Position numbers and translations under genes: made by a program. A stretch of 64,000 nt of DNA from Lama glama (lineage: Eukaryota), in contig CM052816.1 in assembly GCA_028534125.1 (NCBI GenBank), positions 57,476,001 to 57,540,000 on the forward strand, given 5' to 3'. Positions 1-64,000 of the stretch are shown piece after piece. Below the pieces are notes generated by a model. That model ran no database searches. It had not been told where the DNA came from and saw nothing but the letters and a program-made list of their open reading frames with translations. Within the stretch, counting starts at the first letter, position 1. Every line of letters starts with the position of its first letter.

Positions 1-209
1 TCAAAGTAAGGGCCTTGTGTGAGGCCCTGTCTAGGAGGACAGCTCTGTCCCCTTTGTAATATTCCTAGGTTTATTTTTATTTTCAACTTGTAAAAGTTTT
101 TAAGAACACATCTATCAAGAGACACAGATTATGAATTTACCATTTACCCCTCTTCTTTCTGCACCCTCATGATACAACTTTGATTTCCTTAAAAAAATTT
201 TTTTTAAGA

Positions 210-455
210 AGTAGTGTACAGGGAAGTTAAAGGCAATGCTTTAATGCCAGGCATATCTAGATTCAAATCCTGGCTTTGTCATCTTGGAGATGCCAGTTGA
301 CCTTTGAAATCCTTGGTTTCCTCATCTGTATGATGAAAATATTAGTAGTACCCATGTACTAGGGTTGTTGAGAGGATTAAAAGAGACTGTACTTGTAAAG
401 ACTGTACTTGTCACAGTGCCTAGTACAAAGTAAGCAATCAATAAATGCCAGCTAT
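210..455 (+). mobile_element. MIR SINE remnant
   Basis: MIR core-like text (ttcaaatcctggctttgtc...gtttcctcatctgta...gggttgttgagaggattaaa...aataaatgccagcta). Confidence 0.8.
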
Positions 456-2004
456 TTGGAATGAGTAATAATTTTTACCAGGTGAATTGAAAATAATGCA
501 AATTCTAACATTATTAATAGTATAATAGAGGAAGACAAACTTGTTTTCCTTTAAAAAATGTTTGATATGATAAATGTTTTGAGTGTTGTGTTATACTCTA
601 CTAAAGAGGAGTTGGACACATTGTCTAAGCGCAACAAGACAGAAATAATGGCAAAACATAGTGAGAATGCTACCTAAAAGGATCTCAAATCCAACTCTTT
701 TATGGAGAGGTTGATGGTTGGAAAAGATTGGGTTAGTCTTCTCCTCTCTTAATATGTCTTAAAGGATATTAATCAAAGTTGAAAAACGAAGTTTTCTTCT
801 ATTGCCTGCATTCTGCACCTCTGCCCTGCCATCTAAGTTTTTTCCTTCTGTTTATTTTTGTCTCTGTCTTTCATTTTGGAGCTTTCCTCAAATGTCTGGT
901 GAGACTTGGCTATCCATTCAGACATATTTAAGAGTAAGGCACTGAAAAGCAGATTGTAAGCTCTGTTGTGATGGAGGCATTTGTAGACATGTGGTCATCT
1001 CCATAGTGTGGTGGGGCACTTTTGTGTCAACAACTTTTCTGGTGTTTTGATTAGGAGAAATAAGCATGGCTCCTGGTATTCTGGGACTTAGAAGGGGTTA
1101 TAGGGTTGGAGGTGGAAGGTCTCATTGCTCATTATGCTTAACTCTGATTAGTCTTTTGTTTTCATTTTGGTGCCTCATCCTTGCCCTCTACTGTACCTTG
1201 AGTTCTTAAGTCTGGGGCCTCTCTGGTTCAGTTACTATAGAGAATAAACTTCCCATTTTCCTAAGTTGAGACAAGAAAGTAGTTATCTGGCTTTATAGGG
1301 TAGGATAGAGTTCCAGTGTTCTTTTCAACTGGTTCTCCTGTTGTCAGAGCTGCTCTGCATCTCTGCCTTTTTCAGTACCTTCAATTCCTGAGTCCTTCCT
1401 GGGCTCTCTATATAGAGAGACTCAGCTTGCTTCAGTTGGCGTAGGCCCTTAGATTTCAGGTTTCTCTGCTCTTTTAAACCGCTTTCCACTTCTTCAGCTG
1501 CTTTTCATCTCCACAAATTTGTTAACATTCTTTGTCTGCTGTAATGTCTTTCCAGTTGTCTTTATACTTGTGAATTTATACCTTTAAAAAAATTTCCTTT
1601 ACTGTCATTTTCAGAGGATTTCAGAAAAGAGAAGAGAGAAAAATATGTCTAACACATTAAACCAGAATTTTTGATTCTACTTTTAAAAAGTAGCTGTTAG
1701 ATGATGTACTGGACATAGTTTCATTTTTAATTTTGAGTAAGAAAGATCGTATTTCAATATATATAATTTTTAGTAGGTTAGCAACTGGGAATTAAGTATT
1801 TTAAAAATCAAATTTAAGTTTAGTTCCAGTGATATCTTAGGAGTCGGCTTTTTTTTTTTTAGCCCTTGGGGAACTACATGAAATTGATCCAAATACATTG
1901 CCATGTAATTTTTCATGTTTTGTGTATCATGAAAATTCTTCACAAAATCAATTTATTAATGGATCATCAGCTTTCATAGAACAAAGACATTCTCTCCAGA
2001 AAGA

Positions 2005-2220
2005 TTTATTTTTTAAACACAGAAAGGTTTATTTTTTACTATAACAGTCATTATAGTAAAATTTACAGATTAAGTATATATGCATATCTTTGAAAATGTA
2101 TCATCCCTTGAGACAGAAAATGGGAAAGTCTCTTTCGGACTTCTAGTTTCAGCACCAGAAATTCTGGGGTCACAATATCCAAGCATCCAAAGCATTCCAC
2201 CAAACCATGGGGACTTTCTG
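2005..2220 (-). pseudogene. Candidate terminal exon with poly(A) signal
   Basis: Acceptor atatctttgtag. One frame is open for about 50 codons (ESPHGLVECFGCLDIVTPEFLVLKLEVRKRLSHFLSQGMIHFQRYAYILNL*). AATAAA lies at 2005-2010. Confidence 0.4.
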
Positions 2221-3014
2221 CTACAAAGATATTTATTCATAAATTTTAAAGCAGTAAAAGGTATCCTTGTGAAGTTTTCCCTTGGGGCTCTGAAGTTACA
2301 TGTATGCTGGACTGGCTCCTTTCCCCACCCCTTTCTTCTGCATTTTTAGTTCAATTTTCAGCTACATCTCTCAGCTATTACTTTTGTTTTGTCCTTAGTG
2401 TTCTTTGTTTTTCTTCCTTTAAGAGTCACTAGATTGGCAGTTTGTCAAAAGACCAATTTGTGATTCCGTATGTTATGCTTTTCCTAGCACTCCTGTCAGG
2501 GAAGATTTAAAGAATTCTAAAATGAGGGCTGTCTCTTCTCTAGTTGGCCTGAAGTGGAAGTAGTCATTTGGATTTGCTTTGCTTATGCTGGTAATGATTG
2601 TACAGTCAGAGTAATGAATTTTAAGGCATGAACGCTCTGCCTGCATTTCATAAGACTGTGTTGCCTATGGGGGTAAACATATCTCATGGTCCCTAAGAAC
2701 TGAACAGAAGGAAAGCATTCTAATCTTGGAATTGGATTTTTCTGAGGGGATACATATTCACATAAATTAGAAAGAAAAACCATTAGGAAATTTTATTATG
2801 AAGAATATGTGAGCTGATAAGACATCTAAAAAATCAAAACAAAGGAGTATTTCAGTAACGGTCGTGGATAAGCTACTAATTTATATTTCTTAACACCTTT
2901 CCCATTTCCTCATTTACCTCTTTTTTTCCTATGCAAGTAATATTTTTGCTCAGATATTTTGTGTTTTGTGTTCCTCAGAAGTATGTTCCAATACTATGTG
3001 GAGTGCATACTTAC

Positions 3015-3179
3015 ATTGTTACAAATGGACATAATGCTGGAATTTGGATTGTTGAGGAGGCAGGATGCCATCACATTGGTATTTTGATGATTTACTCTGA
3101 TTCCAGTATAACTTTTTTTTGGTTCAAAGGATTATTTCTTATAAAACATCACACATTTTTTTCCCTCTCACCTCGAGAT
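3015..3179 (-). pseudogene. Candidate penultimate decayed exon, 165 nt
   Basis: Acceptor ttaatttcatctattcag, donor AAT|gtaagt. Stops occur in all frames. Confidence 0.42.
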
Positions 3180-5039
3180 CTGAATAGATGAAATTAAGGC
3201 CCATGTTACAGGTACAAGAGAAATACATATATATTATATATTATACATATAAATTTTAATGATCTGTGTCTATAGAATTTTATTTTACAGAAAACTGTAG
3301 TACTCTGTGCAACAAAATCTAAAGTAGGAACGGCTCAGAAGTGAAAGAAATAAGGTGAAAATATCTCACACAGGTCACACAGGTCCATTTTAGTTGGAGA
3401 AAGTACATCTCTTACTAGGTGAGCTAATGGAAATCTTTCAGTATTAAAGAAAGGAGTAATATGAGCAGATGACTCAAGGCAGTATTATAGAAATCATAGA
3501 GATGGACAGGGCTATGAAAGAAGTAATCATCCCTGGCAGGGAGATTATCTAAAGATGAGAGAGTCCTATTTATTTGGATAGTTGTGTTACTTTAGATTTG
3601 GGGGTTGGGGAAGAAAGCAACCAAACCAGATTTTAACCACCTAAGGCAAAAAGAACTCATTGAATGTATACTGGAGTATTTCCCAAAGAAGAGTTGAACA
3701 ACCTACAGCTTATCTATGCACCAGCAATGTCAGACTCTCTACTTACCTCTTATTTCTACAGACATCTTTCACAGGGAAAATACAGCCATCTGGGACACCC
3801 AAGGTTTATATTTTATGGCTTCAAGCATTAGGGACCGTCTCTCCATCTTTTTTCCTGTGTAAACCTAAATTCCTGGGGATGGAACTTTTTGGCCTTGACT
3901 GACTGAGGGGCCCACAAGTGATTAACTGTGGTTAATAGGAAGGGGTCACATTACAATAGGGCTGCCCTGTTGTGGTTGCATTGTAATGAGAAGGGAAAAG
4001 AGAGAGGGAAGAGCAGTTTCTGGAATAAGCAGAGGAGCCAGTAAGAGTATCTCAGAGTTTTCCACTGGAGAAGTATATCTCCAAATCATCTGCTTCATGG
4101 GATTTAACTGGAAGAGATGATTTGATGCTTGGGCACAAAAATCTCATCAAACTACCAATGTATTCTGGTAAAATAGCAGTACCTGAAGGTTTACCAAGAT
4201 TTATTTTAACAACTTAGATATAAAAAGAGTAGTTTATTAATACTGATTTTATACATTTTCTCTAATGAACTGTTCATTTGGAATTGCAGCTAGAAAACAT
4301 TGATAAATTGAATGCAGTTCTCTCATTTTATAGAGAAGAAGTCCAAAAGGATAAATAACTTGATCAAAGGCACATGGCAAATTAGTGAAAACATTGGGCT
4401 GAAATCCAAGTTTTACTTCTTATCTAGTGCTGATATTTTGATCTTATTATTTGCTTAGGAAGAGTTTATATTTTGCTAAAAAAAATTTAAGGATGATGGG
4501 TTCTTATTTGCACAATCTCTGAGTAAAAATATATATAAATCCCCAGTCTCACTGTGTCCAGTGGCAGCAAGTTAACAGTAGGTCAGAACTTAAGCTCAGA
4601 AATTGAGAAATATCAGTTCCACACAGTGCTTTCTCCCAAGTGAAAGATCAGTTCTGCCCAGAGGTGACTGGCAAATAGATCTGCAGGGAAAGCCAGTATT
4701 TAGGAAGCAGCTTTGGATTCCATCAGCTCTTAAGAGAGTTCTATAATGCTAGATCAGGTTATATCAGATTTAATATGGCAATGATGATCTGATCAGTAAG
4801 AATTTCAAAGCAGAAATTACCAGTAACGGCCTCATGCATAAGGGACAGTCAATAAACATGTAAACAAATATACAGGATAATTCTTGATAGGGATAACTGC
4901 CATAAAGAGAATAAAATAGGGGATGTGACAAAGAGTGATGGGGAGTATATAAGATTAGGAAATCAGGAAAATTCTCTCTGAATTAACGAGTGATTCAAAG
5001 GAAAACTATCAAAATAAAAACTACATATCAATAACTTCA

Positions 5040-6060
5040 ATATTGAAATCAGTCATATCAATAAAAACCCCAAATGATATTTGATAAAATTCAACATCCA
5101 GTCTTAAACACCTTAAAAGTGAGATATAGGGTTGCTCTTTCTTGACATAAAAAAGGAAAAACTAAGAATTTAAACCCAAAATTTCACTTTATGAATGGTA
5201 CAGCAAATCTAGCAACATTTCCCTTTAAGAAAAGAGAACAAAACAAAGGTGCTCTTTTTCACTATTATTTTCCAATATAATGCTGGAAATTATTTTTATC
5301 ACAGTAAGATCTCTAAAAGAAATGAAAACTAAGTATTAGGGGAAAAAGGAAACAAAATGTTATTTCAAGAAATAGAAGATACAAATTAAGCCATTCCCAC
5401 CCTTCAAAAAGCTATTTAAGATATTAAAAGCATTCAGTAAAATGGGAAAATACAAGATAAATCTGTAAACACGTATATCTTTCCTAAATAACCAACTAGA
5501 AATAGTAACTAGAAAGAGATCTTATTCATAATGGCAGTAAATTATAAGATATTTGGAAGTTAATTTGAAATGTTCAAGGCACATAAAATAAACTATAAAA
5601 AAACTTTAATGAAAGAATTAAAAAAACACAAATGAATGCAGAGACAGCATGTCTGTGGCTAGCAGAGATATTTCCTAATTAATGTACAGATTTAACATAT
5701 GCCCATTAAAAACCAAAGAATACTTTATAGAGCTCAGTAAAATGATTACAAAACTGTTTTGGAAAAACAAATAGACAGAATTATCAAATATTACACTATG
5801 GGAAAGAAAACAATGAGGAGAAATTATCTTTTGCTCGGTACTAGAATTTTAAAGTAAATGAATGGAAATGATATGGCATTAGTTCAAAAATGAAGCAAAG
5901 GGTAATGAAAAGGAATAGAAAACCTAGTTTGAATATATTTTAAGTTTTATGTATGAACTCAATCTATCCAAATGATGGAGCAAGGAATCATGATTTAAGA
6001 ATTAGTAAGAAAACCAGATATTAATATGAAGAAAAATCAACATAGACCTTCACCTCACAC
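5040..6060 (+). mobile_element. Ancient L1 (L1ME-like) ORF2 remnant
   Basis: Degenerate L1 motifs tttgataaaattcaacatcca, tacaagataaat, acagatttaac, cttcacctcacac. Confidence 0.65.
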
Positions 6061-6377
6061 TATATTTTTATCCCTTCTGCAAGAAGCTGCCCATCAAGAC
6101 TTTACTGTTTTTGAAAACTAGCATTAAATCATTGAAAAGTTGCCAGCTGTTTTCTTCTTATAAGGGTGGAGTCATCAATTATTTGGAAAAGACTTCCTTT
6201 GTTTTGGGAAAATCACCAGAATGGAGCTTTTTAATTACACAAATGTAGAACAAGTACTCACTTGTGGCTTATGGAGGAAATTGAAGTGTCCTGTAAGCTG
6301 ACAAGTTTGGTTTAGAAGTGTAAATTGGGTTTACTGATCGGCGTATGTACTTTCGGAATCAGAGGGGAGAAATATGT

Positions 6378-7606
6378 CTTTGTGTTGCTAACACAAAGTA
6401 CCAGACAGGGTAGCTTATAAACAATAGAAATTGATTTTTCACAGTTTTGGAGGTTGAAAGTCCGAGATCACCATTCCAACATGGTTTGGTGAGGGCTTTC
6501 TTCCCAGTGGACGTCTTTTTGTTAGCAGATGGAGGGATCCCTAAATTAGGAAGCCCACCAAAATGTGGGTTCTTGCCTCTGGCTGTGAAAGAATTCACAC
6601 AGCAGAGGGGCGAAGTAAACAGCCGCTTAGAAGGGGAAATGGAAGGAAAGTGCTTGAGCAGGGAGAAGGGAAGAAAAGCACCTGGGTGAGGAAGAAAGGT
6701 GCTTGAGAGGGGAGTCATCAACCAAGATGGGTACAAGTACAGATAGCTTTGGCCCTGGTTGGGCTATGTGGACTTTCATGAGAGTCTTCCACCATCATGT
6801 CGACGTTTCAGGTGTGATAGAGCCAATTAGATCGAGTTTTTCAGTCCTTGTCTGGTTATTGTCACAGCAGTCATTAACTGTCATGGCACTGGTGGGTGTG
6901 TCATTTAGCATGTTAGTATTTTAAAATGAGTGTATAATGAGGCTCAAGGTCCACTGGAAGTCAAATCCTTCACCATCTTGGACTGAGCAGGTTCTAACCA
7001 GTTCTTGTTTCTTTGCAGCTGCCTCCTGAGACTTAGATAAGAGTAATTGGTTTCTAATTGAGGGAGGGGCAGGGGTATGATCCTGGGGGCATTAGCCTTG
7101 GTAACAAAAAGGAGCGTTGCTTTTAATTAGAATGCCTGCAATCTAGTACACCCAGCATCCCCCTCAAAAAAACCATCTCCAAAGAGTCTGTTCAGCCATG
7201 AAAATTTTATAGGGAAATGACAGAATAATCTCAGTTAATCGTTGAGATAGGATGTCGGAGTCATCACCATTCCCCAGTGCCTGCTGGCTTGTCCTAATCA
7301 ACTGCTTGAGCCTGCTCTTCTATGACTCCAGGAAGCCTGGGAGGCTTCAGGTTTTCTATGAACAAGAGGCAGGGGTTGGGGGTGCCCACAGGGTCCTGCT
7401 CCCTTTCACTTTCATTGTATCTTCATATTGTGGAAGGGGCTAGGGATATCTCTGAAGCCTCTTTGATAAGGCACTAATTCCATTTATGAAGGCTCCTCCA
7501 TAATTTAAGCACCTTCCCAAAGGCTCCACCTCCTCATACCATCACATTGGGTATTAAGATTTCAACATATAAATTTTGAGGCAATTCAAACATTCAAACT
7601 ATAGCA
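6378..7606 (-). mobile_element. MaLR LTR (MLT1A-like) split by a younger LTR
   Basis: gcttataaacaatagaaattgatttttcacagttttggagg at the left and aaggcactaattccatttatgaaggctcc...caaacattcaaactatagca at the right. Confidence 0.8.
6520..7408 (-). mobile_element. Solo ERV1-type LTR inserted in the MLT1A
   Basis: TG...CA termini flanked by ctttt/ctttc (TSD-like). Contains the gggttcttgcctc...gaaagaattc motif typical of ERV1 LTR ends. Confidence 0.7.
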
Positions 7607-7978
7607 CCATGGAATATGGATTTAGGCTGAACTGTCCTTGTAAAGTATTGTTAATTTTGGAAAAGATGGTATAGAATAGAAAAGAAAAGAAAAGGAAGAA
7701 AGAGAAAGATTAGATAGTGTATGTGTTTTGTTCAACTAATTGCTTACAAGAGATTGTCATACTGGACTGTGCCAAGAGGTTGTATAGACCTGATCTCTTT
7801 ATGCTGGAGATAAAAAGTGGGAAAGGGAGTCATTAGGACTGGACTCAGTACACTAATACTTAGATTGGACCATTAGTGCCCTTCATATAGTGTTAGGACA
7901 AAATTACTCAGATCTGGGAAATGCACTGCCACATTGGGTGTTCTAACTCCTTCTAGCAGTAGTACACTGAGCTACTGG

Positions 7979-8103
7979 GTTTTTTTTGTGGGGGAGAGAA
8001 GGTAATTAGGCTTGTTTATTTTTTAGAGGAGGTACTCGGGATTGAACCCAGGACCTCATGCCTGCTAAGCATACGCACTACCACTTGAACTATCCCCTCC
8101 CCC
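7979..8103 (-). mobile_element. tRNA-Ala-derived SINE (camelid Vic-1-like)
   Basis: Reverse-complemented A/B boxes (gggattgaacccaggacctc...actaccacttgaactatcccctcccc), poly-T tail, flanking 17-bp direct repeat ctagcagtagtacactg (7953-7969 and 8104-8120). Confidence 0.85.
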
Positions 8104-8936
8104 CTAGCAGTAGTACACTGTATTGTTTTTATTTCATCCCTGAATCTACAGTGTATTTTGTTAATTGTTTTATTTTTGCTGTGCCTTGGAGAATTAAAGG
8201 AAATCTGTGTCCATGCTAGGAGAGAAACTAGTTGGGTAGAGTAGTATTCTGGAGAAGCTGGTTATCAGATGGCAGGAGTGACCTGCTAGACTCCAATAGT
8301 GGTGACAAATGATCAGGAAAACTGATTTATGGAATGTGTAATAGGTCTATGGGAGGGAAATCTACAGGAAGAATGGGTTTCTTACAGCTTATGGATACAG
8401 ATTCATAGTTTTTGTACTTTGGCTATTAAAGAAAATGTGACCTTGTTATGTAATCCCACATTTGTGTGGTCTGTGGATTATTGAGGCCAAGTCATTTGTT
8501 CCTTTACTTATTCATCCATCCCACAAATATTTATTGGTTGCCTATTATGTGCTGGGACTGAGCCAGGCATGTAGATACATTGATGACTAACAGAGTCCCC
8601 GCCCTTTAGGAGAAGACTCCTGGAAGTTAAATACTAACAAATCAAATTGTAAGGAGATGCAAAGGGAAATAGGAGAGGAAACGGAGAAATGAAAAAATAA
8701 TAGATGGATATATATTACTATGTAAACATTTAAATATCTATAAAATGAAAATCAATAAAGAAAGCTAAAAAATAAAGCAGACTGAGGAAATTACTTGTAC
8801 TAAATATGCCAAGTGAGCTAATGAAATTTTAAGTACACCAGTCTTTAGTGAAAGCTAAAGCCCAACACCAAATCCCTAAAGAACAAAAGGACACTAATAG
8901 CATTCCAATAAGAGAAAACTTAAAAATATGCCTTCA

Positions 8937-9072
8937 GAGGGGAGGGTATAGCTCAGTGGTAGAGTGCACACTTAGCACACATGAGGTCCTGGGTTCAATT
9001 CCAGTACCTCCATTAAAAAAAAAAATTTGTAAAGTAAATAAATAAATAAACCTAATTACCGCCCCTCTAAAA
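8937..9072 (+). mobile_element. tRNA-Ala-derived SINE (camelid Vic-1-like)
   Basis: ggggagggtatagctcagtggtagagtgc...gaggtcctgggttcaattccagtacctcca followed by an A-rich tail and aaacctaattacc. Confidence 0.9.
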
Positions 9073-9359
9073 TACTTTCAATAGCAATTAAGTAAATTTT
9101 CCTAAAACAACAATAAGCTAATATCTCTCACTTAATGAATTTAAAAGTGTGTATCAGAGAAGTATAAGAAAAATCATAACATTTAAAAGAGGTTATGGAA
9201 AAATAAGCATTGCCATTGCCATTGTTGTTATAAATTAATTCTTAAATCTTAAATTCTTAATTTAATTCTTAAAAACTGACTTAGCATTAAATATTGACAG
9301 CATAAAAATATAAATGCCCTTTGACAACTGAAGATTCATCCTAAGACAAAATTTCACTG

Positions 9360-9595
9360 TTAATAGTCATCACCATCTAGAATGCTTACTTCATGCCAGG
9401 CACTTTTCTAAGTGCTTGACATATATTAACTCATTTAATCTTCATTGCAGTTATATGAAGTAGGTACTTTTATTTTCCCCATTCTATAGATGAGGAAACT
9501 GAGGGACACCAAGTTTAAATAAATTGCTTAAGATTACATGACCAATGGCAGAGCTGAGATTTGAAGCTCCTGGGACTGTATTTATAATCGCTGCA
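9360..9595 (-). mobile_element. MIR SINE remnant
   Basis: tgccaggcacttttctaagtgct...ccccattctatagatgaggaaactgagg...gcagagctgagatttgaa. Confidence 0.8.
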
Positions 9596-10126
9596 TCATG
9601 ATATTTCAATGAAAGGAAAAAGTGCTATATAAAAAGATGCTTGTAGCATCATCATTAATAATGTAAAAAAAAAAATTGGGGCAAAACTACACGTTCCACA
9701 AGGGGAATGGTTAAATACTCATTCAATAGATTCAACGAGAGTTGTTCAGAACTTTTGTTTTCCCAGGGTGTAATAGTACAGGACACCAATTTCACAAAAG
9801 TGTTACTTGTCGTTTTGCAAACCCTTTCTGTGTCCCTATATCTTTGAGCCATTCATAAAGATCAGGAGGCCCTGTCCCAATTGGGCACTCTATTATTTGC
9901 TGCTGCAGCAGCTCGTGGCTCCATATATTATGTCATTAAATGGACTGAATGTGGCTAGAGTGAAAGTTCTTTAAGCGTATAAATTACCATCTTCCCTGGA
10001 TACTTCAGCTACATTTAATGAACTCATACATTACTTTGACCTCATGCTCTCACCCTTGTTACTTCACCCAAGTAAAGCTGTTTCTTACCATAAATATATT
10101 CACTTAGTTATCAACAGATTTCTTAC

Positions 10127-10162
10127 CTTAAAGGGCTGTGAAGATCTAAGTAGGGTTTTGTG
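10127..10162 (-). pseudogene. Candidate 36-nt micro-exon
   Basis: Branch consensus CACTAAC, acceptor atttacag, donor AAG|gtaaga. Spliced to 10718-10755 it stays open in two frames (NFINPLIFSYSKCTKPYLDLHSPL or LHKSTNFFIFKMHKTLLRSSQPFK). Confidence 0.5.
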
Positions 10163-10304
10163 CTGTAAATGTTAGTGAAAGAGCTTCAAAATATTAAAAG
10201 CAATTTTATTTACACAGAAGCAGAAGAAGAAACAAGATAAAGAGAAACAAATTATGTAGTTTAGCATGTCTTTTCATATTTTTTCCTATTAATTATAAAA
10301 ATAA

Positions 10305-10560
10305 TACATGCCATTTAATAGATGTCTACCATGTGCCAGTAACTATGCTAAACTCTCTACATAATTTATTGCTTTTAATTCTCTCAACAGCCGTAAAAGT
10401 AGGTATTATTTATTATCACTATGTCACAGATGAAAACACAGAAGCTTGGAGAAGCTGAGTAACTTGCCCCAGGTCACACAATTCATAAATGGAAGAGGCA
10501 GGACTTAATCCCAGATCTGTCTGAATCCAGAAATCAAGCTGTTGATCATACCAATACTAT
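10305..10560 (-). mobile_element. MIR SINE remnant
   Basis: ctaccatgtgccag...acagatgaaaacacagaagcttggagaagctgagtaacttgccccaggtcacac. Confidence 0.8.
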
Positions 10561-10717
10561 CTTTCCTTCCTCTTCTTTTCCAAAAATAAATTTAGATTTA
10601 CTTTCTCTAATGTTTAGTTCTATGATGAAGTTCTAACTCTCTGGTTACAAATAGCATTATAACCAGTTGCCTTGGAAATGAAGAGGGTATCATAAATTAA
10701 ATCTAGAAGTGGCTTAC

Positions 10718-10755
10718 CATTTTGAATATGAAAAAATTAGTGGATTTATGAAGTT
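10718..10755 (-). pseudogene. Candidate 38-nt micro-exon
   Basis: Acceptor ctctctttacag, donor ATG|gtaagc. Confidence 0.45.
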
Positions 10756-11280
10756 CTGTAAAGAGAGCCTTGCTGTATGATGAAATAAAGAAGAAAAACC
10801 AAGTAAGGGAGTGTAAAAGTGGAATAGAGAATACTCCCTCAACAAATGTACATGTATGTTTTACATGTACATTTATATTTACTAAAAAGGACTATTATAT
10901 ACAATAAATGCTAATTCCAGTAGGGAATGAAAATTTGAAATTATCTAAATATAAACTGATTTCTGCAATTGCAGCTCTTCTTCCAGAAGTATCCCTTTTT
11001 TCCTTCTTCTGCTGGCTCAACCATATAAAATGCAGCCATACACACAGAAATCTCACTTATACCAAAGACTTTGTCATCTAATTCAAAGGATAGCACCTGT
11101 TCTGGAGTGGTCAGTTTTACCATTTTTGATACCATGAGTAACTTCCAATAGTTCTCTTACTTTTCTTCCTTCAGCTTATTTTTTAACTTGAGAATAAAAA
11201 GTTCCTACAAATGTAGGCAACGACTGATTATTATGAAGCCATGAAATAAGCAGCCACCATAATTGATTTTAAACCTATTC

Positions 11281-14200
11281 TGTCATATAACTCACTTTGG
11301 TAAACACGCTTTTACAGCTTAGCCCCTCTGGTCAAGCTCTCACTTCTGAAAGTCAGTCTGTCAGGGGCAGACTCCCTCCAACAGCATGTCTCTGAGAGGT
11401 ACCCAACCAACAGTAGTCTCACTTGAGTAACCACGCTTCTACAGATGATGTCAACCCAGTTATACCTCTGAGAGTTCACCAATTCCTGAACTTTGTGCTT
11501 CCCTAACTTCTTACATAGTATAAGACTGGCAATGTGTTCTGCTTGAAAAGACTGTGTCTGACTAGCATCTCTTACTATGACAAGCAATAAATTAGCTTTG
11601 TCTTTTTATTTCAGATGTTGAGTGATGGTCTCATTGGACAGTTTTGGAGGTTCCACTGAGATTATTTTGAAGACCCTCATTTGGCAGCATTCCAGGAAAC
11701 CCTGAGGCCAACAGGTACACTCATAGGACACCTTGTGCCAAAATTCTGTTTACTCTTCAGATATGTTGTCAAGTGAGTCATTTTCAACCATAATCTGATC
11801 TCTGACTAGTTAGTTACATTGAGTTCATGTTGCTGACTTTATTTTGTTATTCTAGGATTTGTAACCAAATATGTCTTTCTTTAGGCCTAAATCTTTGTAC
11901 AGAGCAATGAGATCTTTTGGTTTAGAGATATAACTTTTGCCAAGTAATTAGACCTAGGTCTTTGTATGAGATCATTAGACCTTTTGTTTCGGAGAGGTAT
12001 GCCATTTGAGAAATGGGTTTGGGTTTTTTGGGGGTTTTGTTTGTTTGTTTGTTGCCATTAACCTACTTATTCTCCTGCTGCTTGCCTTGCTTTTGCTGCT
12101 GTTTATCTATATGTACAAAGTCTTGTTTCATGTGTTTTTGCTTTGTCCTGGGTTGTTTTGTTTCTTTTGAATGTGTAAGGGAGTGTTCCATAGAGAACAG
12201 GTTGGAGGATAAGCCTGATAAGTTTTTAATTCAATGCAAGCCAGACTTAAGGGCTAATAGTTAGAGATCTGTTAGACCAGCAATCAATTTGTAAAAAAAA
12301 GAGTTTGCCATACTTTGTTTATGGTCCCCTATAAAGCCTTCATGAAGGCACACTCTCTTGTTAATTTGTTCACTTTGTTTTGTCCTTGCTCAAGAGTCAA
12401 GGATTGTCAGGTTGTTGATGGTATGGTGCCTTACCAGTCTCTGCTTGGTTGGGGAACCCTAATATCCTTCAAAAGCCCACATTGTAGACTGACTTCAGTG
12501 GTCTGTCTTTCTTGTGTGTTATGGGTTTATGTATGCCAAAATCTCTTGCTCCTCCTGGAAGAGCTTCTATTTCCTTTTAAGAAGCACTGTAATCTAACTT
12601 TTGCACTTTTCTTGATAAACAGCCCCCCAAGTTTTTTTGACTTAAAATAATGATGTCAAGTTTAGCATGTCCAAATCTTTAAATTAATATCATTAAGAAC
12701 TTTAAAAATATTAAGAGACAAAATACCAAATAATCAGTAGTCAACTTCTTTAATTGTCATGCTAAGACCTCAAAAAAATTCTAATGCAAGACAATCTCTC
12801 TCAAACATTTTGAAACGTGTTCACTTTGCATTTCTCTTTTGTTTTTGACTCAGCTTTATTTGGCTTTCTAAATGAGTTATTCTTTTTTCAGGGTTTTCTC
12901 AGGGAAAGAACATTTATGTTATAAAATTTCTAGACCAGAAGGTTGAATTAAAATTCTTATATAGAGCCAAGTTAAGGGACATAACTAAAAATTTTCCTAA
13001 ACTTTGGAATACAGGCAGAAATTTGGTACAGAATTTAATAATTTGTTACACAGTTAATTTCCTCTATTACATATTTGTACCAAATAGTTTATCTAATGCT
13101 TAGCATCTCACATAGGGAAGATGCTTAATAAGCAGAAAGATAGAAAAGATTTAAATCATCCAGTTATATAAACAAAAGAATTTGTCTTAAGAGAGCAATA
13201 AAAATGAAAAATTGACGACAGTTAGACAACTTTAGAAATAATTATTTAAAGGGAAAAAAATTGAAAAAAGATTCAAATTGTAAACAAAACAAAAATGAAA
13301 AATATACTTCAGAAAATATTCTAGAAGCTGGAGTAAACCCACAATTAGAGAGATGTATCTTCTCTTGTCATAAATGGGATCAAATCTGAAATAAGGAATT
13401 TAATAATAAAAAAGAAAGTAAAATATAAAATTTCCAATCTAGGAAATATTGCCGGAGCCTTAGGAAGTAAATAAGCTGAAACTCAGTAATGTTTGGCTCA
13501 CTAGTTAAAAAATAACTAAAAAGTTTTTGTTCTCTAAAATTTGGGAGCCTGTGGATAGGAAAACCTGTAGATATTGCAAATACAATGGCAATTGAAAGAA
13601 TTAATGTTCCATATGGGCTAAGACATAGAAGGACAATTATCCAACATGTGTCCATTGTTGCTGCTCCAGGGCGACATTAAACCCAGCACTTCCCTTTCCT
13701 TCTTCTAAACTCTCAAAAGGACTAATACAGCTTTTTTGTTGCTATGGAGCTATCATGTTTACCCTTAATCTCCTTACGATAGAACACCAGATCCCTAAGA
13801 ATAAAATCTTAAAGATGTTTGAAAACTAAGAAAGACTTTCAATACAAAAAAAGAGAGAGAAATTTTAACTTAAAGTAAAAATGACTGTGCCATGTGGTGA
13901 AAGAATATAACAAAAGACAAATTTGAGGGTATATAGTAAATTTTGGAAGGTGTGAGGAAAAACAAGGTTTATGTGCCTTGGCTTATTGAAAGCCCTAAAA
14001 TAATGAAAATTTCTAAGAATCCTAAGTCCTTTCCTGAGTCTCAACCTGTAATTGATACTTTGGAATCATGATCAGAAGGGCATTCCTTTCTTTTCTGTGA
14101 CACAATTCATGCAAATTTAATAGGTAGGGATTTACTTTGCAAATGGAGCCACTAGATCAAATGAACTGTAAAAGGATTACTTCTTAAAATCCCAGAAATT

Positions 14201-16850
14201 TTCTGACACACAACAAAATTATAGCTGATAGGGCTAATAATATTCCTCCACTATGTATGACCTAAGAAATCACTGAAGAAATAACTGGTCCCAGAATCCC
14301 AATGGGCAAAAGAGTCTATGAACACAGGCAGATTAATTAAAACAGAGCCCTTAAAAGTTTTCCTGGATTATATAAACTTTTCTTTTTTTGTACAATCATG
14401 AGAAAGTTAGACCATGCTCTAAAGGTCTTAACTCACCAACATGGCACATGCTTAAGACCTATTGCCTGTTATAAAGCCAGTCCCTTAATTCAGTAGCCAT
14501 TACTAAGCTGAGTTCCTCAGAACGATTACGGGCCTCAACTAAATACATGAAAAACATCTTCAGATCTTGTACTGTGGTTACCTTTAAATCCAATGTTAGC
14601 ATATATAGTAACTCTTTATTGCAAATGAAAAACACCTATCATATTTATACTAGTTAATTAATAAGTTATAAATACTGATGTTTTCTTCTTCTCATGTTAT
14701 TATCCTTTGGTGAAACACTCTTATTCTGGGACCTCTACAACCCTTACCCAATAGAGTCTGATTATGTTTCTAAAATTTAATGACCAGAACAGAATTTTTG
14801 CTCACTCCAGTATCAGCTGCTGACTTAATATTCTTTGTTGCTCCAATACTGACAATATTATTTGTTGATGGGTTTTATAGCAAAAAAAAAAAAAACCCTA
14901 CCAATGGACTAGAATAAAGATTCCAGAAATAAACTCTCATGTATATGGTCAAGTGATCTTCAACAGGGGTGCCAAGACCATTCAGTGGGGAAAGGACAGT
15001 CTCTTCAACCAATGGTGTTGGAGAAACTGGATATCCACATGCAAAGGAGTCAAGTTAGGCCCTAACTGTACACCATATACAAAAATTAACACAAAAATGT
15101 ATTAATGAACTAATAGAAGACCTAAAACTAAAATCCCTAGAAGAAAACTTATGGAAAAAGCTTCATGACATTGGTCTTGGCAATAGTTTCTTGGATATGA
15201 CACAAGAAAAGTCACGGGCAGCAAAAGGAAAAATAGACAAGTGGGACTACATCAACCTTAAAAACTTTTGTGTGCCAAAGAACACAATCAGCAGAGTGAA
15301 AAGGGAAAAAAATATTTGCAAATTAGATATCTGATAAGGAATTAAGATCCAGAATATATAAAGAACACCTACAACTAAGCAACAAAAAGTCAAATCTGAT
15401 TAAAAAATGGACAGAGGACTTAAATAGATATTTCTCCAAAGATAATATATAAATGCATGACAAGCATATATAAAAGATGCTCAGTGTCACTAATTATGAT
15501 CATCACAGAGAAATGCAAATCGAAACCACAATGAGATATCACCTTACCTCTATTATAATGACAAATATAAATTTAAAAAATAGAAAATAACAAGTGCTGG
15601 TGAAAATGTAGAGAAATTGAAACTCAGTGCATTGTTGGTAGGAGTATAAAATAATACAACTGCTAAGGAAATCAGTATGGAGATTCCTCAAAAATTATAA
15701 ATAGAACTATCATATGATTCGGCAATCCCATTCCTGGGTATATATCCAAAAGAATTGCAAGCAGGATCTCAAAGTGATATTTGCATACCCATTTCATAAT
15801 AGCATTATTCACAATAGCTAAAAGGTAGAATGGATAAACAAAATGTGCTATATATATACAATCAAATATTACTCAGCCTTAAAAAGGAAAGAAATCGTGT
15901 CACATACTATAACATGGATGAACCTTGAGGACATTATGCTAAATGAAATAATCCTGTCACAAAATAACAAATACTGTGTGATTACACTTATATGAGATCG
16001 AAAGTAGTCAAGTTCACACAAACAGAAAGTAGAATGGTGGTTACTAGAGGTTGGGGGGAGAAGGAAAAAGGAAATTGTTATTATAATGGGTATGAGTTTC
16101 AGATTTGCAAGATCAAAAAGTTCTGGAGATCTATGAATATCCTTAACACTACTGAACTGTTAAAAATAGTTAAGATGGTAAATTATATGTTATGTGTTGT
16201 TTTTTTTTTACCACGCACAAAAAGACCAGACTTGTTTAATAATGAGTAGAACGTTCCCTCTCATAAAATCCAATTCCTTACCAAATTGTTCAAACTGTTC
16301 AAATGACTGAACTGTGACCTTCTCTAGGGCATTTCAAATTACTAAAATAAAATTGTAAATATATAAATTAATAGCTGGTATTCTTTCAAAATAATTCACT
16401 TTTTAAAACTGCTATAGAAAAAAAGGTTTTAAAATCTTAGGTACTCTTTAAAAATAAATAATAAATACATTACTTACTGAGTGCCTTTGTGATACCTAAA
16501 ATAATTGCTGTAATAAAAGTTGAAACTCAAGGTAAAAGAAGTATTATAGAAGTTGGTACATCATGCTGTAGATACCTTAGAAATATTTCAGAAGTACTAT
16601 TAAAGTATTTTACCAGAATAGCAAACTAGATAGACTGGCAAAAGTCCTTAAACAAGGACTTCATATAAACAACAACAACAGAATAATAGTAAGTTCACAG
16701 GGAAGTTAAAGAATGCCATAATAGATACACAAAATCCGGACCCCCAAGTTCTTAAAAGAAACACTGGGAATGATCTGTTTTGAGATCCGTAAGGATAAGA
16801 TCCAGCAAAAACAGATCTATGGCACGAGAGGAAATCTCAAATTGACATTT
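11281..16850 (+). mobile_element. Decayed ERV1 provirus: 5' LTR (about 11281-11640), tRNA-Gln PBS and degenerate internal region; no clear 3' LTR
   Basis: LTR with TG...CA ends and AATAAA at about 11586. It is followed by TGGAGGTTCCACTGAGAT at 11645-11662, a 17/18 match to the tRNA-Gln PBS TGGAGGTTCCACCGAGAT. The right boundary is approximate. Confidence 0.7.
14895..16222 (+). mobile_element. 5'-truncated L1 (L1MA/MB-like ORF2 end and 3' UTR) nested in the ERV
   Basis: ccaatggactagaataaagattccagaaataaac...gggtgccaagaccattcagtggggaaaggacagtctcttcaac...aacatggatgaaccttgaggacattatgctaa...aaaatagttaagatggtaaat. Confidence 0.9.
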
Positions 16851-16991
16851 GCTAAAATTTATGAACCAGTTCATCACAGTCTGGATAAGTTTGCCATATT
16901 GTAACACCTTTCTCCTTTAGTGGTTTAAGGTATTCTACTAACTTAGCCTCTGATAGTTCCCTTCCTAGTAATAATGACTTGCCCTGTCTAG

Positions 16992-17235
16992 ACCAGGGTT
17001 TGTAAAGAATGGCTTCCAGAGCAAATCTGGCCTGCCACCTATTTTTGTAAATAAAGTGGAACTTTGTAAAATAAACTTATTGGAAAACAGTTGCAGTCAT
17101 TCTTTAACACATTGTCTATGGTTGCCTTTGCACTATATCAGCAGAGTTGATAAGTTGTGACAAAGAATGTATGGCTCACAAAGCCAAAAATATTTAATAT
17201 CTAGCCTTTTACAGAGGAAATTTGCTGACCTTTGG
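16992..17235. mobile_element. hAT-Charlie MITE (MER58-like)
   Basis: caggg...aaatctggcctgcc...tttttgtaaataaagt...gcagagttga...tttgctgacctttg. Confidence 0.75.
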
Positions 17236-17432
17236 CCTAAATAATTATCATCATAATGTTATAATTCAGCTCATCCAAGCTATTTTTAGTTCAGCCATTT
17301 TAATAAATGATATGAGTATACTGCTCTAACTTTACCAGTAATCATATTCTGTGCATACAATACATAAATGAAGGAAAAATGTCCATGCACTAAGGAAATT
17401 GAAAAATTAAAACAGTAATTTTTTTGTCATAC

Positions 17433-17557
17433 AATACTCAGAGATAATATGTTTGCAGCTCCATCAAAGTCAAGTTATCTCATGTACAGCTTTTTGCTCT
17501 TTTTTCTATGAAAGGAATCAGGCTTCTCAGTGCCAGTCCAGGACCAATATAATTATT
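17433..17557 (-). pseudogene. Candidate decayed exon, RGS helix 5-7-like
   Basis: Branch-like ctaac, acceptor aattcaacag, donor ATT|gtatga. Translates NNYIGPGLALRSLIPFIEKRAKSCT*DNLTLMELQTYYL*VL. Confidence 0.5.
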
Positions 17558-17597
17558 CTGTTGAATTATTAGTTAGGCCATTCCAAGGGCATGATTC

Positions 17598-18060
17598 TTG
17601 TGGTGGCCAGTATCCAAGATGGTCCCTAATAATTCTCACTTCTTGATATTCATGCCCTTGTATATCCCTTGTAGACTGTACCCCTCCTACATTGTATCAA
17701 GGTTGGCCTATGTGAACAATAAAATAAGGCAATAGTGTGGGTATGTCACTTCCAAAGTTAGGTTATAAAAGATGCTTTGCTGTCTAATATCATTCCCTAT
17801 GGGGGAAGTTAGCTTCCATGTTGTGAGCAGCCCAATGGAGAGGTCCGTGTGGCAAAGAACTGAAATATCCTGTCAATGGTCAGTGAGAAACCAAGGGCTC
17901 CAGTCAACAGCCATGTGAGTGAGTATTCTTGGGGCAAATCCTACAACCTTATTCAAGCCTTCAGCAAACTGTACCGTGGCTGATATCTTGACTGCAATCT
18001 CAAGAGGAATACTGAAACAGAATCGTCCTGATAAGATGGTCCCAGACCCTTGACCCTCCA
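17598..18060 (+). mobile_element. MaLR LTR (MLT1E/F-like)
   Basis: tgtggtggccag...caagatggtccctaataattctcacttcttgatattcatgccc...ggagaggtccgtgtggcaaagaactga. Confidence 0.75.
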
Positions 18061-18286
18061 TGTCTAAGCTAAAGGAAAGGCAACCTAGCTATCTAAAACA
18101 AACTCGAGAATCTTTGAGACTTTTTTCATGATCAGGTCTGGCAAATTTGGGATCATGGTTTTGAAATGCCTTCCAGTCCCTTCCAGTCATACTCACTTGT
18201 CTCACTGTTGTTAAATGTGTATATTCCAGAGTCTTAAATACTTTATTGCAGCCACTGTCCTGACGGATGATTCAACAAATAATTCA

Positions 18287-19189
18287 ATAGACCAGTGGAA
18301 CAGAATAGAGAGCCCAGAAATGAACCCACAAACTTTTGGTCAACTAATCTTCGACAGAGGAGGCAAGAATATACAATGGAATAAAGACAGTCTCTTNNNN
18401 NNNNNNNNNNNNNNNNNNNNNNNNNNNNNNNNNNNNNNNNNNNNNNNNNNNNNNNNNNNNNNNNNNNNNNNNNNNNNNNNNNNNNNNNNNNNNNNNNNNN
18501 NNNNNNNNNNNNNNNNNNNNNNNNNNNNNNNNNNNNNNNNNNNNNNNNNNNNNNNNNNNNNNNNNNNNNNNNNNNNNNNNNNNNNNNNNNNNNNNNNNNN
18601 NNNNNNNNNNNNNNNNNNNNNNNNNNNNNNNNNNNNNNNNNNNNNNNNNNNNNNNNNNNNNNNNNNNNNNNNNNNNNNNNNNNNNNNNNNNNNNNNNNNN
18701 NNNNNNNNNNNNNNNNNNNNNNNNNNNNNNNNNNNNNNNNNNNNNNNNNNNNNNNNNNNNNNNNNNNNNNNNNNNNNNNNNNNNNNNNNNNNNNNNNNNN
18801 NNNNNNNNNNNNNNNNNNNNNNNNNNNNNNNNNNNNNNNNNNNNNNNNNNNNNNNNNNNNNNNNNNNNNNNNNNNNNNNNNNNNNNNNNNNNNNNNGCAT
18901 TTCTTTGATAATTAGTGATATTGAGCATTTTTTCATGTGCTTATTGATCATTTGTATGTCTTCCTTGGAGAATTGCTTGTTTAGGTCTTTTGCCCATTTT
19001 TGGATTGGGTTGTTTGTTTTTTTCTTATTAAGTCATATGAGCTGCTTATATATTCTGGAGATCAAGCTTTTGTCGGTTTCATTTGCAATAATCTTTTCCC
19101 ATTCTGTAGGTTGTCTTTTTGTTTTACTTATGGTTTCCTTTGCTGTGCAGAAGCTTGTAAGTTTAATTAGGTCCCATTTGTTTATTCTT
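18287..19189. mobile_element. Young L1 ORF2 fragments in opposite orientation flanking a 500-N gap
   Basis: Plus strand 18287-18396: IDQWNRIESPEMNPQTFGQLIFDRGGKNIQWNKDSL. Minus strand 18897-19189: [33 protein letters not shown]. Confidence 0.9.
18397..18896. other. Assembly gap (500 N)
   Basis: Run of N. Confidence 1.
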
Positions 19190-19906
19190 TGAGCACGATT
19201 GTTTCTAAGATGTTCTAACAACATAATTAATACTATAGGTGACCGAGAATCTTCCAGAAGTGATGATGCATGAAGATTGATGTGTTTGGAGCCAAATTTG
19301 TCCAAAGGTGCAGTTTGGATAAAAAGTAGAGATAAGTAAGTTTGTGTTGACCTAAATGTGTGCTTCCTCCAGACTATGGTGTTTTTTATCTCAAAATATT
19401 AGACCAGTTTGAAGAAATGCAAGTTTATTTACATGCATGCACATCATTCTCGTATTTCTTGAAGATTCTACAAGATTCATTCACCTTAGGTGTGAAATAT
19501 GTTGCAGTACTTTTCACAGTGGTACATTAAAAAACTTTTTGTTATGGAAAATTTCAAGTATATAGAAAAGTAGAATAGTATAATGAACCCCTCCTTATGT
19601 ACCCATTACCCAGCTTTAACAATTTCATGGCTGAGATTTATCTGTATTTCCACCCACTTTCCTCAGTCCTAGATTATTTTAGAACAAATCCCAGACATCA
19701 TATTATTCTATCTGCAAATATTTCAAAGTATATCTTTAAAATATTAGGTACCATTATTTCACTTAAAATTTAGCAATAATTATTAACATTATAAAAGTTA
19801 TAGTTATTATTTACATTTCTCTATCTTGTTTCATTAGTTGGCTTTTGGGTAAGAATTCAAAAGATGGAGAGGGAAGGAAAAAGGGCATCTCAGAAAGAAA
19901 GGGACA

Positions 19907-20110
19907 AATAGATAAACAAGTTTCTACTGTATAGCACAGGGAAATATATTCAATATCTTATAGTAGCTTATGGTGAAAAAGAATATGAAAATGAATATAT
20001 GTATATTCACGTATGATGGAAGAATTGTGCTGTACATCAGAAATTGACACAACATTGTAAACTGACTATAACTCAATTAAAAAATTTACTACAAAAAAAG
20101 AAAGAAAGAA
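19907..20110 (+). mobile_element. Short 5'-truncated L1 3' end with (GAAA)n tail and TSD
   Basis: gataaacaagtttctactgtatagcacagggaaatatattcaata...aacattgtaaactgactataactcaat. Flanking repeat agaaagaaagg(g/a)aca at 19892-19906 and 20111-20125. Confidence 0.85.
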
Positions 20111-20125
20111 AGAAAGAAAGGAACA

Positions 20126-20487
20126 GGCGACTAGTGAGAGTGTAGGTGTGTTTGTGAGACTCATTTGCTCATGGCTGTTCTCATATGAATCAATTTTAAA
20201 ACCTGGACTTGGACAAAAACAATTCAGTCTGTTTAGAAATGTTTGATGATTTGTCAGAACCAATCAGTATGGTCTAAGTGGAACATTTTTAGAAGAAGGA
20301 GAACATATTTCCTCTCGTAAAATTGCATTATCTAGAGCAATTTTTTTAAACCAAGGCCTATCTGTGAAAAAGGTGAAAGAGAGCCCTGTTGAAAGATCTT
20401 GTTATTTCACAAAAATCTTAGTTGCTCTTTCACAGCCCTAAAAGTGGAATTGCCACATGAAATAGGGAAAAATTGTTCTCAATTGTT
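20126..20487 (-). pseudogene. Candidate decayed exon, RGS helix 4-8-like, cut by an L1 3' fragment
   Basis: Acceptor ccttttaaccatttag. Frameshifted pieces TIENNFSLFHVAI, GCERATKIFVK and QFYERKYVLLLLKMF occur in RGS order. Confidence 0.45.
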
Positions 20488-20597
20488 CTAAATGGTTAAA
20501 AGGTACCATCCATTATAGTGCTGCTTTTGTTTTTGCTATGTGACTTGTCAAGGCTGGGAGGGAATAAAATATGTTCTTGGATACGGTGATAAGAGAA

Positions 20598-20788
20598 AGA
20601 TATTTCTGCATTTGATTGCACTTAAGATGCCATTGACTGTAAGATGTACCATTATTTTATGTACCACTAAGAAAGGGGAAAAAAAAACACCTCTTGACTA
20701 AACTGTGGTACTATGTAAAATTCATTCTAATTTTAGAGTTGTTAAAATGTGAAAGTGAATGTGCATCTTAGAATCTATGATATATGGC
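20598..20788. mobile_element. Tc2-like MITE (MER104-like)
   Basis: taagatgccattgactgtaagatgtaccattatttt...gtgcatcttagaatctatgatatatgg. Confidence 0.55.
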
Positions 20789-21855
20789 ATTTATTGAGTG
20801 CCTTTTGTACAGAAGATTCTGTTCCTGATCCTTGACAAACATTGTCTCAATTAATTCATACAAAAACCTAGTGACATGAGTTTTCCTGTCCCCATTTTAC
20901 AGATGAGGAAAGTGAACCCCGGTAAAGCTAAAGACATTGGCTAAAGATCACATAGTTAGCAAGAGGAACAAGTGCCTCTTACATTCCTCTTTTCAAACTT
21001 TTGTTCTTAATCTTTGACTCTCCAGTCAAGCTGTGCCTTGATAAATTGTGGCATTCTTGAGAATCTGCAGCAGGTGGCCTATTTTCAGCTTGAGTACTTT
21101 TCATTTATGGCAGACCCTTATAGGACCTTCATGGTGAGGCAAAATCTCATCCTGCTCTAACTCAGATGGGCTTGGCCATGAGCTGAGTTTCATGAGCTAG
21201 GGAGCGGTTAGAGGAAGGGGAGGGTTGGCCTGGACCCAAAGTGGTTAGCTATTGGTCAACATGCAATATCCAAAAGGCCAAAGCAGATAATTCAGAACTG
21301 ACATAGTTAGGAATCCTTGCGAAAAGAATCCTCCAATGGATAGGGCAGTGTAGCAGGAGTTTCCAACTAGTGGCAAAATCCAAAATCTGATAAGGGGCCA
21401 TATATAGGTTCAAGACCCATTCGCTATTCTTGGAATCCAAGAGATGGATTGAACCACATATAGGAGGTTAGTGGGCTGAAACTCAGGACAAGCCTCTAAC
21501 CCCAGCAGGGAAATGGGTAGCTAGGAAAGCCCAGGTATAACCCCAGTTTTACCACCTGGACAGCGTGGTTGTAGGAGGAGGGAGCTATAGCTCAGTGGGT
21601 CTGTGGATCTTCAGGGCTTGAGAGCAGGTCCACTGGACACTAGACCTGAAACAGCATACCAACACACTGTTGTCAGGGTCCAGTCTGCTTAGATGGTTTC
21701 AGGGGCTAAGGCTGAACCAGAACAGCTGGAGAAGGAAGGCCCTCATATTCCTCACTTAGGAGGGGAACTAGGTGAAACTAGACAGGCAACAGTGAGATGC
21801 AGGTTGGACAATCCCATTCTTGCAACTTTTCTGCTTATGCTTTTTGAGCCCTCTA

Positions 21856-21938
21856 CTTTTTTTTTTTAACATTTTTTATTGAGTTATAGTCATTTTACAA
21901 TGTTGTGTCAAATTCCAGTGTAGAGCACAATTCTTCAG
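21856..21938 (-). mobile_element. Very short L1 3' end with 13-bp TSD
   Basis: Poly-T followed by aacattttttattgagttatagtcattttacaatgttgtgtcaaattccagtg. Direct repeat tttgagccctcta at 21843-21855 and 21939-21951. Confidence 0.85.
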
Positions 21939-22986
21939 TTTGAGCCCTCTATTTCAAGTTTAAGTCCCATTCAGGCTTTTATTAGTTGTGTGGCCATAGG
22001 ACAAGTCACTTAACCTCTGCTATCTTCAGTTTATAGTAAGAAAGAAATATCTAATTCATACATCAGTGTAGGGTTTAAGAAAGATAACTGATTACAAAGT
22101 TAGTCTCAATATGAGTTAGTTATTCTTCCTTCCAGCTCTCCCAGGCCATTCATTAAATGCCATTTGTGCAATTATCTACCCTTCTCCCACCTTAACAAGG
22201 CAACAATGATAATAATTTACACATGGTCTACAGTTTCTCCAAAGTTGTTCTATTCATTATCCTATTATCTCAGCTGATTTTTTGGATAGTCCATTGAAAT
22301 AGCTAGTAAAATACTATCCTTAACATTTAAAGCTATTTTAGTTAAATAGTAACATTTAATAGTAACAATTTTTTAAAAATTCCTTGTTATAGAGAGGAAA
22401 GAAAAAAGTTGACATATTGGTGGGAAAGTCTAAACTTGTCTTAACTTGCTTCTCTAAATCAGAGGAGAACTTTTGGGGAGTAGATGATTGAAGATAGTTT
22501 GAATTATAACCTGGATACTATGATACTAGGAATGTAAGTCACTGAGCTTTTAAATTATTACTTGAGTTATGTTAGTACAGATCTTTTGGGGTACACATTT
22601 GAATGCCAAATGGTTCTTGACTATCCAAAAAAATGGTTCTCTTGGTTTCCAGAGTGGGTCTTTAGCTGATATGTCTAATATCGCTGAGTTTCTGGCCAGA
22701 GGGTATTATTGTGTTCAATAGTAGCAGAATGCTAAAATGCCTTTTAATAAGACGGTTCTTTATTGCTTTTAAAATGCTCTTGGCTATTTTTGTTCTAAAC
22801 TACTGAAGCATACACTCAGGGAAAAGCAAAATACACCTAACACATAATATGGCTGAGAGCAGAACTCTGAGGAAATGAGACACGTGACAGGGAAACATTT
22901 ACTTTTGGGGTGAGACTTCTCTTTGTTTGAGGATGGACCACTTGAATGAATTCTTTTAGTAATGTATTTGTAAGGCAAACACTTAC

Positions 22987-23063
22987 CCGTTTTTCTCAGG
23001 GGAGCCCAGAAAGTAGGGTAATAACTCCAAATGCAAAAGCTTCAGAATAAGATATTAAGTGTT
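22987..23063 (-). pseudogene. Candidate decayed exon, RGS C-terminal helices
   Basis: Acceptor acattattaacag, donor CGG|gtaagt. Joined to the previous exon it reads HHFQ-NT*YLILKLLHLELLPYFLGSPE, which fits the RGS pattern F..AQ..I..LL..D..P.FL.S. Confidence 0.6.
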
Positions 23064-23142
23064 CTGTTAATAATGTAAATGTAATATATTAACAAGTTAA
23101 TGGAAAAAATTCCCCTAAATCTAGATTTAGACTGTCCTTTGC

Positions 23143-24181
23143 CTGAAAATGATGTCAGTGGAGTTAGGTATATTTTTTTCCCATGAAGTGTCCATACAAG
23201 TCCAGGAATCACAGCAGGAAGATCATGCAGGTCTGGACTTCCTTTCACCTCAAGGTCAAGGGAAGTCTGTGATATGGATATAGACAAGCTAGAAGCAGCA
23301 CTGATGAATTGGACCATTGGTGTCCTTCACAGGAATTAAGATGGAATGACCTGGATATGGGGCAATGTTTGAGGATTCACATGATTGTCCCAGGTGTATC
23401 TTTGAGATAAGGGCAGTGTCACCATGAAGGAAATGAGTGCTCATGTACCTGCCATCCTGAGGTAGGAAAGAGAAAGGCCTTACACTGGGGCGAGAAGGTT
23501 TTCCTCCTTCCTTGGGGGCAAAGAGAGAACTGAGCTTGGACTCTGGAATGTAGAGGTGTCTGAGGATTCCTGTGGTTGGGGTACAGCTGGCTCGTACCCC
23601 CATTAGGAGAAGACCTGTGAGAGCTAGGAGAAGACATTCAACTTGTGTTTGGGTTGTGACTCCCGGAGTAACCACCTGTAGTCATAGTTGTGGGCTATCT
23701 TCTTGGTATATTGCAATTTTATCTTTCAGTGAAGCCTTATTTAAAGGAATAGCTCCTTCTTAGATTGCCTTGGGGCATCAATAGAGGGTTCTATGTCCAT
23801 ACTTAAGAGTGCAGTGTAACTGTGAAAGCAGAATCAGCCTGGGACAGCTGGTTAGGTTTGATCAGAAATGCTGTGCACAAAGTAGAGCAATAATCCAGAG
23901 ATAGCATCTGGCTGGGGGATCCTGAGGATTTCTGGAACTTGCCATATTCTTCAAGTTTTCACTGCTCTCCTTGAGGGGGTAACCTAATGAAAGATGAGAC
24001 CTTCTGCTTCTACAAGGATGTGGGTCAGGATTATTTGGGCATGAAGAAGACTGACCTCTGAAAGCTGGAAAACTTAGGGGAATATTTCAGTTGTATAGCC
24101 TCCAGCAATCAACTCAGGTATCTTCTTAAAGCCGTCTCAACCTCGTATCTGAGTTCAGCATCTTTTTTAGTATTCTTTTAG
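23143..24181 (-). pseudogene. Candidate ~1 kb decayed exon with RGS-like segments at both ends
   Basis: Non-repeat block richer in GC than its flanks. The start gives KDAELRYEVETALRRYLS*LLEAIQLKY. The end gives DGRYMSTHFLHGDTALISKIHLGQSCES, QFISAASSLSISISQ and HHFQ. Donor CAG|gcaaag (GC-type or mutated GT). Confidence 0.55.
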
Positions 24182-24197
24182 CTATTATTTATGCAAA

Positions 24198-24410
24198 CAA
24201 TAATAGCTAATGTTTACTGAATGCTTACATTGTGCCAAACAGTGAGCTAAGTGCTTTACATGGCTTTTATCATTCAGTACTTTGTTATCCCTGTTTTTCA
24301 AATAATGAAACTGAAGCTTGGAGAAGTTATGTGATTTCCCTTACATCCCACAGCTAGGTATTCATGGAGTCAGGTTTTGAACCCCAAATGGTCTGTCCCA
24401 GAACTCATAC
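24198..24410 (-). mobile_element. MIR SINE remnant
   Basis: aatagctaatgtttactgaatgcttac...ctaagtgctttacat...gaaactgaagcttggagaagtt. Confidence 0.75.
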
Positions 24411-25040
24411 ACATAAGAAGTAGAATGTACTCATTTTGTTTCTCTAATGTTCGCTTAAAAAAAAACTTGTAAGTTTCCTTAGGATACTATCTGTTTTTTT
24501 ATCTCTGCGTATCTATTTATTAGCATAGAGCTAGGTACGTAATAAATGTTTGGCAAATGTTTATGGAAAGGATGAATGAATGACAAAGCCTAAGGGGCAA
24601 AATATTAGGAAAACACACTGACACTCTTTTTACAGTTTATGAGTGAATAAAATAACATGCTCAATGCTGCTCTTGACACATAATAATAATAAATGTTAGC
24701 TATCATTGTCATTATTGGAACTGAAAGTACATTTAAAAGAACAGTTGTTTTGCATAGGAATGCATCATATACCTTATTTTTTTTCAAAATTTCCTTTACT
24801 TTAATCACGTATCTCTATTCAATTTTAGAAAGAAGTGAACATTTAGTTTCTGTGCAGTATTTTGAATATATAGAAGTTAAATATCATTTATGATAGAGTT
24901 TTCCCTTGAAATTTGAGCTGTTTGCTTAAAATATGAATATAGTTAAGTATAAAAGAGAGCTGCTGCAAGTTCAGTTTAAGCAATCTGCAGTGTAACAATG
25001 TGAGAATATAGATGACATTAAATGTGAAAGAGTTTCTTAT

Positions 25041-25166
25041 CATGTGCTTCCAGCCACCACAGCCTGAGGACAAAAGCCAACTACCAAATTGTTGTGATTT
25101 TAGTATAATGCAAAATTCAAAATTTCTCATTTTGGCTTCATCGCCAATCCATTCCTGTTATTCTTG
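25041..25166 (-). pseudogene. Candidate decayed exon, RGS helix 3-like
   Basis: Acceptor atacttttgtag. Translates QE*QEWIGDEAKMRNFEF, with LHYTK in a shifted frame, resembling the 'M..F..FL..T.G' motif. The donor position is uncertain. Confidence 0.4.
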
Positions 25167-28100
25167 CTACAAAAGTATCTAAACTGATTTTACTTTAAAA
25201 TTTTTGTAAATAGAATATTGTACTATGGTGCCAATTTATTTATGTCATTGGAATATCGTGATGTGGATCTTTGAGGAGGTAGGTAGACTGAATGAATTAC
25301 TATTATTGTTGTCATTATTGTTATTATTTACCCTTTACTCATCTGTGGCAGAATTTGCTTGTTGCACACCCCAGTATCCATTCTCTCTCCTCTTCAGTAA
25401 TATAATCCTGCATTTTTTTTTGCCTGTAAAAGGGTTTTATAAAATTTAAAACAATTGATTTGTATTAAGGTATTACTATTGTTTCCCAAGTTTTATCATA
25501 TTAAAAATGCCTGTAGAATTACAGTCAGAACTATCGCTCTTTAAGTCTGTCATCATGCTTCCTTGATGGAACATTTTTCTGACAGGAATCTAACAGAAGT
25601 CCACATGTCCTCAGAGTTTTTACTCTTAGAATCCTACATTTATATGGGGACAATGTTTGCAGTTAAAGGACTTAGCCTCCCTTGCAACTAGGTATGAATG
25701 TGATTATGTGATGAAATTGTGTAAATGATATGCAAGTGGAAGTGTTGTGAGTTATTTCTGGAAAATTTCCTTAAAAGGGAAAGAGTAGACCCTTCTTTTC
25801 CCCTTCCTTCTTCCTGTTCCCAGAAATGTAAATAAAATGAATGGTGCTCCAGTAGCTAGCTTGGGCCATGAGGTAACTTTCTAATGACAGCTGTGAATGG
25901 CAAAGCAACAACAAAGAATGATCCTGGCTCTCTAACATTGTGGAGACCCCATACTGGCAAGAACTGCCAGTTTCTGCCCACTGTATGAAAGAGATACAAA
26001 CTTTCTTCTTATTTTTACTGTCAGTTTGGATCTTTCTGTTCTATACAGCCAAACCTAATCCTAATACATATTCTAAGGAAGTAAAAGAAACTTTTCAAGA
26101 GAACTATGTCCATCTTTCTGTCAGTGTATTGAAGAAACTTCATTGTTTGGTGTTTTGTTTCTGCTCATTTCTAGCTTCTCAGTCCTATCTTCCTTCCTTC
26201 AGTAATCTTTCAGGCTTCCTATTAAGATGTCAGCTGTTTTGAGGACCCTTACTGTCATACTCTCATTTTCAATATCTCCGTAAGGGTCTTATAATTTCCT
26301 CAGTTCCCGTCTCTCTCTCTCTCCTCCAAAAATCCTCATGAGTTTCCAGCATGAAATTACAGTAACATCAATGAATGTAAAGGTTTCTCATTAATTCAGA
26401 AGGTAGGAACTTGTGGAAATAATTGTCCTAAGTGATATTTTGTAGAAATTAATTTTTAGATAGTGTTTCTGTGATGACAGATTAGCAAACACTGAGTTGA
26501 AAACGGCAGTCTTGATTTCAACTAAGCATTTGATAGCCTTCAGTGAGACGCAGTGAATAGAAAGAATTCCAACCAAGCTTTCACTCCCAGCTCTGGTATT
26601 TATTAGCTGTAAGGACTTGGAAAAATATCTAAACTTCTTGAGCTTCAATTTCCTTATCTATAAAATAAATTATAATAAAGAGTAAAAAGAGCTAATGCAC
26701 ATGTAAAAATAAGCACATTTTTGTTACCTCTACTGTACTTTGCAAATATAAGGCAGTTTGGGTCAGTGGAAAAAAATCTGGGTCGAGAACTCAGTATATG
26801 CTTGCTAGCAGGGTAATTTTGGCCAAATTATTTAATGACTTTGAACCCCAGTTTTCTTATTTATAAAATGAGAAAAATAATTATAATTGCCTTACAGGCC
26901 TGTTGTAAGTGTTAAATGGAACAATGTATGTGAAGACTCTAAGACAGTACCAGGTGCCCCACTCCCCCAAATGATAGATGGTAGTATTCTTGTGGTTGTT
27001 ACTGTCATATTTGTTTTCTTGGAGATAAATGTGAACTATGGCTTATTGACACTTAAAGTAGCTAAGTGGCTGGATGGTTGAACTATAATGTAAAAAGAAT
27101 ATCCATTAATAGCTTTATGTCTACCTAAAGGTACATGTTAGGTAGAACACTGCAGTCTCAGCCAATATTTTTACTGATGCTATGCATGAAGGTAAGGTTT
27201 GGTAATAACACAAAGTCAGGAGGGATAGACCCATGAGCGTGATATAATGGAAAGACAGTGAAATGATATAAAGACAGACATTGATGACTTAACACTTGGC
27301 TTTGAGTCCCACATCACAATCATGTGATGACTCAGTTTCCTCATCTGCAAAATGATAACACTTGCAAGAATAGGAGGCAGATGCATTTTATGAGTATATA
27401 CTCTTAAAGATCTCACATAAATCATGACTCATTCTGAAAAATGATAATGGGCTTGTTTGTTACCAACTAAAGTAGTACCCCAAAATAATAGTATAAGCAT
27501 AGTTCATCAGTTTCAGAATTATGCAGTTATTTACAATTCTTTAAAAAATGGTGGATTTGAACTATTTCAAATTTTATGCACAAAATGTGCCTTTACTCAT
27601 GTTTCAAATTATGTACTTAAAATTCACAAAAAATGGAAGCAAATTGATTAACCTGGCCTGCTACTGAGGAGAAAGCTGCATTTTAGGAATTCTGAGGCCA
27701 GCTTGAATCATTGGGAAGACTTGAGAAGAACAATTTGACCAAAACCTGAAGATTGTTCCTATATAGATCAGCCTTGAAAGAGCACTGACAATAAAAATCT
27801 TTCACCACTTACTCCTGTCTCTGAGACAATGGTGTTTTGCTGGTGTCAGGGGAAAAGGGCTGCAGCTAACTAGGTAAGTTAGATTTACGTATAAAGTTGG
27901 ATAAAACTGGACTTTGTAGCTATACTGGATACTTGTTATTCTCCTGTTTGTCATTCAGATTGCAAGAAGGTTCTATCCACAAATATCTACCAACACTGGC
28001 TGTATTGACTGCATTCTTTCAGCTTCACTTTATCCCTAAAGCCTTGGGGTTTTATGGCTTTGCCACAGCCACTGTAGTAAAGTATTATATGGGAGTCATG

Positions 28101-28706
28101 TATTTCTGCTACTTGAGACTAATGCCCAGACTCTCTGGCCTCTCTTACCAATTTGAGATTTATATAAAGTATGATAAATTTTCCTTAGTGGTTGCTGAAG
28201 TGGTCATAGCCTAGGTGTTTAAGGGGATAAAATCCTCATAGAACAAACTTTGATCAGTGGGAAATAAAAGTCAGGATGGAGCTAGCAGACAAATTCCCTC
28301 TCCATTTTTTCCCTACAATAGACTGAGGTTTCTGAGCCATGGTTTTTCCATATTCTCTCTCCAAACATGTCCTGCATGGCCAAGTGGGAACACTAGTCAA
28401 GCGATTGCTTGTTATAGAATAGTAGCCAGTGTAGTCAGTTCATTACCTTGGATTTTCCTTCCATTCTCCTCTGACTCAGTTGTCTTTTCCTTCATTTTTG
28501 CTGCCTTGTAATTGCACCTGCCAATAAAATCTTCCTTCAGACTCATTTTTTTTCTAGGGAATTCAGATTAACTCACTATGGGCAGTGAATTGAGGTAGCT
28601 ACTGAGTCCTATCTTTTGGGAGCTTACAAGTTAGGCCAAGAGACAGATACATAAATCATGAACCACAATACATAAAATTAAGCATGATAATAACTTACAA
28701 TCTCAC

Positions 28707-28916
28707 CTTCGAGATCCTCCAAAACAAGGGTAGTTGTCTCTAGTTCTGGTTATTATTTTTTATGTGTTTGATAATTGAAACATCTTGATTTGCTTGTAGC
28801 ATTGCAGATAGTCCTCTGAGATTTACTCAAGTTCCTCAGCTTGTGTAGAAGCCAGCATTTTCCTTGGGGTTTCAGTAACATATTTTGAATATGTTCATGC
28901 TGCTGTAGGTATTTTG
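28707..28916 (-). pseudogene. Candidate decayed exon, 210 nt
   Basis: Strong acceptor tgtattttccacag and donor AAG|gtgaga. The phase-1 frame ends HKK**PELETTTLVLEDLE with two in-frame stops. Confidence 0.5.
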
Positions 28917-29357
28917 CTGTGGAAAATACATCAAGTTTTTCTTTAATAGTAACATTTTATTATAGATCTCTTTTCCTAAAATCAAATTACTGTCAGATTT
29001 TTTTGCTTTCTCTCTCCAGTCAGATCATTGAATGTAATGATGTTGTTTATCCATAAATACAGTCTAGACTAATTTTTTGCCTGCTTTCAAAAATTAATTT
29101 AGCAGACTTTACAGCCTTGTTAGCTAGCTGCCTATATGATATTATAGGGTATATGGGTGTTTTGGACTTAGATCTTAATATTTCTGAACATTATTGTCTC
29201 TAAGGGAAGACAAAAACATGACTGAATTTGGAAAGTACCAGAAATTTGCTTTAGTGCCAGAAATTTGCTTTGACTCAAAGTGGAGGATAAAGCCTGTTGT
29301 AGGGGCAGTCTCTTTGTTTTGGGAGGATTACTTTCGTGAGTTGTCTTGTTCACGGGG

Positions 29358-29895
29358 ATGTAAATTAAGTATATAGGTTAAATATTGCTGCTTAACAAAT
29401 TATTTCCAGACTTACAATGATAATACTAATTTATTGTTTCATGACATTTCTGAGGGTCAGTAATTCAGGAGCAGCTGAGCTGGGTGGGTCTGGGTTGGAG
29501 TTTCTCGTGAGTTTGCAGTTAAGATGTTGGTGAAGGCTTCTGTCTTCAGAAGGCTTGACTAGGGCTGGAAAATGCACTTCTAGTGTGGCTCACTCATATT
29601 ACTGGCAAGGCCATGTTGGCTGTTGGCTGGGGACCTGAGTTCCTTATCATTTGGATATTTCCATAGGGCCACTTTGATGTCCCCAAGACAGGGTAGCTGG
29701 TTTCCCCAAAGTGAGTAACCCAAGAGAAAACAAGGAGGAAGTGTACATAGCCCTGAAAATGACACACTGTCACTTGTACTGTATTCTGTTGGTCACACAG
29801 ACCAATCCTGATATATATAATGTGAGCGGGAACCACAGACAGGCATGAATACCAGAACAAGAAAGTTAGGGAGCCATCTTGGAGACTGACTGCCG
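29358..29895 (-). mobile_element. MaLR LTR (MLT1F-like)
   Basis: ttctgagggtcagtaattcaggagcagctgagctgggtgg...ttctgttggtcacacagaccaatcctgat...ggagccatcttggagactgactgccgca. Confidence 0.75.
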
Positions 29896-30018
29896 CATTA
29901 AGTAGCACTGTTTGTTGTTCTTGGAAGCCTTTTTTACTGTGAAGTGACCAAATCCAAATATATCTGATTAAAATGAGGGATAGTTGGTTTAATAATAATA
30001 ATATTCTAAAAGGCTGAC

Positions 30019-30138
30019 CTGATTGGGCATCAGCATGCAACTCTGCAGAGGTTAATTTGCTATCAAGTGATTTTTCTGTCTCCTTTGCTGGAGAAACCAT
30101 AAGAGGAAGTGAGGGCCAAAAAGGGCCCATTGGAAGGA
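30019..30138 (-). pseudogene. Candidate exon, 120 nt, phase 1-1, still open
   Basis: Acceptor cacctgcattaag, donor CAG|gtcagc. Translates VLPMGPFWPSLPLMVSPAKETEKSLDSKLTSAELHADAQS. Confidence 0.45.
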
Positions 30139-30212
30139 CTTAATGCAGGTGGGGTAAAATTTTATGTTCTTTTCAGTCGAAATCTTAGTAACTCAAAGTT
30201 CCTGTAACTCAC

Positions 30213-30708
30213 CCTCCTGGAAAATTTCCCCACAGAAATTTCTGTGATTATCCCAAAGGGGTCTGACTTCACATGTGCCCACAAACCAGCCCAGCAAGAA
30301 CATCACAGGATACTGCTTTGTTCTTCCTCTTCCCCACCAGCTTCCCGGAGTTCCTATCTGCAGCCTCTACTTTGGGATTCTGGTCACAGGGCAGAGGAGG
30401 GAAAATGGCCCTTTCCTCAATTTTTGTGTCTCACTTCTTTGCCAGAGCCCTGAATGAAGTTGCGCTGTCTGTGCCCAGACCACTGCCGAGTTTTTCATGA
30501 AAACAGGTCCTTTTTGTCTCTGAGTAATTCTCTACCAAGAACCCACAAGGACAGGCATCAGTTTTATTTTTCAGGACTCTCTTCATCTTGAGTGTAACTG
30601 ACTAACCTCTCACCTTGACTTATATTTACAGCTGCTACTTTCTTCCCGTATATTTACATAGTCTGCTGGTTTCTCCTCTTACTGCCAAATGTCTTCTAAA
30701 GCAATCAG
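30213..30708 (-). pseudogene. Candidate large decayed exon
   Basis: Acceptor ttttgttagttttgacag, donor AGG|gtgagt. Protein-like pieces such as IEERAIFPPLPCDQNPKVEAADRNSGK with stops. A short (about 74 nt) intron separates it from the next candidate exon. Confidence 0.42.
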
Positions 30709-31917
30709 CTGTCAAAACTAACAAAATCTGTCAACACATGATGTGTGGCATAGCACGGGGTTGTGATAAAAACTGATCTCAAGTATTAAAAATTCAAGCT
30801 GTCCTGTAGTGTTTAAGCTTTAAACAAGTGCTAATCATCCACCTCAAGGTTGTTTGACTTTTGCCAGATCCTCTGCACGTTGAGCACTCTTGTGATAACC
30901 ACACATGGCACCATTTACAACAGTCCCTTGCATATTGTCTAGATTTTTTATGTGGAAGTGCTAAATAAGCTGAGCCTCGTGGCTTGGCTCTATGTATCAA
31001 GTCTTCTGGGCCAGAGCCCTGGGAATCCCTAGTTGGTTATTTCTCTGCTGCTGCATGCATTTCACATATCTCTGGGGGATTCTGCATCTTAAGTGTCTTC
31101 CACATCTATCTCTTTCTCCTTTATTTCTGTCGTCACTGACTTGGTTCAGGCCCTCATTAAGTCTTCCTGGATCACTCCAGGAATGTACAAACTGGTCTCT
31201 TTCCATTTTAAGTCATTCTCATTTCTGCTCCTGGAATAACCTTTCTGAATATGAATGAAATCACATCCCTCCATGCTTAAAGTCCCTCCATGGATCTCCC
31301 CATAGGTACTGGATCAAATTCAAGTAGTAAGTCAGCCCACAGATTTTTGCTTACCTCTCTGACCTTATTTCTACCATTGTTCCTCCTCTGCTTGCAGCTA
31401 TTCAACTCGCAATTGTCTCAAATTTATATCATTTACTGTCCTAAACATTTGCAAATATATTCCTTGTACTGATGTGCATTTCCTACTCATCTTCAAGACC
31501 TAGGTCAGGTATCATCACCTATAAGACACCTTTCTTTTCTGGTTAGATGCCCCTCCCATGTTCCAGAATATCTTCCACATGTCTCTCTCCAGGTGAAATG
31601 CAGCATACATTGTGCTTTAAGTGATGAGCTCTCGAGCCAATGAATGAGGGTTTGACCACAATTTTTTTTTTATGTGGTCAAACCCTTTCATTTAACTGTC
31701 TCAGGTTATAGGGCCCAAAACTGAAAAAAGAGTTGGTAAAGTGGCCCTATTGATGTCAAAATGACACTTTGAAATAATTTTGACTCTTAATGTGTTAGCA
31801 AGTGTGAGTCTATTTTTTAATTTTAGAAGCTAGGTTGGCTTTATGAGTTGACCCTAAAAATATATGTTATTAATGTTGCAAATAACTTTCTTACAAAGGA
31901 GCAATACAAAATATAAA

Positions 31918-32972
31918 GTGGCATATGACACCAAAGACATGGACAACAAAAGAAAAAATAGGCAAATTGAATGTCATCAAAATGAATAACTTTTGTGTAT
32001 CAGAGGACACTATCAACAAAGTGAAGAGGCAGCTCATGGAATGAGAGAAAATATTTGTAAATCACATTTCTGAGATGGGATTAATATTCAAAATATATAA
32101 AGAATTCCTACAACTGAACAACAAAAAGCCAAACTGATTTAAAAAATGGCCAAAGGACCTGAGTAGATATTTCTCTAAAGAAAATGGCTAATAAGCACAT
32201 GAAAAGATGCTCAACATCAGGAATCATTAGGGAAATGCAAGTAAAACCACTTTGTATCCATTACAATGGCTCTTATATATAAAAATCAAAATAAAATAAC
32301 AAGGATTGGTGAGGATATGGAGAAATTGGAGCCCTTATGCACTGCTGGTGGGAATGTAAAATGGAACAGCTGTGTGGAAAATGGTATGGTATTTCCTCTA
32401 AAAATTAAAAACAAAATTACCATGTGACCTAGCATTTCCACTTATGGGTATATACCTAATGAATTGAAAACATGGACTCAAAGAGATGTTTGTATAACCA
32501 TGTTAATAGTGACATTATTTTCAATAGCCAAAATGTGGAAACAACACAAGTGACCATTAGTGGATGAATGGATAAATAAAATGTGTACAGTAGAATATTA
32601 TTCAGCCTTCAAAAGAGTGGAAATTCTGACATATGTTACAACATGGATGAATCTTGAAGATGTTATACTATGTGAAATACACCAGTTACAAAAAGACAAG
32701 TGCTGTTTGAGTCCACTTATATGAAGTATCTAGATTCAAATTCATGGAGACAGAAAGCAGAGTGATGGTTGCCAGGGGCTGAAGGAGGGGAGAAATGTGG
32801 AGTTATTGTTTAATGTTTATGGAGTTTTAGTTTGGGAAGATGAAAAAGTTCTAGAGATGGATGGTGGTGATGGTTACATAACAATGTAAATGTACTTAAT
32901 GTGACTGAATTGTACATTTAAAAATGATTAAAATGGTAAGTTTTATGTTATATATATTTTGCCACGCTAAAA
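31918..32972 (+). mobile_element. 5'-truncated L1 (L1MB-like)
   Basis: atatgacaccaaa...aagcacatgaaaagatgctcaacatc...aaaaagttctagagatggatggtggtgatggtt...aaaatgattaaaatggtaa. Confidence 0.9.
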
Positions 32973-33382
32973 ATTATTAAAATTTTAATGTGTATTTTTG
33001 TATACACATTCATTTTATATAATCCGACTTGAAATTAGTTCCATTTTTTGCCAAGAATCTTGATCTTATTTTGAAATTCTATTAAAATATTTCAAAACAT
33101 ACACAAAAATAGAGAGAATAACATATGGTGAACCCCCTAGTTCCTTAAAGTAACACCAACTTTAACACCTCGATTTATAGTAAAACATTTTTGTGGATAA
33201 TTAGTCCATTGCCCCAGTTGTTGAGTACCATTTGTATGTACTGTCCTTACTCCAGTGATTTCAAAAGCTGACTATACATTTTTCATACTTCTGAACTATT
33301 TATAGAGATATGGGTATCCCAAGCAAAGCCTTAGAAAACCTGCTGCATCACAGGCTCTGCAAAAAGGAGCAGCATTGCATAG

Positions 33383-33573
33383 ACCAGAAGTTGGAAACCC
33401 TTTCTGTAAAAAGCCAGATAGTAAATATTTTAGGCTTTGTGGGCATATTGTACTTGTTGAATATTCCTTTTTTCTTCTTAAATATCCCTGTGTACGAAGA
33501 TTTCTTAGCATGTGGAGTCAAACAAAAAAGTGCTATTTTCAGATTTGCCCAATGGCTGTAATTTGCTGACCCC
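33383..33573. mobile_element. hAT-Charlie MITE (MER58A-like)
   Basis: ttctgtaaaaagccagatagtaaatattttaggctttgtgggc...tttgctgacccc. Confidence 0.75.
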
Positions 33574-34884
33574 CATTTGAACTTTGAGGCCCTACTGATG
33601 ACAACCCCCAGCAGAGTGGCAGATGTGGGCATCCAGTCATGATCAGCCCATCTTTAGGGTGGCCGGCAACCACTGTCTGGGCCTAACGCAAACTGATTGA
33701 TTTCAAGTCTGGTTATATAAATGGGTGCATATAAAAATACCCACTTAATTAAAAAATAATTCCTTACTGTGGTAAAATTTTATTGTAGTACTTCATGTAA
33801 GTGGAATCCAATAGGCCTGTCGGGTCTATTTCCTGGAACTCTGAGAAGGAAGCACTTAGAAGTGAGCAACTGCAGGAGAAACAGAGAATAGGTCCTAAGT
33901 GAGAGACACCTCGCACAGTCTCAGTTCCAATCCCAGAATATACATACAAGGAACCCCTCTTTTCTTGAGGAAACTTAAGTGATATGTTTCTTGTAACCAG
34001 AAGAATCTAAATTACTTTCATCTCCCGCAAATGTAAATTGGTGCAAACACTTTGGTAGAGTGTCTGGTAATATATAGTGAAGTTGAATATGGGCATATCA
34101 ATGACCCAGCAAGTCTATTTTACCTAGAAAAATCTTTGTGCATTTGTACCAAAAGATATATGTACAAGAATGTTCACAGTGTGTAGCATGTGTTTGTAGT
34201 GCACTGTATTAACCTGGTCAAGTCCTAGCTGTGCTACTTACATAGCTGTGTGACCTCAGAGAAGTTATTTATTTCTCTGTGCCCCCTTTTCATCATCGGT
34301 AGGAGGGAAAAATTGTTTAATCCGCACAAGGTTGTCATCCCTATTAAATAACTTATGTAAAATGCAGGGCACATAGGAAATGTAAGTCTTAGCTGTTGTT
34401 ACAACTCGTTGTAGCAGCACTGGTCATAATAGCAAAAAAGTGAAAACAACCTAAATCTCCATCACCAGAGGATAGGTAAATAAACTGGTGTATTCATATT
34501 ATGGAATACTATATAGCACAGGAGTGAAAAGAATGAACTAGAGGTATACATATCAATAGATAGAAACAATGTTAACAGAAAAAGGCAGACACAAGAAGGA
34601 CACAGGTAGCATGGCCTCCATGTTATGAAATAAAGAAGATTAAACCTATTATGTAGAGACATATACATACATAGGTAGCAAACGTAAAAAGAAAAGCAAG
34701 ATAATGGAAAACAAAACTCAGGATAGTGGACAGGGAGGTGGGATTGGGAAATATCTCTAGTAACATTTGTAAAGTTTTAAAAGTTTATAAACTGAGTGGT
34801 AGGTTCCTGGGTAGTCTTCTTATATACATAAGTGTAGAACAATACATTCCAGTGAACCAAATCTGAAGATAGATTAAAAATTGA

Positions 34885-35365
34885 TGCAGTTGCTATGGAA
34901 AACAGTATGGAGATTTTTTAAAAAACTGAAAATAGAGTTACTATATGATCCGGCAATCCCACTCCTGGGCATGTATCTGGAGAAAACTCTAATTTGAAAA
35001 GATACATGCACCCAATATTCATAGTGGCACTATTTACAGCCAAGACATGGAAGCAACCGAAGTGTCCATTCACAGATGAATGGATAAAGAAGATTACTTA
35101 GCCATAAAAAAGAATAAAATAATGCCATTTGCAGCAACATGGGTGGACCTAGAGATTATTAAACTAAGCAAACTCAGACAGAGAGAGACAAATATTATAT
35201 GATGTCACTTATATGTGGAATCTTAAAAAAAAACAGTATAAATGAACTTATTTACAAAACAGAAACAGACTCACAGACAACAAACTTATGGTTACCAAAG
35301 AGGAAGGGTGGGGTAGGGGTAACTTGAGAGTAGGGGATTAACCGATGCACACAATTATACATATT
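34885..35365 (+). mobile_element. L1 ORF2 end and 3' UTR fragment
   Basis: gctatggaaaacagtatggag...ccggcaatcccactcctgggc...gccatttgcagcaacatggg...caaaacagaaacagactcacagac. Confidence 0.9.
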
Positions 35366-35924
35366 AAAAGGAAATGTAAAGATAAAAATTACATGGATAT
35401 GAACTGAGCTTATTGAAATTCAGGAAATAAGAATTAAAATAAAAAGGAAATAGTTAACATGTTCTAAAGGGACTTCATTAAGGAACCAAGTGGTTGAATA
35501 TAGTTTACTCTAGAAAATACTTTTTTGATGAAAATTTAATCAGTGCGGGTATACTTTTGATTAAAATGTTTGTCTTCATAAATTCAAAGTCACTGTGACC
35601 TGGGGGTGAAAATAGCTGGATTAAATCATCTTGTACATAGTTAACAAAACCTTAACACTACAATAAGCACTGAATTTATATAATGAGATTTATACATTCA
35701 TAGGAGAAATAAAGAGGTCTGGGTTGAGAGTTGGGAGGGAAGCAGGTGTCAGGAAAACCCAAGTAGTAGTCAAATTGTTAGAAGGTAAAACAACAAGAGT
35801 AATTCTTCTCTAGAGATAAGAGAAATAGGGAAAATACCAGAAAATAATAAGTTACAGAAAAGAAGAATGAATTCAATATTGAAGTGATCATTTGGGTAGT
35901 AAGTTTGATTTACTTCCCCCGAGA

Positions 35925-35930
35925 TTTAAT
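35925..35930 (-). terminator. Polyadenylation signal ATTAAA of H2B.L
   Basis: ATTAAA directly follows the TAA stop, with a T-rich tract downstream (about 35855-35875). No histone stem-loop is visible. Confidence 0.6.
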
Positions 35931-36317
35931 TTAGCTGGTACATGGAGCGTAGGAGTTGACATATCTGTGGACAGCTTCACTTCCAAAAGCCACTGCGTAC
36001 TTGGCTAGTTTCCCGGGCAGCAGAAGATACACTGCCTTCTGGATGTCTTCAGGGGTGAGGGTACGACGATTCCTTAAATTCATTATGTTGTAGGCTTCTG
36101 TGGAAATGCGCTCAAAGATGTTGTTGATCATGTTGTTTATGACGTCCAAGGTACGGGATGATATGCTCCTGTGGGGAACCACTTCCTTTAGGACCCTGTT
36201 TATGTAGAGTGAATAATTCCTAAGGCCAGATTCAGTGATGGACTGTGATTTCTTTCTGGAGATTGGGTTTTGATATCCTCTGGAGCACTTGTTCTTTTTG
36301 GCGACAGGTCTGGCCAT
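35931..36317 (-). CDS. H2BL1: Histone H2B variant H2B.L (subacrosomal H2B, SubH2Bv), single exon, 128 aa
   Basis: Intact ORF with strong Kozak context (ACA ATG G). H2B histone fold is recognisable (NYSLYINRVLKEV...ISSRTLDVINNMINNIFERISTEA...RRTLTPEDIQKAVYLLLPGKLAKYAVAFGSEAVHRYVNS). The N-tail and the ESGLRNYSLYINRVLKEVVP segment match my recollection of bovine SubH2Bv rather than canonical H2B. Confidence 0.93.
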   Translation of the reverse strand: MARPVAKKNKCSRGYQNPISRKKSQSITESGLRNYSLYINRVLKEVVPHRSISSRTLDVINNMINNIFERISTEAYNIMNLRNRRTLTPEDIQKAVYLLLPGKLAKYAVAFGSEAVHRYVNSYAPCTS

Positions 36318-36386
36318 TGTAGATGTTGTTCTCCTTGTCAGTTACAAGTAGAGAGGAGAGGGGCCTAAGAGTAGGGGGAGCTCTCA

Positions 36387-36457
36387 TACTTATACTGGTA
36401 TGTCACAATCAGACTTCTGGGTCTTCTCTCTGATTGGAGGTTACTCTTCCTATGTCA
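36387..36457 (-). promoter_or_regulatory. Putative H2B.L proximal promoter (TATA-like, CCAAT, two CRE-like TGACA sites)
   Basis: Minus strand: TATAAGTA 36387-36394 about 70 nt upstream of the ATG, TGACATAC 36398-36405, CCAATC 36432-36437, TGACATAG 36450-36457. Confidence 0.55.
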
Positions 36458-37079
36458 TAATCACCTAGTAATAGCACTGATTTGTTGTTAAGAGAAAATC
36501 TTGTCCTTGGCCAACCTAAAACTCTCTTAAAAAGATAGTGTTGCAGGATTGAGGTAGACTTCATGGTAGAAGAGTGCTCATTTTTTTGTACTGTATTTTT
36601 TAGCAATTTGTGGGCATAATATACAATATTTTCAGAATTGGCAAACCTCATCAACTTGGGAGGTTGGCTGCAGGAAAGTAGAGGGAAAAAACGCCATAAA
36701 CCTTTTATGGGGGGAAATCTCTATTCATAAAAGTATTTATAAATTCATTTTATAAGCAAATGAACAATTAAATAAACCATTAAAAATCTCAAAATGATTG
36801 TATATTAAAAATAACTATGTATAGCTAATCTGCTTTTAAAAATTGTGACTTATTTAAAAAATGAATTCCACTATTTTGGACCCCAGCTCCTTAGGAGCAA
36901 CTGTATACAATTGGAGAGTTTTTGTTTAATTAACCCAAAGTGTTTGTAGGGTCATTCTTGATTATGTGTCATGTTTATAGTCATGCTTTAAAAATAAAAA
37001 CTCCATTCGCCTTCTTAATCAAATTCATTCCTAGGTAAAATAAAAAAGAAATAAAATAGCTATAAAAATTGCAACTCAC

Positions 37080-37297
37080 AAGCATTTCCATAATTTACAG
37101 TTGCTGTAACTATTAAGGCTACCACGAAAGGGCCTTCACTATGAACTACTTCACAGATACGGTAGACTGGATTATGTATAATTTCTGGAATACTGTCTAT
37201 AAGCCCTTCCCTTTTTCTCTCAATTAGCCCAGTAAATTTGAAATAAGGCAAGAAGGGTAATGTTATTACAGGGACAACTTTGAACAAGCTCTAATTT
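37080..37297 (-). pseudogene. Candidate decayed exon upstream of H2B.L
   Basis: Acceptor cctattgtcttcag, donor CTT|gtgagt. Mostly open frame FKVVPVITLPFLPYFKFTGLIERKREGLIDSIPEII...TVNYGNA. Confidence 0.4.
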
Positions 37298-38764
37298 CTG
37301 AAGACAATAGGCATCATAAATGTCTGTGCTTTGTTGCTGATAGCACACAGATCCTTTCTCATCACACTGAGAGTGGAGGCTGCTGCTTCCACGTATGCTC
37401 TGGGGTGATGGATCTTTAGTCAGCTCTTGCTATATAACTTTCAGATTTCTCTGTGTATAATTACTTAGCTTAATTATAGCATAGCTCTATTTGCTATCGT
37501 TTAGAAGCAGCTATCAGGTGGAGAATGTTCATTCCCTAGTCCTCATGTATCTGTTAAGTAACTTTCACTAACATAACTTTCCTGGCCTCTGTCTTCTCAC
37601 TTACCCCTCTCTGGGATAGTCCTCCCTGGGATCGAAGGTAGGGAGACAATGGACATGCCTGTTTTAGCCTCTTCTGGACTCTTGTTGGGATTTTTACTCT
37701 GGGCAGCTCTTCTGCTGGGGCTGGGTCACTTTTGCCAGCTGCCAGAAATTGAGTAGGTCTTTCTGCTTAATTTGGAGGTACTGTACGTTAGGAAGCCTGT
37801 TTTTGCCCCACACCTAACAGCTCTTCTCCAAACAGTTTGTCAGTAATGAAGCTGACATTTTGATTCCTATATTTCTGATCCCTATGACTCTCTCAGTTGG
37901 TTCTGTGCTTGGGTGGGGAGAAGGGAGGGTGCAATATATTATAGTAGTAAAGGAAAAAGACTTTAAAGTCAAAAGGGTATACTATATGCTAAAATACTGA
38001 TTGATCAAAAAGTTCAGAAAATGAGGAATACTGATTCTGTAAAATTTCTAGCTACTTTAGAGTTAACCTGAATTCCTTTTTAAAATTTAATGAATCGTTC
38101 TAAAATATGTATGAGTTTACCACTGATACGCTGGTTTTTCTTTTCCTTCTCCCTTCCTCCTACTCCAGGCAGTCTGGAACAAGGGACAGACCTTTTTTAT
38201 CATAATGACCTTTAGGAAATGCCTGTTGGATTGTTAATCTGGGCAATGCAGCAAGTCTGATTATTTTGTATCTACCATACTTTGAGAATGGATACCGTGG
38301 ATGCCTCTATCCTCGTTCCCCTTCTCCTCTGCCCTCACCCTCAAGATCCTAGCCTTAGAATGATGCCTGATATCCTTGAGCAGAAGACGCAACAGAGTGA
38401 AAGAACTGATGCCCAGTGTACCAGAGTTTCAGGGTCTCCAAGCTGTCCAAGTGTAGGTGGAGCCAAAGTTAAGAACTGTTTCATGAATTTTTTTCCAGGC
38501 TCCTTTTTTGTGTATACTTGATCACACTATATCTATTTGGGGTGTGGGTTGTCTGGTATCCTTTCTTCCATGATTGAGTATGTATAGTACAGGGGTTACA
38601 ACTGTTTATTTTTTCAATTATGATTGAGGGTCTTGTCATGACTAAATGTCATCATCAAGACTCTGAGTGATGATTCCACAATAACTGTGGCAGAAGTGAC
38701 ATCAGTTCAAAGCAGAAAACATGCTCTGACAAGTGTGTGTACCCAGGGAACATTTTTATAGCCA

Positions 38765-39240
38765 CTGTTTTAGTTTCCTATTGCTGCTGTAAAAAGCCAC
38801 CACAAATTTATTGACTTAAAACAACATAGATTTATTATCTTACAATTCTAGTAGTCAGAAGTCCAAGTGGGTTTCACTGGGTTAAAATCAATGTGTCCAC
38901 AGGGCTGTATTCCTTCTGGAGGCTCTAGAGGAGAACCTGTTTTCTTGCCTTTGCTAGCTTCTAGAGAGTGCCTGCATTCCTTGGCTTTTCCTCCATCTTT
39001 AAAGCAAGTAGTGGATAGTCAAGTCTCTCTCACACTGCATTGCTCAGACACTGAGCCTCCTGCCTCCTTCTTTCACTTATGAGTACCCTTATGATTACAT
39101 TGGGCCCACCTGGATAATCCCCACATCTCAAAATAATTAATCACATCTGCAGGTTCCATTTTTGCCATGTAAGGTAACATTCACACCTTTGGGGGTTTGG
39201 GATATGGACATCTTTGAGGGACATTATTCTTCCCACCACA
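38765..39240 (-). mobile_element. MaLR LTR (MLT1C/D-like)
   Basis: tagtttcctattgctgctgtaa...ttccttctggaggctctagaggagaacc...gattacattgggcccacctggataatcc...cattattcttcccaccaca. Confidence 0.85.
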
Positions 39241-40092
39241 GCCACTATGAATGGAATGAGATTGTCAGGGAAGATCTGGGTCACCAATAGTATAGAAGTT
39301 GGAGATGAACAATACTCCCTAGTAGATGACTAGAAATATATTCTAAAAATACTTTCTATATATGGACTAACTTTCTTATAATTTGCTTATTTCTAAAAAT
39401 GAAGACTTGCCTTGGATTTTTACTTTCTATGCTATGTCTCTACATTATGGTTCCAAAAATATGCTAAATAAAATCAATTTTATTATTGGAAGACCAGAGG
39501 ATGATAGTAGAGGAGAGAGATCTTTCTTTACTCCTCCTCATTCTCAAATTCCCTTCTCTCTCTCTTCTCTCCTGCCTGCTGTCTCACAGGTATTTACCGA
39601 ATGCCACCCATGTGCCAGGCACTGCATAGATTACATTGTGGGACACAGAGATGAAGAAGATACAATTCCAACTCTCAGGAAACTCAGTTTATTGAGGTGA
39701 GCAGGCAGGGAAGTAATGGATCACTGTGAACAGGGACCTAAAGACTATGACAGGGCATCCACTGGGCATAGCAAGAAGACAAGGTGGTTCCTAGATCACT
39801 CAGCCTGCCAGAGCAGGCTTCTAGGAGGAAGTGATGTCTTAGTGGATATAGAAGTTATTCAGGGTAGTGGTAGGAGTAGAGGAGACATGGGTGTGTAAAT
39901 AAAATACCTCCAGGAAAGATGTGTGTTTTTTGTTTTTGCTAAGAATAGAAGACCTATGGTCTGCAAGAGCCTGAGCTTGATTGCCCTTTCTTGTCTGGTG
40001 GTATTCAGTTGTGGGAGAATGTGTAGTCTCCAGAAAGAGGCAAAGGAAGCCTGTTTGCTTCCTGAATTGGGGACAATTCAGGTCTTGGTTAA

Positions 40093-40266
40093 GGCTGTGG
40101 TTCTCAAACTTGGATGTACATTGAAATCACCTAGGGGGATTAAATAAACAAACAAGCCAACCGCACCAGGGCGACATCCCAGACTAACAATCAGGTTCTG
40201 CAGGGGAAAGGCTCAGGCATTTTTCTTTTAACTTCTTTTAATGTGCAGCTAGGCTGAGAGTCACTG
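40093..40266. mobile_element. hAT-Charlie MITE (MER5-like)
   Basis: gtggttctcaaacttggatgtacattgaaatcacctagggg...gtgcagctaggctgagagtcactg. Confidence 0.75.
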
Positions 40267-41802
40267 ATTGAGCTAAGACAGAGCAAAGTATTTGAAGGTG
40301 TTGGAGAGTTCTTTGTAGACACTGGAATGGGAGTTGTAAGGGAAAGAGTTAAGAGGCAGGGTGAAGTAAGAAGAAGAGTTAGGAGGAGGAGGGAGGAGTG
40401 ATAAGGTGAATAGATGAGAGGACCAGTGATGGGAAAAGTGGCTCCTGAGGGTGACACATATTCTCTGGCCATGGGATCCCGGGTTCAGAGACATGAATAG
40501 ATGCAGACTTTGATGTAAACTTATTTTTGTACATTTAAATGAGGCTAAACTTGCCAAAAAGCTCTTTCAGTGCTCAGCGAGGAACAGATCAGGGAGAACT
40601 GAGGAGGGTGGAACCAGGCTGTGGCCCACTTTGCTGTGGACTCTTACCTGTTTCCTATTTTATGTTTGAGGGAGGAGTAAAACAAACAAAAAAATCTAAC
40701 TTTCCATGTCCCCTTTTCCTGATTTGTTGACAATTCTCTGGCCTAGGCCATTTCTTTTGACTTTACTCCACCTTCTTTTGCTGGATTTCTGAGGCTGATA
40801 CTCCCAGCCTCACCAGTACAAAGCTCTCCCTCCCACTGCAGATTCACCTGTGTCCTGCTTTGGCTAATCTGAAAGCTGGGTCATAATTCTTAGGTGACCT
40901 GAGAGAGGATAATTAGATTAGCTTTGTGCAGAGTAAGAACATAATAAAGGAATTAGCCTTGAAAGTAAGTAGAAGGTTGTCAATTCCTGATGAAGTTCCT
41001 GATAAATATGATGTTCTTTAGCAGAAAGCAGAAAAATGTACTAAGATAACAGAGAGAAGAAAAATTTTAATTTTGTTTTCAATTTTGGTTTACACATCAT
41101 AATAAAACATCAAGTAACTAAAAAATAACTAAATCCCCCCTGAATCAATAGATTATCATTGTAAAATGGATTTTCCTCTAACTATAATAAGAGTCTCTTG
41201 CTAAGCACATAGAATAGGAATAAAAGCTGCCGAAGGTCACCTGGCTGGGACGTTGTGGAGGCAGGAGAAAAATGGAGGCCTGTTAGATACCAAACTGGAA
41301 CTCTTAATCATTAGACATACTGCCTCATTAACTGGTCAAGATGTGAGGACATTCCAAGCAGGAAGAAAGGAATGACTAACAACATGGAGGCACAAAATCA
41401 CAAGATATGTTCAAGAACAAGAGAAAGCCGTTTTGCTTGAGTAGAGAGATTATGTTTGAGAGATGGAAAGTTATGGTGGTTTTAGTTTATGAAATGTTTA
41501 AAATAGTAATCTAAGGGTTAAAATTGTTCTATTAGTACTTGTGAGTCACTGAGAATTTGAAGCATGTGACTGGCTCAAAGTGATATTTTGAGAAAAATGA
41601 TTTGTTGCCAGGTACAGGAACTAACAAAAGAAGAAATAAGATTACAGAGTCCAGCAATGTTATTGGTGGCCCAAGAGTGGGACCATGGAGGTCTAAACTG
41701 GATATAGTGAGAATGGGAACAATGAACTGTCTTTGAAAGAATTGGGAAGATTTGATGATTAATTTACTGTTTGGGGCAAAGGAGAAGGAAGAGTCTAATA
41801 TG

Positions 41803-42050
41803 ATGCTAACCTTTACTGAGCACTATGTGTCTAGACACTACTCTAAGTACTTCCCAGGTATTAACTCAATTAGTGTTCACAACAATCCTACGGTATAGGT
41901 ACTACCATTATCAGCATCTTCTTTACACAGGTGAGGGAACTAAGACACAGAACAGTTATATAACTTGCTTTAGTTCACAGAGCTGGTTAGTAGCAGAGCT
42001 GGGATTCAAACTCAAGCACCTAGCTGCAGGCACCATGCTCTTTACCCTCA
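41803..42050 (-). mobile_element. MIR SINE remnant
   Basis: gctaacctttactgagcactatgtgtctagacactactctaagtac...ggtgagggaactaagacacaga...gcagagctgggattcaaactcaagca. Confidence 0.85.
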
Positions 42051-43659
42051 GACTTCCTGCTTTTCTTGTAGCCCCCTGTGTGTATGGCGCTCTACATGCT
42101 GCAAGTGTTTGACCATTGCATCTTATTTAATCTTCACAAGAGTCCAGGGAACATAGTGCTTTCCATCTCAGCTATAAATTTGGCTGTTGCCAATAAGTAA
42201 GTGGAAGAATCAAGACTTAAACCCATATCTTCCAACTCTGTCTTCAGTGTTCTGGCCAAAGCCTCATGCTCTAGAGATTACTGGGGTTGGGGGAGGGAAA
42301 TTCATTAACCAAGATAGCACAGGTGGAGCAATGGAAAGGATGTGATTTTAGAACTTAGAGTGAAAAATCTTATTTTAAGCATCTTCAGGAAGTTGCTTTT
42401 CTTACTTTCCATTCAATTGAGTCCCTAAGGCTATGATATATATATAAAGGAGGAATCATTCCTTTCTTCAACAAGGAAGAAAATTCTGACAACCATCATA
42501 TAGCTTTACATTCTAGGCAGGTCAGAGAGGGGGGAAAAACACCTTTACCTAGAGGGAAAGGATGATTGATTCTAAATTGGGAAAAAGGATTTAAGGAAGG
42601 GAGCCTATACTCAGAGAATCCTAATAAGGTTTAAATCCACATCTCTTCTTTAATTGTCCTGTGGTGCCCTTTTAAGCTTGTTAATGCTTAAACAAACAAG
42701 AAAGACAGATATTTTAACATCACAAAATTAGAAGCTGATAACCATAATAAGAAAATTATGTTCATTTCAAAACAGCTAAACTAAAAATCAGGAGCTATCT
42801 TGCTTTAAGTACATGAATTTTTTTCTCATTCTAAAAGATATATAAAGTCTTGCTCTGGTTACATTCAAACAAAAAAATACCCAGTGTTTTTAAATTTAAC
42901 AAAATCCAAATACCTAAATCTAGTGTCTCTCCAGGGCCCAATAAAAGGAGACAAGTCTTTCAGTAACTCAGACTGAAGACATTCATACTAAAGGCCAATT
43001 TCCAATGTTCTTGTTGCTGAGTTTTATTTTAGGACCAGCCTCCAATGTAGTACAGTCCTTCTCTAATCTCTTTGAGCAAGGTTATGTCACTGCAGATCTC
43101 TTAAAGGAATGATTGAATTAGTGAAGCTAGCTTGCTCTGGAGTATGCTAGAAGCTGCCATCTGAGGATATGATCTCTCCATTCTAGTGTTTCCTGAAATC
43201 ATAATACATGATTAACACCTGCAGAAGACTTCCTACTTTCCAAAGTATTAGGAGTTTATTAAAGAATACTACTGTAGGAAGATAGTAGAACTCACTTCCT
43301 CACCAGCATATCAAAATTACAACTACTTACAGAGTAACTATTGGTGAGAATGACCAGAACCTACAAGAAAAGACCTTCTACAATTAAAGAAATAAAGAAG
43401 GAACTGCAAGATGGGTAGAGGAATGGAGTCATAGTAAAGTCAAGACCCATGCTTCAGGGTAGGTGACCCACAAATGAGAGAATAATTACATTTTCATAGG
43501 TTCCCCCCGGGGAGCAAGTAGTCTGAGCCCCACTTGGGCTCCCCAGTCCTGTGACAGGAAGATGAGTCCCTAGAACATTTGGCTTGGAAGGCCAGCAGGG
43601 CTTACTTTCAGGAGAGCCAGAGGGCTGTGGGAAATAGAGACTCCCCTTTAAGGGCTAGA

Positions 43660-44640
43660 GTCCCACCCACCAGTAGGCCACCACCAGCTCTGAGACACCT
43701 TGGATGAGACACAGCAGTCCTAGGATCTGGCCCCACTCACCAGTGGGCTGACACAAACTTCTGAACACCCCAGACCCATAGCCAGCTGTGCCAGGAACCA
43801 GCCCCACCCATCAGTCTGACACCAACTCTGGGAATCCTTGGCCCTGTGGCTAGAGACCCCAGGACTGGCTCTGACTGCCAGTGGGCTGGTATTTGCCTGA
43901 GAACCTGGCTTTATCCAATAGTGGGTGGGTACCGGCCTCAGGATTTCCAGGACACCAGCCTCTTCCACCAGTGGGCAGACACCAGCCTCATATCATTGAA
44001 GCCCCACAGCCTGCCTTGCCAGGACCTAGCCAACACACAAGCAGGCTAGCACCAGCCCTGGGACTCCTCCTGGGCTCTGGCCTTGCCCTCCAGCAGGCCA
44101 ACTCCAGCTCTAGGTCACCTTGGGCTCCTCTGCCAGTGGCCCCAGGATCCAGCCCCACCTACCAGCAGGCTGACACCAGCTTCAGGAGCCCCAGGGCCCT
44201 TCAGCCAGAGTCCCTAGGACCTAGCTTTGCCTACCAGTGAGCTAAATACTATTCTAAATACTTCCCAGGTATTAACTCAATTAGTGTTCACATTAGCTCT
44301 GGGGGCCCCTGGGCCTTGGCCCCATCCCCTAGTAGGCCACTACCAGCTCTGAGATACCTTGGACTCCCTAGTCAGCCTCCCTGGGACCTAGTTCCACTCA
44401 CCAGTAGGCCAGCACCAGCTTTGGTACATTCTGGAAACTGCAACCAGGTGTGTCAGGAACTGGCCTCACTCACCAGCAGGTCAATACTAGATCTGGGAAC
44501 TCTGTCCCACCCCCACCCCGCAACACACACACACCCCAGAACTACCTCTGCCCACCAGACAGCCAGAACTAGCCCTGGTACCTGCTGAGTTTCCACAGCC
44601 AGCTGTGTCATGACCCAGCCAGCTGTGTCATGACATAAGC
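43660..44640 (+). repeat. Degenerate tandem repeat in the L1 5' UTR (core CACCAGTGGGCTGACACCAGCT)
   Basis: More than ten diverged copies of cccaccaccagtaggccaccaccagctc / caccagtgggctgacac spaced roughly 60-70 bp apart. Confidence 0.8.
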
Positions 44641-45108
44641 AGTGGCTGACAGCCTCTGCACAAGGCATGGCCTGGTAACCAGCCAGACCAGGGGCCAGTC
44701 ACACCTACTAGACCACCCACAGTGGTCAATCTGTCACAACCTGTCACAACAGAAGGATCCACGCAGCCCATATAGGGAGCACCCCTGGAGCATATAGTTC
44801 TAGTGACCACTGCTGGGATGCATAGGATATCTCTTATGAAAGGTCACTTCTCCAAGGTTGGGAAATGTAACCAACCTATCAGATACACAGAAATAAAAAC
44901 AGCAAATTAGGCAAAGTGGTGACTGAGGAACATGATCCAAATGAAAGAACAAGTTAAATCCCCAGAAGAAGAACTAAGTGAAGTGGTGATAGGCAATCTA
45001 TCTAAGAAAGAGTTCAAGGTAATGATTATAAAGATGATCAAAAAACTTGGGAAAAGAATGGATGAACAGGGTGAGAAGTTAGAAGTTTTAACAAAAATTT
45101 AGAAAATA

Positions 45109-45244
45109 CAGGGGAGCAATAGGTATAGCTCAGTGGTAGAGTGCATGCTTAGCATGCAAGAAGTCCTGGGTTCAATCCTCAGTACCTCCATTTAAAAATA
45201 AATTAATGAAATAAAATAGAAATCTTAAAAAAAAAGACCATATG
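45109..45244 (+). mobile_element. tRNA-Ala-derived SINE inserted in L1 ORF1
   Basis: ggtatagctcagtggtagagtgcatgcttagcatgcaagaagtcctgggttcaatcc. Perfect 16-bp TSD aaaaatttagaaaata at 45093-45108 and 45245-45260. Confidence 0.9.
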
Positions 45245-48200
45245 AAAAATTTAGAAAATATAAAGACAAACCAAGCAGAGATTTAAAAAGACAATAAATG
45301 AAATGAAAAATACTTTAGAAGGAATCAACTGTAGATTAAATGATACAGAGGAATGGATCAGCAAGTTTGAAAACAGGGCAGTGGAAAACACTGAAGCTGA
45401 ACAGAAAAGAGTTCAGCACCACCAAACCAGCTTTACAAAAAATGTTAAAGGGAACTATCTAAGTGAAAAAGAGAACACCACAACTAGAAACATAAAAATT
45501 ATGAAAGGAAAAAGCTCATTGGTAAAGGCAAATGTACAGTAAAAGTAATAAGTCAACCACATACCAAGCTAGTAGGAAGGTAAAGACAAAAGAAGTAAAT
45601 TCATCTATATCCACAATAAGCAGTTAAGAGATATACAAAACAAACAGCTAAAATATGATATCAAAAACAGTAATCATGAGGGAAGGGGTGAAAAATGCAA
45701 GATATTAAAATGTGTTTGATATTAAAAGATAAGCAACTTGAAATAATTATTTATAATTATTATATATATGGCTATATATAAACTCATGGTAGCCAAACCC
45801 CAAAAATCTGTAATAGGTCTACACACAAAAACGAGAAAGGAATCCAGACATAATACTGAAGATAGTCATCAAATCACAAGAGAACAAAAGAGGAAGAAAG
45901 GAATGAAAAACTACAAGAACAACCCAAAAAGCAATTAACAAAATGTCAATACGTACATATCAATAATTAAATGTAAATGGACTAAATGCTTCAATCAAAA
46001 GACATAGAGTGGCTGAAAGGATATAAAAACAAGACTCATTTATGTGCGTCCTACAAGAGAATCACTTCAGATCTAAAGACACATACAGACTGAAAGTGAG
46101 GAGATGAGAAAAGATACACCATGTAAGTGGAAATAAAAAGAAAGCTGGGGTAACAATATTTATATCAGATAAAATAGGCTTTAAAACAAAGACTGCAGAA
46201 AGAGACAAAGACATTACATAATGATCAAGGGATCAATCCAAGAAGAAGATATAACACTTATAAATATATATATACCAACATAGGAAGAACCTAAATATAT
46301 AAAGCAAGTATTAATAGATATAAAGGGAGAAATTGACCGTAACCATAAAACTGTAGTAGGGGACTTCAACACCCTACTCACATAATGGACAGATCATCCA
46401 GACAGAAAATCAATAAGGAAACACTAGCTTTAAGTGACACATTCGACCAGATGAACTTAATGGATATATGTATATGTAACATTCCATCCCAAAGCAGCAG
46501 AATACACATTCTTTTCAAGGGTACATGGGACATCCTCCAGGATGATCACATGCTAAGCCACAAAAGAAGCCTTGGTGAATTTTAAAAAATTGAAATCATA
46601 TCAAGCACCTTTTCTGACCACCATGCTTTGATACTAGATATTAGCTATAATAAGAAATCTGCAAAAACCACGGACACATATAGGATAAATAATATGCTAC
46701 TAAACAGCCAATGGATCACTAAAGAAATCAAAGAAGAAATGAAAAAAAATGTCTGGAGACAAATGAAAACAATAACACAACAATCCAAAATCTATGGGAC
46801 ACAGCAAAAGCAGTTCTAAGAGGTAAGTTTATAATAATACTGGTCTACCTCAAAAAACGAGAAAAATCTCAAATACACAACCTAACCATACACCCAAAGG
46901 AACTAGAAAAAGAACAAACCCCAAAGTGATTAGAAGAAAAGCAGTCATAAAGATCAGAGCAGAAATAAATGAAATACAGACTAAAAAAAAATAGAAAAGA
47001 TCAGTGAAACTGAAAGTTGGTTCTGTGAAAAGATAGACAAAATTGATTAACCTTTAGCCAGACTCACCTAGAAAAAAGAGACAGGGCCCAAATCAATAAA
47101 ATAGAAATGAAAAAGGAGAAGTTAACATTGACAGCACAAAAATATGAAGGATCATAATTGATTATGACAAAAATTATTCACCAATAAAATGGACACTCTA
47201 GAAGAAATGAACAGATTCCCTGAAATGTACAGTTTCCCAAAACTGAACCAGGAAGAAATTGAAAATAGGAACAGACCAATTACTAGTAATGAAATTGAAT
47301 CATGGTCATGTGAATGGTATCTGTATGTATATTGGTGGGGGAAAAAATGAGAATAATTAGGCTATAACTTGAAATGTAATCCTGCATAGAATTTTCCACC
47401 ATAGGGGACATATTGAGAAGTACATTTATACATAATTTTTACTTTTAAAATTTTGTGTTTAATTTAAGATACATATAAAAAAATGTCGCCAGCATATAAA
47501 GCCATAATTTCTCAGGTTTTATTGCTTAAGACCAGTATAAGCAAAAAAACAGGGGTGATTTACTTATAGACAATGTAAAGACAAATATTAAGTAATGAAA
47601 ATAAATATTAACTAATGAATATGAACAGGTGTTAGGAGGATGTAACAAAATCTTGACCATGATATGTGAGTGACCAGCATTTAGGAAATGGGTCCCTGCC
47701 TGGCCTGAGGACTGGAGCTCAGGCCTGGAGTGAGTGCTGGTTTGTGCCAGTTTTTGTTGGATCAGTGCTCACTCACCTTCTAGGACCCTAGGAATCATTT
47801 TTTGACTTTAGTTACTCCAGATCGGAGTGTTCAAGAATGTAATAAAGTTGAATCTGATTCAGCCAGCCAGGACCCTGACATGTCAGTTCTCTTCCTTAAA
47901 TGTTTGTAGCCATAAATACTCAGAATTAGTGGGCTGTGTGCCCTGTGATCTTTTTCTGGGTGAGTCAAGGGCTCTTATCAACAAGCTTTCTTTGGAAGAG
48001 GCAGGAAACAATCCATTTTTCTTTGATGTTGCTGAGGTTTCCATGACCCCTATATTATTGCAGTGGTTTTCTTAGAGTTGAAAGTTTTTCAAGGACTGTT
48101 TATCAAGTACTACTTATGTGCCAGGCATAGTGCTGACCAGAGATAGAGAGAGAAATGACAGGGTCTTGCCCTTGAAGACCTATGGGAAACCTTTTTAAAG

Positions 48201-51200
48201 AGAACCCCAGATGCTGGTCAGGGAGATGGACTGGATTTAAGAAGCTGATTCAGGACAGGTAAACCCAGAAAATAACAAAGACCTCTAAGAAAATTTCTAT
48301 ATATTATACTATGATAAAGAAGGAATTGGGTTGGAGAAAACACAGAATCATAGCTGCATATAGATGGATGCATCCTTGAAAGCTTAGGTATCCAAGTTTG
48401 CTCTTAAACCACTAGTAAAAGACAGTGGCCATCCTTATTATGACTATATCTTCAGAGATGGAGTTGCCACGTTTTCCTCACAATACTTATACCCAGGATA
48501 TTTTCTAATGTCTATCCTAAATCCTCCCTATTGAAAGTTAAGCCCATCCACTCTTAGAGAACAGTTGTCTGCTGTTTCTTTTAATATTGTGAATGATTGG
48601 AAAGAACTTCTTATTCTGCCCTCCTCATCTCCAAATCTGTATTCTAGTCCAAATTCTAATATTTTCAGCATCGCTGTTTATGAATTCTATCATCTTGTTT
48701 ATTACTTCTCATATTTTCTAACCTCTCAAATAATTACACATCACCTTCTGTGTTTCTTTCTAACTGTATAATTTCTTTTCGTTTATTGTCCCTTCTCTCA
48801 TTGTTCAAATTTATAAGGTCTTTTTTCCACCTGTCTTGCATTTTTACTTCTCAAATTTTCCTTCCACAAATCCTAAATTTTAATTTTATTTAAAGTCTAA
48901 GTCCATGTACCTTTCAGTTGGATTTAATTTTCATTTTCAGGCAATCAGTATTGTCCCTTTTGTACATATGTACCTGGGCAAGGTAAGGGATCCCACTGGC
49001 TTAAATTATGCTTTGCTGGGTCTTGAGGGCTGGAGTCACACTCCAATGTGTGAAAATCCAAGGGAGAAAATTATTCCTCTACTACACTGAGTGATGTAGT
49101 TTCGAGGAACCGGATCTTTAGGGGCATATAAATGCTGTTGCTAGCAGGGAAGGAGCAGATGGAAAATAAATATACTCGAGGGCTCTGAGGCTATTACTGA
49201 TGCTGGAGGCAGGTAGTCAGGCAACAGGAAGTAAATACAGCATAACAGTAGGGAAAAGATATTTACCTTTGGTCCCTTGAGCAACGCAAGTCAGGAGCTA
49301 GGGAAAGATTGTCTCAGGGCTTCTGCATGGGGCAGCCTTAACAGGTGGCTTGTAGAGGTTTCTAGCTATATAGCGTTTGATCTGAGCAGCTGCATTTTGC
49401 AGACCTGAAAATAGCCTGAAAATGAGTTTTCTCAGTCCCAAGAGTTGCATAAAGCAGAGCTAGTGAGAGAGACAACAGCTGGACATCAATGATATTTGAA
49501 CAGCTCTTTACAAAGTACTTTCCATGCCCATTGTTGTAAGGGAACTTTGTAACAACCCTGTGAGATGTGAAGGGCAGATATCACTAATGCCCTGTTGTAT
49601 AGATGAAGGAACCAATGCTCAAGGAACTTAAATAAATCACCCTAAGTCATGTACTTAGTTTTAGTGTTATCCCATGCTTCTTTATTGTTATCCCATGCTT
49701 TAGTGTTATACCCAGGGCATAAGAGACTGAGGGTAGAATTGGATCCTAATAACAGTTTATAAGCAGTATTATTCTTTACTCACCAAATTTTAGGAATTTC
49801 AGATGTCCTAAAATTCAATAATAACAACAACAACAATAGTAATTATCATAAAAACACAGCTCCCATTGTTTAAGCATTTATTTACATGTTATGTAAAAGT
49901 CACAGCAAACCTAACATGTAAGAGTGATGTTACTATCTCTATTTAGCAGATGAAAAAAATGAGGTCCAGAGAGGTTTAGTATTTTGTCCAAGATAACACA
50001 GCTAGTAAGTGACTGATATAAGATTATAACTGAAGTATATATAATTCCAAATCACATATTTCCATCAGGAAAGATTCAGGGGCTAATTTAAGGAGTCCTC
50101 AGGGATGTCCTCTTGTGCTCTTAAGCACAGTCCTACTGGATACAATAGTAGTTTTTCCTTTCTCAGGTAGTGGCCCCATGGGGCTGCTCTGACTCTTGCT
50201 CTTGGTTGATGTGATTCTCTGTCCATGGTATCTCTGGCTGTTTCATCCCTGACACCACTACTGTTCCTTGTTACATTGTGCTCTGGCACTCCAGTGAAGG
50301 ACGGGCCCAGTATGAACTATTTCCCAAGCAGCATGGCCTGGTGCTCTGGTTTCTTATAGAGATTTCAACAGTAAAGCCCTTTATCTCTCTTCTAGAGAAC
50401 TTGGGCATGAACCCAGGGAAGCAGGGCCAAAGGGCTCACTAGTATGCCCTTTACTCCGCCCATAACTGCTCTTCTTTTTCAACAGCTACTTCTCATCTTT
50501 ACACAAGCTACTTCTCATCTTTACACAAATCACATTATCCCTCAAATCTCCCATCTCTTAGCAGCACACTCTTGTTTTTCATTTAGTTAGAGCCCAGTGG
50601 GCCAGTCGCACATGGCCAAGTGTGTCAGACCTCTTATAATTAATACACCCCTAGACCCTTAAACTTGAAGACCCATTACTCTTATTATTATGACCATTGC
50701 TTGTTATTTATGTATTGGATCCTCTTCTGTTAAATTGTGTTTGTGTTATTTTTTAGATAACTTGTCTTTGCAGTCATATATACAGTGGATTGCTTGATAT
50801 GTAGTTTATTACATGAATAAATGAATGAGTGTAGATAAACAAAACCAAGTAGTTTTTAGTTTTTGCTGATTTTAGACTAGATTCCTATCAGAATCCTTAA
50901 TTCAGCTCATCTCATTTATGCCTCAGGGTATTTGTACTTGTTCCTTTATCCCAAAGTGTTCTTCTGTAGAGTTTTGCATGGCTTCCTCCCTCCCTTTGTT
51001 CAAATCCAATGTAACCTCCTCAGAGAGGCCTTCCTTCCCTGACAACTCCTAAAATATTGCCCCTTGAAGCTCTCTGTCCCCTTATTCTGATTTAGTTTTT
51101 CCTCAATAGAATTATTTTATGTTGGCTTATTGTCTATTTTACCGACTCAGTTACATGAAGGTTGAGACCTTTGCTTTGTTCCCTGCTATATCTCTACAAC

Positions 51201-51644
51201 TTTGAATAGCCACCAGCAGATAGGAGCTCAATAAATATTTGTGGAATGGGTGAATTAAAGAGAGAAAGACTCCCCAAAAGGGGTGTGTGTGCCCATATGC
51301 AGAGGCTTCCTTAGTCTTCATTAGGTACTACTCTAGTGAAGACATTCAAAGTTCAACAGTCTGGTAACATCTAAAATGTTGACTCCTCAAATAAGTTAAT
51401 CGTTTATTGATCTCTTCTTGTTTCTTCTTGAAAATGTGCACCTAGATCTATAAAACTCTTAGTTCAGAGTCCATTATTTCTTGGTGTTTACAGCTGGGCA
51501 GCTTCATGATGAATGACAACTTGTATTAAAACCTGGTTTATCTGCCATCAAAAGGAAAAAGTAGACTTTCATGTAATGTAAACTTGTTTTTAAATATCCT
51601 TAGACTAAAAACCCCTATATTGCTGGCATTAAAATATTTAACAA

Positions 51645-54600
51645 TTTTTTGGACTTTGCTTCTCACCATGATGAAGTAATACTATTTAGATTTACCCTCT
51701 TGCTTGAAGTAAGTGAAAAGCAGGACAAAATATCTGAAACAATAGTTCTTAAGATACTGGACACCAGATAATGAAAAACAGTAAAAAAACAAACAATGTG
51801 AGTCCTACAGTTGCCCCAGCTTACTGTCTTGAGGCAGTCTCTAGGCTCTGGTGTAGGGAGGGGAACTTAGGGCAGAGGTCAGCAGTCTCCACAAGTTTAA
51901 GGGGCTAAAGCTGGAATTCAGGTAGGCAAAATGGTCAAGAGTTCACAGGACAGAGTACCAGAGAGGAGACAGATGCACACAGAAAGAATTTCAGAGATCT
52001 GCAAAGGATCCCCTTGAGTAACCTGACCACATCCCAGAACAAATGTCAACAACATGGTGAATATATGGCATCCAGTAGAAAGTTACCAGCAAAGAAATAG
52101 GGACATTCAATCCATAGTAAGATTAAAAAGTTTATTCAGAGAACCTTAACAAAAAAAGAGACAAATTATACAATTAGTATACAAAGACACTAAAACAGCA
52201 GTAACAATCACTGTATATTCAAGAAACTAAAGGAGAGATTGAACATATTAAGTATAGACACAAAAGATACAAAAAAGACCCAAATTGAAATTCTGGAGAT
52301 GAAAAACATAAGGTTTGTTAATGGCAGATTAGGTTCCACAGAAGAAAAGATAGTGAACTTGAAGGTATAATAATAGAAATTATCCCAACACAGAAAAAAG
52401 AAAAAATAGACAAATTTACAGTTATAATTGGAGGTTGCAACAGTCATCTCTTAAAAATTGTTAGAATAAGTAGACTAAAATTCGGTAAAAATATAGAAGA
52501 CTTGAATAGCACTTTCATAAACTTGACCTGATATTTATAGAACACTCCACTCAATAACAGCAAAATACACATTCTTTTCAAGAACACACAAAACATTTAC
52601 CAAGGCAGACCATATTTTGGACTGTATAACAAATCTCTATATATGTAAAATAATTCAAGTCACATAAAGTATGTTCTCTGACCACAGGTGATTTAAATTA
52701 GAAATCAACAGAATTATATCTGTAAAATCCCCAAACTTTTTGAAAATAAACATAATTTTAATTAATCTATGGGTCCAAGAAGAAATTTTTTTAATTAGAA
52801 AATGTTTTGAATAGAAGAAAATGAAATATATCAATATTCACGGGGTGCAGCTTAGAAAATATAACGGAAAATTTATAGCACTAAACAGTATAGGAGAAAG
52901 GTCTCAAATCTATGACCTTAGTTTTTACCTTAAGAAACTTGTAAAAGAAGAGCAAAGGAAATCCAAATAGACAAACTAAGGAAATAGTAATGATCAGATT
53001 GCAATTCAAGGACAAAGAAAACAGAAAAACAATAAAGAAAAATTAATGAAACCAAAAATTGAAGTCACTGAGATTCCTAACCCTTTAGCCAGATTGATCA
53101 GGATTGAGAGAGGTGACATCACTACAGATTGTAGAAACAGTACAAGATTAACAAGAGAATACTACGAACAGCTTTTTGCCAAAAAAGTCAACAACTTACA
53201 TTAAATGGACAACTTTCTTGAAAGACATTACCAAAATTTACTCAAGAAGAAATAATAACCTAAAAATTTCTCTAGCTATTAAATTTGAGTTTGTAGTAAA
53301 TACCTCCCACAAAGAAAAATCCAGTCTCAGATAAATTCACTAGTAAATTCTACTAAACATTTAAGAAAGAAACAGTATCAAAACAATATCAATTCTACAC
53401 AAACTCTTAATTTTTTTTAAGGACAAGGATAAGTTTAACAGTTATGCAGCAGTGGGCCACACAGATGAGAGGTGCCTGTGTGAGCCTACACAAGCTCTTC
53501 TAGAAAACTGAAAAGTAGAGAATACTTTCCAACATATTGCATGAGGCCAGCATTACTCTGATACCAAAACCTTACAAAAACATTAGGAGAAAAAAAAAAT
53601 CACAAACCTGTCTGGTTCCTGGCCAAAGTTCTATTTGTGATCTTTCAGGCCTGACCATAGGTAATAACAAAGGCTTTACCTAGCAGGCATCATGGGAAGA
53701 AGCTGCCATCTCCACACTAGATTTGTGCTGCAGTCTCTAAAGGGAGTTGCAATCAAGGACTCAGGCTACCCTGACTGACCGAGCTCTTATGCATAGCTGC
53801 ATTCCTAGCCCAGGTGTCTGTATTTGGGGCCTCTTTATTGGCGGGCCTTGGTCAAGGCCTTCTTCAGACATTTCTGCCAACTTACTGGGATTGGGGGAGG
53901 AAGGGGATGGATTTAAAGACATTTTTCTTCACTCCTACTTAATACTTAGTGCTTTTAATGTGGGGCCACCTCAACAGTGAGACAGTTACTCATCTGTGCT
54001 GTTATCTCAAAAGATGTGAAAAAAGCATTTGACAAAGTCCAATATCCACTCCTGATTTTAAAAAAATCTCTTAGCACACTAGGAATAGAAAGGGAACTTT
54101 TTCAACCTAATTAAGGGCATTTATGAACAACATACAGTTAATATCATCCTTAAAGGCAAACACTTTCTTCCTAAGATCAGGTACAAAACAAGGTTGTTAT
54201 CATATTTATATGCAACTGGATGTTCTAGTCAGTGCAATAAGGCAAGAAAAAGAAATTAAAAGTATCTAAATTAGAGAAGGAGATGTAAAATTGATCACAG
54301 ATCATCTCTGTCTTATGGAAAATTTTATGGGTGCTGCAAAAAAGTTATTAGAACTAATACATGATTTTGCAAGTTTCCAGGATACAAGATCAACATACAA
54401 ATAGAATTGTATTTTTATATACTAGCAACAGACAATGTGAAGTTGAATTTAAAAAGCAGTATCACTTACAATAACATCAAAAGTATGAACTATTTAGGGA
54501 TAAATCTGACAAAAGATATTCAAGACAGGCAAGGCCTGTATATTGAAAACTACAAAATATTGATGAGAGAGATTAAGAAGACCTAAACAATTGGAAAGAT

Positions 54601-56170
54601 ATACTGTCTCCATGGATTGGAAGACTCAATATTTTAAAGATTCCAATTCTCGAGTTGAGTCATAGACTCAATGCAATACAAATCTAAATTTCAGTAGGTT
54701 TTAGATAGAAATTGACAAGCTGGTTATAAAATTCATATGAAAATGCAGAGACTGGAATAGTCAAACAACTTTCAAAAGAACAACATTGGAAGATAATGCG
54801 ACCTGATTCTAAGACTTACTATGCAGCTACACTAATCAAGTCAGTGTGGTACTGTAATAAAAATGAACAGATAGATCAATGGAACAGAATAGGGGTCCAG
54901 AACTAGACCTATACATATAGATTCAACTGAGTTTTGACAAGGTAGCAAAGGCAATTCAGTGAAGAAAAGATATTCATTTCAACAAATGCTGTTATAATAG
55001 GATATGAAAGAAAAAATACCCTCACATCTTATACAAAAATTATACAATATACAAAAATTTTGTAGTACCTATAAAATGTTTGCTCAATTAATTGGATCAA
55101 AATGGACCACAGACACAAATGTAAAACCTAAAACAAAAAGAAAAAGAGGGGGCTAGAAAAAATATAGGCAAAGATTTCTTAGCTACAACATCAAAAATAT
55201 GATCCATAAAAGAACAAATTAAATCAGACTTCTTCAAAATTCAGAACTTCTGCTCTTCAAAATACAATGTTAAGAGAATGAAAACGCAAGCCACAGACTG
55301 GGAGAAAATATTTGTAATTCATATATATAATAAAGGATTTGTATCAGGAATATATAAAGAACTCTCCAAACTTATAATAAGAAAAACTTAATAATAAGAG
55401 AACAACCCAATTAAAAACAGGCAAAGGATTTGGACAGATGTTTTGCTGAGAAAATCTATGTGGATGGCAAATAAGCACTTAGTAATATGCCTAGTATCAT
55501 TAGTTATTAGGGAAGTCCAAATTAAAAGTACATTGAGATACTGTTACTTAATTTAAAATGACTGACTCTGCCATGTGGTGTGGATATGGAGCAACTGGAA
55601 TTCTCATACACTGCTAGCCGAATTGTAAAATGGTATGACCACTTTGAAAGACAGTTTGGCAGTTTCTTAAAATGTTAAACATATGCCTTCTGTATGATCA
55701 TTCTAATACTAGGTATTTCTACAAAAGAAGTGAGAGGATATGTCCTTACAAAGATTGATACACGAATATAAGACCTTTATTTTTAATAGCCCCAAATTGG
55801 AAATAACTTAAATATCTATTAATGGGTGAACAAAGAAGTTGTGATATATTCATATAATAGAATTCTATTCAGCAACTTTAAAAGAATGAACTATTGATAT
55901 GATGTATATGAACTTCAAAATAATTATGCCAAGTAAAAGAGGTCAAACAAAAAAGAGTACATAATGTATGATCCATTTATAGAAAATTGTAGAAAATGCA
56001 AACTAATCTACAATGATAGGAAGCAGATCCGTAGTTGCTAAGAAATTGGTTGTGGGATCAGAGAGATGCAAGAGGGAGGCAATCCAAAGAGGCACAAGCA
56101 ATCTTTCAGGGGTAATGAGTATCTTAATTGTGATGACGGTTTCACAGATGTTCACATGTGTCAAAACTTA
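51645..56170 (+). mobile_element. Old near-full-span L1 (L1MC/MD-like), heavily deleted
   Basis: 5' UTR-like start, then EN/RT remnants (ttctctgaccac, ccagcattactctgataccaaaacc, catggattggaagactcaatat, agatcaatggaacagaatag) and 3' UTR (gcaaactaatctacaatgatag...gtcaaaactta). Confidence 0.85.
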
Positions 56171-57626
56171 ACTACACAGCCTCAAAATGAACTCAGACGA
56201 ATATAAACGATTCAGCCTATACCTTAGATTTGGTCTGCCCTTCAGGTTCTTCTGGCCCTTCTCTCTGCTGTTAGCTTTCACCACCTCCTGCCAACAGCAT
56301 GTCCTCCTCTAATCTGAAACTTTATTTCATGCACTATTGGCCTCAAGTGTGTTGCTAAACTTTCTACAGAATAAAGCTCACAGGCCATCTCAGCAGGCGC
56401 TTTCATTCTTTACTTCCCGGTACTAAGAAATTCTCACTCACTCTACTTCCTTGGGCTGCATCCAGCCGTCTCTCCTTCTTCATTTTCAAGATGAAACCCA
56501 GCTGATGGGAATCTATCGCCTTTCAAAAGCTTGGCCAGTAAGCAATCCCTGTTTAGTAAACGAATGAATGAAAAAATGATTAAATAATTCTGCAACCTGA
56601 AATGTGCTACCTTCTTTTTTGTCCTTGTATTTGAGTGGCTGATCTTTCAATACTGTATTTTTAAAGAGTTCTGCTCTGCAGGATCTCACTGTTGCTCATC
56701 ATGATGGGACATTAAAAACCAGGGCTCTAAGGTGTTAGTCACATTACATTGTAAGCATCTAAGTTGCAGAGATGAAAGAACAGCCTTGTGACGACTGTGA
56801 AAAAAATGGCATGAACCTGGTTTTGTTGTCAGCTCTAGGCATATGAAGATTGGAATAATTTTTGTTTGCCAAGCAGAGAGCTAGGTATTTTCATATTACT
56901 TTTTCTTCTCTTCATCATCCTAAAAGTTTTAAGTTCTTTCTGGTGCCTCTTTTGATTATTTGGTTTGAATGCAGCAAGGCTTTCTCTGCAGGTTTGCTGA
57001 CAGCTCTTCATTGAACTTTCCTGGGAACAAGCATGATAATGGCATATTTAGTGTCGGTCTAAGCCATTGATTTGGGTTTGTGATGTTTGCTGGAACATTG
57101 TGTCCTGAATAAAACATAAAAACACACTAAAATGTAACCTTAGAAACTGAATATCTAAATAGTCATGAATGAGAGAGCATAATCCAATTATTTTTTTTCC
57201 CCTGGAGTATCCAGAATGCATAAATTTAAATCTATTGGATCGGTATTTGATTTTAAGAAGTGTTATATTTCAGGAAAATTCCTTTTAAGAACACATAGAA
57301 AATATACATAAAGACATCTGAAAAGTTTCATGCTAAAAATAGCAATAAAAGGTGTAACACATATGATAATAAAAGTATTCATTGGCATTTATCATTAAAA
57401 TGTTGTTCTTTAGAAATGAATTTCTTTAATATAGATGAATTTGGTATTGCTGCTGTTCTAAAAAAATATACTGAAATAATAACCCCTGTGAGGTTGATGA
57501 TTTATTTAATCTTATTTTGCATTGTTGAAATTATTATTCTACTAATTGTATTCGTCATTAACTTAAGAATCTGTGTTCAGGAATCTTAACTTTGAGATAA
57601 TAAAACAAGGCTGAATTTTTTCCCCA

Positions 57627-58050
57627 CTGTGGTGAATTACAGCATTGGCCATAATTCTTCAACCCTCCCTGTGTCCAGGTCCTTTGCTGTGTGAATTTGT
57701 AGTTCACCTTACCCCATGGGTGGGGTATATTTTCTTTGCCCTGTGATATCGTGTTTGGAGAGAATGGAGCAGACGTGACGGTGTGTCAGTTCTGAGCCCA
57801 GGTCTTAATGTGATTCTGCTTCTCTTGTGCCTCTGTTATTGCCACGAGAAGAACATGCCTAGTTTGGTGATAGAAGGAAAAAGATGAGGGACACATGGAG
57901 CAGAGCCATTCAAGCTGAGCCCAGCTTAGATCAGCTGATTCCTGGCCAACTCACAGATATGCAAGTTAAATGAATGCCTATTGTTATATGCCACAGAGAT
58001 TTTATGGTTATTTGTCATACAACATTATTGAAGTAACAGCTTACTATTAT
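57627..58050 (+). mobile_element. MaLR LTR (MLT1H-J-like)
   Basis: tgtggtgaattacagcattggccataattcttcaaccctccctgtgtcc...gccacagagattttatggttatttgtcatacaacattattg. Confidence 0.7.
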
Positions 58051-58513
58051 ATCCACAGATAAGTAAAATTTCAGTGTCAATGTCAAAAATGGTTATCCAT
58101 AGTGAGTTTTCTAAACATTTGTAGTAAAATGAGATATATAAATGTTTTGCTTGTGTGTTAAGTTCCTAGATTAGAAATAATCATGGCATCAATTTCTTGG
58201 AGATACAGAAGTTAATCAAACCATGATAATATTAAATTAAATAAGTAATATGGAAAGCTTAAAATTTGGGTTGTGACTATGAATTACCCATTAATCTTTT
58301 ATTCAATGCCTATTAGTAGACATTCAGTAGGTGTTTGGTTTTTTTTTTTTTCTGTAGGTATTTGTTGAATGAATAAATGAATGAGTTGAGTTTCTTTTCC
58401 TTTCTTAGTTTTATTTTCCTCTTAACAGTTTATAACAAAAAGGCAAACATTTAAAGAAGAGTCTTCAAACAACAAACAAACCAATCAGCAATTCAATAAA
58501 TCCTTGCTCTAGG

Positions 58514-58706
58514 TCAGTGGTTCTCACCTGAATGTTACTTTGCATCCCAGGGGACATTTGGCAATGTCTGGAGACATTTTTGGTTGTCGTAACTGGAGGG
58601 CAGTATGCTAATGACATCTTGTAGGTAGTGGCCAAGGGTATTGTCAAACATTCTACAGTGCACAGAATAGGTCCGTACAATAAAGGGTTATTTAGCCCAA
58701 ATAATG
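58514..58706. mobile_element. hAT-Charlie MITE (MER20-like)
   Basis: cagtggttctca...ccaggggacatttggcaatgtctggagacatttttggttgtc...aaacattctacagtgcacag. Confidence 0.85.
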
Positions 58707-59763
58707 TTTGTGTGTCCTTTTAGTTTTTGGTTTTCTTTTGTCCTGCAGGGTCCTGAATCTTTCTCTCATGTTTCTTTTTGCCTTCTCTGTGAAGTATCCA
58801 AAGATTGCCTCTACTGTTTTTATTCTTTTCTCCTCCCGTCTTTCCAGAACTGTCTATTTGAATCTCATGTCCCTTTTCAGTATCTTCCTTGTAGTCAGTA
58901 CTTTAATGTACCAGAATTTTTTCAATATTTTGACACTCAAGATAGACTTTCTGGGAGCTATTTTAGCTTAATTCCCTCTTTTTCCTTCCATGCAGATTTT
59001 CTGAAAGTCCCTCCCTAGGTCTCTGCAAAGGCTTGCGCTGGAAGATCTAGATATAGTACTATTGTAAATTGATGTGCTTTTCCCTCAATTACAGATAATT
59101 TAAAGTTTGTAATGTTACTGGTTTTTTAGTTTTGATGAGGTGTGGGATTATGTGTGTGTCTTTTTTCTTGTGGTTGACCTGTATAGTTTTTTGGTGGACA
59201 TATGCAGAGATTCAGATTTAGGTGGCCACCATTATCTCAGCTATGCAGAAATGATGCCACTTGTCTTTTAACTTTGCTTATAGTATCCTTGCAGAACAGA
59301 AGTTTTGCAGTTTTATGCAATGAAATCTGTCTCTATTTATTGCTTATGGAATTGCTTATGCTTGAGAAAGTTTACCTCTCCTCATAATTCTAAAACTGTA
59401 ATCTCATATTTTCCCAGTAAGATTTTTTTTAGTAATAAAAATTATAAATCTGAATGTATTTATGATGTGGGAGATAGGAATCTAACTTCAATTTTTTCTA
59501 TGGTTTTTAAAGTAAGTAGTTATATAATATAAAATAACATTATTTCAGGGTGGTTATGGATCCTTCTCAAATTCTTAGGCTAATGAAATAGTAAAGCCTG
59601 TTAGGAAATGTGTAAAGGATTCTGATATGAAAATGCCTCGAAGGCAGGAGCCAAAACTTGGGATCCACAACTGAATCAAAGTTCATTAAAGAGAGGTTGA
59701 GATCAACATTAATAAGAAATGTACCCCTTTTTAAAGTTTTATTGTCTTTTAAGATTATTATTA

Positions 59764-59832
59764 ATAGAGGTACTGGGGATTGAACCCAGTACATGCTAAG
59801 TGTATGCTCTAACACTGAGCTATACTCTCCCC
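59764..59832 (-). mobile_element. Short tRNA-derived SINE copy
   Basis: gaggtactggggattgaacccag...ctaacactgagctatactctcccc, with an internal deletion relative to the other copies. Confidence 0.8.
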
Positions 59833-60189
59833 TATTCCAACTTGTTAATAACCATTTAAAGCATTTACAGACTAGCAAATGATTGTGCTTTATGCACTCA
59901 GTCAGGAATGGCAAATAAATTTTGATTCATGTGTCGGCCCCAATTGATTGATAATGGCTGCCTGGAACTCTGGGTTAGGAAGGGTTGTGAGCCTAAATTT
60001 GTGCTCAGTTGGAAAGAAGGATATAATGACTATTGACGGTTAGAAGTAGGCTGGAGGTGTTGTGAATGTGGCACACTTACCTACCCTCATAAGCATTTGT
60101 TGTGATCATTATTACCTGGGATGGTGTCTGGCATATGACAGAGGACAGAAGCTAGGCTGTTTGGGTTTCAGTCCTGGCTCTGCCATAGT

Positions 60190-60546
60190 GTTTGTTTGTT
60201 GGGGGTAGTATAACAAAGAATCACACACTGGGTGTCTTATATACAACAGAAATTTATTTCTCATCGTTCTGGAGGCCAGGAAGCCCAAGCTCAAGGTGCC
60301 AGCATGGTTGAGTTCTGGTGACAGCCCTCTTCCTAGTTTATGGCTGGAGACTTCTTACGTGTTCTTATATGGTGTACAGGGCAGGGTGCTCTCTGGGGTC
60401 TCTTTTATAAGGCACTGATCCCATTCATGAGATCTACCCATATGATCTAGGCACCTCCTAAAGGCCCTACCTCCTGATACCACCATCTTGGGGGTTAGGA
60501 TTTCAACATGTGAATTTGAGGGGACACAAACGTTCGGACTATAGCA
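60190..60546 (-). mobile_element. MaLR LTR (MLT1A-like)
   Basis: caacagaaatttatttctcatcgttctggaggccaggaagcccaag...ttttataaggcactgatcccattcatga...ggacacaaacgttcggactatagca. Confidence 0.85.
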
Positions 60547-60670
60547 GTCATATGCAAGCTGTAGTACTTTATATAAATTATTTAGCCTCTCAGTATTTCA
60601 CTTTATTTATCTTTGAAGTGGGACCAATAATTGTATTTGCAGTATGAAATTGTTGTTAAGAATAATGACA

Positions 60671-61622
60671 CCACAGCAATCAGGCAAGAGAAAGAAATAA
60701 AAGGGATCCAAATTGGAAAAGAAGAAGTAAAAGTGTCATTATATGCTGATGACATGTTACTATATATAGAAAACCCTAAAAGGTCCACACAAAAGCTACT
60801 AGAGCTGATTGAAGAATTCAGCAAGGTAGCAGGTTACAAAATTAATGTTCAAAAATCAGTTGCATTTCTTTACACTAACGATAAATCAACAGAAAAAGAA
60901 AGTAAAGAAACAATCCCCTTTAAAANNNNNNNNNNNNNNNNNNNNNNNNNNNNNNNNNNNNNNNNNNNNNNNNNNNNNNNNNNNNNNNNNNNNNNNNNNN
61001 NNNNNNNNNNNNNNNNNNNNNNNNNNNNNNNNNNNNNNNNNNNNNNNNNNNNNNNNNNNNNNNNNNNNNNNNNNNNNNNNNNNNNNNNNNNNNNNNNNNN
61101 NNNNNNNNNNNNNNNNNNNNNNNNNNNNNNNNNNNNNNNNNNNNNNNNNNNNNNNNNNNNNNNNNNNNNNNNNNNNNNNNNNNNNNNNNNNNNNNNNNNN
61201 NNNNNNNNNNNNNNNNNNNNNNNNNNNNNNNNNNNNNNNNNNNNNNNNNNNNNNNNNNNNNNNNNNNNNNNNNNNNNNNNNNNNNNNNNNNNNNNNNNNN
61301 NNNNNNNNNNNNNNNNNNNNNNNNNNNNNNNNNNNNNNNNNNNNNNNNNNNNNNNNNNNNNNNNNNNNNNNNNNNNNNNNNNNNNNNNNNNNNNNNNNNN
61401 NNNNNNNNNNNNNNNNNNNNNNNNNCAAACTTGTAGAATAGATAAACAAGATTACACTGTATAGCACAGGGAAATATACACAAAATGTTATGATAAATCA
61501 CAGAGAAAAAAATGTGACAATGAGTGTGTATATGTCCATGAATGACTGAAAAATTGTGCTGAACACTGGAATTTGACACAACATTGTAAAATGATTATAA
61601 ATCAATAAAAAATGTTAAAAAA
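60671..61622 (+). mobile_element. Young 5'-truncated L1 (RT domain to poly-A) spanning a gap, with 13-bp TSD
   Basis: Open RT frame [36 protein letters not shown]. 3' UTR and A-tail follow the gap. TSD aagaataatgaca at 60658-60670 and 61623-61635, at a TT/AAGA site. Confidence 0.95.
60926..61425. other. Assembly gap (500 N)
   Basis: Run of N. Confidence 1.
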
Positions 61623-62544
61623 AAGAATAATGACATATATGTAATATCATTATTTTTAGAATAGTCCCTGGTTCATTATAAGCATTAGTTATTATTATTG
61701 TCATTAGTATGAGTTATTTTATTACATAATATAGTAATATATTATATTAGTAGTAGTATTATTATAGATGCTAAATAAGTATCTGTGGAATGAACATATG
61801 TAAGCTGTTTTATTGCAATATTCCTTTGTGCATAGGAAATTATGCTAGAGTCTGTGTCTCTATTAACCATGCTTTTGGAAAGAATGGTTATACTCAATAA
61901 GAGAATCACATCTAAGGTGTTACCATGTTCTACTTAGCATCTACTTACACAAGTTACAGAAAAATAGTTTTTCATATTAGCCTTGCAAATCCAGATCTAT
62001 TAAGAGAACCCATTTCCTTACCAAACTCAGAAAAGGTTAGTGAGAAGATGAATATGAGTGTTATGAGCTCCTCAGAATAAAGCAGTTATTAAGTTCAGGG
62101 CCATAACGCCCTAAACCATTAAAGAGCAAATGAACTTGAATCCTATTCTCAAGAAGAGGTTTTTGAACATAAAGAGAATATATTTTGATTTGTTTGTGTA
62201 TGTTTACTGCAAAGAAAAGGCCAAGAAGTCATCAATAATACAGCTGGGGGAAAGTATTGGATTTAAGCTTTGCTTTAAATGAATCTGTTTGTGTTCTGTT
62301 TTGGATCACTTCCTAACGTCAATACTCATCAACCTTAAAGGACCTCTTTGAGCTCTAAAAAGATATCTATCCATGGAGGTAACATTTAGAAAGACTACAG
62401 TTGTGTTTTAAAATTTATGTCTAAAATCGACTTCTCTTTAAACATAATCATGCTTATCTTTCAGGAAACAAGTCACAGGAGATTATGTAATTTTGTTTAT
62501 ATTTTCTGTGGGAAATTTTAAAGAATATGATTAAGGTGATTTAT

Positions 62545-62702
62545 GCCCAATGTGTGAATCTCAGATCAACAGCATAAGCATCACCTGGGAGCTTGTCAGA
62601 AATGCAGACCCTCAGGCCCCACCCCAGACCTCCTGAGTCAGAATCTGCATTTTACCCAGATCCCTGGGTAATTTTAAATGCACTCACAGTTGAGAAGCCC
62701 TG
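62545..62702. mobile_element. hAT-Charlie MITE (MER5A-like)
   Basis: agcatcacctgggagcttgtcagaaatgcagaccctcaggccccaccccagacctcctgagtcagaatctgcatttt. Confidence 0.88.
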
Positions 62703-63227
62703 CTCTCTGTAGTTGGACAATTGAATAAACTGAGACTTTTGCTAAGCATCTGGTAGGTGGGACACAATTTAGTCTGGTGGTCGCTTAGATAAGCACAAGT
62801 CCAAGGTGGAAAAAAATGTTGCTCAAATGGCATGTTGATTTTTATGAAATGAAGGTCACCTGAGGATATTAAAATGAAGAAAGGCAGTCTGATCAGCGTG
62901 TATCATGCTCCTTCCTGTCCTGTCATTTACATAATTAGAAACATATTGTATATGTTGTCTGCTTATGTAGCCAGATGCACATTGAACAGCGCATCACATC
63001 TGTTTAGTAATTCAGAAGTTGGATTTTCATGGGAGAAAGTTATCTAATTACAGTGTCACTAAACTCACGCTAATTTCACAACATTCATTTCTCAGTCCTT
63101 TATGGAGAGTGAGATTAGGAAACATCCAGAAAGAGCAAGTCAGGTCTGTTGTATGAAGTCTGTAGTCATTGGCTAATTCAAAATAAAACAATCACACAGT
63201 CCAATCCACACACAATCCTCCTGTTAC

Positions 63228-63369
63228 CTTCTGCAGACTCTTATTGTTGAAGCTTATATCCAAGGACATTTATCCTCTCCTTCCTTGGCTTAGAGCACCA
63301 GCGGATTTAAAGCTCTCTTTCATATGGTTTGTCACAGAGTAATGGTAACTGATAAGTGATCTCTCTTCT
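63228..63369 (-). pseudogene. Candidate decayed exon
   Basis: Acceptor ctcactctgtctccaag, donor AAG|gtaaca. Translates RREITYQLPLLCDKPYEREL*IRWCSKPRKERINVLGYKLQQ*ESAE. Confidence 0.4.
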
Positions 63370-63807
63370 CTTGGAGACAGAGTGAGCTAATGAGATTTGA
63401 TGACTGCCTCTGGTTAAAGCAGCAGGACTGATGAATGCACTAGTGACTCTACTGACCCCTGTAAACAGATTTTTATTGACAGTCTGTTGACATAACAAAC
63501 TAAGAGTTTGTGATTAAGATTTTCTAAGCCCTTGAATAAATAAGATTTTTTTTTCTAATAGTACTTAGTTTACTACTGTCTAAGTTGTCTTGATTATCTA
63601 CCACTTTCCTGGAAGCTCTTCCACTGTCCACTGTTTTTTAGTTATTTACAAAATGTGCTTTTGTCTAAAAGCACATATATATATATATACACATTTTTTT
63701 TACCACCCCTGCCCCACCCCCAGCAGAACTCAGCAACATATAAAACCTGGCTGCAGTAATTGATTTTTCAATTTCAATGTTGTTGGGAGATGGAAGTAAA
63801 GGGTTAC

Positions 63808-64000
63808 CTCAGAACCCATCTGGAAGCATTCTGCTCTAAATCAAACTACTCTGGTGAGTAACAGTTGTTGCCTTGGTGAGCTTTATTGCCATTGCTGATG
63901 CAGCTTGCTCTAGCCAGCCTACCACAAGGGACATATAATCGGAGCCCCGTATTCAAGCCCCTCTCGGAAGAAATCCATAAAAGAGCAGAGATGTGAACCC
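63808..64000 (-). pseudogene. Candidate decayed exon, RGS helix 3-5-like
   Basis: Donor GAG|gtaacc. Translates SFMDFFREGLEYGAPIICPLW*A, then after a frameshift LEQAASAMAIKLTKATTVTHQSSLI*SRMLPDG. Confidence 0.4.

Follow-up and report, generated by a model that had tools for sequence, protein, structure and literature searches.

Non-canonical RGS-homology proteins include RGS22, RGSL1, Axin, AKAP10 and SNX13/14/25, and their RGS-homology domains are divergent, carry loop insertions and lack the GAP asparagine. To our knowledge the locus described here, beside the histone gene H2B.L, is not that of any of these proteins. In RGS4, Asn128 contacts G-alpha (PMC7572916, in excerpt). Genes with lost coding potential and unitary pseudogenes of mammals have been catalogued by Hezroni et al. 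2017 (PMC5577775, in excerpt) and Frith (PMC9004415, in excerpt), with GULOP as the textbook case.

Judged from its sequence, the segment 23456-22987 on the minus strand of the window, by which the whole 64,000-nt stretch of DNA analysed is meant, very likely consists of two dead exons of a unitary pseudogene, and that the dead exons are real at all, whether or not they persist in a non-coding RNA, is a still safer statement. With less assurance, the dead gene would probably have encoded an RGS-homology domain. The window is mammalian, with a CpG observed/expected ratio of 0.03-0.25 and a total of 1000 N in two runs. What we take to be LINE-1-like fragments lie beside both N runs and at ~14.9-16.2 kb, 31.9-32.9 kb and 43.4-47.4 kb, and the flanking genes of the locus are presumably ZNF366 and TNPO1. 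Two tRNA-like Rfam matches on the plus strand, at 8942-9012 and 45119-45190, match each other and have related copies near 8015-8105 and 59728-59833; they are probably heads of tRNA-derived SINEs. The sole intact gene seen in the window is a histone gene at 36317-35931 on the minus strand with an ORF of 128 residues, which in a by-eye comparison fits the rows that Raman et al. (PMC8857922) give for H2B.L/subH2B in their supplement. Its exact sequence was absent from a 15-billion protein collection. Since the same preprint describes the H2B.L variant as unduplicated, the histone fixes the locus, and Table S1 of PMC8857922 provides H2B.L coordinates for other mammals, among them opossum (monDom5 chr3:46,873,811), platypus (ornAna2 chr1:13,166,725), elephant, armadillo, horse and dog. 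H2B.L is the sperm histone gene adjoining the dead exons, and the RGS-like exons lie 12.5 kb downstream of it on the same strand. The features are listed here, those of exon A as read in a frameshift-aware alignment of the window with four relatives (P0002, P0003, P0008 and P0010).

35931..36317, minus strand: H2B.L (subH2B) histone, intact and intronless (Pfam Histone E 6.9e-21), the synteny anchor
23457..23481, minus strand: polypyrimidine tract with the AG acceptor that opens exon A (matrix score of 10.5, among the best 0.05% of 4109 AG sites)
23304..23456, minus strand: exon A piece 1, 51 codons, DGR...CE...PIH, with helix 3-4-like G......FL and CE (from translation; register of P0003, and of P0010 from the CE region)
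23263..23301, minus strand: exon A piece 2, 13 codons, ..ACLYPYHRL (from the net extra base in P0002, P0008 and P0010 and the motif test)
23159..23260, minus strand: exon A piece 3, 34 codons, LEVKG...LTP (stop-free; 4 nt have been lost just before it, near 23261)
23143..23154, minus strand: end of exon A, HHFQ (2 nt have been lost just before it, near 23156; LTPLTH.FQ is in one frame in P0008 and P0010)
23064..23142, minus strand: putative GC-AG intron, 79 nt, phase 0, 27% GC (from the splice matrix; ends kept in P0008 and P0010)
22987..23063, minus strand: exon B (77 nt), helix 7-9-like; its third codon is TAA (23057-23055), and a GTAAGT donor follows

Exon A occupies 23456-23143 (314 nt) on the minus strand of the window, and the intron at 23142-23064 starts with GCAAAG and ends with TTAACAG. 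Both the 79-nt intron with a GC donor and the peptide positions given in the initial annotation were recovered exactly (DGRYM... at 23456, QFISAASS at 23311, HHFQ at 23154 and NT*YLILK...GSPE after 23063). A rough matrix of general splice-site frequencies, applied to the minus strand of the window, places the donor at 22986 in the top 0.2% of 3033 GT sites. For the 79-nt intron, the GC donor ranks among the best 1.1% of 2034 GC sites, and the acceptor at 23063 is weak, being only in the top 15.7% of AG sites. GC content is 0.44 in exon A, 0.27 in the intron and 0.39 in exon B, a contrast that is weak evidence for exons and is equally extreme in ~13% of windows. The DGR frame is open for 75 codons upstream of the 23456 acceptor, to 23681, so exon A may start further upstream, with other acceptors at 23614 and 23510, and 23457..23481 could be coding instead of a polypyrimidine tract and acceptor. 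The segment 23681-23457 on the minus strand is GC-rich (0.51) and conserved in the relatives as much as exon A.

Both outer ends of the exon pair are splice sites, so further exons must have existed; Pfam and motif scans within the window did not identify them. When a further ~20 kb of the minus strand was translated in three frames, Pfam matched 2 of 24 translations, both with E > 0.1. A short exon-like piece at 24141-24056 on the minus strand contains one TGA, is followed by a GT donor at 24055 and has two CpGs close by, and its open reading ends in phase 2, which does not allow a direct join to the phase-0 acceptor at 23456. As a candidate RGS piece it did not rank, and SEE*TEFW at 11761, also considered as an RGS piece, was equalled in 145 of 200 null windows. 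Three unique-looking blocks at 21130-21720, 30170-30430 and 10950-11750, the first two GC-rich and some with splice-like ends (GTGAGT near 30212), gave no Pfam match; they may represent old repeats or additional dead exons.

Relatives of the stretch were sought by phmmer with one frame containing ~77 in-register residues against 1.84 billion representatives. Three proteins were returned, the real relatives P0002 and P0003 and one chance match, and no intact gene product was found among these representatives. The bacterial-type fn3 protein P0004 was dismissed as a chance match. In a profile search 5 of the 2179 candidates were scored. Near-identical members came in through cluster look-ups, and searches for longer proteins found no relatives. 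The relatives are Logan or ENA ORFs that shift among the frames of the window, and P0002, P0003, P0007 and P0008 read W at its TGA positions, which together mark them as ORF calls on orthologous mammal DNA and not as products of an intact gene. As proteins these four are artefacts, yet they are useful records of orthologous indels. Pooled counts exclude P0007 and P0009, which hardly differ from the window. Scans for related loci gave three, all GC-rich and none matching the window at the DNA level; viral contigs yielded no such locus. Of 24 sequencing-run rows, 20 contain the stretch wholly or in part; word sharing of 0.07-0.38 in the rows marked RNA or 'RNA?' is not evidence of expression.

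The alignment with the relatives shows that the window lacks a net 1 nt near 23303 compared with P0002, P0008 and P0010, 4 nt near 23261 compared with P0002 and P0010 (in P0008 the net frame shift is identical) and 2 nt near 23156 compared with P0008 and P0010. Inversely, P0002, P0008 and P0010 lack 2 nt near 23395 that are retained in the window and P0003. Taking the longer state at every indel, the polarity of which comes from few lineages, gives 314+7 = 321 nt or 107 codons in phase 0-0, in frame into exon B. The four window pieces contain no stops in this reconstructed register, while the raw frames contain 4, 3 and 6, and 88 of 20000 shuffles (0.44%) were stop-free in a fixed frame. P0010 stays in a single frame all the way from CE to HHFQ without reading through any TGA, its freedom from stops following from its selection as an ORF, and P0003 keeps the same register from upstream of DGR past CE until its own stop (its tail was placed by eye).

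In the reconstructed register LY..Y.......EV stands at helix-5 spacing in place of QFISAASSLSISISQ, the piece proposed in the initial annotation as helix 5-6-like, and piece 2 would be the true helix-5 register after the 1-nt loss near 23303. As an ancestral helix 5-6, QFISAASSLSISISQ is out of frame in this register, requires at least one frameshift common to all lineages and hits several TGA in P0002 and P0008. Aligned in this way it is probably off-register, and a piece as good is found at 66% of anchors, which is chance level. If the reconstruction is right, its reading frame is the one that any further search should use.

Three frameshifts and the TAA at 23057-23055 disable the reading frame in the window. 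At the two intron ends P0008 and P0010 have FQ-AK and KQ-NI, and as Ala is GCN their donor is also GC. Orthologues had been expected to show whether the donor was once GT; both relatives that reach it have GC, which argues against a recent GT-to-GC change. Their intron measures 28 codons (84 nt), versus 79 nt in the window. Both relatives stop at QNI, so the exon-B stop is common to the window, P0008 and P0010, and the gene would have been dead before the lineages split. Origin as a retrocopy was rejected on the retained exon-intron structure of acceptor, GC-AG intron and donor.

The RGS motifs scored were G......FL, CE, FW..CE, [IL]Y..[FY].......EV and F..AQ..I..LM..D.YP.FL.S. They are short motifs that stand in for real RGS sequences and were scored with BLOSUM62, and many families other than RGS could have been chosen for such a test. 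The spliced helix 7-9 motif F..AQ..I..LM..D.YP.FL.S scores 37 at 23142/23063, the only junction in the window with a score of 30 or more. This score was reached in 1 of 316 simulated windows, and together with a downstream donor in none of the 316, which is in keeping with the earlier proposal that splicing 23143 to 23063 creates the RGS-like F..AQ spacing. The exon-B motif ranks first among 127,876 positions; its unspliced part alone was equalled in 45 of 400 simulated windows. With helix 7-9 as the anchor, 2.6% of window positions equal the match at helix 3-4, and 6.8% that of the four upstream motifs jointly. For helix 5 in the reconstructed register, the broad form of the motif was reached by 335 of 3648 blocks and a narrowed form, picked after the site was seen, by 0 of 3654. 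A six-motif chain in free frame scored 80, where the maxima of 200 simulated windows averaged 79.

The FW hallmark is absent, with LG in the window, LR in P0003 and LG in P0010, and CE is present in all three. The residue after EV is K in the window, P0009 and P0010, and S in the register of the initial annotation. The GAP asparagine equivalent to Asn128 of RGS4, at a position inferred from general RGS spacing, is also absent. The reconstructed domain would have ~107 + 25 codons, or ~132 residues, with loops 13-14 residues longer than in canonical RGS.

RGS was not detected by Pfam in any of 7 pieces, any of 4 homologue ORFs or on single frames, and no RGS match was obtained in the PDB with single frames, pieces or exon A profiles, or in the ESM Atlas. 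The inputs for Pfam, PDB, Atlas and AlphaFold were single frames, pieces or exon A profiles, each covering part of the in-register domain. For the nine-helix fold, AlphaFold on P0010 with a 6-row alignment gave pLDDT 34.4 and pTM 0.25. CRMP1, the best PDB match (E 0.006), came from a mixed-frame profile and was put down to chance. No RGS was seen by eye at 57 motif-matched loci, and PF00615 occurred in 0 of 401 prokaryote genomes. The view of the segment as an RGS-like remnant therefore holds in part: the helix 7-9 match and the helix 3-4 spacing go beyond simple chance, and the RGS-fold match that was sought with single frames, pieces and exon A profiles did not appear. As two hallmarks fail and no profile match was obtained with these partial inputs, the gene is not classed as an RGS family member, and membership of the RGS family is not established. 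The same absences of a profile or structure match, of FW and of the asparagine, together with the long loops and the many families that could be tried, would fit dead exons of a helical protein unrelated to RGS in which the motif spacing is coincidental. This we consider unlikely, since three motif blocks keep both their order and a common register over a splice junction, and a domain with RGS homology is preferred.

Conservation was pooled across four non-independent homologues. Identity was 126/177 (0.71) in-register and 103/152 (0.68) off-register (p = 0.55). For a register like that of the initial annotation it was 145/188 (0.77) versus 84/141 (0.60) (p = 0.0007), with frame confounded with position. 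The upstream flank, with 132/187 (0.71), is level with exon A. Codon-periodic conservation, another expectation for the remnant, was not shown cleanly, and clean codon-level conservation was not seen in protein-level comparison of the homologues. The pattern fits neutral drift since the split and leaves the register undecided.

Non-coding DNA that evolves neutrally, or what is left of an old repeat, in either case with splice-like and RGS-like patterns arisen by chance, would also show a flank conserved as much as the 'exon', no in-register excess, a motif chain at chance level and a weak acceptor at 23063. It is nevertheless an improbable source of a stop-free phase 0-0 reconstruction (0.44% per fixed frame) and of a spliced motif plus donor seen in none of the 316 null windows, and the stretch has no self-match elsewhere in the window. 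Dead exons are also compatible with a protein that died while its exons are still spliced and kept in a functional long non-coding RNA. Such RNAs are described in the excerpted text of PMC5577775, the splice signals are still strong and the intron ends are kept in the relatives. With no sign of constraint beyond that of the flank, this is the least probable of the alternatives.

The explanation favoured, with reasonable but not high confidence, is a decayed two-exon unitary pseudogene that encoded an RGS-homology domain. Exon A would once have comprised ~107 codons in phase 0-0 and have been spliced over a GC-AG intron to the 77-nt exon B, and together they would have encoded most of a helical RGS-homology domain of ~132 residues with long loops. 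Because a lysine occupies the place of the GAP asparagine, the protein, when still made, probably served as a non-canonical RGS-like scaffold and not as a GAP for G-alpha. The stop at codon 3 of exon B would already have been present in the common ancestor of the window lineage and the sampled relatives, each lineage would have acquired its own frameshifts after the split, and the present-day locus would have no protein product and be in apparent neutral drift. The ancestral exon is still open, which suggests a fairly recent death, and this sits uneasily with the failure to find an intact placental orthologue.

A more tentative suggestion, less likely than not to be right, is that the locus next to H2B.L represents a vertebrate RGS-homology gene not described so far. 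It would be a non-GAP paralogue belonging to none of the listed RGS families, was intact or just dead at the lineage split and possibly survives, unannotated, in some mammals or non-placental vertebrates. No description of the locus was found in the literature, the coverage being partial and genome annotations outside its scope, and none of the papers listed for LINC02056 was evolutionary by title. The terms RGS, TNPO1, ZNF366 and LINC02056 were not found in the four supplements of PMC5577775, the gene list of which seems to use database ids, and a supplement of PMC10195156 gave no match for any of five terms. If the favoured explanation is right, an unlisted mammalian gene loss and an extra RGS-homology gene are placed at a precise address. 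The biology is ordinary gene decay with no sign of present function.

Compared with canonical RGS proteins (R4, RZ, R7 and R12; PF00615), the dead exons are alike in motif order and spacing, as far as short motifs tell. They differ in having no FW, K for Asn, longer loops and a disabled gene, and their pieces have no Pfam or PDB match. With the non-canonical RGS-homology proteins they would share, in general features, divergence, long loops and the missing GAP asparagine. In length the domain is near the ~120 residues of canonical RGS (PMC10148553, in excerpt). Unlike for the unitary pseudogenes catalogued by Hezroni et al. 2017 (PMC5577775), no living counterpart came to light here among the 1.84 billion representatives. 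In being intron-bearing, at their native locus and marked by both shared and lineage-specific lesions, the dead exons are like mammalian unitary pseudogenes.
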